A stretch of DNA of 64,000 nucleotides, taken from assembly GCF_000143415.4 (NCBI RefSeq), contig NW_003314267.1, forward strand, positions 868,322-932,321, written 5' to 3'. Within the stretch, counting starts at the first letter, position 1; every line of letters starts with the position of its first letter. Below, one piece after another: positions 1 through 64,000 of this stretch. The translations under genes and the position numbers were made by a program. Source of the DNA: Selaginella moellendorffii (taxonomy: Eukaryota; Plantae; Lycopodiophyta). Below the pieces are notes generated by a model that was not told the DNA's origin, searched no databases, and was given only the letters and a program-made list of their open reading frames with translations.

Positions 1-487
1 AATATTCTAAGGACCAAAATATTCCCTCTCTCTCTCTCAATGGGGGGTTCCAAATGTATAGTAGGGATAATGGGTAAGTTGGGTATGGCCGACCAACTTG
101 AGGTATAGTCTAACTTCTCCTTGCATGTCTGTCCTTGTTCTACATTTAGTGTAGCACATGACCCTTTATTCTATGGTGTTTTACCATAAAATAATCACAA
201 AGAAAAACTTAAACCCTCTATATGTGGAATTCAAGTTTTAAAGCTTTGGGCCACTAAATGAATGGAGCCAAATGTAAACTCCTTAATTTGGACTTCTTGG
301 GAGGTAATCCAGCCTAATACTATTCAAACATAAAGAAGCTTAATTAATTATAAAAAGGGGTGCACTCTTGTTTATGGGACCCTTTCCCTCTATATTTGAA
401 CCCCATAGATCATCTCTCAAGTCATTCCCTTTGATTGCTTACAATCCACCATATTTCCTTGCAAGTTCACGCCCTTGTGAAAGGAAA

Positions 488-682
488 TATAAGCAACCAA
501 AGGGAACGACTCAAGGGACGATTCATAAGGGTTCAAATATAGAGGGAAAGGGCCCATGAATAAAAGTGCACCCTCTTTTCCAATCGGTTAAGGGTCTTGA
601 GATATTTGGGGTTAAGCGTCATTGTGTTTGAATAGTATTAGGTTGGGTGACCTCTCAGGAAGTCTAAACTCAAGAGATTATA
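488..682 (+). mobile_element. Solo LTR of the same Cassandra-like family, nested in opposite orientation
   Basis: Inverted copy of the LTR flanked by TSD GGAAA (483-487 and 683-687). 611-665 matches the plant 5S rRNA internal promoter region at about 42/55 ungapped, by my manual alignment to the remembered consensus. Confidence 0.8.
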
Positions 683-1008
683 GGAAACTAATAGCCACAG
701 CTCTCCCGAGAGCCTCGCTTTTTTGACACCCTACCCCTTAGGTCGAGCCTAGTTGGGAGCAAATTGAACCTGCCAAATGTCAATTAACATATGATGTGAT
801 TCCCCGAAACCTCTTTGATACCATGGGTTGGGTAACCTCCTAGGAAGTCTAAACTCAAGAGCTTATAAGAAACTAATAGCCACAGCTCTCCCGAGAGCCT
901 TGCTTTTCTGACACCTTACCCCTTAGGTCAAGCCCAGTTGGGAGCAAATTGGACCTGCCAAATGTCAATCAACATATAATGTGATTCCCCAAAACCTTTT
1001 TGATACCA
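641..1008 (+). repeat. Tandem duplication of ~185 bp (641-823 and 826-1008) inside the TRIM
   Basis: Two near-identical copies, GGTTGGGT(G/A)ACCTC...TTTGATACCA, each ending in the reverse-complemented PBS. Confidence 0.85.
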
Positions 1009-2215
1009 AATGTAAACTTCTTAATTTGAACTTCTTGGGAGGTCACCCAACCCAATACTATTCAAACCTAAGGACGTTTAACAAGACCTTTAACTGATTG
1101 GAAAAAGGGAGTGCATTTTTGTTCATGGGCCTTTTCCCTCTATATTTAAACCCTATGGATCGTTTCTCATGATTGCTTACACCAAACTCCTAAACTTGAA
1201 GCCAAGAAGTAAAAGAACTAGAGCATGGAGTGACTCTTAAGCATACAGCACAAGGAGTGAAGGAATAGTAGTACAGAGTGGCTTGGAACAGTCCTAGCAT
1301 TTAGCATCCCAATGCCAGGACTAGCATGCAAAACAGAGCCAAACAGAATTTGGTGTTATTTTAGCATACCGGTAGCCTAATGTAAGGATATGGGTACTTC
1401 ACCAACTAGCGTGGTATGGAATTTGGGCTTAAATCCAAGTTGGATGCAAAACAAAGACAAGCACACAAGCAAGAGCTAAATTACACCTTAAGTTCGTCAG
1501 CCATTCTTGACCTACCCATTATTCTTACTATACATTTGGAACCCCCCCCCCTCCTCCTTTGAGGAACAAGAGGGACTGATAAAGGGAAGGGAATCAACAA
1601 TACTGGTTTCTTACTGTCATGGCAGTAAGGAAAGAATATCTGAAAGTACTAGCTGACAAGTAATTTTTGATACCTAAAATCACATTTGTGACATCCAGCT
1701 TGGGTCTAAACCCAAGTTCCATACCATACTAGCTGGTGGAGTATCCATATCCTCGCATTAGGCCACCGGTATACTGAAATAATGCCAAACTCCATTTGGC
1801 TCCGTTTTGTGTGCCAATTTTGGCATTAAGATGCTAAATGCTTTAGGATTGTTCCAAGTTGTTGTATATTCCTATCCTTTGGCTCTTTGGGTTGTATGCT
1901 CAGGAGACATTCCGTGTTTTAGTTCCTTCATTCTTTAGCTTCATACTTAGGAGTTTAGCTTTGGACCTTCATTCAATGGCCCAATGCCTTGAAACTTGGG
2001 TTCCGCACCATTGTTTTTTTGATATGTGGTATATGACATGTGGCAGATAGAAGGTTTAGGTTCGGCTTCATGGTTATCCTATGGTAAATCACCATAGAAT
2101 AAATGGTAGAAACCACATCTACTACAGTTAAGTTAGAGAAATAAAAAAAATTCTTAGGAAAAAGTAAAAGGTAAAAAAAAAAGGGTTAGATGGTAAATTA
2201 AAAGATTAACACTTA

Positions 2216-2765
<550 letters not shown>

Positions 2766-3916
2766 TTATAAACCTTACAAAATCAATAATTTCTTACATA
2801 TTTAAATATCAATACTTAATATCCATATTTACTATCTTATGAATTCAATATCTTATACATTTGAATCTCATGTGAATTTATGAAATAAATGACAAAGTAT
2901 AAAGTCCATACAAGGTTTTAATATAACATTATTTAAAATATTTGAATTTAAAATTGATGATGTTGTTATTATTAGTTAATATTTTATATGAGTAACATTG
3001 TAGTAAAGTAAAGAATTTTATTAAATGTTTCTTCTAGGAAATGAGTCATAAAATTTTTTTTATATATTTTAGTTGTGATCATTTAATTTCATATAAAATA
3101 TTTCATATTTAATATTTTATATTATTAACTAAAATTTAATAGTAGTTGTTAATATAATTATTTAAATTTAGTATATTTATTTACAAATTTTTTGTTATCT
3201 GGATCACATTATATTTTGGCATTATATTTTGGTAAAATGTGTGGGTACAATAGAAGTATATTTCACAACTTAATAAATAATTAAATATAAAAAGTTAATA
3301 AAATATTTTATTTAATTAAAATAACACTTATTTTAAAAATATTTTAACTTCAATTGCATTTACCAATGCTTAGAGAACTTAGTGGCTATAAACATTGTTG
3401 ATATTAAAAGATACATAAAGAACATTTTAATGTTAATAATGCTCAACTGAAAGACAATAAAATATATGCAAATTAATTTCCTTTATCATTGTTGTCCTTA
3501 AAACACTTTGCAATCCAAGAAATTCTTTAACACTAATTTCTCTTAAGTTTTGTTGGGAGAACTTTTTCATGTTGAAACATTAAATTCCTACAATATTTTA
3601 AACTCTTTACAAATTCAATGCAAATTGGCTATAGAGGAGAGGCACTGTCTAATCTTGTGTGGGTAGCTGTGGTGGTGGGGTCTCTCAGAATTGAACTTAA
3701 AAAGGAAAGAACTTTCTCATCGACATAAAAAAAACATTGGTTTTTGGAGCACGGCACGTCATTCCAAGATCATGATTCTGGTCGATCACAAAGGCATGGG
3801 CGCCAGCACAGCCATCGGATCGAATCGAACGGCTAAGTCGAGGCTGCCGTTGATTCCGTCAAGTTGGAGCGGGAAAAATGCCAGAGTAGGGCTTCTATAG
3901 GCGATGCCAGGCGGCG

Positions 3917-5521
3917 ATGGCGGCCTTCCACAAGGCCATGATCTGCCGCATTTGGATCGTGCTGCTCGTCACTCTTCTCTGGATCGGCCTCTGGTACAGC
4001 AGAATCTCTCCGGCGACCTCGGATTTGGCAGCGCACAGGAAGGATCTTCACAGGTTTGGAGGAAATTTGGCCCGGAATTCGTCCTTCTCGAAGTTCTGGG
4101 AGGTGGAAGACGGCCAGCTTACTGCCGATCTCATCCACGAGGTTGTGGAGGAGCTCGAGAAGATTAGGGATGGGACTCCTGGTGGTGTGGTCGCGGCTAA
4201 TCGCAAGGAGCCTTGCGATGAGCGGCGGGATTTAGCAAGGGAACGGGGCTTTCGACGGATTGGAGAGACGCTTCACGCCTTTGTCCTCTCCAGTGTGGCA
4301 AGATTTTCTCTGGAAGAATTCACCGCGGTGGGATTGGTTTCTATCCAACTGAGAGGCTTTGCCGGTAATCCATTGCAGTCTTGTGCTTGGGTTCCAAAGG
4401 CTGGATCCAGTTCTGTCGCGGCTGCTCTGGCGGCTTCCAACGATTCTTCGGTGATTTGGGGGAACTCTTGGCTGGGGTACGTGAATGAAAGCCACACGGA
4501 GAAGACCTTCTACGATGTGGGCGTGGTGAAATGCTCGTTCGAGGAGCCAGTAGGGGCAAATGGAGAAGGCGGGTTTCTAGTGCTCAACATGACAAGAAAC
4601 TCGTCACCGCCACCTCTTGTGGATCACTCAGGGATCATCGAGCAAAGTTACGTGCCTGTTTTTCAAGAGCTTCCGGAAGAGATCTCCTCGATCCAATTCG
4701 AAGGGCCGTTTCGATTCGACTATGCCTACTGCTCGCCTCTGCTGACACCGAGCAAGAACGTATCGGCCAAGTACGTGAAAGAGTGGCTCATGTATCACCA
4801 AGGCCTGTGGAGCGAGAGTCACGTCCACTACTTCTTCTACGACGCCGGTGGGATCGATTCGAGGCTGCTGGAAGTCTTCCAGCCGCTGATGGAGAAGAAG
4901 TTTCTCACAGTGATAGACATGAGAGAATTGGTACTGTTCGAGTCTGCTGGTGACGGTCACCAGCTTGTGATCAACGATTGCCTCCAGCGAAGCCGGTTTC
5001 TAGCGACCTGGGCATTCTTCTGGGACTTGGACGAGTACCTCCAGCTCGTAAATTCCACATCGATGGCAGCTTTGCTCAGGAGCTATGAGAGTTCTCCCTG
5101 GATATCTCTAGCAAACTTGGTGTGGAGCAGGACTTACTGCAAGGAAACGAGCGCGGAGGACGAGTGGGCCGTGGAGAGGATGCGTTTCAGGCTGCGGTAC
5201 CCGACTTGCGGGGACGAGCAAAGGGCCGAGACTTGCCACGGCGTGGAGGGGCACAGGAAGTGGATCGCCAACCCGCGCAAGGTGCTCGTCGCGTCCATCC
5301 ACCGGACTGTGGAGCCCGAGTGGAACGGCGAGATCCTGCGAGCCTCCATCGCCAGGCTCAACCATTTCCACGGCCTGGCCGTGGAGGGCAGCGCGAATTC
5401 CAGCTGCTGGATCGTGAAGAAGCTCGACCAGGTGAACGAGTCGAGCCTGGTGGACGGATGGTGGCTCAAAGACGAGAGCTTTGCAGTGGCCGCCATGGAG
5501 CAGCATCGCAAGGGACTTTAG
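3917..5521 (+). CDS. Glycosyltransferase family 92 (DUF23), galactan beta-1,4-galactosyltransferase-like, intronless
   Basis: 534-aa ORF with N-terminal TM anchor and GALS-type motifs EWLMYH, FYDAGG and QLVINDCLQRSRFLATWAFFWDLDEY. Confidence 0.85.
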   Translation: MAAFHKAMICRIWIVLLVTLLWIGLWYSRISPATSDLAAHRKDLHRFGGNLARNSSFSKFWEVEDGQLTADLIHEVVEELEKIRDGTPGGVVAANRKEPCDERRDLARERGFRRIGETLHAFVLSSVARFSLEEFTAVGLVSIQLRGFAGNPLQSCAWVPKAGSSSVAAALAASNDSSVIWGNSWLGYVNESHTEKTFYDVGVVKCSFEEPVGANGEGGFLVLNMTRNSSPPPLVDHSGIIEQSYVPVFQELPEEISSIQFEGPFRFDYAYCSPLLTPSKNVSAKYVKEWLMYHQGLWSESHVHYFFYDAGGIDSRLLEVFQPLMEKKFLTVIDMRELVLFESAGDGHQLVINDCLQRSRFLATWAFFWDLDEYLQLVNSTSMAALLRSYESSPWISLANLVWSRTYCKETSAEDEWAVERMRFRLRYPTCGDEQRAETCHGVEGHRKWIANPRKVLVASIHRTVEPEWNGEILRASIARLNHFHGLAVEGSANSSCWIVKKLDQVNESSLVDGWWLKDESFAVAAMEQHRKGL

Positions 5522-6338
5522 AAACATTGACCTTATCCAGTCCACGCCAAATGTTGACTTCTTGTCAGAGCCCGCTTTAGACCCTACTGCAAGCGTGCAT
5601 AAGAAGCTTGCGTGAGGAAAAAAATAAAGGCCCAGAAGTTGACTTGGTCAAAGACCTAAAAGGTAACCTAAAAAGGTGCCACGTAGACTTTCCTTGATCA
5701 CATAGAAACGAGGAATATCTTATCGCTTCACCCGTATGGTATGTCCTGCGCCCTCCCTGACATGGCCGGAAGCAAAAAACCAAAATGGCGTGCTACTTGC
5801 TTTTGGTTGCTTGACACACACCAAAAAAAAGAAATAAAAAAAGCCTGGTTTGAGAGATTGAGATTTTGATAACGTCCTTCCATGCAGTGGTTTTTTATAT
5901 TGTTTTCCGGGGAAGGGAAAATAAAGCTGCTAGTATCTTTTGTCGTGGCCTTTCCCAAATCACTGTGATGTTTTGGCCCTCCTCGAGAGAGGTGATCATG
6001 CCATTGTTATCTAATGTATCTCAACATTTTTCGCGAAAACAATGGTTTTGATATGAACAAGATGAGTAACAAAGATCGCATCTGGAAGCACTGACATATA
6101 AATGTAGGAGACGAAAGCTACCAAACAGAGGCCATGCCTAGTTTAGCTAAAATGTGTCATAGTTTGTTAGAAGAGAGAGTGTGTGTAGCTAGTTAGCGAA
6201 GTATGGCGGGCCTGGCTTCTCCCAGCTTTTAAAATCAATGCTCTCATGGAATGGAGTGGAGTGGAGTGGAGAGCTTTATTTTAGGTCGTAGGAGGAGGAG
6301 GAGCTAGGAGAGAGCGCTAGAGAAAAGGCGAATCATCG

Positions 6339-9300
6339 ATGGAAGCCTTGAGCAAGAATGGTGGCCGGATGAATGAAGGAGCGCAGCAGCGCGGCGGCAT
6401 TGACATGTTAGGAATCCCGCGGCCGCAGCTCCCGCGCGACGCCAGGGGATCGCTGGAGGTGTTCCAGCCGCAGCAGCAAAGATCGGGCGAGAGGGATGCT
6501 GGCATCGCCATCGGCGTGGCGGATTCTCGAAATTTCGGCCGAAGCGGTCGCTATGGCGCCCAAGAACAGCAGGTTTTCGGCGGGAGGTCTGTGGAGAGCA
6601 CGCTGGATTTGGCGACGACGAATGCCGGGTGGAGGAGATCGCCGTCTGGCTCGGGTTCCAAGAGTCCAGTTTGCGGCCATTTCCAAGGGGATTTTTCCTC
6701 CATCGCCAAGCCGCAGAACGATCGCGCTGCCGCCGAGCGTGCGGCGGAATGGGGGCTGGTTCTCAAGGCCGATGTTGGCTCGGGCAAGATCCAAGGCGTG
6801 GGGGTCCGGAATAACTCCGGGGACTCCAAGACTAGCGGGAGAAACTCTGGGAGGAGGACTTCGGAGGAGTCTTCCTCGGATGCTGGCAGCGAGGCCGCGC
6901 TTGGGGGTCGGCCTCACATTCCGAGAGTCTCGGAAGATTTGAAGGACGCGCTCTCATCGTTCCAGCAGACGTTCGTAGTGTGCGATGCGACCGACCCGGA
7001 GCTTCCAATTCTCTATGCGAGCGCTGGTTTTTTCAGCATGACGGGATACACTGCCAAGGAAGTGATCGGCCGAAACTGGTGTGGAAGTGCTACTTGTTGG
7101 TTTGATCTCACGGTTTATTTTTGTTTTCCAGTCGATTCTTGCAAGGTACCGAGACGGATCCAGTGGATGTTTCCAAAATCCGAGTGGCTTTGGAGCAAGG
7201 GAAGAGCTTCTGTGGACGGCTGCTAAACTACAAGAAGAATGGAACGCCATTTTGGAATCTCTTGACAATAGCTCCAATCAAAGACGAAGATGGCAAGGTT
7301 CTTAAGTACATCGGGTCAGTTTTCCTCTATTTTCCAATTCACGCCATACTCAGATTGAGTTTCACATGTAGGATGCTGGTTGAGGTGAGCCAGTTTACAG
7401 AGGGATCTAAAGACAAAGCTGTTCGTCCGAATGGAATGCCAGAGTCTCTGATCAAGTACGATGGTGAGTTATCTTATATGTTCCAGCTTCATAAATATGG
7501 TTTTGTTTAAAAAGATTTTTGCTGTCGCTGTTGATGTTCAAAAGCTCGACAGAAAGACAGCGTCGTGAGCTCGGTGTCTGAGCTCGTGGAGGTTTTCTCG
7601 ACGTCGAAGCGAGACCAGTCCAACGACCACGACCGACGAGCTAGTGCTGGCAAGCTTACAGATGTTCCTGAGGCTAGTCCCGTGAAGGCGAGCAAGAGAA
7701 CTCGCAGGTCATCCAGCTTACTGTCCTTTTTGAGGTAAATTTCGTTTTTATTTTCCTGCCAGAGATACCGACTGAGTAGATGATGCCAGGCGACATGCGA
7801 AGGATTCCGCTGAGATCGATCAATTGACGCTGAAGACTGCCGACAATGTCGACGACTTTCCTGAGGACTTTCAGAGAAAGAAGGAAATTCGAAGAGGCAT
7901 CGACCTGGCAACCACATTGGAGCGTATCGAAAAGAACTTTGTCATCACTGATCCCCGTCTCCCCGACAATCCAATCGTAAGGTCTCAGCCTGTTTTGCGC
8001 CGATTCAAATGCAATATTATTACAACCGCAGATTTTTGCATCCGATTCCTTTTTGGAGCTAACGGAGTACAGCCGAGAGGAAATTCTGGGAAAAAACTGC
8101 AGGTCAGGATCAATACTTGACAAGAGTGGTAAAATTTTGATTGAAAAATTACAGATTCTTACAAGGACCCGATACGAATCAGGAGACGGTGACTAGAATT
8201 CGGTATGCCATTCGGGATCAGAAAAGCATCACTGTTCAACTTCTAAACTACACCAAACGGGGTATGCACTATCTGTTCGTGAACTCTCCTCCTAATGTTC
8301 TTGTCAATTTAATAGGGAAGCCTTTCTGGAATTTGTTTCACTTGCAACCCATGAGAGACAACAAGGTGCCCTTGTTTCTGCTGCAAACCATCTAGATACG
8401 CTAATCTTGTATATGCATGCAGGGAGAGTTGCAGTACTTTATAGGAGTTCAGCTGGATGGAAGCCAGCATTTTGACAAAGTTCGCAAGGGGCTTCCTGAC
8501 AAGGTCGAGCACGAGGGCGTTCAAGTGGTAAGTGCCATATCACAAGCAGGATATTTTGTTCAGCGATCTTATGCTGCTGGTTTAGATCCAATCTGCAGCT
8601 GGCAACGTGGATACTGCAGTTCGTGAACTCCCAGATGCAAATCAGGTAAAGCTAGATAGAAGAATGATCACCAAGCTCTCATGTTCTGCTTAACGCTGTG
8701 TGTAGAATGTCTTTGAGATTTGGAGGAATTACTCAAAAAAAGTGTGTCCCAAGCCTCACAAGGTTCACAGTACTTCCTGGGCAGCCATAAACAAGGTGGA
8801 AGCTGTTCAATGAAACACTGGCATTAATTTGCTTTTGACAGGTTGTAAAAAAAGATGGACTCTTGAACTTACAGCATTTTCGGCCAGTCAAAGCTCTTGG
8901 TTCTGGTGATACCGGAGGGTGAGTACTGTTTTAAACTGAATGTGCCAGCTTAATTTCTGTTTGGGGTTTGTAGTGTTCATTTAGTGGAGCTACGAGAAAC
9001 CGGCCAATTTTTTGCTATGAAAGCAATGGAGAAGTCGAGTATGCTCAATCGAAACAAGGTAAATTAACTATCGACAGAATATATCAACTCCTGCCGTGAA
9101 ATAGGTTCATAGAACACTCATGGAACGAGACATTTTGGATATGATGGATCACCCTTTTCTTCCAACTCTCTATGGATCGTTTGAGGTACACTTTAGATTT
9201 TAACATGATCAAATAGTAAAATAATTCTGAAGTGTAGACTGAGGCACATGTATGCTTGATCACGGATTTCTGTCCAGGAGGCGAACTCTTTCTTCTTCTA

Positions 9301-10397
9301 GACAGGCAACCGTCAAAAACATTCAACGAGCCTACTGTTTGGTAACGTTCTTTTGTTACTTTCGCATCTATTTGGAATTGTTTGGAGCTAACACGCAACT
9401 TTGGCTTCAAGTTTCTATGCAGCTGAAGTGGTTGTTGCTCTTGAGTATCTTCATTGCAGAGGTAACTTAGTTCTGTGCAGCTGACAAAAACATTCAATCT
9501 CATGGCCAGGTGTTGTTTACCGAGACCTTAAACCAGAGAACATACTTGTTCAAAGAAATGGCCATCTTTTGCTCACCGATTTCGATCTCTCATTTGTGAG
9601 CAACCCGAGAGCTCAGGTGACTTCTACCAAATTAAGTTCTGAACTAAACTTGGATTCTAGTGTCAGGTTATAAGACCACCCCCGCCTGCCTCTGAACGAC
9701 GGAAGAGAAAGAAAGAAGCACCAGTTCCCCCTACGTTTGTCGTGGAGCCTGTTGCAAGATCAAATTCTTTCGTTGGCACGGAGGAATACATTGCTCCTGT
9801 AAGCAGATTTTTTAAAGATGAGAAGTTTGTCATTTTTCTTTCTTTCTGTTTTGCAGGAAGTGATAAATGGTTCGGGCCACAGCAGTGCCGTGGATTGGTG
9901 GGCTCTTGGTAAGCCGACTGTCTCGCATAAAGCTCAAGCTTAACTTCTCCTCAGGAATTCTCTTGTATGAGATGCTCGTTGGATGGACTCCGTTCCGGGG
10001 TAAAAACAGACAGAAAACTTTTCACAACATTCTCCACAAAGAATTAAAATTTCCTAGCACTGTCCAGGTGGTAATTTTCTTATCCTTTTATTTAGATATT
10101 CTGATGGCATTGATGTCAACCAGGTCAGTCCTTCAGCAAAAGAACTAATCCATAGACTGCTGCAAAAGGACCCTTCGCAAAGGCTGGGCTCTTCAATGGG
10201 AGCGAACGAGATCAAACATCATCCTTTCTTCACTGGGGTGCGCTGGCCCCTTATTCGTTGCAAGGTAGCTAGTTCGGATTAAAGACTTTTCCTTACCCGG
10301 TTTACTGCAGAGCTGTCCGCGACTAGATGCTCCACTTACACTGACCGACGACTTTGTCAAAGGAACGTCTACGACAGACGCATTTGCTGTGTTTTAG
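6339..10397 (+). CDS. PHOT: Phototropin (LOV1-LOV2-Ser/Thr kinase), many short introns
   Basis: [11 protein letters not shown]; LOV1 GRNCRFLQG (spliced); [25 protein letters not shown]; LOV2 GKNCRFLQG; kinase motifs [30 protein letters not shown]; ends TDAFAVF*. Confidence 0.97.
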
Positions 10398-10682
10398 ATC
10401 ATAACTTGTCGGTATGTCCTCTAACGAAAACGTCTGTGCATTAGATGCCACCTGCACGGAGAAGTTGTATGATAACAGTAGAGAGCCAATACGGTAATCC
10501 GCAATCGTTCTTCTCATTCTCCAGTTAAAAATTGAGGCCAAGTGGCAGGCACCATAGTGGGTTTGTCATGATGCGGTGTTGGTAGTGCTCGATGTCACAT
10601 TTCCTAAAGCCAGGTTTGTGCTGTTCATCATATCGTTCTTCCTATAAGTGTGTCTAACTCGGTGCAACATTCAGAGGTAACG

Positions 10683-11842
10683 ATGCTTCTTGCACGAGGC
10701 TTGTGCGTTTTAACAATCGCTCTTGTAGTTCTATGCGACGAGGGCCCTGCATTGAATTATTCTTACTATGCTAAGACATGTCCCCGGGCTGAATCCATTG
10801 TCAGCTCCAGCATCAGAACGTTTTTAAGGCGGGACAGGAGTGAAGTCGCCGGGCTGCTGCGAATATTTTTCCACGACTGCTTCGTTCAGGCAAGTTATTC
10901 GTTTGGTTTTCAAGTTGATTCAGGTAAATGCAAAAATCTTGCAGGGATGTGACGCGTCTGTTCTTCTCATGGGCCTCAACGGCAAAGAGTCCGAGCAGCA
11001 GGCAGTTCCAAATCTAACTCTACGCCCAAAATCCTTGCAAGCGATCACCGACATCAAGGCACGTCTAGAAAAGGCTTGCCCCGGGACTGTCTCGTGCGCA
11101 GATATAATCGCATTAGCCACCCGAGACGCTGTCAACGAGGTAAGCTTTCCAACGTCCTTGTTTATGCTCTTGGCTTGTAATTTCCTCTACTTAGGCTGGC
11201 GGCCCCTGGTTCCCTCTCCCCACCGGTCGCAAAGACAGCAAAAGCTTTGCAAGTGTGCAGGAGACCCTCAACAACTTGCCTCCACCGTCTTTCAACGCCT
11301 CTGAGCTGCTGGAGAGCTTCCAAAGCAAGGGGTTGAACGCTACTGATCTCGTCGCTCTGTCAGGTAAGTTTGCTCGAGAGTTTAAAAGAGCCGCTCTAAT
11401 GCATTGAATCTAAACAGGTGCTCACACGGTCGGCAAAGCCCACTGCCCGACGTTCTCCGGCCGCTTGCGTCCATCGCTGGACCCCGACTTGGACATAAAT
11501 TTCGCCCAAAAGCTGGCGGCGACTTGCCGGGAAGGCGACGACGACTTCGCGACCTCAAACTCCACGGATCTCGACAGCTCCACTCCAAACCGATTCGACA
11601 ACGCGTACTACAGGAACCTGTTGGGGAAGAAGGGGCTTCTCACCTCGGACCAGCAGCTGTTCGTGGACAATCGCACGAGCAGCCTGGTGGAAGCGTTCGC
11701 GCGCAGCCAGCGCTCCTTCTTCTCGCAGTTTGCGGCGTCGTTCGTCAAGCTCAGCAAGATCCAAGTGCTCACTGGGAGCGAGGGGGAGGTCCGGATCAAT
11801 TGCTCCGTTGCCAATCCATCGCGAATGCTCTACGATGCTTGA
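10683..11842 (+). CDS. Class III secretory peroxidase, 4 exons (intron 1 is GC-AG)
   Basis: Signal peptide; LLRIFFHDCFVQGCDAS, VSCADI, LVALSGAHTVG, FDNAYY, LLTSDQ, GEVRINC. Confidence 0.96.
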
Positions 11843-12017
11843 AATCTACATTAAATTTTTGGTGGTGTATAGTTTTGGTGTATTTGTCAATGTATGTTTT
11901 TGATTGACAGTGATTTTGTTTAAAGGTACTTTGATATATGGTGCGAAGAATGAGAATGGAAAAAAAAAAGAGAGGGGATTTTTCATTCATTGATTCATAT
12001 TATAAGCTTTTTTACTT

Positions 12018-12604
12018 TTAGTGGAGAGAGGTGGTGAAGGAAACAGTCTCCAGAGGGCTTCCGCAGTGGTACTGCCGGATGATATCGGCCAAAGAGAGAA
12101 CAAGGCGGCTGTCCATGGGCTTCACCAAGGGATTTCTTTGCGGGACGAGCACGAAATCATACGTGTGGTTCCTCGCGCTCGAAGGACTCGGGTATGGGAT
12201 GTTGTGGCTGGTGTTGGAAGGAGCAACGTAAGGCTCGAGAATGCTGGCCGTCACAGCTCCTGGTCAAGCAGCAGATTCAACATGGATCATGGAAGAACGT
12301 TCAAGAACTTACCAGAGGTGCCGGCTGGAATGTTCGCAATCCAATAGTTGATGTAAGGATAGACCTTGGAGGGAGCTACCAGTGCTCGTTGGTCCGCCAT
12401 CACCACCGAAAAGAGACGAGCGGTGCCATTCCCGCGGAAGCCTTGGATATCAATTGTGGGAGGTGAGTCAGTGCTGCTCAAGGGGATAAAATTGCCATTC
12501 GCCACAGTGGTAGAGCCATACTGGACGAGAAGACCCACGGCGACGTCCGCAAACAAACAGCACACAAGAGCAAAAGACACTACTGGAGATGAGAAAGATG
12601 CCAT
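12018..12604 (-). CDS. Secreted divergent PEBP-fold protein, 2 exons, ~177 aa
   Basis: Signal peptide then VQYGSTTVANG, PTIDI, LFSVVMAD, NYWIANIP; GT-AG intron 12312-12260; then YVAP, RNHTYDFVL. The motif order follows the PEBP family. Confidence 0.7.
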
Positions 12605-13291
12605 TGGAATTTGATGTACAAGGATGGATCGTCCATGGTTTTTATACAATGCCATAATCTAAATTCGTGCCAGGTCTCTAATAAAGGTTATAATCTAAAA
12701 TATCATTTCGATTTTGTAATTCCAGCGGCTCCCATTCTTTTAGATTAATTTTGAGTCAATGTCAAAACATCTTTTAATTACTCTGATTGTAAGTATATTG
12801 TAAGCACTTTCACTCTAGATCTTCATGACTTATAACAAGCTATTTTATTGATGTTTCAGGCAAGTGTCTAGAGTGAATCTCCCCAAGTTTCCTGCAAGCT
12901 CTCTGTGCCCTGAGCGTTCTCAAGTAGCTCCACCAAAATCTCTTCGTCCTCTCGAACTCCCAATCTTTGGCACCTTTCCCACTCCCAAATCCCCTCCACA
13001 GCATCCCAAAAACTTTGCATGCCTTTGATTCCTCCTACACTTCGGGCCCGATCCAGCTGAAACTTCAAAGCTGGTTCATCCCTTCGTCTGTGAGATCCTT
13101 GCAAACGTTCCATGGCTTGACTTGCAAGTTATATCCTTCCACGTCAATGGTTCTTACATTTGTTAGTTCCAAAAACCGCCACCTCACACTTTCCATCACC
13201 TTTCCTGTGAACCCTAAACTTTCATGCACAAAAAAAGCGATTATTTCATTATTTTACCACATACATTATTTACCATATATACAACATCGTT

Positions 13292-14905
13292 CTATGCTTC
13301 TAGAGCTGGTACGTCAAACAGGACGTGCATGGCCATGGCGGAGCTCAAGGTGAGCATCACCAGTATTCTTCCAGCCACGTCTTTGCAGGCTTCGCTAACC
13401 CATGCCCAGAATCTGGCAAGTCGCCCAGGTTTGCGCGTGATGCCGCCGCTCGGGTTCTCTCGTCCGCCATGGTCCTCCACCACCTCCGCCAAGTTGTAGC
13501 TCCTGGCGTCTCTCTCGCGCCTCGTGAGGCCCCGGAGCTGGAGGTTTCCCCGGAGATATGGCGAGAGGACTCCCAGGAACACGTCGAAGAAGGAATGGAT
13601 CGCCTCCGACGTTACCGTCCCGGCGACGTCGATCAGGAGCTTCCTGTTGCTGGGAACCGCCAGCGTCCTGGAGATCCCGTCCACCCAGTTTGGCAGCACG
13701 TTGATCCTGGAGCTCCCGCGACTGCTCGTCACGAGTATCATGTTGGCCTGGCCTTCCAGTTCCTCCAAGGAGCTCGGAGCTGCTGTCTTGCAAGTTTTCT
13801 CGGAGGCTGCCAGGGAATCGCTCTCGCTAGCCGCTCCAAGGCCGTCATTGAAACAATCCACTGTCTTGACAAGCTCCTTCACGACCTCTTTCTTGAGATG
13901 CTCTTGGGCGCCGGCTTCTCCTGTGGGAGGACTGGAGCTCAAAACTTCGTGCGAGGTTCTCACGAAGGTCTCCACTGCGCTGCTGCAAACTGAGCTAAAG
14001 AGATCCTTCACAGCAGCCTGGTGGCTCGGCTTAGTCACCCCAGCCACCACCTCTTCGTAAAAGTTCACGTCCTTGGTCTTCTCCAGGAAAACCGTCACGG
14101 CCGTGCCAACAAAAGCCTCGATGCAAGCCGCGACGAAGGACCTTCCTCGGTTGCTGGAGCACAGGTCGAGCAAAGTATCCGACGCCTCAAATGGAAATGG
14201 CTGTTCTAATCCCTGTTCCGGAGGACAAACATCTGGAGCCAATCCTCTCGAGTCCCAGTTCGATCGGTTGTGCTGAATCTGTAAGCCTTCCAGTATAGAG
14301 AGAATCGTGTTTCTAGCCACTGAGCCGAGAACCGCCGAAGCAAATCCCTTGCCAGGATCGCTGAAGATTTTGTGGAGTACCCTCTCGGGGAGCCGATCTT
14401 CTTGCTTGAGACTGGAACACTCCATGCTGCTATCGCATTCCTCACCACCATTCTGGAACTTTGCATTTCCATCCCTGGACCGGCTACCTTTCTCGTGGCT
14501 TTGTCGTCCATTCCTTCTTCTAGAAACAGAGAATTCATCGCTACCGGCATCCGCTACGCTTCTAACCAGCCCCCTTGAAACGCAGGAAGAAAAGGCCGTG
14601 AGAGCGTCCTGGAATTCTCTACAATTGGCGATCTTGAGGCCCTGTTTGAGGCTCCGGGGGACCTCGTCGTCGTCCGAGAGGAGGAAATTTCTAAGATCGC
14701 CAGCCAAGAGCGAGGTGGAGTCGATTCCCATGGCAAACACCTCGATCATTTGCACAAAACTGTCGATCAGCGATGCCACTCTCCTCCTCTTGCGCGTGAC
14801 GAAGGACGATTTGTATACCTTGTAGGACGCGTAGCCGCCGACCCCAGCGGCGGCAGCGAGAAGGAGGATTCTCTTGCGGCGCCTGGCGGACAGCACCATT
14901 TCCAT
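13292..14905 (-). CDS. PHLOEM PROTEIN 2-LIKE A10-like protein, intronless
   Basis: RRRKRILLLAAAAGVGGYASYKVY...FLLSDDDEVPRSLKQ resembles the PP2-A10 N-terminus; 537 aa. Confidence 0.8.
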   Translation of the reverse strand: MEMVLSARRRKRILLLAAAAGVGGYASYKVYKSSFVTRKRRRVASLIDSFVQMIEVFAMGIDSTSLLAGDLRNFLLSDDDEVPRSLKQGLKIANCREFQDALTAFSSCVSRGLVRSVADAGSDEFSVSRRRNGRQSHEKGSRSRDGNAKFQNGGEECDSSMECSSLKQEDRLPERVLHKIFSDPGKGFASAVLGSVARNTILSILEGLQIQHNRSNWDSRGLAPDVCPPEQGLEQPFPFEASDTLLDLCSSNRGRSFVAACIEAFVGTAVTVFLEKTKDVNFYEEVVAGVTKPSHQAAVKDLFSSVCSSAVETFVRTSHEVLSSSPPTGEAGAQEHLKKEVVKELVKTVDCFNDGLGAASESDSLAASEKTCKTAAPSSLEELEGQANMILVTSSRGSSRINVLPNWVDGISRTLAVPSNRKLLIDVAGTVTSEAIHSFFDVFLGVLSPYLRGNLQLRGLTRRERDARSYNLAEVVEDHGGRENPSGGITRKPGRLARFWAWVSEACKDVAGRILVMLTLSSAMAMHVLFDVPALEA

Positions 14906-15013
14906 GGCTCCGCGAAACCCTAGCGCTCCGCCCTAGCTGTAGAAAAGAAAAAGTTTTAAAAGGCTCTCAAGGGGGAAAGGAATATCCTGTTCTAGAGGGA
15001 AAAGAGTGGCGCC

Positions 15014-16986
15014 ATGTTGAGAAGAGGCGCTGCTAGGTTTCGATCGGGAGCGCCGGCGATCGCTGCCCGAGCGCTCCTTTCTCAGCGATTCAGCGGCGCT
15101 TCCTTCTGTAGCTCCAGTGCTGCGATCGATCAAGGGGTTAGAAGAGATTTTGGTGTCTAGGTCGTGAATCGCCTTGATTTCTCTGTTTTTTTGTCAGGCT
15201 GGAAGCTCCCAATCAAGCAGCGAGCCCTATGATGTGGTGATCGTCGGCGGGGGAATGGTCGGAGCGGCTGTGGCTTGTGGCCTAGGTGAGGTCTTTTTTC
15301 TTCACCCCTGGATTTACTTTGCGTGGAAATTTCTATCAGTGAGCTCTCCACTGACGAGATCACTTAAGATCGCTGTGATCGATGGAAGTCCTATATCTTT
15401 TGATAAGGTGAAGAAGAGCGATATCCCAGACCCTCGCGTCAGCTCCATCACTCCCGCGACTGTCTCTTTTTGCAAAGGTTAGTTTTTTTCTTCGCTACAT
15501 GTCTTGGAATAACTTTGCTTTTTAGATATCGGTACATGGGATGATTTGAAGTCGAAGGTGGCTCCATTCGACTCAATGCAGGTATTTCTCTTTATCCTGC
15601 CTTTGAATTTTCGTTTCGTTTTGTGTTGAATTCCTTGCTTTCTCAGGTCTGGGATTATGCTGGCCTGGGTTATACACGCTACAACGCAGCTGACGTTGAT
15701 GAGCCTGTTCTCGGGTATGCCATTTTCTTTTCGTTGTCGTTTGAAGTGAAACTTTAACCCTTCGGTATTCATGCGCAACAGATATGTTGTGGAAAATGGC
15801 ATTCTCGTTTCCTCTCTTCGTGCGCGATTACAGGTTTCTTTAACGTAAAGCTCCATCACTCATCGACAGTGTTTCTTTCTCTTTTGTTTTCATCAGGGTT
15901 CAGACGTTGATCTGTTATGTCCAACGCAAGTTGATTCTGTGATCTTTCCACATCGAGTAGGCGGTTTGCCGGAAGAAGAGGGATCCAACTGGGCTCATGT
16001 AAGTCTCAAAGATGGCCGTTCCATAGCAACGCGGCTTGTGGTAAGTACTTTGGTTCAGGAAAAAGAAAGACACGATCTCGACTTTTTCTTTTCAGGTTGG
16101 AGCTGATGGTGGGAAGTCCAAGGTTCGGAAAATGGCTGGCATCAGTACGACTGGGTGGGATTACATGCAAGAGGGCCTGATTTGTACAGTTCGAGTTGAT
16201 GAGCACCATTCCACGGCATGGCAACGATTTCTACCGACGGGTCCGCTGGCCTTACTTCCAATGAACGACGATTTCAGCAACATAGTTTGGTCTACAACTC
16301 CCAAGAAAGCAAAGGAGCTGAAGAGCCTACCCAGCGAAGACTTCGTGAACGCTGTCAACAATGCTCTGACCAAGGACTTCTCTCCGCCACCCAAGTCGGG
16401 ATTCGCAGAGGTTTTGACGAACAGGTTCCTGTCGCCGTATTTTGGAAACTTAGCGCCGTCAGCCACAGAAGAGTTCCAGTTCCCGGTGAAGGTGAAATCA
16501 GTGGAGACGGACAGGCTTTCGTTCCCGCTCTCGCTCTCTCACGCTCGAAGCTACGCTGCTCCCCGTGTGGTTCTCGTCGGTGATGCGGCGCACACCGTCC
16601 ATCCTCTTGCTGGACAGGGCGTCAACCTTGGCTTTGGAGACGCTGCTGCTCTTATCAAAGTCTTGGAAAAGGGAGTGAGATGTGGTCTTGACGTGGGAGA
16701 GGTAAGCACACCTCCTTCAAAGCTCTTGCCTGTTTTACAACTCACCCTTTTGTTCCAGATCTCGCTTCTCAACGAGTACGAGAACACTCGCAAGTTTGCC
16801 AATCTTCCCATGATGGCCGTGCTCGACGGCTTCCAGCGGATTTTCTCCACCGACTCGGGGCCCGTGAACGCTCTTCGAGCTGCGGGATTTAACTTGGTGC
16901 AATCCTTTGGTCCCTTGAAGAAGCTCGTCATCTCGTCGGCTATGAGCAACGGCTTTAGTGGGCTTCCCGGGCTTCTTCGCATCTAG
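15014..16986 (+). CDS. COQ6: Ubiquinone biosynthesis monooxygenase COQ6, mitochondrial
   Basis: Arg-rich presequence MLRRGAARFRS; YDVVIVGGGMVG, PDPRVS, LVVGADG, AWQRFLPTGPLALLP, LVGDAAHTVHPLAGQGVNLG. Confidence 0.93.
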
Positions 16987-17096
16987 TAAACTTCCCAATC
17001 CCAAGGACGCTCCTTTTTTTTCGTATTTGGCGGCATATTCACTGAATCTCCTTTCTCTTTTTTCTTTTTCTGATCTTCACTAGGTCTCGTAAGCTG

Positions 17097-18467
17097 ATGG
17101 CTCTATTCGATGGGAGGGCGACTGCGGTGGAGGTGATGGATGGGATCCGCCTGGATTCCAAGGTCGCCATCGTCACAGGTAGATCCTTTCGATCGTTTTT
17201 TTCCGCTGCTACTCGAAGCTCTACAATTTTTCTAGGTGCCAATGGAGGTATTGGATTTGAGACCGTGAGAGCTCTCGCGATCAAAGGCGCCCATGTCATT
17301 CTCGCTTGCCGGAATCTAAAGTCCGCGGAGGCTGCAAAAGCTTCCATTTTGAGAGAGGAGCCGGACGTCCAGCTCACTGTTCTTCGCCTGGATCTCAGCT
17401 CTCTTGCCTCGGTTCGTGAGTTTGTGGAGGAGTTTAAGTCTCTCAAGCTTCCTTTGCATATCCTGATGTAAGTTTCTTCTCACTTTTTTGTTTTCATAGC
17501 TTTTCTATCAGCCCATCTCATGACGCTGTGGATGATTTCATGAAGCAACAATGCAGGTCTAGCGTCCAGCGAGTTCATGCTCACGGTGGATAACTTGGAA
17601 ATCACATTTGCGACAAACCATGTTGGTAAGCTCAAGGTCCACTCTTTCGCGATTTTGCGATGGTGATTTTTTTGGTTTCCAGGACACTTTCTTCTCACGA
17701 ACTTGCTCCTCGACTTGATGATCAGTACTGCCTTGGAGAGCAACTGTGAGGGGCGGATCGTGATAGTCGCGTCGAGACAACACGAGAGTGCCAGAGGCAT
17801 CAATTTTGACAGCCTTCACAAGAAAAGCTGGCTGCAGTCCTTGCCGCTCGTAAAAAGGCAATCCAGTCATGTAAGATTCTTTTGGCAGCAAATTCTAACA
17901 CTTTGCGTCTGGCAGCTACCACGGGTTGTGCTCGGTGTACGCTCAATCCAAGCTCGCCAACGTTTTACACGCGAAGGAGCTCGCACGTCTTCTTAAGGTT
18001 TTCTCTACACTAGTCACTTCCTCGTTTCTGGCATAACTCTACGGTGGTGTAGGAACGGGGAGCGAATGTAACAGTGAACTCTTTGCATCCCGGAGTGATT
18101 CACACAAACATTGTTCGCAACTTCTTCAAGCCCGCCGAGTGTAAGATCCAGGAGTTTGTTTCGATCTTTTTCTAACTCTCTCTCTTCGTACAGATATGTA
18201 TAACGCGTTCCCTGGAATGTTTAAAACCATGGAACAGGTACTTCGATCGATTCATTTTTTTCTTTCGCGACCATTCTTTGTTGTTCTTCTTTTGTGATTT
18301 CCCAGGGAGCAGCGACTACTTGTTATGTGGCGGCTCATCCAGATTTAAATGGCGTCTCCGGGAAATACTTCGTGGATTGCAAAGAAGCTCCTTGTAGCCA
18401 ATATGCCAACGATCCAGAACTCGCGAAACATCTCTGGAAGTACAGCGAGGAACTCGTGAGATCCTAG
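17097..18467 (+). CDS. Short-chain dehydrogenase/reductase, Tic32/retinol dehydrogenase-like
   Basis: [59 protein letters not shown]. Confidence 0.93.
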
Positions 18468-18822
18468 CCGTCGCGCACGAGCATGCGTGTCACCATCTTG
18501 AGCTGCCATCTGGCAAGCTCATCCACCGCGTCAGCCCTAACTGTTACCACGTGGCCCCGAGCTCCACGTGCTATTTTTTGGATAAGGGCGCCAGGATAAA
18601 GTAAGGGGGATATTCCCAGCGCTCTATTTTAACTGTGCTAGGTCGGAAAGGAAAATTCTTTGTTCCAGGCAGGGAATCTGGGCTGTGTAGGAGATTCTTT
18701 CCCGTAAATTATTGATTCTAGGGTTCTAGGGCGTAGCGAGCGACCGAGCGAGTGATCGAGGTACCGGAGGCGCGATCGATCGATCGATCGGTTCTTTGAG
18801 AGCGATTTAGGTCAGCACCGGA

Positions 18823-19486
18823 ATGCCAGAGGAGCTGAGGATCGCGCCGCCGGCGTGGAGCGCAGCTGACATCAAGCTGTTTGAGTCGGCGCTATCGGTG
18901 TCCGCTCACAAATTTGGATCGGGGGAGCCGAATTGGGAGAAATTCCATCTACCGGGCAAGCAGGGCTGGGAGCTCAAGCAGCAGTATGATATGCTCGTCA
19001 AGGACGTGGCGGCGATCGAGGCCGGCCTTGTGGCGCCTCCGAATTACATCGAAGCTCCTCCGCAGGGCTCCCCGGATCGCAGCGGCAGCCCCGGCAGGAA
19101 AATCCCTGCTTCCATCGTACACAGGACGAGCGATCACCCCCCGCAAGAGCGAAGGAAAGGAATCCCGTGGAGCGAGGACGAGCACAAGTAAGTTGATTGG
19201 AGCTGCGGTTTCGATCGATCGATCATCGTGCTTACATTTTTCCACTTGTGTGATCTATAGGCTGTTCTTGATCGGCCTGGAGAAGTATGGCAAGGGAGAC
19301 TGGCGAAGTATCTCCAGGAAAGTAGTGATCACAAGAACACCCACGCAGGTGGCGAGCCACGCGCAAAAGTATTTCAATCGCCTAGCGTCCAAGAACAAGG
19401 ACAAGAGGAGGAACAGCATTCACGACATTACGTCCGTGTCGCCTCCGCCGTTGATTTCGCCCCACCACCGTCCGATGCACCACTGA
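18823..19486 (+). CDS. DIVARICATA-like R-R-type MYB transcription factor, 2 exons
   Basis: N-terminal SANT-like repeat; [13 protein letters not shown]|[19 protein letters not shown]...[10 protein letters not shown]...RRNSIHDIT. Confidence 0.93.
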
Positions 19487-19611
19487 TTTTTTTTGTTTTT
19501 TTTCTTATTTTGTCCTGTAGACCTTGCGTCTATACTGTACATTGTATGAAGGAATTTTTGGAGTTTTCTCAAAACTGTATTATTCGCTTTTGTTCTTCTT
19601 TTGGCTGTTTA

Positions 19612-19616
<5 letters not shown>

Positions 19617-19649
<33 letters not shown>

Positions 19650-19731
19650 TTTTATATATATATATGTATATATACATGTATGTATATATATATATATGTA
19701 TGTATGTATGCATGTATGCATGTATATATAT
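19617..19731. repeat. (TA)n/(TATG)n microsatellite between convergent genes
   Basis: Directly visible. Confidence 0.95.
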
Positions 19732-19756
19732 AAACTTTGCATTATTGTTTATAACT

Positions 19757-20805
19757 TTAGTAACCTTTAACGAGTGATACAAGCACAACACGGGGCGGTT
19801 CACCGGGCAACCGGCAATGCATCACCGACAAATTGTCAACAATTACAATGTCACCTTTTTGCCAGTCCACGACGACTTGTTCCTCTTGCAGCACCGCAGC
19901 TATCTTGTCAAGTTCTTCCACCGGGATGGGCGATCCGTCTCCGAACGCAACTCCGCGAGTGACAGGCTCGTCTTTGACAAGGCAAATGCTGTTGAACCAA
20001 GCCATGGAGCCTTTGATCGGGTGCTTGATTGTCGCGGAGAAAGGCCCTCGATAAGCAACCGGCTCGTCATGATCGGATCCATCGGCTTTCCATTCCAGTC
20101 GAGCTCCAATCGCTTCAGCTCTATCAAAAGAATCGAAAAGTTACACACTAGCTCCTTCTCGGTATACCTCTTTTGCGCAATGGCTTTGTCCGTGGTCTGG
20201 AACGCTTCCTCCCACTTTTTTGGAAGTCCGGTGCGGTAGCAAACTCGCTTCTCCTGCAAGAGATTGAAGATCTCGGGCATCTCTTTTGCGAGTCTCTGGT
20301 ACGCGAGCTCGCCGTTGACGAGAGCTGTTCCTCCCCCTCTCGGCGATGGCTGCTCGCAAAAGAACATGACCACGTCCGGATAGACAGAGAGCTGTTCATG
20401 GAGAAACTCGATCAAAATCAAGGATTTCTTACACTCAGATCTTTGAGGAGCCAAGTAACTTACATAGGCCATCTCGTTGTGGAAGGAGATTCGCTTGTCC
20501 ACGGGGTCTTCGTTGGCCGTGAACACGGGGCCCAGGATGTGCTTCCTTGCGCCCCCGCCGTGCTTGTAGTCCATGCTGGTGTAGCCCAGCGCCTCCACGA
20601 CGCTCGCAAAATCCTGGGCATTTGCCAGCTTCCATCCCCGGAGGAGAAGTGCGCCGTGCTCCACCACTTTTCCCCGGATCGAAGCCCTCTTTTGGCGAAT
20701 CAGATGCAAGAGGCTGTGCAGGGAATCGTCGCTGCCATTGTCTGGGACGAGAAGCGCTGGGAATTCATTCATTAGAGAGCCCTTGAGGAGTGGATCAAAT
20801 TTCAT
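19757..20805 (-). CDS. TauD/clavaminate synthase-like Fe(II)/2OG dioxygenase, 3 exons
   Basis: HGALLLRG, VFTANE, FHNEMAY, FFCEQPSPRGGGT, WFNSI, WQKGD, DNLSVMHCR; frames join through GT-AG introns. Confidence 0.88.
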
Positions 20806-21053
20806 TTGACCTTTATAGTCTACAGTTGACTTCAGATTGACTTGGACTTGGACAACGTGTAATTTTTCACAAAGAAAAGTCGAAGAGGTACTCCACATTT
20901 CGCGAAGCTTTTTTTTGGGGCCCAAAACATGTGGTCTACGTAAAATATTATGGAGGTTTAACGCACCACTTTTTAGGGAAGATTTCATAAAAGACAAAAG
21001 AAACAAAGACGTATTGAACAGTGAGTTATAATCAAGCACACCTCTTTTCTCTT

Positions 21054-23873
21054 TCACCTTTGACGCGAGCATATATAGTTTGACATCAACACATAGCTTC
21101 CAGAGCTTGTGTCCACCACTCCCAGTCCCTCCAATCTTTGCAGCGTTTCGAAACAAGTTTTTCCAATAGCATCGTTCTTCCATTTGCAGCACGCATCCAG
21201 CAAACAAATCCACAAAGGTACAACGTTTTCTCTGTCCCCGAGCTCCAGCACCATAGCCAGTGCCTCCTCCAACTTATTCGCCTGCCCAAGCAAATCCACC
21301 ATCACTCCATAGTGTTTGAGACTTGGTTTCAATCCATACAGCGTCACCATCCTCTCAAAGTAGCTCTTTCCTTCCGTGACGAGACCAGCGTGATTGCAAG
21401 CGGAGAGAACACTCAAGAAAGTTATCTCGTTTGGTTCCAGCAGCTCCTGTTCTTCCAAACTCTTTAGTAAATTAAATGCACTGGCGGCATCTCCCTGGCG
21501 ACTGTATCCATCCAGCATCGAGTTCCAAGTGATCAAGTCCTTCTCCTCGTCCCCAACAAGGGAAAATCTTTCTTCTGCCTCAGCAATGCTTCCACATTTG
21601 CCGTAGAAATCGATGATTGAGTTCACCACCATCAAGTTCTTGTGAAGTCCAGCGTTTCGGACCTCGGCCTCGATCTTCCTACCAGTTTCAAGAGCTCCAT
21701 AGTTTCCACAGGCCTTGAGAACTGCCGTGAAAGTTGTGGCATCAGATGATACTCCGGAAGCTCGCATTCTCGAGTAGAGATCGAGAGCTTTCTCGGCATC
21801 ACCACCCTCCGCATAGCCTCGGATGATCGAAGTCCATGCCACCACATTTGGATTGGAAATCTTTTCAAAAACTTGGCAAGCCTTCGCCAGGCTTCCACAC
21901 TTGACGTAAGTATCCACTAAGCTACTCGCTACAAAAACATGTTCTTCCAATCCATATCGCCTCGCATCCAAATGAAACTCTCCAGCTTTCTCCAAACACA
22001 TATTTTTATCCACGAGAGATTGGTTTACGTACAAGGCAGCACAGGCCTTTAGAGCAGCCAAGATAGTCACTGGATTTGGAGGAATTCCTTCTTCGTCGCG
22101 CATTCTATAGTAGAGCTTCAGAGCCATTTCTTCTTGTCCACACTCGGCATAACCCGTGATCATACAGTTCCAGGACACTAGATCTCGCTGTCTCATATTT
22201 TCAAACACTTTGCGAGAGTCTTCCATATCCCCACACTTTGCGTATGTTTCTACAAGCCGGCTAGCGACAAAAACATTGCATTCCAGTCCATCCTTCCAAG
22301 CTTCACGATGGATTTCTCTCACTTTTGATTGTAGCTTGTCAGTTTCCATCTTATGGCATTCTTTGAGCTTGGAACTTAGCTCGTGATCTTTCTCATGTTC
22401 TTTGCTTAAACTCTCAGCTAGACTCACACAAGCCTTGAGCACGGCAAGGTAAGTGATAGCATCTGGTTTCCATCCCTCGTTTCTCATCATCTCAAAGATC
22501 TTCAATCCCATTTTGCCCTCTTTACATTCACCATAGCCTGCTATAAGACAATTCCAAGAGACTGTGTCTTTGTCTACCATACAATCAAAAACTTGCTGGG
22601 CGCCCAGCATTTCCCCACACTTGGCATAAAAATCTAGCACACAATTCCCCATAACAATGTTAGATTCAATCCCACTCCTCACAACTCTTGCTAGAACAAC
22701 TTGTTTGCCATGTTGAGCCTTTGCCACCTTATTATTAGCTCCTGCCAGTGCATGTAATACTGCTGCATATGTGATTGTGTCAGCTTGAATCCCCTTGTCA
22801 AGCATTCGAGAGAAAAACTCAATCGTTCTACCTGTGTCACCTTTCTGGGCGTACCCTGATATCATCCCTGTCCAAGACACCAAGTCGGGAGTCATTATTT
22901 TCTCAAACACACCATTAGCTTCTTCCATGCTTCCACACCTTGCATACATTTCCACCAGCGAGCTCGCTACAAAGGGATGATTTCCATGGCCATGTTTGAG
23001 AGCTTGAGAGTGGATCGATCGCCCCTTTCTCAAAACATCTCTAATCTTCTCTTGTTGATTTTCCATTTGATCTTTCCTTGTTACTAGAACATTCACACAA
23101 GCTTTGAGAGCAGCAACAAATGTAACATTGTTTGGATAGCATTCACTCGATTGCATCTCGTCAAAGAGATCCAAAGCAAGTTCGCCATGGCCAAGCTCTG
23201 CGTACCCCTGGATCATTGCTGTCCATGAAACAACCGTGCGCTGCGTGATCCTGTCAAAAACTCGTCGAGCATCGCCCAAGCTCCCACATTTTGCATACAT
23301 ATCCACCAAAGAGTTTGCCACGAAAATGTGTGTATCATCACCACTGGCTGCTGCTTGGGCATGTAGATCTCGCCCTCGTTTCAAGCTCTGTGCTTTGACA
23401 AGCTCCGCACCAACAAGAGTTTTCTTCTCCTTGTCTGCAAGAGCAATGCAAGCACGTAGAGCAGCAAGATAAGTCACGAAATTTGCTGGAATTCTGGCTT
23501 CTTCTCTCAGCTGCGAGAAGAGCTCTAAGCCAAGCTCGCCATTTTGATTCTCGGCACAAGCTTTGATGATACAATTCCAAACGACGATTGATCTACGCTC
23601 TCGGACACTCTGGAAAACTCTGGTGGCCTCAACCAAGTTTCCACACTTGGAGTACATGTCTATTAACGTGCTCGCAACACGAACGTCAAGGCTTCTCTCA
23701 CCGAACCTGGCTTCTATGCTGTGGATTTTCTTGCCGGATTCTATGTCTTGTGAAATGCTGCAAGCTTTCAATGCGGCCACCACCACTGCAACACTGGGCC
23801 GATCTCCTGTTTCCACAATCCTAATATAAGTTCTGAGTGCAGGTGGAGCACCCCTTGATGGTGGGTTTTGCAT
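21054..23873 (-). CDS. PLS-class pentatricopeptide repeat protein with partial E domain and no DYW; small 5' exons probably lie upstream to ~24330
   Basis: Repeated LVDMYAKCGS..A..VF / VSWTAMI.GYA / TFVAALKAC motifs; HYGVMVDLLG; ends YVLMSN. Confidence 0.93.
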   Translation of the reverse strand: MQNPPSRGAPPALRTYIRIVETGDRPSVAVVVAALKACSISQDIESGKKIHSIEARFGERSLDVRVASTLIDMYSKCGNLVEATRVFQSVRERRSIVVWNCIIKACAENQNGELGLELFSQLREEARIPANFVTYLAALRACIALADKEKKTLVGAELVKAQSLKRGRDLHAQAAASGDDTHIFVANSLVDMYAKCGSLGDARRVFDRITQRTVVSWTAMIQGYAELGHGELALDLFDEMQSSECYPNNVTFVAALKACVNVLVTRKDQMENQQEKIRDVLRKGRSIHSQALKHGHGNHPFVASSLVEMYARCGSMEEANGVFEKIMTPDLVSWTGMISGYAQKGDTGRTIEFFSRMLDKGIQADTITYAAVLHALAGANNKVAKAQHGKQVVLARVVRSGIESNIVMGNCVLDFYAKCGEMLGAQQVFDCMVDKDTVSWNCLIAGYGECKEGKMGLKIFEMMRNEGWKPDAITYLAVLKACVSLAESLSKEHEKDHELSSKLKECHKMETDKLQSKVREIHREAWKDGLECNVFVASRLVETYAKCGDMEDSRKVFENMRQRDLVSWNCMITGYAECGQEEMALKLYYRMRDEEGIPPNPVTILAALKACAALYVNQSLVDKNMCLEKAGEFHLDARRYGLEEHVFVASSLVDTYVKCGSLAKACQVFEKISNPNVVAWTSIIRGYAEGGDAEKALDLYSRMRASGVSSDATTFTAVLKACGNYGALETGRKIEAEVRNAGLHKNLMVVNSIIDFYGKCGSIAEAEERFSLVGDEEKDLITWNSMLDGYSRQGDAASAFNLLKSLEEQELLEPNEITFLSVLSACNHAGLVTEGKSYFERMVTLYGLKPSLKHYGVMVDLLGQANKLEEALAMVLELGDRENVVPLWICLLDACCKWKNDAIGKTCFETLQRLEGLGVVDTSSGSYVLMSNYICSRQR

Positions 23874-24414
23874 TTGGAGTGCTGGATTAATGTGTGAAAT
23901 ACTACTCTACTCGTTCAACAGGTGACTATTGAGGGTATGTGCTGAAAGCATAGAGATCCAAGATGCCGTGCCTTGCTCCAGCTTGCAATGAATACATTTA
24001 AGTCACCTTTTTCACTATCTCATTTTGCAGGATGCTGTAACAAGTGTTTTGCATGAGACAAGTTTTTTTCTGGAGCATCATTTGTCCAACTTCCTTTCCT
24101 TCAACATAATGCCCTTTCTGGGCATTTGCAGAATCATTCATTCCGAATCGGATCTCTCAAAATTATCCTTCTCCCCTTCACCTTTGTAATGGCATTACAA
24201 ACCCTGTGCACATTCTTATGGCAGCCTGAGTTGATCAATCCAGGTAATACTGTTCCCTGCTCGGGCACGAAAACACCGCAGTCAGCAAAATTTGGGGCTT
24301 GAACGTTGCGCACATACAACGCAAAAATCATGGTTTTGCATTCAGATATTGTTATTCTTATTATAGGTAATTTGAAAGAGCAAATTCCAAGTATTTGTAT
24401 ATTTTAGTGGAGCG

Positions 24415-24665
24415 AAGTACAGTCTGGAGAGGGCTTCCACAAATGATATCAGCTAAAGAGGCGACAATGCGGCTGTCCATAAAGGATTCCTCTTGCACAA
24501 AATCATATATGTGATTCCTTGTGCTGAGTGGATTCGGGTATGGAATGTTTCTGGAAGGAGCAACATAGGGAAAATGCTGCCCTTCACAGCTCCCGCAAAG
24601 CAAACCAACGATCAGAATCTATCACATCCAAACTTGCAATCCAAAAATTGAGGTAGGGATAAACT
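24415..24665 (-). pseudogene. Decayed partial copy of the secreted PEBP-like gene at 12018-12604
   Basis: YPYLNFWIA and PYVAPSRNIPYPNPLSTRNHIYDFV...MDSRIVASLADII..CGSPLQTV match the intact gene, but with deletions, a frameshift, a lost splice acceptor and no 5' half. Confidence 0.75.
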
Positions 24666-24825
24666 TAATTGATGTTTTGTTGTGGGCATTTTCTCAGGAT
24701 TATACAAAGCAAAATAGCAAAATTAACACCGCAAAAACTGTCTATTTTCCATTTTCCCCTTTGATCTCCCCTTTTCACCCTAGAATAAATTCAAATGTCT
24801 AGGGTTCCCGCCTTAGGGTTCGCGA

Positions 24826-25865
24826 ATGCAAGGCAGCGCTCCATCGCGGCCCGCCACAGCTGAGGAGGAGGCATGGCTGGATGCTCAAGAGTGTCTGGAT
24901 CATGCCCACACTCAGTGGCTCTACGCCAGCGACGGAATCGCTACAGTAGCGCAGGTTTTGATCCCCAATGTCCTTTCATTTAGTCTCTATTTCTTCATGC
25001 ATTCGTTAGGATGCCCATGGCTTTGAGGATTATGGCTTTGAGAATTCCGAGGCTTTCGGGATGATGAGAGACGTGCAACAAGCGTAAATCGCCAGCCATC
25101 GAATTTACAGCTTTCTCAAGCTTTTTGTTTTTGTTTTTCCCAGCTCCGAGTTTCTTGTGAATCGAGAGATAGCAACAAAGGCGTCGTTTCATCGCCTGAG
25201 TTCCATGCGGAAGTCTGCACTGAAACTAGTAAGCATAATTGATGAGGCTATCCATACTGTTGTTCAAAACGAACGGTGCGTCTATCGCAACTCTCTAGTT
25301 TTTCTTCCTTCTAAAAGCATGCGTGTTCTTCAGGAATGCTGCCCTGGAGAAAATCGAGGCTGTGATGCAAATGAAAAACGAATGTGAGGAAGTCGCAATA
25401 GCCGAGCGAATGCAGCTCCAGTCCGAGGTTGCACTGCTTAAGCAGCAGGGAGAATGCCTGGTAGATCTCCTGGTAAGTTTTTCCTTTTCCATAAACTTCC
25501 TAGATCGATGTCTCTTCCGATGACTGACTTTGTTGGTTTTCAGGAACAAGAGAAAGACAAGAGCATTTGTGCAATCTGCTTTACAAGAGTAAGCCCTTCC
25601 CATCGATTTCTTTCTTTTTGATTTGCTCGCATTCGCGTTTGCAGCCGAGGAACGTCATCACTTTACCTTGCTGTAAGGAAGAACACTTTTCCTTTGCTTT
25701 CGGTGCTGCAACTTGACTTAGTTCTTTCTTTTCTTTTTTCTGGTTGTTGTTGCTGCAGTGCACTTCCACTACTGCAACTCGTGCCTCGATCAGCACCAGA
25801 GAACAAATCGAACTTGTCCGAGCTGCAGATGCCCGATAAGTGGGACGCTGAAGTGCAGCTTATAA
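24826..25865 (+). CDS. Coiled-coil plus C-terminal RING-HC (C3HC4) E3 ligase-like protein, 7 exons
   Basis: Manual splicing yields EQEKDKSICAICFTR|PRNVITLPC|LHFHYCNSCLDQHQRTNRTCPSCRCPISGTLKCSL*. Confidence 0.82.
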
Positions 25866-26404
25866 AATCCATGGCGACGTCTCTCGAAGAAATCCTTGCA
25901 GGGATCGCACGAGGAAGAGCGAAAATACTTTAAAAAAACACGAAGAAAGAAGAAAAGGAAAAAGAGCTTTTTCCACAGCTACAATGTGGAAAACACTACT
26001 ACAATGTCAATCAATCAATTCGTTCACAAACCTTGAGAAAATAATGATTATAGTGGAGAGTTTTACTTGGAAGAGTGGGGGAGTGGAAGTTATATAAGAA
26101 GAACTACTGTTCTAGTTTGTCATGGTCTGGGCATAGAGAAGCTCCACCTATAATCTCCAATGCCTACATAAAAATATTATAAAGAAGAACACAAGGGCAC
26201 AAGGAAGGTTTTGGGTTTGTGATTTTATGGAAGAAGAATATATGGCAGGGCGACACTGGCAGGGCGGGGCCGCCTGATCTCTCCGCCCCGAAATCCCTCT
26301 CGCCGGTGGATGGATCGGATCCCATGGAGTGTAGGCGCAGCTTCCAGCTCGATCAATTCATGTGGCGCCTGGCTTGGATGAGAAATCGGACCTAGGCCGG
26401 AGGT

Positions 26405-29770
<3,366 letters not shown>

Positions 29771-29943
29771 CATGTATATTATGATTCTTCCCGGGTTTTT
29801 TTTTTTTCTTCTTTTTTTTTGCTTTCTTATTTGAAGCGGTGTTGTAAACAAGGTTTTGAAGTAAACAGGAATGTAGGAATTATAGCTATATCGTATTAGG
29901 TTTTAGGGTTTACAGGGACTTAGGGTTTATAGGTGTGTGGAAA

Positions 29944-30620
29944 ATGGAGGAGCGTAGCGAGGGCGCCAGCGCGCTGATCGCCGCCAAGATGCTGCAGGGA
30001 TGGGCGCTTCTCGGCGAGCATTGTCCGGCGTGTTTGACGCCACTGATGAGGAACAAGTGAGTGTCTCTATTCGACGGTTTAGTAATTTTGGATGCTTCGT
30101 CTCTAGGGAGAAGAGGATGTATTGCGTTTCTTGCCAGCAATGGGTAGTGCGTGAGAATGAGACTGCCAAGGTCGACAAGGCTGTGAAGATCGAGAAGATT
30201 GAGGCTGGTGAAGAAGATGGAAGAGATGGGAATTCGAGCGCGGCACCTTGGAGAGATAGAGATCAACCTCCACATTTGCTTCCAAAGGTAGTCGCAACTC
30301 ATTTCCATTTTCTCATTCCACTTTTCTTTTGTTCTAGGTGTCTGAGGAGTATTGGTCACCGGAAGTGATAAGCACTGTGGAAGTCAAAATCATGGTAAGA
30401 TCAGTATCGAGTCTTGAATCCCATTTGATTGGTATTTGTTTTGTCAAAGGAGCTGCGCAAAGCCATCGACGAAACTAGAGATGTTGCGCAACTAAAACTG
30501 GTAGGCCAAGTTTCATGTTTTCTTTTTCAACACAAACGCGCAACCTTTGCTTTTCCTTGGCAGCTCATAGATACTTTAACTTCGTGCTTGACATGCCTGG
30601 AGCTTCTCCGGAAAAACTAG
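29944..30620 (+). CDS. ZNRD2/SSSCA1-like zinc-ribbon protein (Auto_anti-p27 domain)
   Basis: ASALIAAKMLQGWALLGEHCPACLTPLMRNK...MYCVSC; short helical C-terminus. Confidence 0.82.
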
Positions 30621-31827
30621 CTCTCGAGCGATTCCGGCGTTCCTTTCCTCAGTCTCCGGGCCATGTAAACTTTCACGTACTCTCCGAAGCTCACTGGGCG
30701 ATACCGGGATGGATGATCCGCGTCGACGAATTCCGGTAGAGGCTTGATCGTCGCCTCCACCGCTGGGTTGAAGAAGCTGGAAATGGAGAGCCTCGCTCTT
30801 TCGGGATTAGCCAAGACTCGGTGCTCAAAACTCTTGTAACGCTTGTTGGTTGCGATCTGGAACAAAGGTAATATGGAAACTTCCATTCCGTTTCATCTTT
30901 TCTTTCTTACCTGCATTTGATCTCCAAAGTTGACGACGAGCGCTCTCCGGTTTGTGCTGATTGGCACCCATGGCGATTCTTCGTTCTTCCTCATTTGCAA
31001 GCCGGGGACATCGTCGATCAAAAGGATATTGAGGAGACCTGGAGAACAAAGAAACAATGAAGAACACGAAGGAGAATGAAAAACAAGTGAACTTTCACCT
31101 TGATCACAGTGGCTGCGAACTCCCAGCACTAGATCCGGCTGGGGGCAAGGGAGGTACCTGTTGAAGAGCAAAAGCTGGTCTAATGGATCGAATTCTCTCT
31201 CAAGACGATCGGGACGTAATCCCAGGCTCTCGGACGCAAGCGATATCACCTTGAAGGCCAAAGCTCGGATTTCCTGGCAATACTTCAGTGCTGCGCTCCT
31301 GAGAAGGAAGAAAGAATGAAGAGAAAAGAAGGAAAAGAAGAAGAAAACCTGAATGATGGAGGATTGCTTGGCCAAGTTTCGAACGTTTCTTCACTGAGTG
31401 GATGGCACTTCCCGACCACCAGGAAGTCCCTCCAGTCCTGGACGCCAGTTTCATCCAAGCGCGTCCCATATCTGGTTCCATTCATCTTTGGCTCGCCACT
31501 AAACAGTTCCATCCTTTGTTCCATCGGCTGTCCAAAGAATTCCAGTGCCGCTCGGACAATCCCCTCCATGGTCTCCTCTGAAACGCCATGGCTTGTGACT
31601 TGGAAGAATCCCCACTCCCTGGAAGCCCGCTCGATCTCGCCCACTATTCGCTGCCTGCCATGGCTGGATTCCAGATCTAGCAAATCTATCACTGGGATTC
31701 TCTCCTCGTCCTGGACCTCACCACTGAATCCATCAGAGAAGCAAACGTAAGCTTCTGGAACTTTGGTCACGCCTTGCTCCACGAGAGTTGGAACCGGAAC
31801 AGCTTGAGCGTACAAAAGAGTTCCCAT
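30617..31827 (-). CDS. 2-oxoglutarate/Fe(II)-dependent dioxygenase (DOXC class)
   Basis: IPVIDL, WGFFQVTSHG, DWRD, NRYLPCPQPDLVLGVRSHCD, VNFGDQMQI, YKSFEHRV, RLS. Confidence 0.94.
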
Positions 31828-32120
31828 GTCGGAAAAGGAAACAGAACAAACCTCTATCACACATTCTTTTGATCTTTCTCAGTAGAACTGACCTTTATTA
31901 TTATGACAAATATCGTGACCTTTTTGGGTAAAATATTGTGGAGCTTTCTAAACAGAAACCAATGTGAGGGAGAACCCTTTGATAAATCCCATTCTTCCTT
32001 TGGAAGCTCGTTGCTGATGCACGGAGACAGTTAAAAACGTAAGTAAAAGGATTAACTCTAGGCAAACGTACATTGAGAATGTCATCCATTGTCAATTGAG
32101 AGTAATCCATCATAAGCGGC

Positions 32121-32313
32121 ACTATTGAGCACCTCATCGTATTCGAACAGCTGTTTACGGGCTTCAAAATAATAGTTTTCGACTTTTCTTTGAGCCTCGT
32201 CCAGCGATTTCGTGAGCATTTTTGACTCGATCGGCAAATCCTCGATTTAGAAAAAACCAACAAAATGACAACTACCTCACCTTTATCTTTTCACCACCAA
32301 ATATCCGAAATAT
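32121..32313 (-). pseudogene. Isolated fragment of a plastid SecA gene (two exon pieces plus intron)
   Basis: Minus strand reads IFRIFGGEKIK|GT-intron...[42 protein letters not shown], a hallmark plastid/cyanobacterial SecA segment; no other SecA sequence flanks it. Confidence 0.8.
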
Positions 32314-32637
32314 GGTACCTTCTGCGGCCGCTGCCTGTAAGAACCTTTATGAGTAAAATTTTATGGAGCAAAAACAAATGTGAGGGAGAACCCTATCACT
32401 CAAAATACACCCTAAACCCTAAACCCCTAAGTATATTTTAGGTATATTCATTACCAAATTATTTAAATTAAAATTTTCATTAATAAAATTTAGATATCTT
32501 ATTTTAAATCATTATTTTTAGTTTTAATTAATTTTAATTTTCATAAGCAGGATGGTAGTGGATATACTAAGAATATTTTTGGATATTCTAGAATATTTTA
32601 CCATCTAACAGTTGTTATTCATTTATATTAGTCTTGT

Positions 32638-32673
32638 ATTTATAAATTATAAACATGTTTATAATTTATAAAT
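32638..32673. repeat. Perfect 36-bp AT-rich palindrome, with a degenerate copy at ~32735-32770
   Basis: ATTTATAAATTATAAACATGTTTATAATTTATAAAT is its own reverse complement. Confidence 0.85.
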
Positions 32674-33455
32674 TTTCTTAAATCCTTTCTAGCATATTCT
32701 TTGTTATTCTATCATCTGGAATAACTTAATCTTGTTTTTATAAATTACAAACATGCTTATAATTATAAACTTTATTTGATCAATTGGATTAATAAGTAAG
32801 AATAACACTCTATTTTGATACAAAATGGTAAAAATTTATTTTTAACACCAAATTTATTTTCTCACAAATAAAATTTCTCCTTCTCACAATTTCCATTAAG
32901 AAAGGTTTTCCTCAGTTTGTTAACATTTCTTCTATAGTATAGCTTGAGGAATAGCTTCTCGAGCTTTTGTCTCTTTCTTAAACTTACATAAGTGCTCCAC
33001 ATTTGCAAATTTGAGTAGTGCAAGAGATTGAGATTTATTTTTGAATCAAGTCAAATTTCTCTCCCCTTGTGTTTTTAAGTGTTTGATTATAATTGCTTTT
33101 ACATTTGGGAGAGTTTGAATACTCCAAGCTGTTTGGATATTATGGCTTTGGTCTTCAAAATAATATTTAGTTAAAGCTAAAAAACTTTTGCATTAGGTTT
33201 TGTAAATGGCTCTTGATGCTGGGAGGACACTCCTTCCCACAATATACTAAGGTTTGCAAGTAAGAAGGTTGTGTTTTTACTCAATGCTTGTTTCGACACA
33301 GAGAACATAAATCAAAAGAAAGCTTGCCTTAAGAAAATAGTCTTCTATTGGGCGTAGGGCTTTGCTAGGAAATGGCGGATTTCCACTAACAAGTTTGATA
33401 AGGTAAAACAAAATCAATGAAATTTGTCATTAATTAAGTTGATATGCACCACAGA

Positions 33456-33967
33456 GGCTTACGCACTGGTTGGAGAGCAAATACTATTCCAGCAATGAGA
33501 GGCACGAGGTTTCGAGGGCAGCAGAACTTGCACGCCTCACATTGGGTGTTTTTGACGAACCAGTGGGGAAACTTGGGATAACACCCAAAGCATCACAGGT
33601 TGTGACGCTTCTCACTCGAGACCAATTCTGGGACTTGTGTTCGGATATGTTGGACGAGCGATCCAAGCAGCACGAGGAATGGATTGAGCAGACCTTCACT
33701 GATGACCAAGATCTCAACTTCGTGCGCTACTTGAGGGAGGAGGAACGAAAGAACTCTCATTTTGGAAGTTTGGAACCACAAAGATTCACTAGTTTATTAT
33801 TGCTTTCGACAAATCCAGAAAGAGCTCGATCCATAGTCAATCTCTCCGACAGCGCTCGCATCCGCAAGGAAAGTAATGCCAACCAGATTGAGGTTTGCAA
33901 ACTCACTGTTAGCTGCAGACTCCAGAGCTATGGTAGAGATCTGGTTCATTTTGACTTCAAGGCCTGA
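33456..33967 (+). CDS. Hypothetical protein exon, unknown function; 3' end overlaps the protease gene antisense
   Basis: ~170-codon open frame after a CAG acceptor, with small candidate upstream exons (~33200-33400); no recognised motif. Confidence 0.3.
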
Positions 33968-34878
33968 CTTGTAACCTCCCTTTGTGTTTGATATCTCTTC
34001 GCCAGTGAAGCCAAGAGATTTCAAGGTTGAATTTGCCAGCCAGACTCCAGGAGATCCTAGAATTTATGACAAAGATTTCATTAGACAGCGAAAGTGGAAG
34101 CCAATATTGACAATTACCAGTGTCGAGAATAGCTGGGACTTCAATCTTTGTGTTCCCGTTCTCAATTTCCACGAGAAGCCAAGGCAATCCACCAAGTATT
34201 TTCCCTCTTGTAGCCCCTCTGTACAAAGCAATGTTTCATACTTTTGAAATTTATAAATCCAATAGCATACCTTGGAATGCTAGCAGTCTCCAGTGTTGGT
34301 CGATCGATCAATCTGATCTGCCACGACTCCTCCGCATCAGAAAAGTCCAGTAACATTCTTGTTTTAGCAGCAAAGAAGTAATTTGACCCCAAGACGGAGC
34401 ACGGGCTGTCATATGCAACAAGAGCTCGCACATCCACACCGTTCACTTGAAGCCTTATGATCTCTCCATCGCTTGCCTCATGCCCTTGCCCAAAGACAAT
34501 GTTCATGTCTTTACCAGCAATGACTGTTCCCAGAGCACCAGTGTCAATTGCAAACTCAATATAGCCGCTTCTCTCTGCGTCGACATACAATGTTGACGTG
34601 AAGTGATACTGATCCGTTACTTTGGCTTCATACACTGTTGCTGGAAAAGAAGAAAAAAGAAAATAAGGAGAGAAAAGAAACGAAGATTAATATTTTAACA
34701 CCTTTGGCTCGAGCTGTCACTAGACTTGACTTTGCAAACGCCAAATCTGTGACAGAGCACATATGTCAATCGAGGGAGAAAGTGAGAAAAAAAAAAACAA
34801 CAAACCAGAATGTAGAAGGGATGTTCTCCTGCAGGGCAGACCCAAGAATCCAGTGAAAACTCCTGGATGTCCTGTCAT
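33797..34878 (-). CDS. Tandem two-domain retropepsin-like (clan AA) aspartic protease, 5 exons, ~282 aa minimum; may extend 5' to 35746
   Basis: Exons 34878-34806, 34746-34702, 34640-34271, 34218-34118 and 34056-33797 join in frame through GT-AG introns of 52-61 nt. Domain 1: FAIDTGALGTVI...SVLGSNYF. Domain 2: AILDTGSPGVWL...NLVGITFL...IDY. Confidence 0.75.
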
Positions 34879-34991
34879 AGTATTATATAGATGGTAAAAT
34901 CAAGTTAAGGCCAACTTGTACTTAATGGTTTCTCTATCGCGTGTGTGAAGAGACGTCCCCGTGGGTTTGTAGAGCCTCTAACAGATAATGG

Positions 34992-35746
34992 CTATCTCCA
35001 TAGATATGACGACGCTATGATTCAATAGTCTATGCTCTTGAGAGTACTTTCGATAACTAACCTGGACGTGGAGAGTTCCAGCCTGATGGCTCTATCCCAA
35101 GAAAGCGCGGTGATTTAGAGTCTGGAAGTGTGTCGAGTTAGAAAAGTTCTCGGGGGAACGAGTAACAAACCAGTACGAGCTTTGCCTGCTAGCAGGAGAG
35201 CTTGTGGCGATTTTGAAAAACGCGCACGACCTGTGCCATGCAAGAGGCTAGTTAAAAACGAAAAGTTCTTCAAACACAGATCAACTAACGAGCGCTCGAA
35301 GCTTGGCCTGCTTTTCCATGATTGAGAATCGTTTGTCCAGTCCAGGCCGAAAGTCCTGTGGCTGAGAGGAATAAAACGTTAGAAGGTGAAGCCATGAGAT
35401 TAAATGCCAAAACCAGAACTTAGAGCTTGGCCTGGTGGTGAACCTGGAATGCCTGACAGCGATCTAGCAAAGAACGCTGTGTTTGTGTGTGAGAAAGATT
35501 GATTAAATCGTCTTGTGAAAACTGAACTAACCAGAAACTCGGGCTTGGCCTCCAGGTGACGTTGATCTGGCATAAGCTCCTGCTAGGAAAATTAGAAGGT
35601 CGTCTTGATAGATCGAAAGCTCCAAGATTCACCACGAAGTCCCGCGTCGCAGATAATCTGGAGGCTCCCGGATCCGCAATGGAAGTTTCGAGTGCTAGCG
35701 CCTTCGCTTCCAATGGGAATGCCATGCAAGAGCTCCACACCGCCAT
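34992..35746 (-). CDS. Micro-exon-rich ORF with transit-peptide-like start; either a separate small gene or the 5' part of the protease gene
   Basis: MAVWSSCMAFPLEAK... exon 35746-35532, then six small GT-AG-bounded exons in consistent phase; repeated RPSxxF motif; in-frame TAG at 34994-34992. Confidence 0.5.
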
Positions 35747-35910
35747 CGCCAATCCACGCTCACGCTCTCTTCTTCTTGAATTACCAATGAAATTCATCCC
35801 GCTACTTCACGTTTTACTGAAGCGCCAACTTTCAACGCTTTTGACTTGCGTAGAGGTCGAATCTCGCCAGTCTGGTAAGTCCTTCTAGGGTTCTAAAGAC
35901 AGAGTTGGAG

Positions 35911-38581
<2,671 letters not shown>

Positions 38582-38744
38582 TGTCGAAGAGATTGTCCAA
38601 GAGCATAGGAAATGGAAGCATGAAATCTATAGTTTATAGAAACTTTAGATTGTCTCTACAAGAGAAGAAATGTTTTACATGCCTAGTCTTAAGATGCCAA
38701 GAATCTCCATTTTGCGCTCCAGGGTTTTAGGGTTTCCAGGGAGG

Positions 38745-40461
38745 ATGGCGGCGGCGAGGGAGCCACAGCTCGTCCAGCCTCCAAAGGTATGGCTAGGCTT
38801 AGATTCGAGAGGGCGGGAGCGACATTTGGGATTTTTTCTCGCAGGGCACGCGAGATTTCAAGCCCGAGCAAATGATGGTGAGGAAGAGAGTGTTTGGCAT
38901 CGTCTCCAAGGTTTTCGAGCAGCACGGAGCCGTCTCTCTCGACACTCCCGTGTTTGAGCTCCGGGAAACTCTCACGGGAAAGTATGGAGAGGACTCAAAG
39001 CTCATCTACAACCTCGAAGATCAGGCTAGTGAAAAAAACTTTGCTTTCCGTTTGTTGCTTACAATTTTTTTTCTGTCTTTCAGGGTGGTCAGCTCCTTTC
39101 GCTCCGATACGATCTCACTGTTCCTTTTGCTCGATATCTGGCATCGAACAAGGTGACCAGCATGAAACGCTACCAGATCGGCAAAGTTTACCGGCGTGAC
39201 AATCCTTCTCGGGGGAGGTATCGCGAGTTCTATCAGTGTGACTTCGATATCGCGGGGCAGTTCCCGGCCATGATCGCGGATGCCGAGGTGATCAAGGTCG
39301 TGGTGGAGCTGCTTGATTCTCTCGACGTAGGGGACTACCAGGTGAGAAAATACTTTTTCGTGCTTTTCTTTTCTCTCGTTGCTTGATTCCAATCTTTGTC
39401 ACAGGTGAAAGTGAATCACAGAAAGCTTCTGGATCTAGTGCTCGCGTCTTGTGGAGTTCCCGAAGATAAGTTCAAGTCCATTTGCTCCGCCATCGACAAG
39501 CTGGATAAATCTCCCTGGGACAAAGTTCGAACAGAAATGGTGAGCCTTTTTGTTCGTGTTTTTACATGTGTGTTTGACAAGAGCTTGATTTCTACCAGGT
39601 GGAGGAGAAAGGCTTGTCACCGGAAGTGGCTGACAAAGTCGGTGAGCAAGTCTCCAAGAAAGGCAATGCGACGGACATGCTTGCTTACTTGAACGCGTAT
39701 CTCGGAGAGTCCCAGAATGCAACAGAGGTTCTCGAAGGCATGGAGACGCTCTTTGGCTTTTTGGAAGCTGGGAACTGCTTGCATCGCGTGGTTTTCGACC
39801 TTAGCCTTGCTCGAGGCCTGGATTACTACACCGGTGTCATCTTTGAGGCCGTTTTCACAGGCTCCACTCAGGTAATCTCGTCGTTTCTTCTTTCTGTTTT
39901 TCATCTTTGTTTGTATACTTCTTTTGAAGGTTGGATCGATTGCTGCTGGTGGTCGCTACGACAACCTCGTGAGCATGTTTGGCGGCAAGGAAGTGCCGGT
40001 TGTGGGACTTAGCCTGGGAATCGAGCGCGTTCTTCTCATACTCGAAGAGCGGGAGAAGGCAAACAAGGTGCGTGTTTCTCTCAGGATTTCTCATTACAAT
40101 CACTACTCTCTCTCCCTCTCTCGCACAGGTTGCAAGAACGAAAGAGACACAGGTTTTGATACTCTACCTCGGCAAAAACATGCACAAGCAAGCCTTTCGA
40201 CTGGCGAGCGAGCTGTGGGCTGCGTCACTCAACGTAGAGTTTGACGCCATCGCCACGTCCAAGCTCAAGAACAAGCTGGATATGGCGGGCAAATCCTTCA
40301 TCCCCTTCGTCGTCGTCGTTGGCGAGGACGAAGAAAAGAAAGGCGTGGTGCAGCTCAAGGAGATTGTCGTGAAGAAATCTCAAGAGGAAGAAAACAAACA
40401 AAAAGAGGAAATCCCGAGAAACGAACTAGCCAAGACCATCTTGTCCAGATTGCAAAAATAA
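38745..40461 (+). CDS. Histidyl-tRNA synthetase, eukaryotic cytosolic type
   Basis: [29 protein letters not shown]-like segment ([11 protein letters not shown]), [39 protein letters not shown]. Confidence 0.95.
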
Positions 40462-40815
40462 ATCTTTCGATCATTAGTCTCGACCTTTAACCTTTGCTCT
40501 TGGAATATTCTAGCCTTTGCCTTTAGAGTATTCTTTTGGCTTTAAACAGTTTTTGCCCTAATCCGGGGCTGGGGCGATCTGACGGCTGATGGGCGCGCGA
40601 GAGCTTTGGCTTGAGTGGTGGAATCTGGCGCTAGGGCTGAATCCCGGCGTGGATCCTGGGAGCTCTAGCTAGGGTTTGGGAGCGGGGCAGGGATTCTTGC
40701 GGAGAATGCGCTACGGGCGTGGATTCTACTGGCAGGCGCTTTTGCGAGCTGGGAGGCTGCTGCTCCATCTCAAAATGCCGTAGTACCGTGCCCGCGGGGG
40801 ATCGGCATTGCCGCA

Positions 40816-43800
40816 ATGCCGGCTGCCACAGCGGCCAAGCTGATTGTGGATGCGCTGCTGCAGCGCTTTCTGCCGCTCGCGCGACGCAGGATCGACACGG
40901 CGCAGGCACAGGTAATCTTTCGGGGATGATCGACGAGTGATTGATCTTCGCTTGGAATTTCTTTCTTTCTTTCTCTAGGATGGGCAATATCTTCGTGCGT
41001 CTGATGCTGCCTACGAGCAAGTGTTGGATTCGCTGGCTATGGTGGCTCGTCACACTCCAATACCTCTTCTGGAGGCACTTCTTAAGTGGAGAGAAAGGTG
41101 AGTGGTCTTATCTAAAACGAACAAGAATTGATGTGATCGGCAATGCTGTCTCGTATGAGCAGTGAATCCCCGAAAGGAGCCAACGATGCTTCGACTTTTC
41201 AAAGAAAAGTGAGTTGGAACTCCACTTTTTTCTCTCTTCCTGTGCTGAAACTTAGATTCGTGTAGCTGGCCGTGGAGTGTATATTTTGCTCAGCGTGTAT
41301 ACGTTTTGTGGAGTGCTGTCCACAAGAAGGGCTCACAGGTATTTCACCAGTGCCTTATTTCCAAGTCCTAGACACTCATACATTCTTCTATGGACAGAAA
41401 CACTGTGGAATGGTCTGGAGAATTTTGTTTTCGATTGGCTTATCAATGCCGACAGGTATCTGGTTTTTCTGATAAACTGTGATGAACCAACACGGTCTTT
41501 TATTTCAGAGTTGTTAGCCAGACAGATTATCCCTCCTTATTTGATCTTCGCGGATTGCTCTTGGACCTCGTTGCTCAATTGCTTGGCGCTTTGTCCAGAA
41601 TAAGGCAAGTTGAAATTCCTTCAGTGTTAACTATAACATGAAACTATACAGATTTAGCTCCATAACTGAGCGTTTCTTTAACGAGTTGAATACTCGTCGC
41701 ATTGATACGAACGTGACAAGAAGCGAAACATTAAGCATCATCCATGGAATGCGGTATCTCAAGCTCGGGGTATTTGAGGAAATGGTTCTGTAGTCAATTG
41801 GGTAATCCTTTTTTTTTTTTTTTTTTTTTTTTGCAGGTTTCATCACTTGGAGGACTTAATGCTAGCACGTCATTTGTAGCCAAAGCCAATCCTTTGAATC
41901 GAATGCCAGCGAAGAAGAAGAGTGAGCTCCATCATGCGCTGTGCAACATGCTTTCAAGTGTTCTTGCCCCTCTCACAGACGGTGGGAGTGGCCAGTGGCC
42001 GCCTGCAGGAGTTGATCAGGCACTGACTCTGTGGTATGATGCTGTTCTTCGAATTCGGAACCAACTTATGCACTGGATGGAGAGGCAAAGCAAGCATGTT
42101 AACGTAAGTAAAAGATTTTCCAAATGAATTCGTCGTCAACAACGTTTACAGGTTGGATACCCTCTTGTTACAAGTCTTTTGTGCCTAGGCGATCCAGAGT
42201 ATTTTATAAGTTCATTCAATCCTCACCTCGATCAACTGTATAAACTGTTACGGGTGAGCAGGGACGTTAAAATTCAGTATTGCTCTAAACCTTTTTTTTG
42301 TCTTAGGAGAAAAATAACAGATCGGTAGCATTGGAATGTCTTCACAGAGTGCTTCGCTTCTATTTGAATGTGTACGCTGAAAGTCAACCGCAAAATCGGG
42401 TATGGATGACCTTGCACAGTGTTACAGCTCAATTGTTGAGCTGTTTGAAAAAAGGCTTTTTTACGCTGGATGTTCAACACGAGAAGCTTGTCGACCTTTG
42501 CGTGACAATAGCCGAGAGTAATCTGGACTTCGCGATGAATCACGTGATATTGGAACTTCTTCGGACAGAGAACCTTAGCGAGGCTAAAGTCATCGGTCTG
42601 AGAGGACTTTTGGCTATAGTTTCGTCCACTTCGGCCGAGCAACGTACAGATGATTCTCGGCTCTCTTTGACGTCATTTCGTGGATCACCGACATCTTCTT
42701 GGTCATCAGCAACCTCGGCCGTTTTTACGTCATCTCGTCACAGTGCTGCAGCTCGTGTTGATATTCCTTCCAGCACTCATGATATTGGACCATATATACC
42801 AAAAGTGCGAGCTGCTCTTGGTTCTATTATCAAAGCATGTCACAGCACTTATGGGGGCGCATTGCTTACTTCCTCGAAGGCAACGCTGGGTAAGTTTTGC
42901 GACTCTTTTCGACAGTTTTTTCTCACAGTCACGTAATTTTGACAGATGCTCTGAGCAAAGAAAAGCCTCAAGGCTGGCTTGTGTTCCGCTGGGCTCTGAA
43001 ATGTGTACCACATTTGATACCAGAGCAGTGGCGCAACGATCGGATGACGGAAATTATCCCGGTTTATGCGATCAGTGTTGAACCTGGTGTTCGTGAGGAA
43101 GCCGTGCAGGTTCTTTTTAGAACTGTTCGGGACCTTCCTCAAAGCCGCTTTGCCGTCATGCGAGGGATGGCAAATTTTATATTTCGGCTCCCGGACGACT
43201 TTCCAATACTGATCCGGATTTCTCTGGATCGTCTCGTACAGCTTTTAAGCTCTTGGCGCGTGTCTCTTTTGGAAGAGCTTTCGGACAGCAAAGACAACTA
43301 TAACAAAAGTTCACGTCATGCAGCACCATCGGAAGCCCGGTTTCATCCCTCGGGTTTAGATGCAGTGGGTCTTATATTTCTGTGCTCGGTAGACGTTCAA
43401 ATTCGGCATACGGCTCTGGAACTTTTGAGGGCCGTTCGAGCTCTCTACAATGATCTCTCAAGGATGTCTTCAAAGGAGAAGAACAATAAAAGGCCACATC
43501 CAGACCATACTTACGTGATCGACGTATTCGAGGAAGCTGGTGTATGTATATTTTCGTTATTGTAATGATTTCGTTCTAAAGTTCTTTTCTCCAGGACGAC
43601 ATTGTCCAGCAATGCTACTGGGACTGTGGAAGATGGTACGAAATGAGAAAAGAGTGGGATGCCATTCCACCAGAACTATCGCTGCAAACCGTACTGGAGA
43701 GCTCGGACAAAGGTCGTTGGGGACGATGTTTAAGTGAACTTGTTAAGTATGCAGCAGAGCTTTGTCCGTCAGCTGTTCAAGGTGCAAGGTGCGTTTTTCT

Positions 43801-46800
43801 TTTTCTTCTGTTTCGCTCCGTAGTTTCTAATCTAAGTCGTTCTATGTAGACTGGAAGTGGTTCAGCGGCTTGCACAAATTACTTCGGTAGAACTCGGTGG
43901 GAAGTCAACAACGTCGCACGATGACAGCAAGCTAGACCAGTGGCTTCTGTATTCAATGTTTGCATGTTCATGTCCTCCTGAGGACGTGGAGGACACCAAG
44001 TCGCACTCTACGAAAGAGTTGCTTCGTCTAATTTTGCCGTCTTTGAAGTCAGGTTCCGAGACTCAAATTGTGAGCCTTCCTTCACTCGACCATTCTGATG
44101 CTTACTTGTACCTGTGTTCATTTCCCCCACAGAATGCGGCTACCTTAGCGTTGGGACACTGCCACTGGGAGATTTGCGAACCAATGCTCACGGAATTACG
44201 ACAGTTTTTGGACGAAATTGCAACGGAGATTGAAAGTCGTCCCAAGTGGAAGGTATGACGAGTCTGCCAAAAGGCCTCTGTGTTGATGTTTTCCTTTTAC
44301 AGAGTCAAAAACTTAGGCGAGAAGACATTCGTGTGCATGTTGCAAACATATACCGAATGGTGGCAGATAATTTTTGGCCTGGTATGCTGATACGCAAGCC
44401 CGTTCAACGTATTCATGTGATCAAGTTCATTGAAGACACAGTCAAGTACATCACGTCACCGTCTCCGCTGGAGGTTTTCCAAGATTTGCAACCTCTAAGA
44501 TTTTGCCTAGGCTCCGTGCTACGATCAGTTTCCATCGAAATGGTGAAATCCAACTCGGACCGGTTTGATCCGCGAACAAGGAAGCGGATGTTCGATCTGC
44601 TCGCGTCCTGGTGCGACGATACTACGACTGTCTGGAGCCAAGACGGTGTTAGCGAGTACCGACGGGAAGTGGAGCGGTACAAGTCATCACAAAACTCCAG
44701 GACTAAGGACTCTGTGGAGAGAATCACTGTAGAGAAGGACGTCAACGAACAGGTGGATGCAATCCAATGGATCGCTATGAACGCTATGGCCGCTCTGTTA
44801 TATGGGCCTTGCTTCGACGACAACGTCAGGAAGATGAGTGGGAGAATCATCGCATGGATCAACGGCCTTTTCCTTGAACCGGCTACTAGAATGCCTATCG
44901 GGTATTCTCCAGATCCTCGTACACCACTCCATAAGTTCGCCATGGCTGGAGTCTTTGACGTAGTTCACGGTGGTAAGGACAGGCACAAGAGCAATCCTAT
45001 GCGAGTTCATCTTGCGAAAGTTGCTCTTATGAACCTCGTTCAGACCAACCTCGATCTCTTCCCAGCATGCATCGACCAGGTTTGTGATTTACTCATGAGT
45101 TTTTGGTGGCATTACTATTTACGTGTTGCAGTGCTACTCTTCTGATCCTTCTATCGCGGATGGATATTTTTCTGTTCTTGCCGAAGTGTACATGCGGTAC
45201 GAGATACCAAGGTGCGACACCCAAAGACTGTTAAGCCTCATACTCTACAAGGTTGTGGACCAGTCTCGGAGGATTAGAGATGATGCATTACAGATGCTAG
45301 AGACTTTATCCATCAGGGAATGGGCTGAGGATGGGGAAGGAACGGGAAGGTATCGAGCAGCGGTCGTGGGAAGTTTACCAGATTCTTACCAACAATTTCA
45401 GTATCAGCTGTCTGCAAAGCTAGCAAAGGAACATCCAGAGCTGAGTGAGCTACTTTGCGAGGAGATCATGCAAAGGCAGCTGGATGCAGTGGACATCATC
45501 GCTCAGCATCAGGTTCTTACGTGCATGGCTCCTTGGATTGAAAACTTGAAGCTCTGGGAATCGGGATGGAGTGAGAGACTGCTGAAGAGCCTTTACTACG
45601 TAACTTGGCGTCACGGGGATCAGTTCCCTGATGAGATTGAGAAGCTGTGGCGGACAGTGGCAAACAAGAGACGAAATATCAGTCCCGTCCTCGACTTTTT
45701 GATATCTAAGGGCATTGAAGATGGTGACTCAACCGCATCAGGAGAGATTACTGGAGTTTTTGCGACGTACTTCTCCGTGGCAAAGCGGATAAGCCTTTAC
45801 TTGGCTCGAATATCACCACAGCAGACCATAGATAATCTCGTCTGCGAGTTGGCAGAGAGAAGACTTGAAGATCATCCGGAGCAATCGAAACGAAGTGTGG
45901 ATGGAGCGTTTGAGCTTGAAAGCTCGGCTGTTTTGGAGTTCTCGCAAGGACCAGCTCCCGTTCAACTGCTAGAACCGCCGCCGCATATGTCACCACTTCT
46001 GGTCAGGAGCTCTCTGGAAGGACCACTGAGGAATGCCAGCGGGAGTTTAAGCTGGAGAACAGCCACAGGTCGGAGTATGTCGGGTCCTCTGAATACTGTC
46101 CCCGACACGCATACCGGGAGGTCTGGCCAGCTATTCACGGGATCAGGACCCTTGCCAAATGCTTCTGGCCAGCTTTTGGGAGTTCGTAGCTCCACAGGAA
46201 GCTTGAAGAGTCACCACTTATCGCGTGACAGTGGAGACTATTTTGACACTCCGAATTCGGTCGAAGACATACGTATCATCACTCCACCGGTGAACCCGAG
46301 CGAGCTGCAGTCGGCTCTTCAGGCCCATCACCACTGGCTTTCTCGTGCGGACATTGCTCTGATACTTTTGGCGGAGATAGCTTACGAGAATGACGAAGAC
46401 TTTCGAAGCCACCTTCCGCTGCTCTTCCACGTTACGTTCGTATATATGGATAGCTCCGAAGACATTGTTTTGAAGCATTGCCAGCAGCTGCTGGTGAATC
46501 TTCTCTACTCGCTAGCGGGACGACATCTTGAACTTTACGAGCATGGTGATGGAGATTACAAGCAACAAGTCGTGAGCCTGATCAAGTACGTGCAGTCGAA
46601 GAAGGGAAGCAGGATGTGGGAAAAGGAATCAATGTCTTTGACGAGAACGGAGTTGCCAAGTGCTGCTTTACTATCTGCGCTGGTGCTAAGTGTGGTGGAC
46701 GCGATAGTTTTCCAAGGCGACCTTCGGGAGAAATGGGGGGAGGAGGCTTTGAAATGGGCTATGGAGTGCTCATACCGTCATCTGGCCTGCCGGTCTCACC

Positions 46801-48167
46801 AGGTTTACCGTGCACTCCGTCCCAGTGTCACCAGCGAGACGTGTGTTTCACTGCTGAGGTGCCTACATCGATGCTTCAGCAATCCAACTCCTCCAGTGCT
46901 GGGATTCGTCATGGAGATCCTCCTGACTCTGCAAGTGATGGTGGAGAGCATGGAACCCGAGAAAGTTATTCTCTATCCACAGCTCTTCTGGGGCTGTGTG
47001 GCCATGCTGCACACGGACTTCGTCCACGTTTACGTCCAAGTTTTGGAGCTGCTTTCCCGGATTGTTGATCGGCTATCCTTCCACGACCACACCGCCGAAC
47101 AGGTTCTTCTGTCCAGTATGCCCAGGGACGAGTTTGAGAGCAGCGAAGGGAAAGGTGACGGGGGAACAGACGCAGACAAAGCTCCGGCGTTTGAAGGAGT
47201 GCAGCCGCTGGTTCTCAAGGGACTCATGTCAACAGTGAGCCATACGTGTGCCATCGAGGTGCTGTCGAGGATAACTCTGCATTCGTGCGACCGGATTTTT
47301 GGCGACTCGGACACTCGTCTGCTGATGCACATCGTGGGCCTTCTCCCTTGGCTCCTGCTTCAGCTCGTAAAAGGACAGAGTCACTTACCCGGTTTCGACT
47401 CGCCACTCCAGCAGCAGTTTCAAAAGGCTTGCTCTGTCGCGACAAACATCGCTCAGTGGTGCGAGGCAAAATCGCAGGGAGCTCTAGCGGCTGTTTTCTC
47501 CGCTTACGGGAATGGACAAGTCACCGCCATCGGAGACTTGCTCAACCGTATAGTACCGTTGCTGTGCAAGGAATGGTTCCCTCGGCATTCGGCGCTGGCA
47601 TTCGGCCACCTTTTACGTGTTCTGGAGAAAGGACCAGTGGAGTACCAGCGAGTGATTCTCCTCATGCTCAGGGCGCTCTTGCAGCACTGTCCGATGGATA
47701 CCGCCCAGAGTCCTCAAGTTTACGCTGCCGTCTCTCAGCTCGTGGAGAGTCCTCTCTGCTGGGAAGCCTTACATGTTCTAGAGGCGGTTTTGCAAAGCTG
47801 CAGCACTTTGCCGGTGGAAGCTACAACTTCCAGCGGACAGGATGCCACTGCCAACGGACAAGCAGCGACGAGGAGGCTAGACGAAGACAGGCCTGTCGTT
47901 GCCTTGCTCTCGCAGACTTCTTTCAAGTCTCGGACAGGTCCCTTCCATTCCTGGGTTGGCTCTGGTGGAGTTCCTGCGGTGACTGGAAATCCCGGCAGTG
48001 TTGACATGACGATGCTTCCATCGCGCGAGACGGCGCTGCAAAACACCAGGCTGGCACTGGGACGTGTTTTGGATACTTATGGCGTGGGAAAGCGCAGTTA
48101 CTATCGGCGTCTTGTTCCATTCGTTATTAGCAGCGTTCAAGCTGAGCCGCAGCAAAAACACCGGTGA
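40816..48167 (+). CDS. Furry/TAO3/MOR2 (PAG1) cell morphogenesis ARM-repeat scaffold
   Basis: [43 protein letters not shown]-like [37 protein letters not shown]; over 2000 aa across multiple exons. Confidence 0.92.
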
Positions 48168-48503
48168 CGTCGTTCGTATATACTCGAGGAAGATGAAGAG
48201 GAAGAGCGCCTTGGTTTGGAGACAGCTATTTTTTGTTCGTCCATAAGGTATCATCTTTTACTTTCATACTGATCTCGTCTAAATTTCGTTCCCATGAAAC
48301 AGGACGCTTTGTACATTCGAATCGCAGGATTTTTGTGTTGGATAGAGGTAGAATCTACTCAAGTTGACACTGTTAACGAGCTATCTTGTTTATACGCAGA
48401 AGTTTTGAGTGTATAAAGAGACTTATATTGACTGTAAAGACGACGCGGTACGTATACTACCGCGCACTTATTCTGATATCTTCTTTTCGTTTTTAAATCA
48501 TAA

Positions 48504-49880
48504 TCAGGAAGCTTGCGCAGCGAGCTGCCACTGGAGGAAATAACAGCCGAGTTTGATAAGTTTGGACGCTTTTTGTAACGCCCCCAGCTTCCCCTGCTCG
48601 GCAGCCAACCGAGTGTCGTCGATCACGTCCCTCGTCACCTCCGCGTCCGCCAGTGGTATGGGGTAGTAGCACCGGCTCAAGTTTTGCATGGAAGTCGTGA
48701 AGAAGCCGGTCATCTGGGATCTTATATCGCCGACCTCGATGGCTCGGTAGCCAGACGCGACAGCTTCCTGGACGAGGCTATCTTCCGCGGCCTTGAGCGC
48801 CTTGAGCAGCTCCTTCCTCGGCTTGGCCTCACGCTGCACGAACTTGAGAAGCTCTCCATACGTTCCTTCGCCAACCGGCTTGCTCTCGAAGGGCCCGTGC
48901 TTGAGGAACTGTCCGAGGTAGCCGGTCTTCTCGTCACCGACGAGAGCTCTGGCAGTCTCGGAGATGTGGTTGATGAGGTGCGTGCTGAGCCGCTTGTGAG
49001 CAAACTCGAGGATCTCGAACGCAGCAATCTGCCTGGAGGAGTGGATGAGCCTCTTGAGGTGCAAGTCGCAGTTGTTCTCGTCCCAGCAAGTGATGATCCT
49101 CTTCAAAGCAGGTTCGATGGTGTTGTTTCTCGATTGATTCTCTTGACTGTGATCTTGTTGATGGCAGCTCTGTGCACGTCTTTCTTCGTCAAAGCAGCTG
49201 GTGGCGGTGGTGGCGGCGGCCGAATGATCAAAGGCTGGCTGATCTAAGTACTCGGTGTTTCGAGCTTGCTCCAGAGAATGGATCCTCTCCTGCTTCAAGC
49301 GGTTCAAGTAGTCGACTCTCCCCCGCGCCTGCTGCTCCATGACATCCAGCTTACTCTTGATACTCTCCAGCTGCTTGTCCTCCATGTTCTGGATGACGCT
49401 CCTCATCGACTCCTGCTTGCTCCCCAGCGACTGGATGCGGTCCTTGAGCGAGTTCTTCCCCTTGAGCAGCGACTTTATCTCCGACTCGAGCGTGGAGAAG
49501 TTGTCCAAGAGCGACTGCATCGTATCGTCGTCCTTGGGCTCGAATCCTCCAAACGCAGCGGCAGTGACAGCAGCGGGTTCTTCCGGTGGAGCAGTGGCAG
49601 CAGAGACGCGATCTTTGGCGGTGAAACTAGTGGGATCGAGCGCGGGGCTGGCGAGGGAGTATGGGCTCAAAGCATAGGCCCCGGCGGTGGGGGTGGAGGA
49701 GTAGGACTTACACGAGGAGTCGGAGATGGTGCTGGGCACGAGACGGACTCTCCTGGGAAGGACTGCTGTTGCCGATGGTGATTGCGAGTGAGAATGCGAG
49801 TGGGAGTGGGAGTGGGAGTGGGAGTGGGAGTGGGAGTGGAGGCCACCATTCTTCCTGGGACGAGACTGGATGTCGTACAT
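48504..49880 (-). CDS. Hypothetical intronless protein with (HS)n repeat, Ser/Pro-rich region, coiled coil and helical C-terminal domain
   Basis: ~458-aa ORF with GC3-biased codons; (GAGTGG)n hexamer at ~49797-49839. Confidence 0.7.
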   Translation of the reverse strand: MYDIQSRPRKNGGLHSHSHSHSHSHSHSHSHSQSPSATAVLPRRVRLVPSTISDSSCKSYSSTPTAGAYALSPYSLASPALDPTSFTAKDRVSAATAPPEEPAAVTAAAFGGFEPKDDDTMQSLLDNFSTLESEIKSLLKGKNSLKDRIQSLGSKQESMRSVIQNMEDKQLESIKSKLDVMEQQARGRVDYLNRLKQERIHSLEQARNTEYLDQPAFDHSAAATTATSCFDEERRAQSCHQQDHSQENQSRNNTIEPALKRIITCWDENNCDLHLKRLIHSSRQIAAFEILEFAHKRLSTHLINHISETARALVGDEKTGYLGQFLKHGPFESKPVGEGTYGELLKFVQREAKPRKELLKALKAAEDSLVQEAVASGYRAIEVGDIRSQMTGFFTTSMQNLSRCYYPIPLADAEVTRDVIDDTRLAAEQGKLGALQKASKLIKLGCYFLQWQLAAQAS

Positions 49881-50351
49881 TTTCACACGCGCTCATCAGA
49901 GGATAGGGCTGGGGGCTTTTAACGGAACGGGCTAACTGCCAACCTGGCACGAAAATATTATCTCATGTTTTATAACAGAAGGAATGCGTTTAAAGCTTTG
50001 ATCAGATTTTGGAACTTGCTGTTCTACGTTATAAGCCCCTGCCATTGAAACAACAGAGTCACAAATCCGTCTGGACTATATTAGATGAGCTCGCATTCGC
50101 TGGAGTTTGTTTGAGCACGCATTGGCAGCAGGAATCAAGCACTGAGGTAAGCACACTTAAAAAATCAGTTCCTTCTGGTAGAAATCACATGCGTAATAAA
50201 AGCACTTTGGCTCGGGTTTGGCTTAGGAAAATGCGAAAGCTTAAATAAGTGTTGGAAATGTAAGAATTACAGCAATTCCCATGATAGAATAAAGTACTCA
50301 CATACCACAGAAAACTTATTATTTTCCAGATCGATGTGCTTCAGGATTAAA

Positions 50352-50919
50352 TCACACAACCTGTTCCAGCATGAGATTGTTGGTCTCCTTTGGACACATG
50401 TTAAGGCAGCCGGCTATTTTGTTATAACTGCAGCAGTAGTACTCGCGTCCCGATTCACAGCGCTGACCGCAACCGAACTTATTTTCCCGGCAGCAAAAGT
50501 ACTCCTTTTCCTTATCGCACATCTGGTGGCACCCATATCCGTTTTTGACGCAGCATTCATAGGTAATGCTGGAATCACACTCCTGAACGCAGCCCTGAAA
50601 GTTTTTGATGCAGCAATAGCTGCCGCCAAGGCCTTGGAAACACAAACATTTCAAGTATGAACTGATGGTCGTGCGAGAAAGAATGTGACTCTCATTTACC
50701 GTGCTGAGGAGGTTCGTGGATGGTGGTCACAAGTTCCATAGAAGGCTCCTCAATCGTATACATAACGCCCTTGTTGCCCACTGCTTACAACACAGTTCAA
50801 TGGATGTAATAGACGGGAAAGACTTAAAGCACAAAGTACATGCCTTCAATATCGCGAGATGCATTTGCCAAGAGCACCAGGCCAAAGACAAGGCAGGCAG
50901 TTGCAAGAAGCTTGGCCAT
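50352..50919 (-). CDS. Secreted cysteine-rich repeat precursor, 3 exons, ~145 aa
   Basis: Signal peptide MAKLLATACLVFGLVLLANA; GC-AG intron 50843-50781; acidic pro-region; GT-AG intron 50699-50633; four 20-21-aa CC-x6/7-C-x3-C repeats. Confidence 0.8.
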
Positions 50920-51426
50920 TTTCCAAGGATAGGAGAGATTCCAAAAGATGAAACGAGCAAAGGATGTGCTTTGGTGCCCTTTCTTTGATCACAATTTATA
51001 CTGTGAGGCTTGCATGGATCGCGTGGGAAATCCTTTTCCAAGTCAATCCCATGCTAAGCACAAGGAGGCATCCAAATCGCAAGCAAATCCCAGTTAAATA
51101 CACAAGATTGAGTTTGATAATCTTGTTCTGACCGTCCTAGACTGTACATAAACAAATATTATATGCCAAACTTCCCATCGATCACATGGATCGCTTCTCT
51201 GGACGGTGGGAAATTTGGGTGTCCTGAAAGTTGCAGCACAGCTAGAGAAAATTTATGCCTTTTTCAAAGGGTAACAGCTCAAATGTCAGATTCACTGGCT
51301 TTATGGGACTAGTACAATACAGGCCATCAGCCACGTGGGTCTAGCAGTAGGATTATCGCCAAGAACTATACACATTTAATAGACATGAAAATATCACTGA
51401 TCTTATGTTAACGTTGTAGACAATGT

Positions 51427-53305
51427 TTATTGAGAGATATCCATCTTCGTGTAGCCATGCATTCTTAGCAGCTCCAGAAGCTTTTGCATGTGAACTTCGG
51501 TGTGCAAAACTCTTGGTCCAAGCCGGATAGAGTTGACATAATTTACAGGATTGTGATCCACAATCCCAGGAAAGAACAGCCCTGCAACGCGAAGCACACG
51601 GGATGCCATCGTCTCCTTGAACTGCGACCCATGCAAGTAGCTCCTCCTGAAACTTAGAATCAAGTCCCAGGCTGCCGTGATCCGTGTCGCGATGAAGTAC
51701 TTGATTGAGAAGTTCTTATTTGGTTCTTCGAGCAGCGTCTGAAAAGCATCACGCGCATCAGCAGCAAGATTTGTAGTAAGAATCATACGTACCTTTGCAG
51801 CGTAGTTATGGTCGAAGTAAAAGCACAGACCAAAGTGCTTGAACTGGAAGAATATATCATCAAACGGGATCCTGGGAACGATGTCGTTGGAGTAAACGAT
51901 CCGAAAGTAGCGGTTCACCGGGTCATTGAGCTTCTCGTCCATGTAGTCTGCAAAATCCATGTCTCCAACTCGAGGCTGGCCGAAAGTATACACCCCTGCT
52001 ATCCTCTCCGTCACCGAGTCTTCCTTGTTATAGAACAGCATCGCCGTGAAAACAGTGGCCAGAGCTCCACCAAGGCTGTGTCCCGTAATGTAGACTTTGG
52101 CGCTCTTGTTGGCTTTCACAAGCTCCTTCAACTTGTCCTTGGTCGAATCGTAGGCCAACGAGAGCTTCCTGTCCTCGTTTTTAGCCTCTGGCAAGCCGGA
52201 AGTGACGCGCTCTTTGCCTTGAACGTTTTGATAGCTGTGCTTCTTGAGCCTTGTAAAGGATTCCATGTCGTGGCGATCCACCAGGCTGAGAGCTTCCATA
52301 AAGCCCACATGAATTCTTCCGACCCCCGGAAGGTGGTACCAGGAGAAATCAAAGTCGGTGCTCCAGTCATATGCGTTGAACGGCATGGTTCCTCTGAACG
52401 TGACAACGATTGCGCCGGCGTCCTGAGGTGCATCCATGAACAGGAAAACCTGTGTTGGATTATTCTCTTGGTTCTCTGCATCGTAATAGCTTCTTTCAGT
52501 CAGCACCGAGCCTTTCAAGATTAAATACTTAACTGTTGATGCACTCGAACACATTCACAAGGGACATCTGAAAATATTGTGTACGCGTTAGAATCAGAAC
52601 GTTGGGTCACATACCTTCCAGATCTGAGTAACAACTTTGTTTACAACCGCCGGGTTTTCGTACGCAAGCTTCGAAGCCATGATGCACACGTCTGCCACGA
52701 CTTTTGATCCGGGAACCACTTCAAAGAAACTGCTGCCTTCAGATTTCTGAAGCTTCTGATCGTCGGAACTTTCGGTCATCAGCTCCAATCTCGGGTCTAG
52801 CATCCCCACAATGCTCCAGTAATTTTCCGAGCCTTCCACGGGCATTACTAAGACTGCAGTGAAATAGACAACTGAGAGTCCTTGCAAAAACAAGAGCAAT
52901 AGCTTACATTCACCAGCCAAAATCTTGTTGCAGACTTTGATGAATCCGCCGTTTATGTAGAAAACGTTGAGAATGTATTCCACGAATTTACCAGTAACCT
53001 TAGAGATCCGTGCCAGGTAATGCAGGAGCGTGGTGATGAACATCGAAAGTTTGGCCTGCCAGCTGACATCGATCCTGGGCTTAAGTGCCGGTGTGGAGCT
53101 TACATGTGGTGTTTCCACAAAGGAACTACGGCGAACATAGTCCCACGGCTTGCCTTGACTTGGATGGCCGATTACAAAGGTATCCATCCTTCGATACTCT
53201 GTCAAGAATGGCAAGTTTCAAAGTTTGCTGGGAAAAAATCAGTCTATGTAGTCAAGTACCTTGCAAACCACACGAGCTCCATGCCGCCAGCGTCACGGAA
53301 TCCAT
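51427..53305 (-). CDS. Class 3 triacylglycerol lipase (oil-body lipase OBL1-like)
   Basis: IMASKLAYEN, VVTFRGTMPFNAYDWSTDFD, IHVGF, ITGHSLGGALA, YTFGQPRVGD, VYSNDIVPRIP, DHNPVNY. Confidence 0.93.
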
Positions 53306-53534
53306 GCAAAGATCCGAAGAGAACGTTTGTCAAGAAAAATCAAATGCATACCAGTTATAATCTCAGCACGGGAACAAAACCGCGAGTTCTTGAAGTATCT
53401 GTAACAGCTGCAAAGCAGGAAAAGAGAGCACCATGATCAAAAGAAAGTGTTCTAACCCGGGGAATAGAGCTAAGTAGGAAGAATCAAAACAGGCTTGAGG
53501 CGGGACGAAGGTTTTTTACAGCAGGATGGGAGTG

Positions 53535-54812
53535 TTAGTGGCTGGGGACACTAGGCTGGAAGGTGTAATCTTCCGAGTCCTCTTCAAACTCGAAGTCGAG
53601 GGACGGTAACTCGATTTCTTCCGGGTCCGAGTTTGATCTCTTGGAGCTCTCACTGTCCGTCCAGTCCCCCAGGTAAGATTTTGGAGACTCGCTTATCTCG
53701 CTGATTTCGTGGACGACCTTCGTTTCCACCGCTGCCGCTTGGAAAGTCGGCTGTGGCTGCAAAGGTGGCGCAGAGGAAGCAGAGCTACTGACCCTGGCGG
53801 AAGGCTTTGAGAGGGAGTACGTCCAGGCGATGGCTTTCGAAGACGAGGAGCCGAGAGGGCCGAAATTTTTGTTGGCACAGTCGTAGATCTTGCATGGGGT
53901 GGTGGCAGCAACTAGCTTCCTTGAAGGTGGCGGCGGCGGTGAGCTGCTGGATTTCCATGACTTGAGCACCGGCAGCGAGCTAATCTGGAAAGTCCGCGAG
54001 GCAGCGACGAGCTTCTTCTGTTTCTTCTTCAAGTGCTTTCGCTGCTTTCGATTCATAGTTTGCTGCTGTTCTTCCTGTTCCTGATCACCATGTGTCACGT
54101 TGCTGGTGGAAGCGTCGTTGCCAGAATCTGTCCTGAGAAGTTCCACCATTGGAAGTGGAGCCAGCTTCAATCCAACAGCGACGAGATCCTTGACGTCTTC
54201 GCTAGAACGAGGTGGCGCCGGAGGACGGGCGTCTTCTACTACCATTAACTCGCGGGAAAGGCCAGGGAAATCTACCAAGGAAGCGATACAGGGCTCTTCG
54301 GGGATCTGAGACGATGCCTCTACGACCATGGGACTGGGAGAAAACTTCGCGGGGGATTGCGAGAGGGAGGATGAAATGGCGGCTAGATCGAACTGTACTG
54401 TCTGGGACCCGGTGGATCGGCGAGTAACCGGCCTCCATTCCCAGCGGGACTTCCTCTTCACGACCTGGCCTAGATGATAGTGCCTCCTCCTATGAAAGAA
54501 ATGCATCTGACCTCTCGCCCGACGATCCAGCGGCGCCTTGGAAGACGAAGACCCTAGCTTAGCGAGGATGACTCCGACCGATGCCGCGAACAAAACCAAT
54601 GACGCTATTGCGCTGGTGTGATTGCCGGAGCGCGCGGCGATGAGCGCCGCTGCCAATCGCGCCTTGTCCTCCGATAATCCGCCAGCGCAGCAGCAGCTAT
54701 GGCGGCAGAAGGAGCAGGAGCAGCCAGAGCTGCTAGCGTGTTGATCCATCAATGTAGCCGACGAGGATGCTGGCGCAGCCGCTGCCGCTGCTCCTGCCGC
54801 TGCTGCCGCCAT
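53535..54812 (-). CDS. Hypothetical Ser-rich protein with one predicted TM helix and a basic patch
   Basis: Long intronless ORF; first ATG at 54812; hydrophobic AIASLVLFAASVGVILA; acidic tail. Confidence 0.6.
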   Translation of the reverse strand: MAAAAAGAAAAAAPASSSATLMDQHASSSGCSCSFCRHSCCCAGGLSEDKARLAAALIAARSGNHTSAIASLVLFAASVGVILAKLGSSSSKAPLDRRARGQMHFFHRRRHYHLGQVVKRKSRWEWRPVTRRSTGSQTVQFDLAAISSSLSQSPAKFSPSPMVVEASSQIPEEPCIASLVDFPGLSRELMVVEDARPPAPPRSSEDVKDLVAVGLKLAPLPMVELLRTDSGNDASTSNVTHGDQEQEEQQQTMNRKQRKHLKKKQKKLVAASRTFQISSLPVLKSWKSSSSPPPPPSRKLVAATTPCKIYDCANKNFGPLGSSSSKAIAWTYSLSKPSARVSSSASSAPPLQPQPTFQAAAVETKVVHEISEISESPKSYLGDWTDSESSKRSNSDPEEIELPSLDFEFEEDSEDYTFQPSVPSH

Positions 54813-55008
54813 AGCTCCAAACCCTTGTGTCGGAATTGGGGCGCGCAATTCCAAAAGAGAAGCGGATATCGGTTCCCTTCAAGAACCCTAAAAATGATAC
54901 CGTAAAAGATTCTCATTCGACGCGTCCGTCTTGCCACGTGGCATCGTATTGTAAGGGCGGGCGCGGTTTTTTCAAAATCCGCATATCCGCTTTTCAAATT
55001 ATAGATTC

Positions 55009-55885
55009 CTAGCTTTTTGTGTATCCATTAACCCTGAGATACTCTCGCGATTTCTTGTCAGCCAGCCTCACAGGCTCAGGAACCCTAAATTTGCACAGCT
55101 TTCTCACAATCTCCACGCCAGTCTCCAGCGAAATCCTATGCCCGGTCGACACAAACACTGGATGCACGCACTCTCCGGTGCTCCGCAGCGCCGATCCCCA
55201 AACCTTGCCCGATCGCCCCACCAGATCCATGGCGTCCCCAGCTCGCAGCAGCGAATTCCTGGCGCTCCTCTTCACCTCCCTCTCGGAGAGCCCGTCCACC
55301 TCGAACAACGACTTGGCGATTCCCAGCGTTGGAACATCGGCAAGAACACCCAAATGGCTCGCGAGCCCGAATCCTCGCGGGTGAAGCACGCCATTCCCGT
55401 CCACCATGAGCAGCTGCGGGAAGATCTCTGGCCGCGAGGATTTCATCCGCGCGAGGAGACTGAGCAGCGCCGGGCTCTCACGGAAGGCCAGGAACCCTGG
55501 AATGTAAGGCATGTCGAGCGAGACGATCTCCAAATCCTCGTACACTGTCGCCATTGTGACCGCGTCGATCACCACCAGCGCGCTGCAAGCCACCGTCTCG
55601 TTCTCCTTGACGAAGCTAAGATCCATCCCACCGATATATTTGAGTTCAATCTCTCCCTTTCCCTCGCAATCTTGCTTCGATCCATCGAGGCTTGGAATCG
55701 TCGAGTAATTCGTGCTGGCTCGGCGCGCTAGAATCGACCGCTTCTTCCTTTTTTAGGGTTCTTGGCTCACCATAGCCAAATTTCTCTGGAATTACCCATG
55801 GGAAGGAATCGCTACAAACCAGTCTTTGCTTGAGCGCCTGCTGCTCCTGAATCCACAGCTTCTTCTTCGCCGCCTTCTCCTCCAT
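55009..55885 (-). CDS. Endonuclease V, 2 exons
   Basis: YIGGMDLSF, PYIPGFLAFRE, LMVDGNGVLHPRGFGLASHLGV, IGIAK-like LGIAKS, VFVSTGHRISL, RVPEPVRLAD. Confidence 0.95.
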
Positions 55886-55925
55886 CAAAAGAGCCCTAAT
55901 TTCAAACACACCGCGCGCAAGAACC

Positions 55926-56822
55926 CTAATTTTTGCCAAACAGCCCACTCAAGAACTTGGCCGACTTTACAACCGGGGAGTTCGCCGCCACGCGATTGTA
56001 GAGCGCATTCTCCAGATCTTCCGGCGATGGCCGCCTACTCAGGCTCAACACGCAATCCATCTCGCTGCCTTCCTTCAAGAACACTCGCCATGGAGTGTTG
56101 AGCGGGACCTCCTTGAGCACCGCGCCTTCTTTCCTGCTCAAGAACACTCTGATCGAGAGAGGGATGAAGGAGTATGCGACCTGGAATGCATCACACGGCG
56201 CCGCGAGCTCTTCCTCCAGCGACCACTCCGGATTGAGCACGACGATTGCCCTGCCCCCGGAACTCCCCAAGATCCTCCCCACCGGATCAATCTCGGCCGA
56301 GCCGGGAGCCACGATCAGCACAAACGCCGCGTCCTTGTGGATCGCAAAATCGTAATCGTCCTGGAGGTTCTCGAGCTGGAGCTCTGGAAGAACCCTAGAA
56401 TCGGCGCTGCGCCTCCTCTCCGCCTCGGCCGCCACGAATTCTTGCAGCAGCGCCGTCGGCAGCACGAGACAGAGCTTGGAAACACCGGCATTGGCGATCA
56501 GATCGAGCGCGAGCGATGCTAGGGTTCGGTCGTCGCCATCCAGGACTGGGATCTCGATCCGGAAGCGTGACTGCTGCTGGATCTGGGCTTGGCGCTTGGA
56601 AATCTTCCGCAGCGTCGATGGCTCCGCGCGACGTTTCAGCGGTGCCTCGAGAACCGCCCAGAGCGAAGCGCGCGCCTGCTCGATCGTCTCCTCCTTGCTA
56701 ATCGGCGGCAAATTCCCTGTCCCATTCTTCACACTTGCCCTACATGTCCAAGAAGAAGAAGGGGGCGATGAAGAAGAAAGGTTCATCGATATGCCCAGCG
56801 CAGGCATAGCAATTGCCGCCAT
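55926..56822 (-). CDS. Plastid-targeted DUF1995/LPA3-like protein, intronless
   Basis: Ser-rich transit peptide; PPISKEETIEQA, RFRIEIP, VVLNPEW, AYSFIPL, PWRVF, RRPS. Confidence 0.72.
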   Translation of the reverse strand: MAAIAMPALGISMNLSSSSPPSSSWTCRASVKNGTGNLPPISKEETIEQARASLWAVLEAPLKRRAEPSTLRKISKRQAQIQQQSRFRIEIPVLDGDDRTLASLALDLIANAGVSKLCLVLPTALLQEFVAAEAERRRSADSRVLPELQLENLQDDYDFAIHKDAAFVLIVAPGSAEIDPVGRILGSSGGRAIVVLNPEWSLEEELAAPCDAFQVAYSFIPLSIRVFLSRKEGAVLKEVPLNTPWRVFLKEGSEMDCVLSLSRRPSPEDLENALYNRVAANSPVVKSAKFLSGLFGKN

Positions 56823-56877
56823 AGCCAAGACCTTTGCAATCACGCCATGTGGCAAGAATAACGTGTCCTGTGATTGT

Positions 56878-56887
56878 GCCACGTGGC
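56878..56887. promoter_or_regulatory. Palindromic G-box GCCACGTGGC in the divergent promoter between the DUF1995 and BPS1-like genes (another copy at 54933-54942)
   Basis: Exact 10-bp palindromic G-box ~55 bp upstream of the DUF1995 ATG; function inferred. Confidence 0.5.
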
Positions 56888-57042
56888 GATTTCCATAGCA
56901 TCCGACCGTTGGCAGGGTCAAACGCGTAACCGAGTGGCAAGAGCCCTAGGTCTTGATTCCTAGGTAGCGAGTCCACAAAATCGGCTACTGCGCGTTCCGC
57001 GGGATGATCTTCACAAGCTGAGAAACAGCTGGAACGCTCGCC

Positions 57043-57930
57043 ATGGATCAGGCGCTCGCTCCTCCGTCCACAGGTATGGGATTCCTCAATCTCCACTGGA
57101 TCTTGCAAGGCGTGGACGCGATGCTCGCGGTGCACGCCGATCTCCAGCGCCTGCTGCTGGAAGCGCTGGGAATGCCGGGGAAGAGGGATCGAATTCTAGT
57201 CTCGGTGTTCGTGGATGACAACGCGAGGCAGCTCGAGACGATCAACGCTGTGAGGAAGGGTATGAGCGTAGCGGCGCAGCACAAGATGAGGATCAAGTAC
57301 GCTCTCAATCTCGTCAAGAGCGCGGCGATCTCCAAGGAATTGGAAGTCGCCAGAGCAAAGATTTATCTGGAGGAAGTGATCGGCGAGATCGAGAGGAGCA
57401 GTGAGGTGAATAACACGCATACAGGGAGCTGGCCACTCGATCAAGACAGCCACCATTACCGGAAGCTCAAGCTCGAGAAGAAGTCCAACATATCCACGAT
57501 TGCAAGCAAAGCCATCGAGGCCAACTTGGTGAGCTCGCTGGTGCTGGGGGCGCTGCTGGTGGCCTTGGATTGCAGTGCGGGTCTCTCGATCACGCCAGCT
57601 ATCCCGATCCCAAAGAACTTATCGGGGGGATTTCCAAGCTTGTGGGAGGAGCTCAAGGAAGAGGCAGAGGCAAGGCGTGGGAATCGTTGGTCTTCGGCAT
57701 TTCTGGAAGGGATTTGCTCGTGCTTGGGGCAGATCGCGGCGCTGCTGGATTCTTTGCTGCGGAACAAAGCGAGAAGAGACGATGACGAGCTCCAGATCAA
57801 GCAGCTCCTCCAGCTCGCGCACAAGAAGCTCGATTATCTCGACAGCGGCTTCCAGATTCTCGAGGAGCAAATGGGCGATCTCTTTTCCAAGATGGTGGCA
57901 AACCGGAAGGAAATTCTCTCGATTGCGTGA
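57043..57930 (+). CDS. BYPASS1/ROH1 (DUF793/DUF241)-like helical protein, intronless
   Basis: FVDDNARQLETINAV and LEEQMGDLFSKMVANRKEIL resemble the family's N- and C-terminal motifs. Confidence 0.6.
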   Translation: MDQALAPPSTGMGFLNLHWILQGVDAMLAVHADLQRLLLEALGMPGKRDRILVSVFVDDNARQLETINAVRKGMSVAAQHKMRIKYALNLVKSAAISKELEVARAKIYLEEVIGEIERSSEVNNTHTGSWPLDQDSHHYRKLKLEKKSNISTIASKAIEANLVSSLVLGALLVALDCSAGLSITPAIPIPKNLSGGFPSLWEELKEEAEARRGNRWSSAFLEGICSCLGQIAALLDSLLRNKARRDDDELQIKQLLQLAHKKLDYLDSGFQILEEQMGDLFSKMVANRKEILSIA

Positions 57931-58089
57931 CGATTCATATAGAAGAAACATCATGTGTAAAACCATTTGTAAATTGATTGATTGCTTCGTCAAGATGGAA
58001 ATATTCCTCTTGCATTGACTAGAATATGCGGCGCTAGGAGTGAAATTTTTTAAGGGATCAAAGTTTTAGGGTTCCTAGTGGAATAGGCG

Positions 58090-59466
58090 ATGGGAGAAGG
58101 GATCACGGAGGTGGATCGGCTGGAGGCGCTGGTGGATGAAGGCGTCGGCGATGTTGCTCGGTATCTAGCTCTCATTCGCAAGCTCAAGCTGCGCAGATCT
58201 AGTAAGGTCGCCAAGCACGGGATGGAGCTGCTTAGAAATTCCAGCGCCAGGGCCAAGCTGGGAGCTGACGGTAAGGATGTTTTTCTTCGATCTGAGCGTC
58301 AAGGATGAAAATTTCTCCAAATGCCTGGCAGTCTGGACCGTGTACGAGCAGGTTGCGATCGCCGCATTGGACTGTCAATGCTTGACCGCTGCAAAGGTAA
58401 GTTTTTCCTTCAGACTCTTCGATTGTTCTATGAGAGGTTTGGATTATTTTGCGTGATCGGCAGGAGTGCATTGGAGCTTTGCTGAAGAAGTTCCCGGATA
58501 GCACTCGAGTGGGTGCGTGATGCAAATGTCATGCGTGTGCTTTTGTTGATGCGAGATTTTTCTGACAAATTCGGGTTTCGATCAGGGCGTCTGGAAGGAA
58601 TGTGGTTTGAAGCAAGGGGATCGTGGCAACAAGCCGAGAAAGTCTATGCTAGCATTCTAGAGGAGCACCCGACTGATGCAGTAAGCTTAAAACCTCTTGT
58701 GGATTTCTCCAAGGTTTTTTAACTTTTGTGCCTTGTCCAGAGAATACTTAAGAGAAAGATAGCGATGGCAAAAGCTCAAGGAAACCTGATGGGTGCAGTT
58801 GATGAAATGAACAAATACCTTGAACTGTAAGCATTTTTTTTTTCGTTTTTCTTTTTTTGTTGATGCTTAGTTGTGTGTCAGGTTCATGGCTGATCACGAG
58901 TGCTGGAAAGAACTCGCAGACGTTTACCTCGCGCTGCAAATGTGAGTCGTCTTTCCGACGCGCTGAAATCACTGAAAATGCCTTCCCAGGTACAAACAAG
59001 CTGCATTTTGCTACGAGGAACTCATCTTGGTACAACCCGCGAATGCTTTGTTTCACTTGGGGTATGCCGAGGTACGCGGTTTTGTGTGTGTGCGTGCTCA
59101 ACAAAGTCTCAACCTTTTTGGTCTCGCATTTTGCCAGATTTTGTACACGATAGGTGGCTTGGAAAACTTGAAAACAGCCAAGAAATACTACGCATCGGCG
59201 ATTGAGCTAAGCGGAGGCAAAAATATGCGAGCTCTCTACGGTGTTTGCCTCGTAAGTCCTGCAAAGGTTTTGAGATTGAAAAGACAAAAACGTCGGTCTC
59301 TTTCGCGCAGTGCGCTGCTGGGATCAACCAGGCCAAGGGCCGGAACGTTAAAGACGAGAAAGAGAACTCTACCGTGCACACTCTCGCGGCCGACGTGATC
59401 AAAAGGGAATACAGATTGAAAGCTCCAAAGAAGGCCAGTTTGGCGGCTTCCATTTTGGAGGCTTGA
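58090..59466 (+). CDS. EMC2: ER membrane protein complex subunit 2 (TPR)
   Basis: WTVYEQVAIAALD, KKFPDSTRVGRLEGM, YLELFMADHECWKELA, AFCYEELIL, RALYGVCLC. Confidence 0.92.
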
Positions 59467-59982
59467 CGAAGTGCTTAAAACGCGAGCTACCACTGGGAGA
59501 GAACAAATGGGGGTCGCATCCATCCAATGGTAGCGATTTGTTTGATATATATCAAAGTATACTAATATATTCCTTGTCCGGATTCCAAAGTCTCATCCAA
59601 TTTTCTTAATGTCAGACGGAATGTGCTGCTCGAGCTGGCGGAATATGTCTGTTTGTAGGCAGAATGTGCGAGGAATAAAGTACGCCGCTGACGGAATATA
59701 ATGACGTAATATGCTGATGGAATCTTACGTGGCGCGCTGTGAGCCGTTGGATAAGCATCCGACGGTCCATACGCGGACATGCAAAACCCCCCGGCCCGTG
59801 TTGTTTACTTCGAGGTTGAAGAGGAAGGGCCGTTTAGATCACAGGTCGAGAGCGCGCCTCGCTTTTTTTGGGCCGCGCCTAGCTAGGTAGGGATCGCGGC
59901 TTTAAATCTCTCGCTCCAGAGGTAATCTCATTCTTTGTCGGCGGCCTTGCAGATCCTCGCCGAGTTTTCGCTGCTTCTGCCA

Positions 59983-61962
<1,980 letters not shown>

Positions 61963-64000
61963 GAAACAAACGCGGCCAGTTTTGTATGCGCTAGTGAAGG
62001 AGCTGACTATTTATATTTTTTCAAAGACACCACCAGTATGGATGGAAACTATGGTTGTTACTGGAAATAAATCACACACACAAGACGAACCATATGAAAA
62101 TAAATCAACGCCGTGGAATGAAAAATGCTTTGCTTTCTCAATGGTTACGAAATTCAAAGAAAGATGATTGTTTTGATTATAATTAAGTGGTAACTAAATT
62201 CCACAGCCATATTCTGGATAGCATTCAACCTTATTGTGACTATGAATGCTAAAGAATCTGGATGACCCAAGATCGGTCCTTGTACAGTATAGCCTGGACA
62301 TTCACATTGCTTAACAAATAGAGACCCAGCATGATAGAAATGGTTTCCTGCTAATTGGAAATGTCCTAACATTTATTCTATACCCCATGAAGCTCCAACT
62401 TCAGCTGTCAGAGAACAAAAGTAAAGGCCTATTATTCACTCAAGATGCACCTTTCAAAGTGGATTGTCAAGATTGTTAAAGAAGATTACACTTGAAATGA
62501 AGGAGCTCAAGGAGCTGAGTTTATATTCACTACTCCATCAGTAGCATAAAATAGTTTGAGCAAAATCAAAAGTGTTTTGGCATAAAAGTTAACTATAAAT
62601 AAAAGGGTTAACCTAATTTTTAATTTACTAAAATATTTATAATAATAATAATAATTTTAAAAAAAACAAGAAGTGTGAGAAAAACTCTAGTGCAAAACCC
62701 CAAAGTTCATGTGCTCTTCAAGGATTTAACATTTCATTCTTTGAAATTCCTTTTTTTCTACAGGGTATACTATTAAAGGATATGGCAGTGATCTTTGAAG
62801 CTGGTGACTCTTAATTGCTTCAAAATGCCTGTGGGTGAGAACTAAAGTGTCTTATTAATCACGGTCATTAGTCAGACACTAGTTTGAGTGATGCAATTGG
62901 AAATCACGTTTGCAACTTTTGCAGAGGAAAAAAAAAAACTCTAATCTTTTCTTCATTTGGTTTTTATCATTTAGTCATGATTGTTTGTATTAATTCTTTC
63001 AGCTAGGAATTCTATATGCAACATGTAGCTATCAGCTGGTCCATCAATGCACTTGTTGGCAAGTGCAAAGGATGTGTGTGATTGGTTGGAGATAGAAGCA
63101 TTTAGGTATTGCTTTAAGTACAAGAAAAAAATATAAACAATATTCCACAGCTTTGGAAATCTAGACATCTTGGCTTGACTATATTCAAGCTCATGTATTG
63201 GTATTTTTTTTGGATGGCAAAAGAGTGTGATATTGATCCTAAAGAATATAACATCAGGAATAACTACTGTAACAAGGAAAAAACACTTGATGGTGATGTC
63301 AAGGAGTATAAACACTAATTTATTGAGGTTTGGAGTAATGTCAAGAGATAAAGAATTCTTTAAATCTTATCAAAGATATCTTACTTCACATAGGTATGAA
63401 TCAATCACATATTTATCATTATTAATTGTTACAATGTAGTGATGATTTCCATTCTATAATACAATAGTTCTTGGCATGTTTAACATATCAATAGAAGGTT
63501 AATAGTTTATTAAAGTCATGGGAAACTTATTAATCTTGCAAGGATGATTTCTCTATGACTAATTTAGAGTATATCAAACCTAATCTAAATCCCTGGTGTG
63601 GCTTTTAATGCTTTATTTATCAAAAAATTTTAAGAAGTTGATTTTGTGAACTAGTTATTAAAAATCATGTAAATACTTTATTTATGGATTTGTATGTTTA
63701 CAAGTTTTGCAATCTTTGCTTTATTCTTATAGATATTTATAATGAGTTGTTAAAGTTGCAATGTTTTATCAAAGACGTAGATGTGAAAAAAAATCCCAAA
63801 CAAGATTTTATAGTGATGTTAATTAGGGCCCAGATGTTTTTGCCAAAACCATCAATCAACTTGTCAATAAAGTAGTCAACATAATGATTATCAAAGTCAA
63901 TATTTCAAAGAAAAAACAATTATTGCAACATTAGGGCTTGAAAAATAAAGATAGCAAATGAAGTTAAGAAGCTTTATTTGATGGGTTGTAAACCACGTAC

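What the first reader, a model, noticed from the sequence alone, without database searches (positions are those of the whole stretch)
33797..34878. Intron-containing gene for a single-chain, tandem two-domain retropepsin-like aspartic protease
Seen in sequence: the ORF track splits this gene into three fragments, but five exons splice in frame through canonical 52-61-nt GT-AG introns, one of which splits the Gly codon of the second DTG. The product has two complete retropepsin-type modules, IEFAIDTGALGTVI...SVLGSNYF and VPAILDTGSPGVWL...NLVGITFL..IDY. No gag, RT, integrase or LTR lies nearby. Established knowledge: retropepsins and Ddi1 are normally homodimers of one ~110-aa domain, and plant pepsin-family (A1) proteases are much larger, disulfide-rich and secreted. 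Inference: this is a domesticated or horizontally acquired two-lobed clan AA protease in which both catalytic Asp residues sit on one chain, possibly plastid-targeted (Ser/Thr/Arg-rich N-terminus ending VTARA).
Basis: partly seen in the sequence, partly recalled or inferred. Interest (0 to 1): 0.8.

Follow-up and report, generated by a model that had tools for sequence, protein, structure and literature searches.

The report
Spikemoss two-lobed retropepsin-like protease gene
A weakly expressed, intron-containing spikemoss (Selaginella) gene encodes a small protein in which two retrovirus-type aspartic protease halves sit on one chain and probably fold onto each other like a miniature pepsin; this layout is unusual for a plant gene but is common in uncharacterised bacterial proteins.

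Summary
On the minus strand, five exons (34878-33797) join through four GT-AG introns of 59, 61, 52 and 61 nt into an 849-nt frame of 282 codons, with DTG at residues 72 and 195. Intron 4 splits the second Gly codon. Spliced transcript contigs confirm introns 3 and 4, and one raw RNA read confirms intron 4. Exons 1-2 have no RNA cover, so the N-terminus and the plastid-targeting idea stay open.

The window is the second haplotype of Selaginella moellendorffii GL377621.1. There the gene is annotated as hypothetical protein SELMODRAFT_422290 (469 aa, 98% identical), with an N-terminal extension that is probably spurious. Between haplotypes the frame is intact and dN/dS is 0.27.

Lobe 2 passes Pfam PF13650; lobe 1 does not pass any model. 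The ESM Atlas model of the allele matches bacterial tandem-PF13650 proteins (TM 0.71-0.75). Folded as separate chains, the lobes dock through both DTG loops (ipSAE 0.77, best control 0.00).

An exhaustive search with lobe 1 found no other relative. No retrotransposon genes or LTRs lie nearby. Origin (retrotransposon domestication or bacterial-type transfer) is unresolved, and catalysis is inferred. The scan noted a similar gene on another piece of this genome (s1-432164), probably the allele.

The parts
34806..34878 (-). It is the least certain part of the model.
   Evidence: Splices in frame, and the ATG is kept in the other haplotype. There is no RNA cover. It has 2 non-synonymous and 1 synonymous difference. 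The JGI model reads it in another frame.
34747..34805 (-). Intron 1 (59 nt, GT..AG). It contains an alternative in-frame start, ATG 34762-34760.
   Evidence: The ORF list shows a minus-strand ORF starting at ATG 34762 that runs in exon 2's frame. No RNA cover.
34702..34746 (-). Exon 2 (45 nt), encoding the Ser/Thr/Ala-rich linker that ends in VTARAK
Evidence: No RNA cover.
34641..34701 (-). Intron 2 (61 nt, GT..AG, GC 0.26)
   Evidence: It is needed because exon 3's frame has no ATG before an upstream stop codon (read directly). Not covered by RNA.
34271..34640 (-). Exon 3 (370 nt), encoding the whole of lobe 1: DTG at 34545-34537 (D72) and VLG at 34395-34387
   Evidence: Contig X1 covers 34302-34477. 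The ESM Atlas model of the allele's lobe 1 matches retropepsin-like models at TM 0.63-0.72. No Pfam hit.
34219..34270 (-). Intron 3 (52 nt, GT..AG)
   Evidence: Skipped in the X2 contig (depth 15.5). One X7 read runs about 15 nt into it unspliced.
34118..34218 (-). Exon 4 (101 nt), encoding the start of lobe 2 up to D195-T196 and the first base of G197
   Evidence: Covered by contigs X1 and X2 and by raw reads.
34057..34117 (-). Intron 4 (61 nt, GT..AG), which splits the Gly codon of the second DTG
   Evidence: Skipped in contigs X1 and X2 and in one raw RNA read of X8.
33797..34056 (-). Exon 5 (260 nt including the TAA stop at 33799-33797), encoding the rest of lobe 2 with LVG at 33886-33878
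   Evidence: Covered by contigs X1 and X2. The allele's lobe 2 hits PF13650 at 31.2 bits, above the 24.3-bit cut-off.
34883..34889 (-). TATATAA motif 5 nt upstream of ATG 34878. If it is the TATA box, transcription would start downstream of that ATG and translation would begin at ATG 34762.
   Evidence: Read directly. This is inference only; no transcript 5' ends were seen.

Best explanation
This is a genuine, weakly expressed nuclear gene of Selaginella moellendorffii, the second-haplotype allele of SELMODRAFT_422290. It encodes a soluble protein of about 260-285 aa made of two dissimilar retropepsin-type (clan AA) lobes on one chain.

Each lobe carries one Asp-Thr-Gly loop (D72, D195) and one hydrophobic-hydrophobic-Gly psi-loop element. 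The lobes are predicted to fold back on each other as an intramolecular pseudo-dimer, with the two DTG loops face to face. One chain would then form the complete catalytic dyad that ordinary retropepsins form only by homodimerising. That makes it a miniature pepsin-like endopeptidase.

Shown: splicing of introns 3 and 4, allelic conservation, the motifs, family membership of lobe 2, and the predicted fold and docking.

Inferred: catalysis, the substrate, the cellular location, the true start codon and the evolutionary origin. The origin is most likely an old capture of a retroelement-type or bacterial-type protease that later gained introns.
For: - Gene model and motifs.
- Splicing: spliced contigs and one spliced RNA read for introns 3 and 4.
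- Synteny: the locus matches GL377621.1 at 96-98% over 14 kb, with the same flanking genes.
- Conservation: the frame is intact in both haplotypes with a 9-nt in-frame indel. dN/dS is 0.27 (8 non-synonymous, 9 synonymous; binomial P = 0.009), and dS of 0.046 is close to the intron divergence.
- Family: PF13650 at E = 3.8e-7, 31.2 bits against a 24.3-bit cut-off, on lobe 2.
- Fold: the ESM Atlas model of residues 215-469 of the allele aligns over about 230 residues, at TM 0.71-0.75, to bacterial 284-457-aa proteins with tandem PF13650. Lobe 1 alone gives TM 0.63-0.72 to single retropepsin-like models. Language-model features of lobe 1 point to the PF13975/PF13650 families.
- Docking: lobe-to-lobe ipSAE is 0.77 against a best control of 0.00. 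That mark was reached by 51 of 78 solved complexes and 2 of 108 mismatched pairs. The runs agree in at least 97% of their contacts, and the partner pLDDT is at least 86. The interface includes both DTG loops, both N-terminal strands and both segments after the hydrophobic-hydrophobic-Gly motif.
- Context: no RT, integrase or LTR within about 10 kb, and GC content like the surroundings.
Against: - Lobe 1 has no significant hit to any Pfam or NCBIfam model. The best is RVP at E = 0.22.
- The two lobes show no sequence similarity beyond the motifs.
- My own AlphaFold2 single-sequence models are unusable (pLDDT 39 and 34). All fold evidence therefore comes from ESM-type models, which may reproduce retropepsin dimers from memory.
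- Expression is very low: two read pairs per roughly 9 million records read, and one of those pairs is unspliced.
- No relative other than the allele was found among 1.84 billion cluster representatives. Conservation beyond this species is therefore unshown.
- The dN/dS estimate rests on only 17 substitutions.
- The 5' end is unresolved.
Confidence: 0.65

Rival explanations
1. It is a decaying relic of a retrotransposon protease region with tandem protease domains. It is transcribed at noise level and has no host function.
For: - It is an orphan at sequence level.
- Expression is very low, and one of the two read pairs is unspliced.
- PF13650 is one of the models used to annotate plant Gypsy proteases.
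- Unchecked earlier notes in this genome describe Gypsy polyproteins with tandem protease-like domains, and a silent tandem-retropepsin ORF judged to be a relic (s1-398810, s1-433186).
Against: - It has four introns, at least two of which are removed in transcripts.
- The frame is intact in both haplotypes, dN/dS is 0.27 and the only coding indel is in frame.
- Both DTG motifs and both psi-loop Gly motifs are kept.
- It is a single-copy syntenic locus among ordinary genes, with no gag, RT, integrase or LTR nearby.
Confidence: 0.15
2. It is a folded two-lobed protein that no longer cuts proteins. It would act as a binding or inhibitor-like pseudo-protease, in the way that pepsin-fold xylanase inhibitors do.
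For: - Lobe 1 is very divergent from all profile models.
- The flap regions cannot be aligned to known enzymes.
- Lobe 2 gives a weak hit to TAXi_N (E = 0.069).
Against: Both catalytic Asp-Thr-Gly triplets are intact in all alleles seen, whereas inactive homologues usually lose them. The predicted docking puts the two loops together.
Confidence: 0.1
3. On origin: the gene came by horizontal transfer from a bacterium that carried a tandem Asp_protease_2 gene, and it later gained plant introns. It did not come from a retroelement.
For: The best full-length structural matches are bacterial single-chain tandem PF13650 proteins of 284-300 aa, the same size and lobe order.
Against: - The Atlas is dominated by bacterial metagenomes, so the taxonomy of the hits says little.
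- tblastn found no bacterial or phage relative, and no NCBIfam model matched.
- GC content and intron structure are typical of the host.
- Fusion of two retropepsin lobes can arise repeatedly.
Confidence: 0.2
4. On the gene model: the true product is the long 469-aa form annotated on the other haplotype, or a 263-aa form that starts at ATG 34762. Under either model the reader's 282-aa form, with its putative transit peptide, is wrong at the N-terminus.
For: - The JGI/NCBI model uses a donor 4 nt downstream and reads exon 1 in another frame.
- ATG 34762 is in frame with exon 2.
- A TATATAA motif lies only 5 nt upstream of ATG 34878.
- No RNA covers this part.
Against: - Against the long form: about 69 of its codons lie in a 390-bp stretch that is absent from the window haplotype. 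Its remaining upstream exons show roughly 4 non-synonymous to 2 synonymous changes. They have no Pfam domain.
- Nothing decides between the 34878 and 34762 starts.
Confidence: 0.4

Closest known systems
Bacterial single-chain proteins with two Asp_protease_2 (PF13650) domains, with or without PDZ domains. These are ESM Atlas clusters of 55-355 members, mainly Bacteroidota and Pseudomonadota. I found no paper describing them.
   Same: Two retropepsin-type lobes on one chain of about 285-300 aa. Full-length predicted-structure match at TM 0.71-0.75 over about 230 residues.
   Different: No detectable sequence homology. The Selaginella gene has four spliceosomal introns and sits among plant genes. 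It has no PDZ domain or signal peptide.
Homodimeric retropepsins and retropepsin-like enzymes: HIV protease (MEROPS A2), Rickettsia APRc (PMC4140852) and Pseudomonas RloA/RimB (PMC12239564)
   Same: DTG catalytic loop plus hydrophobic-hydrophobic-Gly psi-loop in a lobe of about 110-125 aa. The predicted interface runs through the DTG loops and terminal strands. Lobe 2 passes PF13650.
   Different: Those enzymes have one lobe per chain and must dimerise (PMC12239564, PMC2761423). Here two unlike lobes are fused, so the dyad would form within one molecule.
Pepsin family A1, including bacterial pepsin homologues (PMC2761423)
   Same: A bilobed single chain in which each lobe contributes one Asp. 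[quoted passage not shown]
   Different: About 282 aa rather than more than 320 aa. No PF00026 hit and only a marginal plasmepsin match (E = 0.49). No signal peptide, propeptide or disulphide pattern.
Protease domains of plant Ty3/Gypsy LTR retrotransposons, and tandem-retropepsin relics noted elsewhere in this genome (s1-433186, s1-398810)
   Same: PF13650 is a model used for these proteases. The tandem protease-domain theme recurs in Selaginella according to unchecked scan notes.
   Different: No gag, RT, integrase or LTR here. The gene is intron-containing, spliced and constrained. No sequence link to any annotated polyprotein was found with lobe 1.

Membership tests
Clan AA retropepsin-like aspartic peptidase lobe (Pfam PF13650 / PF13975 / PF00077) | Asp-Thr/Ser-Gly catalytic motif preceded by hydrophobic residues, in each lobe | tested here: met
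   FAIDTGAL (D72) and AILDTGSP (D195). Kept in the other haplotype.
Clan AA retropepsin-like aspartic peptidase lobe (Pfam PF13650 / PF13975 / PF00077) | Hydrophobic-hydrophobic-Gly psi-loop motif 50-65 residues after the Asp (PMC2761423) | tested here: met
   VLG at residues 122-124 (52 residues after D72) and LVG at 254-256 (61 residues after D195).
Clan AA retropepsin-like aspartic peptidase lobe (Pfam PF13650 / PF13975 / PF00077) | Profile score above the curated Pfam gathering threshold, lobe 2 | tested here: met
   PF13650 at 31.2 bits against a 24.3-bit cut-off, E = 3.8e-7, on the 98%-identical allele. The split exon pieces from the window alone give no hit.
Clan AA retropepsin-like aspartic peptidase lobe (Pfam PF13650 / PF13975 / PF00077) | Profile score above the curated Pfam gathering threshold, lobe 1 | tested here: not met
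   No family at E <= 1 for exon 3. Only RVP at E = 0.22, 12.3 bits against a 20.7-bit cut-off.
Clan AA retropepsin-like aspartic peptidase lobe (Pfam PF13650 / PF13975 / PF00077) | Retropepsin beta-barrel fold with apposed catalytic loops | tested here: inconclusive
   The ESM Atlas model matches at TM 0.63-0.75, and ESMFold2 docking scores 0.77 against controls of 0.00, with the DTG loops in the interface. AlphaFold2 single-sequence models failed, and no comparison with solved structures was possible.
Clan AA retropepsin-like aspartic peptidase lobe (Pfam PF13650 / PF13975 / PF00077) | Aspartic endopeptidase activity | not testable with these tools
   Needs recombinant protein and D-to-N mutants.
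Pepsin family A1 (PF00026) | Profile match to PF00026, size over 320 aa, signal peptide or propeptide, conserved disulphides | tested here: not met
   No PF00026 hit. Plasmepsin match only at E = 0.49 around DTGS. 282 aa, three Cys and no hydrophobic N-terminal segment.
LTR-retrotransposon / retroviral pol protease | Embedded in or adjacent to gag, RT, RNase H and integrase, and flanked by LTRs | tested here: not met
   The neighbours are HSP70, His-tRNA synthetase, 2OG oxygenase, kinase and PPR genes. No direct or inverted repeats of 40 nt or more flank the gene.
Ddi1-type (MEROPS A28, PF09668) | PF09668 match with ubiquitin-like or UBA domains | tested here: not met
   PF09668 is absent from the Pfam results at E <= 10.
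Bacterial tandem Asp_protease_2 proteins | Sequence homology to the family, not only the same architecture | tested here: not met
   The architecture and predicted fold match. No sequence relative was found by word search, NCBIfam, or tblastn of bacterial genomes and phages.

The most novel reading that the evidence does not exclude
A land plant keeps a working 'mini-pepsin'. This would be a single-chain aspartic protease made by fusing two retropepsin-type lobes, independently of the pepsin A1 family. It would have arisen either by domestication of a retroelement protease or by transfer of the bacterial tandem-PF13650 type. That would give a natural eukaryotic example of the duplication-and-fusion route long proposed for the origin of pepsins (PMC2761423).
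Probability: 0.3. Interest if true: 0.65.

Novelty: new variant of a known kind. Interest (0 to 1): 0.45.

Why it matters
Pepsins are thought to have arisen when a gene for a one-lobed, dimerising aspartic protease duplicated and fused (PMC2761423). Natural intermediates, meaning small single chains with two retropepsin-sized lobes, have not been described in the literature I could search. Predicted-structure databases nevertheless show many uncharacterised bacterial examples.

An expressed, constrained, intron-bearing example in a plant would show that this fusion also became fixed as a eukaryotic host gene. It would also offer a compact system for testing how two unlike lobes build one active site. 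The practical impact is modest: the gene is lineage-restricted and barely expressed, its function is unknown, and the allele is already in databases as a hypothetical protein.

Tried and rejected
- **Exon pieces against Pfam:** no hits. Lobe 2 is split by intron 4, so this blank was uninformative. The intact allele was needed.
- **Word-based protein searches:** three length ranges (96-304, 258-820 and 140-446 aa) returned only the allele P0001 or nothing.
- **Exhaustive phmmer with lobe 1:** returned only P0001 and a repetitive 1440-aa bacterial surface protein with eight weak stretches. I reject the latter as a low-complexity or repeat artefact.
- **AlphaFold2 single-sequence folds:** lobe 1 reached pLDDT 39 and both lobes together pLDDT 34. 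These are too poor for fold search, so no Foldseek or VIA comparison with the PDB was run.
- **PDB sequence search:** only marginal hits to plasmepsin and NirA.
- **NCBIfam:** only a chance TrmY hit.
- **tblastn of 185,579 bacterial and archaeal genomes and of phage genomes:** nothing.
- **Lobe 1 against lobe 2:** no significant similarity (z = 0.4 against shuffles). A recent internal duplication is rejected.
- **tblastn of the protein against the window:** no paralogue in the window.
- **Findings look-up by sequence:** blank.
- The 98%-identical allele P0001 stood in for it.

Full report
**1. The observation**

The region was read on both strands. The mechanical ORF list breaks the minus strand into three overlapping pieces: 34162-34635, 33957-34226 and 33797-34024.

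The exons are 34878-34806, 34746-34702, 34640-34271, 34218-34118 and 34056-33797. They join through four GT...AG introns of 59, 61, 52 and 61 nt, which are AT-rich (GC 0.26-0.37). The result is an uninterrupted frame of 849 nt: 282 codons plus TAA.

- DTG occurs at residues 72-74 and 195-197.
- Hydrophobic-hydrophobic-Gly motifs follow each DTG, at residues 122-124 and 254-256.

Together with the DTG loop, this second motif defines the psi-loop of clan AA lobes (PMC2761423).

**2. RNA evidence**

One run search and one read-laying run were available.

- Contigs from two studies lack intron 4 (34057-34117).
- The deeper contig (X2, depth 15.5) also lacks intron 3 (34219-34270).
- One raw RNA-seq read of X8 spans the intron 4 junction.
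- One raw read of X7 is unspliced across parts of introns 3 and 4. It could be pre-mRNA, intron retention or DNA carry-over.

Depth is very low, at two read pairs per roughly 9 million records read. Nothing sampled lies upstream of 34477. The 3' three exons are therefore confirmed as a spliced transcript. Exons 1-2, introns 1-2 and the start codon are not confirmed.

**3. Whose gene it is**

An exhaustive HMMER search of 1.84 billion cluster representatives with lobe 1 (exon 3, 122 aa) returned one true relative. This is P0001, 469 aa and 98% identical. A repetitive bacterial protein also scored, and I discount it.

P0001 is 'hypothetical protein SELMODRAFT_422290 [Selaginella moellendorffii]', with PF13650 precomputed. 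It lies on GL377621.1 (locus L001). L001 aligns to window 28015-41741 at 96-98% identity, in the same order and with the same neighbours: MOR2/PAG1, His-tRNA synthetase and HSP70 upstream, and 2OG-Fe(II) oxygenase and a kinase downstream. I read the window as the other haplotype of the same locus. That the assembly holds both haplotypes is my recollection of the genome paper and was not checked here. The window's own allele is not in the protein collection.

**4. The gene model at the 5' end**

The annotated 469-aa model shares exons 2-5. It reads exon 1 in a different frame, through a donor 4 nt further on, and adds about 185 residues from upstream mini-exons. Several points count against this extension:

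- About 69 of those codons lie in a roughly 390-bp stretch that is simply absent from the window haplotype.
- The remaining upstream exons show about 4 non-synonymous to 2 synonymous differences.
- They have no Pfam domain.

I take the extension to be a prediction artefact or 5' UTR.

A third possibility is ATG 34762, inside 'intron 1' and in frame with exon 2, which would give a 263-aa product. A TATATAA motif sits only 5 nt upstream of ATG 34878. If it is the promoter's TATA box, transcription would start downstream of that ATG and favour this third model.

The N-terminus has no hydrophobic signal-like core, and no targeting predictor was available.

**5. Is it constrained?**

Projecting the five-exon model onto L001 gives an intact 285-codon frame.

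- The only coding indel is 9 nt and in frame.
- There are 17 substitutions: 8 non-synonymous and 9 synonymous.
- NG86 dN is 0.0126 and dS is 0.046, so dN/dS is 0.27.
- A binomial test against the expected 76% non-synonymous sites gives P = 0.009.
- dS is similar to intron divergence, at 8 substitutions in 233 nt.
- Three of the eight replacements fall in the first 36 codons, so the two lobes are the constrained part.

The X2 contig is a third allele. It shares four of the L001 differences, of which three are synonymous. This is modest but consistent evidence for purifying selection.

**6. What the protein is**

- *Sequence.* The window's exon pieces alone hit nothing in Pfam. In the intact allele, lobe 2 matches PF13650 Asp_protease_2 at E = 3.8e-7 and 31.2 bits, against a gathering score of 24.3 bits. 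It also gives weaker hits to gag-asp_proteas, PE-PGRS_C and TAXi_N. Lobe 1 gets only RVP at E = 0.22. NCBIfam and PDB sequence searches gave nothing meaningful. The two lobes resemble each other only at the motifs, as is also true of the two lobes of pepsin (PMC2761423).
- *Predicted structure.* My two AlphaFold2 single-sequence jobs failed, with pLDDT 39 and 34. The ESM Atlas holds its own model of P0001. Residues 215-469 align over about 230 residues, at TM 0.71-0.75, to bacterial proteins of 284-457 aa that carry two PF13650 domains, some with PDZ domains. Lobe 1 alone (215-345) aligns at TM 0.63-0.72 to single retropepsin-like or 'clan AA aspartic protease' models. Language-model features of lobe 1 point the same way.
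- *Docking.* I gave the two lobes as separate chains to the complex test. The score was ipSAE 0.77 in all three runs, against a best control of 0.00. That mark was reached by 51 of 78 solved complexes and 2 of 108 mismatched pairs. The runs agree in at least 97% of their contacts, and the partner pLDDT is at least 86. The confident interface is symmetric. [quoted passage not shown] This is the retropepsin dimer interface. The pass may partly reflect the model's memory of retropepsin dimers, so it shows likeness, not activity.

**7. What it is not**

- *Not a pol gene.* Ordinary plant genes flank it. No direct or inverted repeat of 40 nt or more brackets it, and its GC content matches the surroundings.
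- *Not a pepsin A1 member.* There is no PF00026 hit, the protein is 282 aa, it has three Cys and it has no signal peptide.
- *Not Ddi1-like.* PF09668 does not match.

**8. Origin**

Origin is unresolved. PF13650 is one of the profiles used for plant Gypsy proteases. Unchecked notes of this scan mention Selaginella Gypsy polyproteins with tandem protease-like domains, and a silent tandem-retropepsin ORF. That makes domestication of a retroelement plausible.

The full-length structural matches are bacterial tandem proteins. The Atlas is mostly bacterial, however, and tblastn found no bacterial or phage relative. Under either origin the four introns would have been gained later, so the gene is unlikely to be a very recent arrival. 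Yet no homologue outside the species was detectable with lobe 1.

**9. Verdict**

The core interpretation, a single-chain two-lobed clan AA protease-like host gene, is supported at the level of sequence motifs, one Pfam-significant lobe and predicted structure. Plastid targeting and the mode of origin are untested.

This is a new variant of a known kind. The lobes are ordinary retropepsin-type lobes, and the tandem architecture is common, though undescribed, in bacteria. As a spliced plant gene it is unusual.

No paper mentions the gene. The scan noted a like gene on another piece of this genome (s1-432164). It is probably the allele on GL377621.1, but I could not verify that.

Noticed in passing
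window 33470-33967 (+): A 165-codon plus-strand ORF converges on the protease gene and overlaps its last exon antisense. It has no Pfam hit and no RNA cover in the runs laid. It is probably not a gene.
   Followed up: partly
window 32322-33757: An AT-rich intergenic stretch (GC down to 0.19). It is only 87.6% identical between the two haplotypes, against 96-98% elsewhere.
   Followed up: no
window about 35675-35689, against L001 6058-6450: A roughly 390-bp insertion/deletion between haplotypes, about 800 bp upstream of the gene. It removes about 69 codons of the annotated N-terminal extension of SELMODRAFT_422290.
   Followed up: partly
window 35896-36381 (-): An ORF antisense to the HSP70 gene hits Pfam PF10712 'NAD-GH'. 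From memory, this family is suspected to be built from antisense translations of HSP70 genes, so the hit is probably an artefact and not a glutamate dehydrogenase.
   Followed up: no
window 21057-23873 (-) and 19903-21213 (-): An intronless 939-aa PPR protein gene lies next to a TauD/TfdA-family dioxygenase ORF. These are ordinary plant genes, noted only as context.
   Followed up: no
run X2 ('organism B'), window 33792-34340: A spliced contig carries four of the nine differences that L001 shows in that span. It is therefore a third, recombinant or intermediate, allele under a different organism label.
   Followed up: partly
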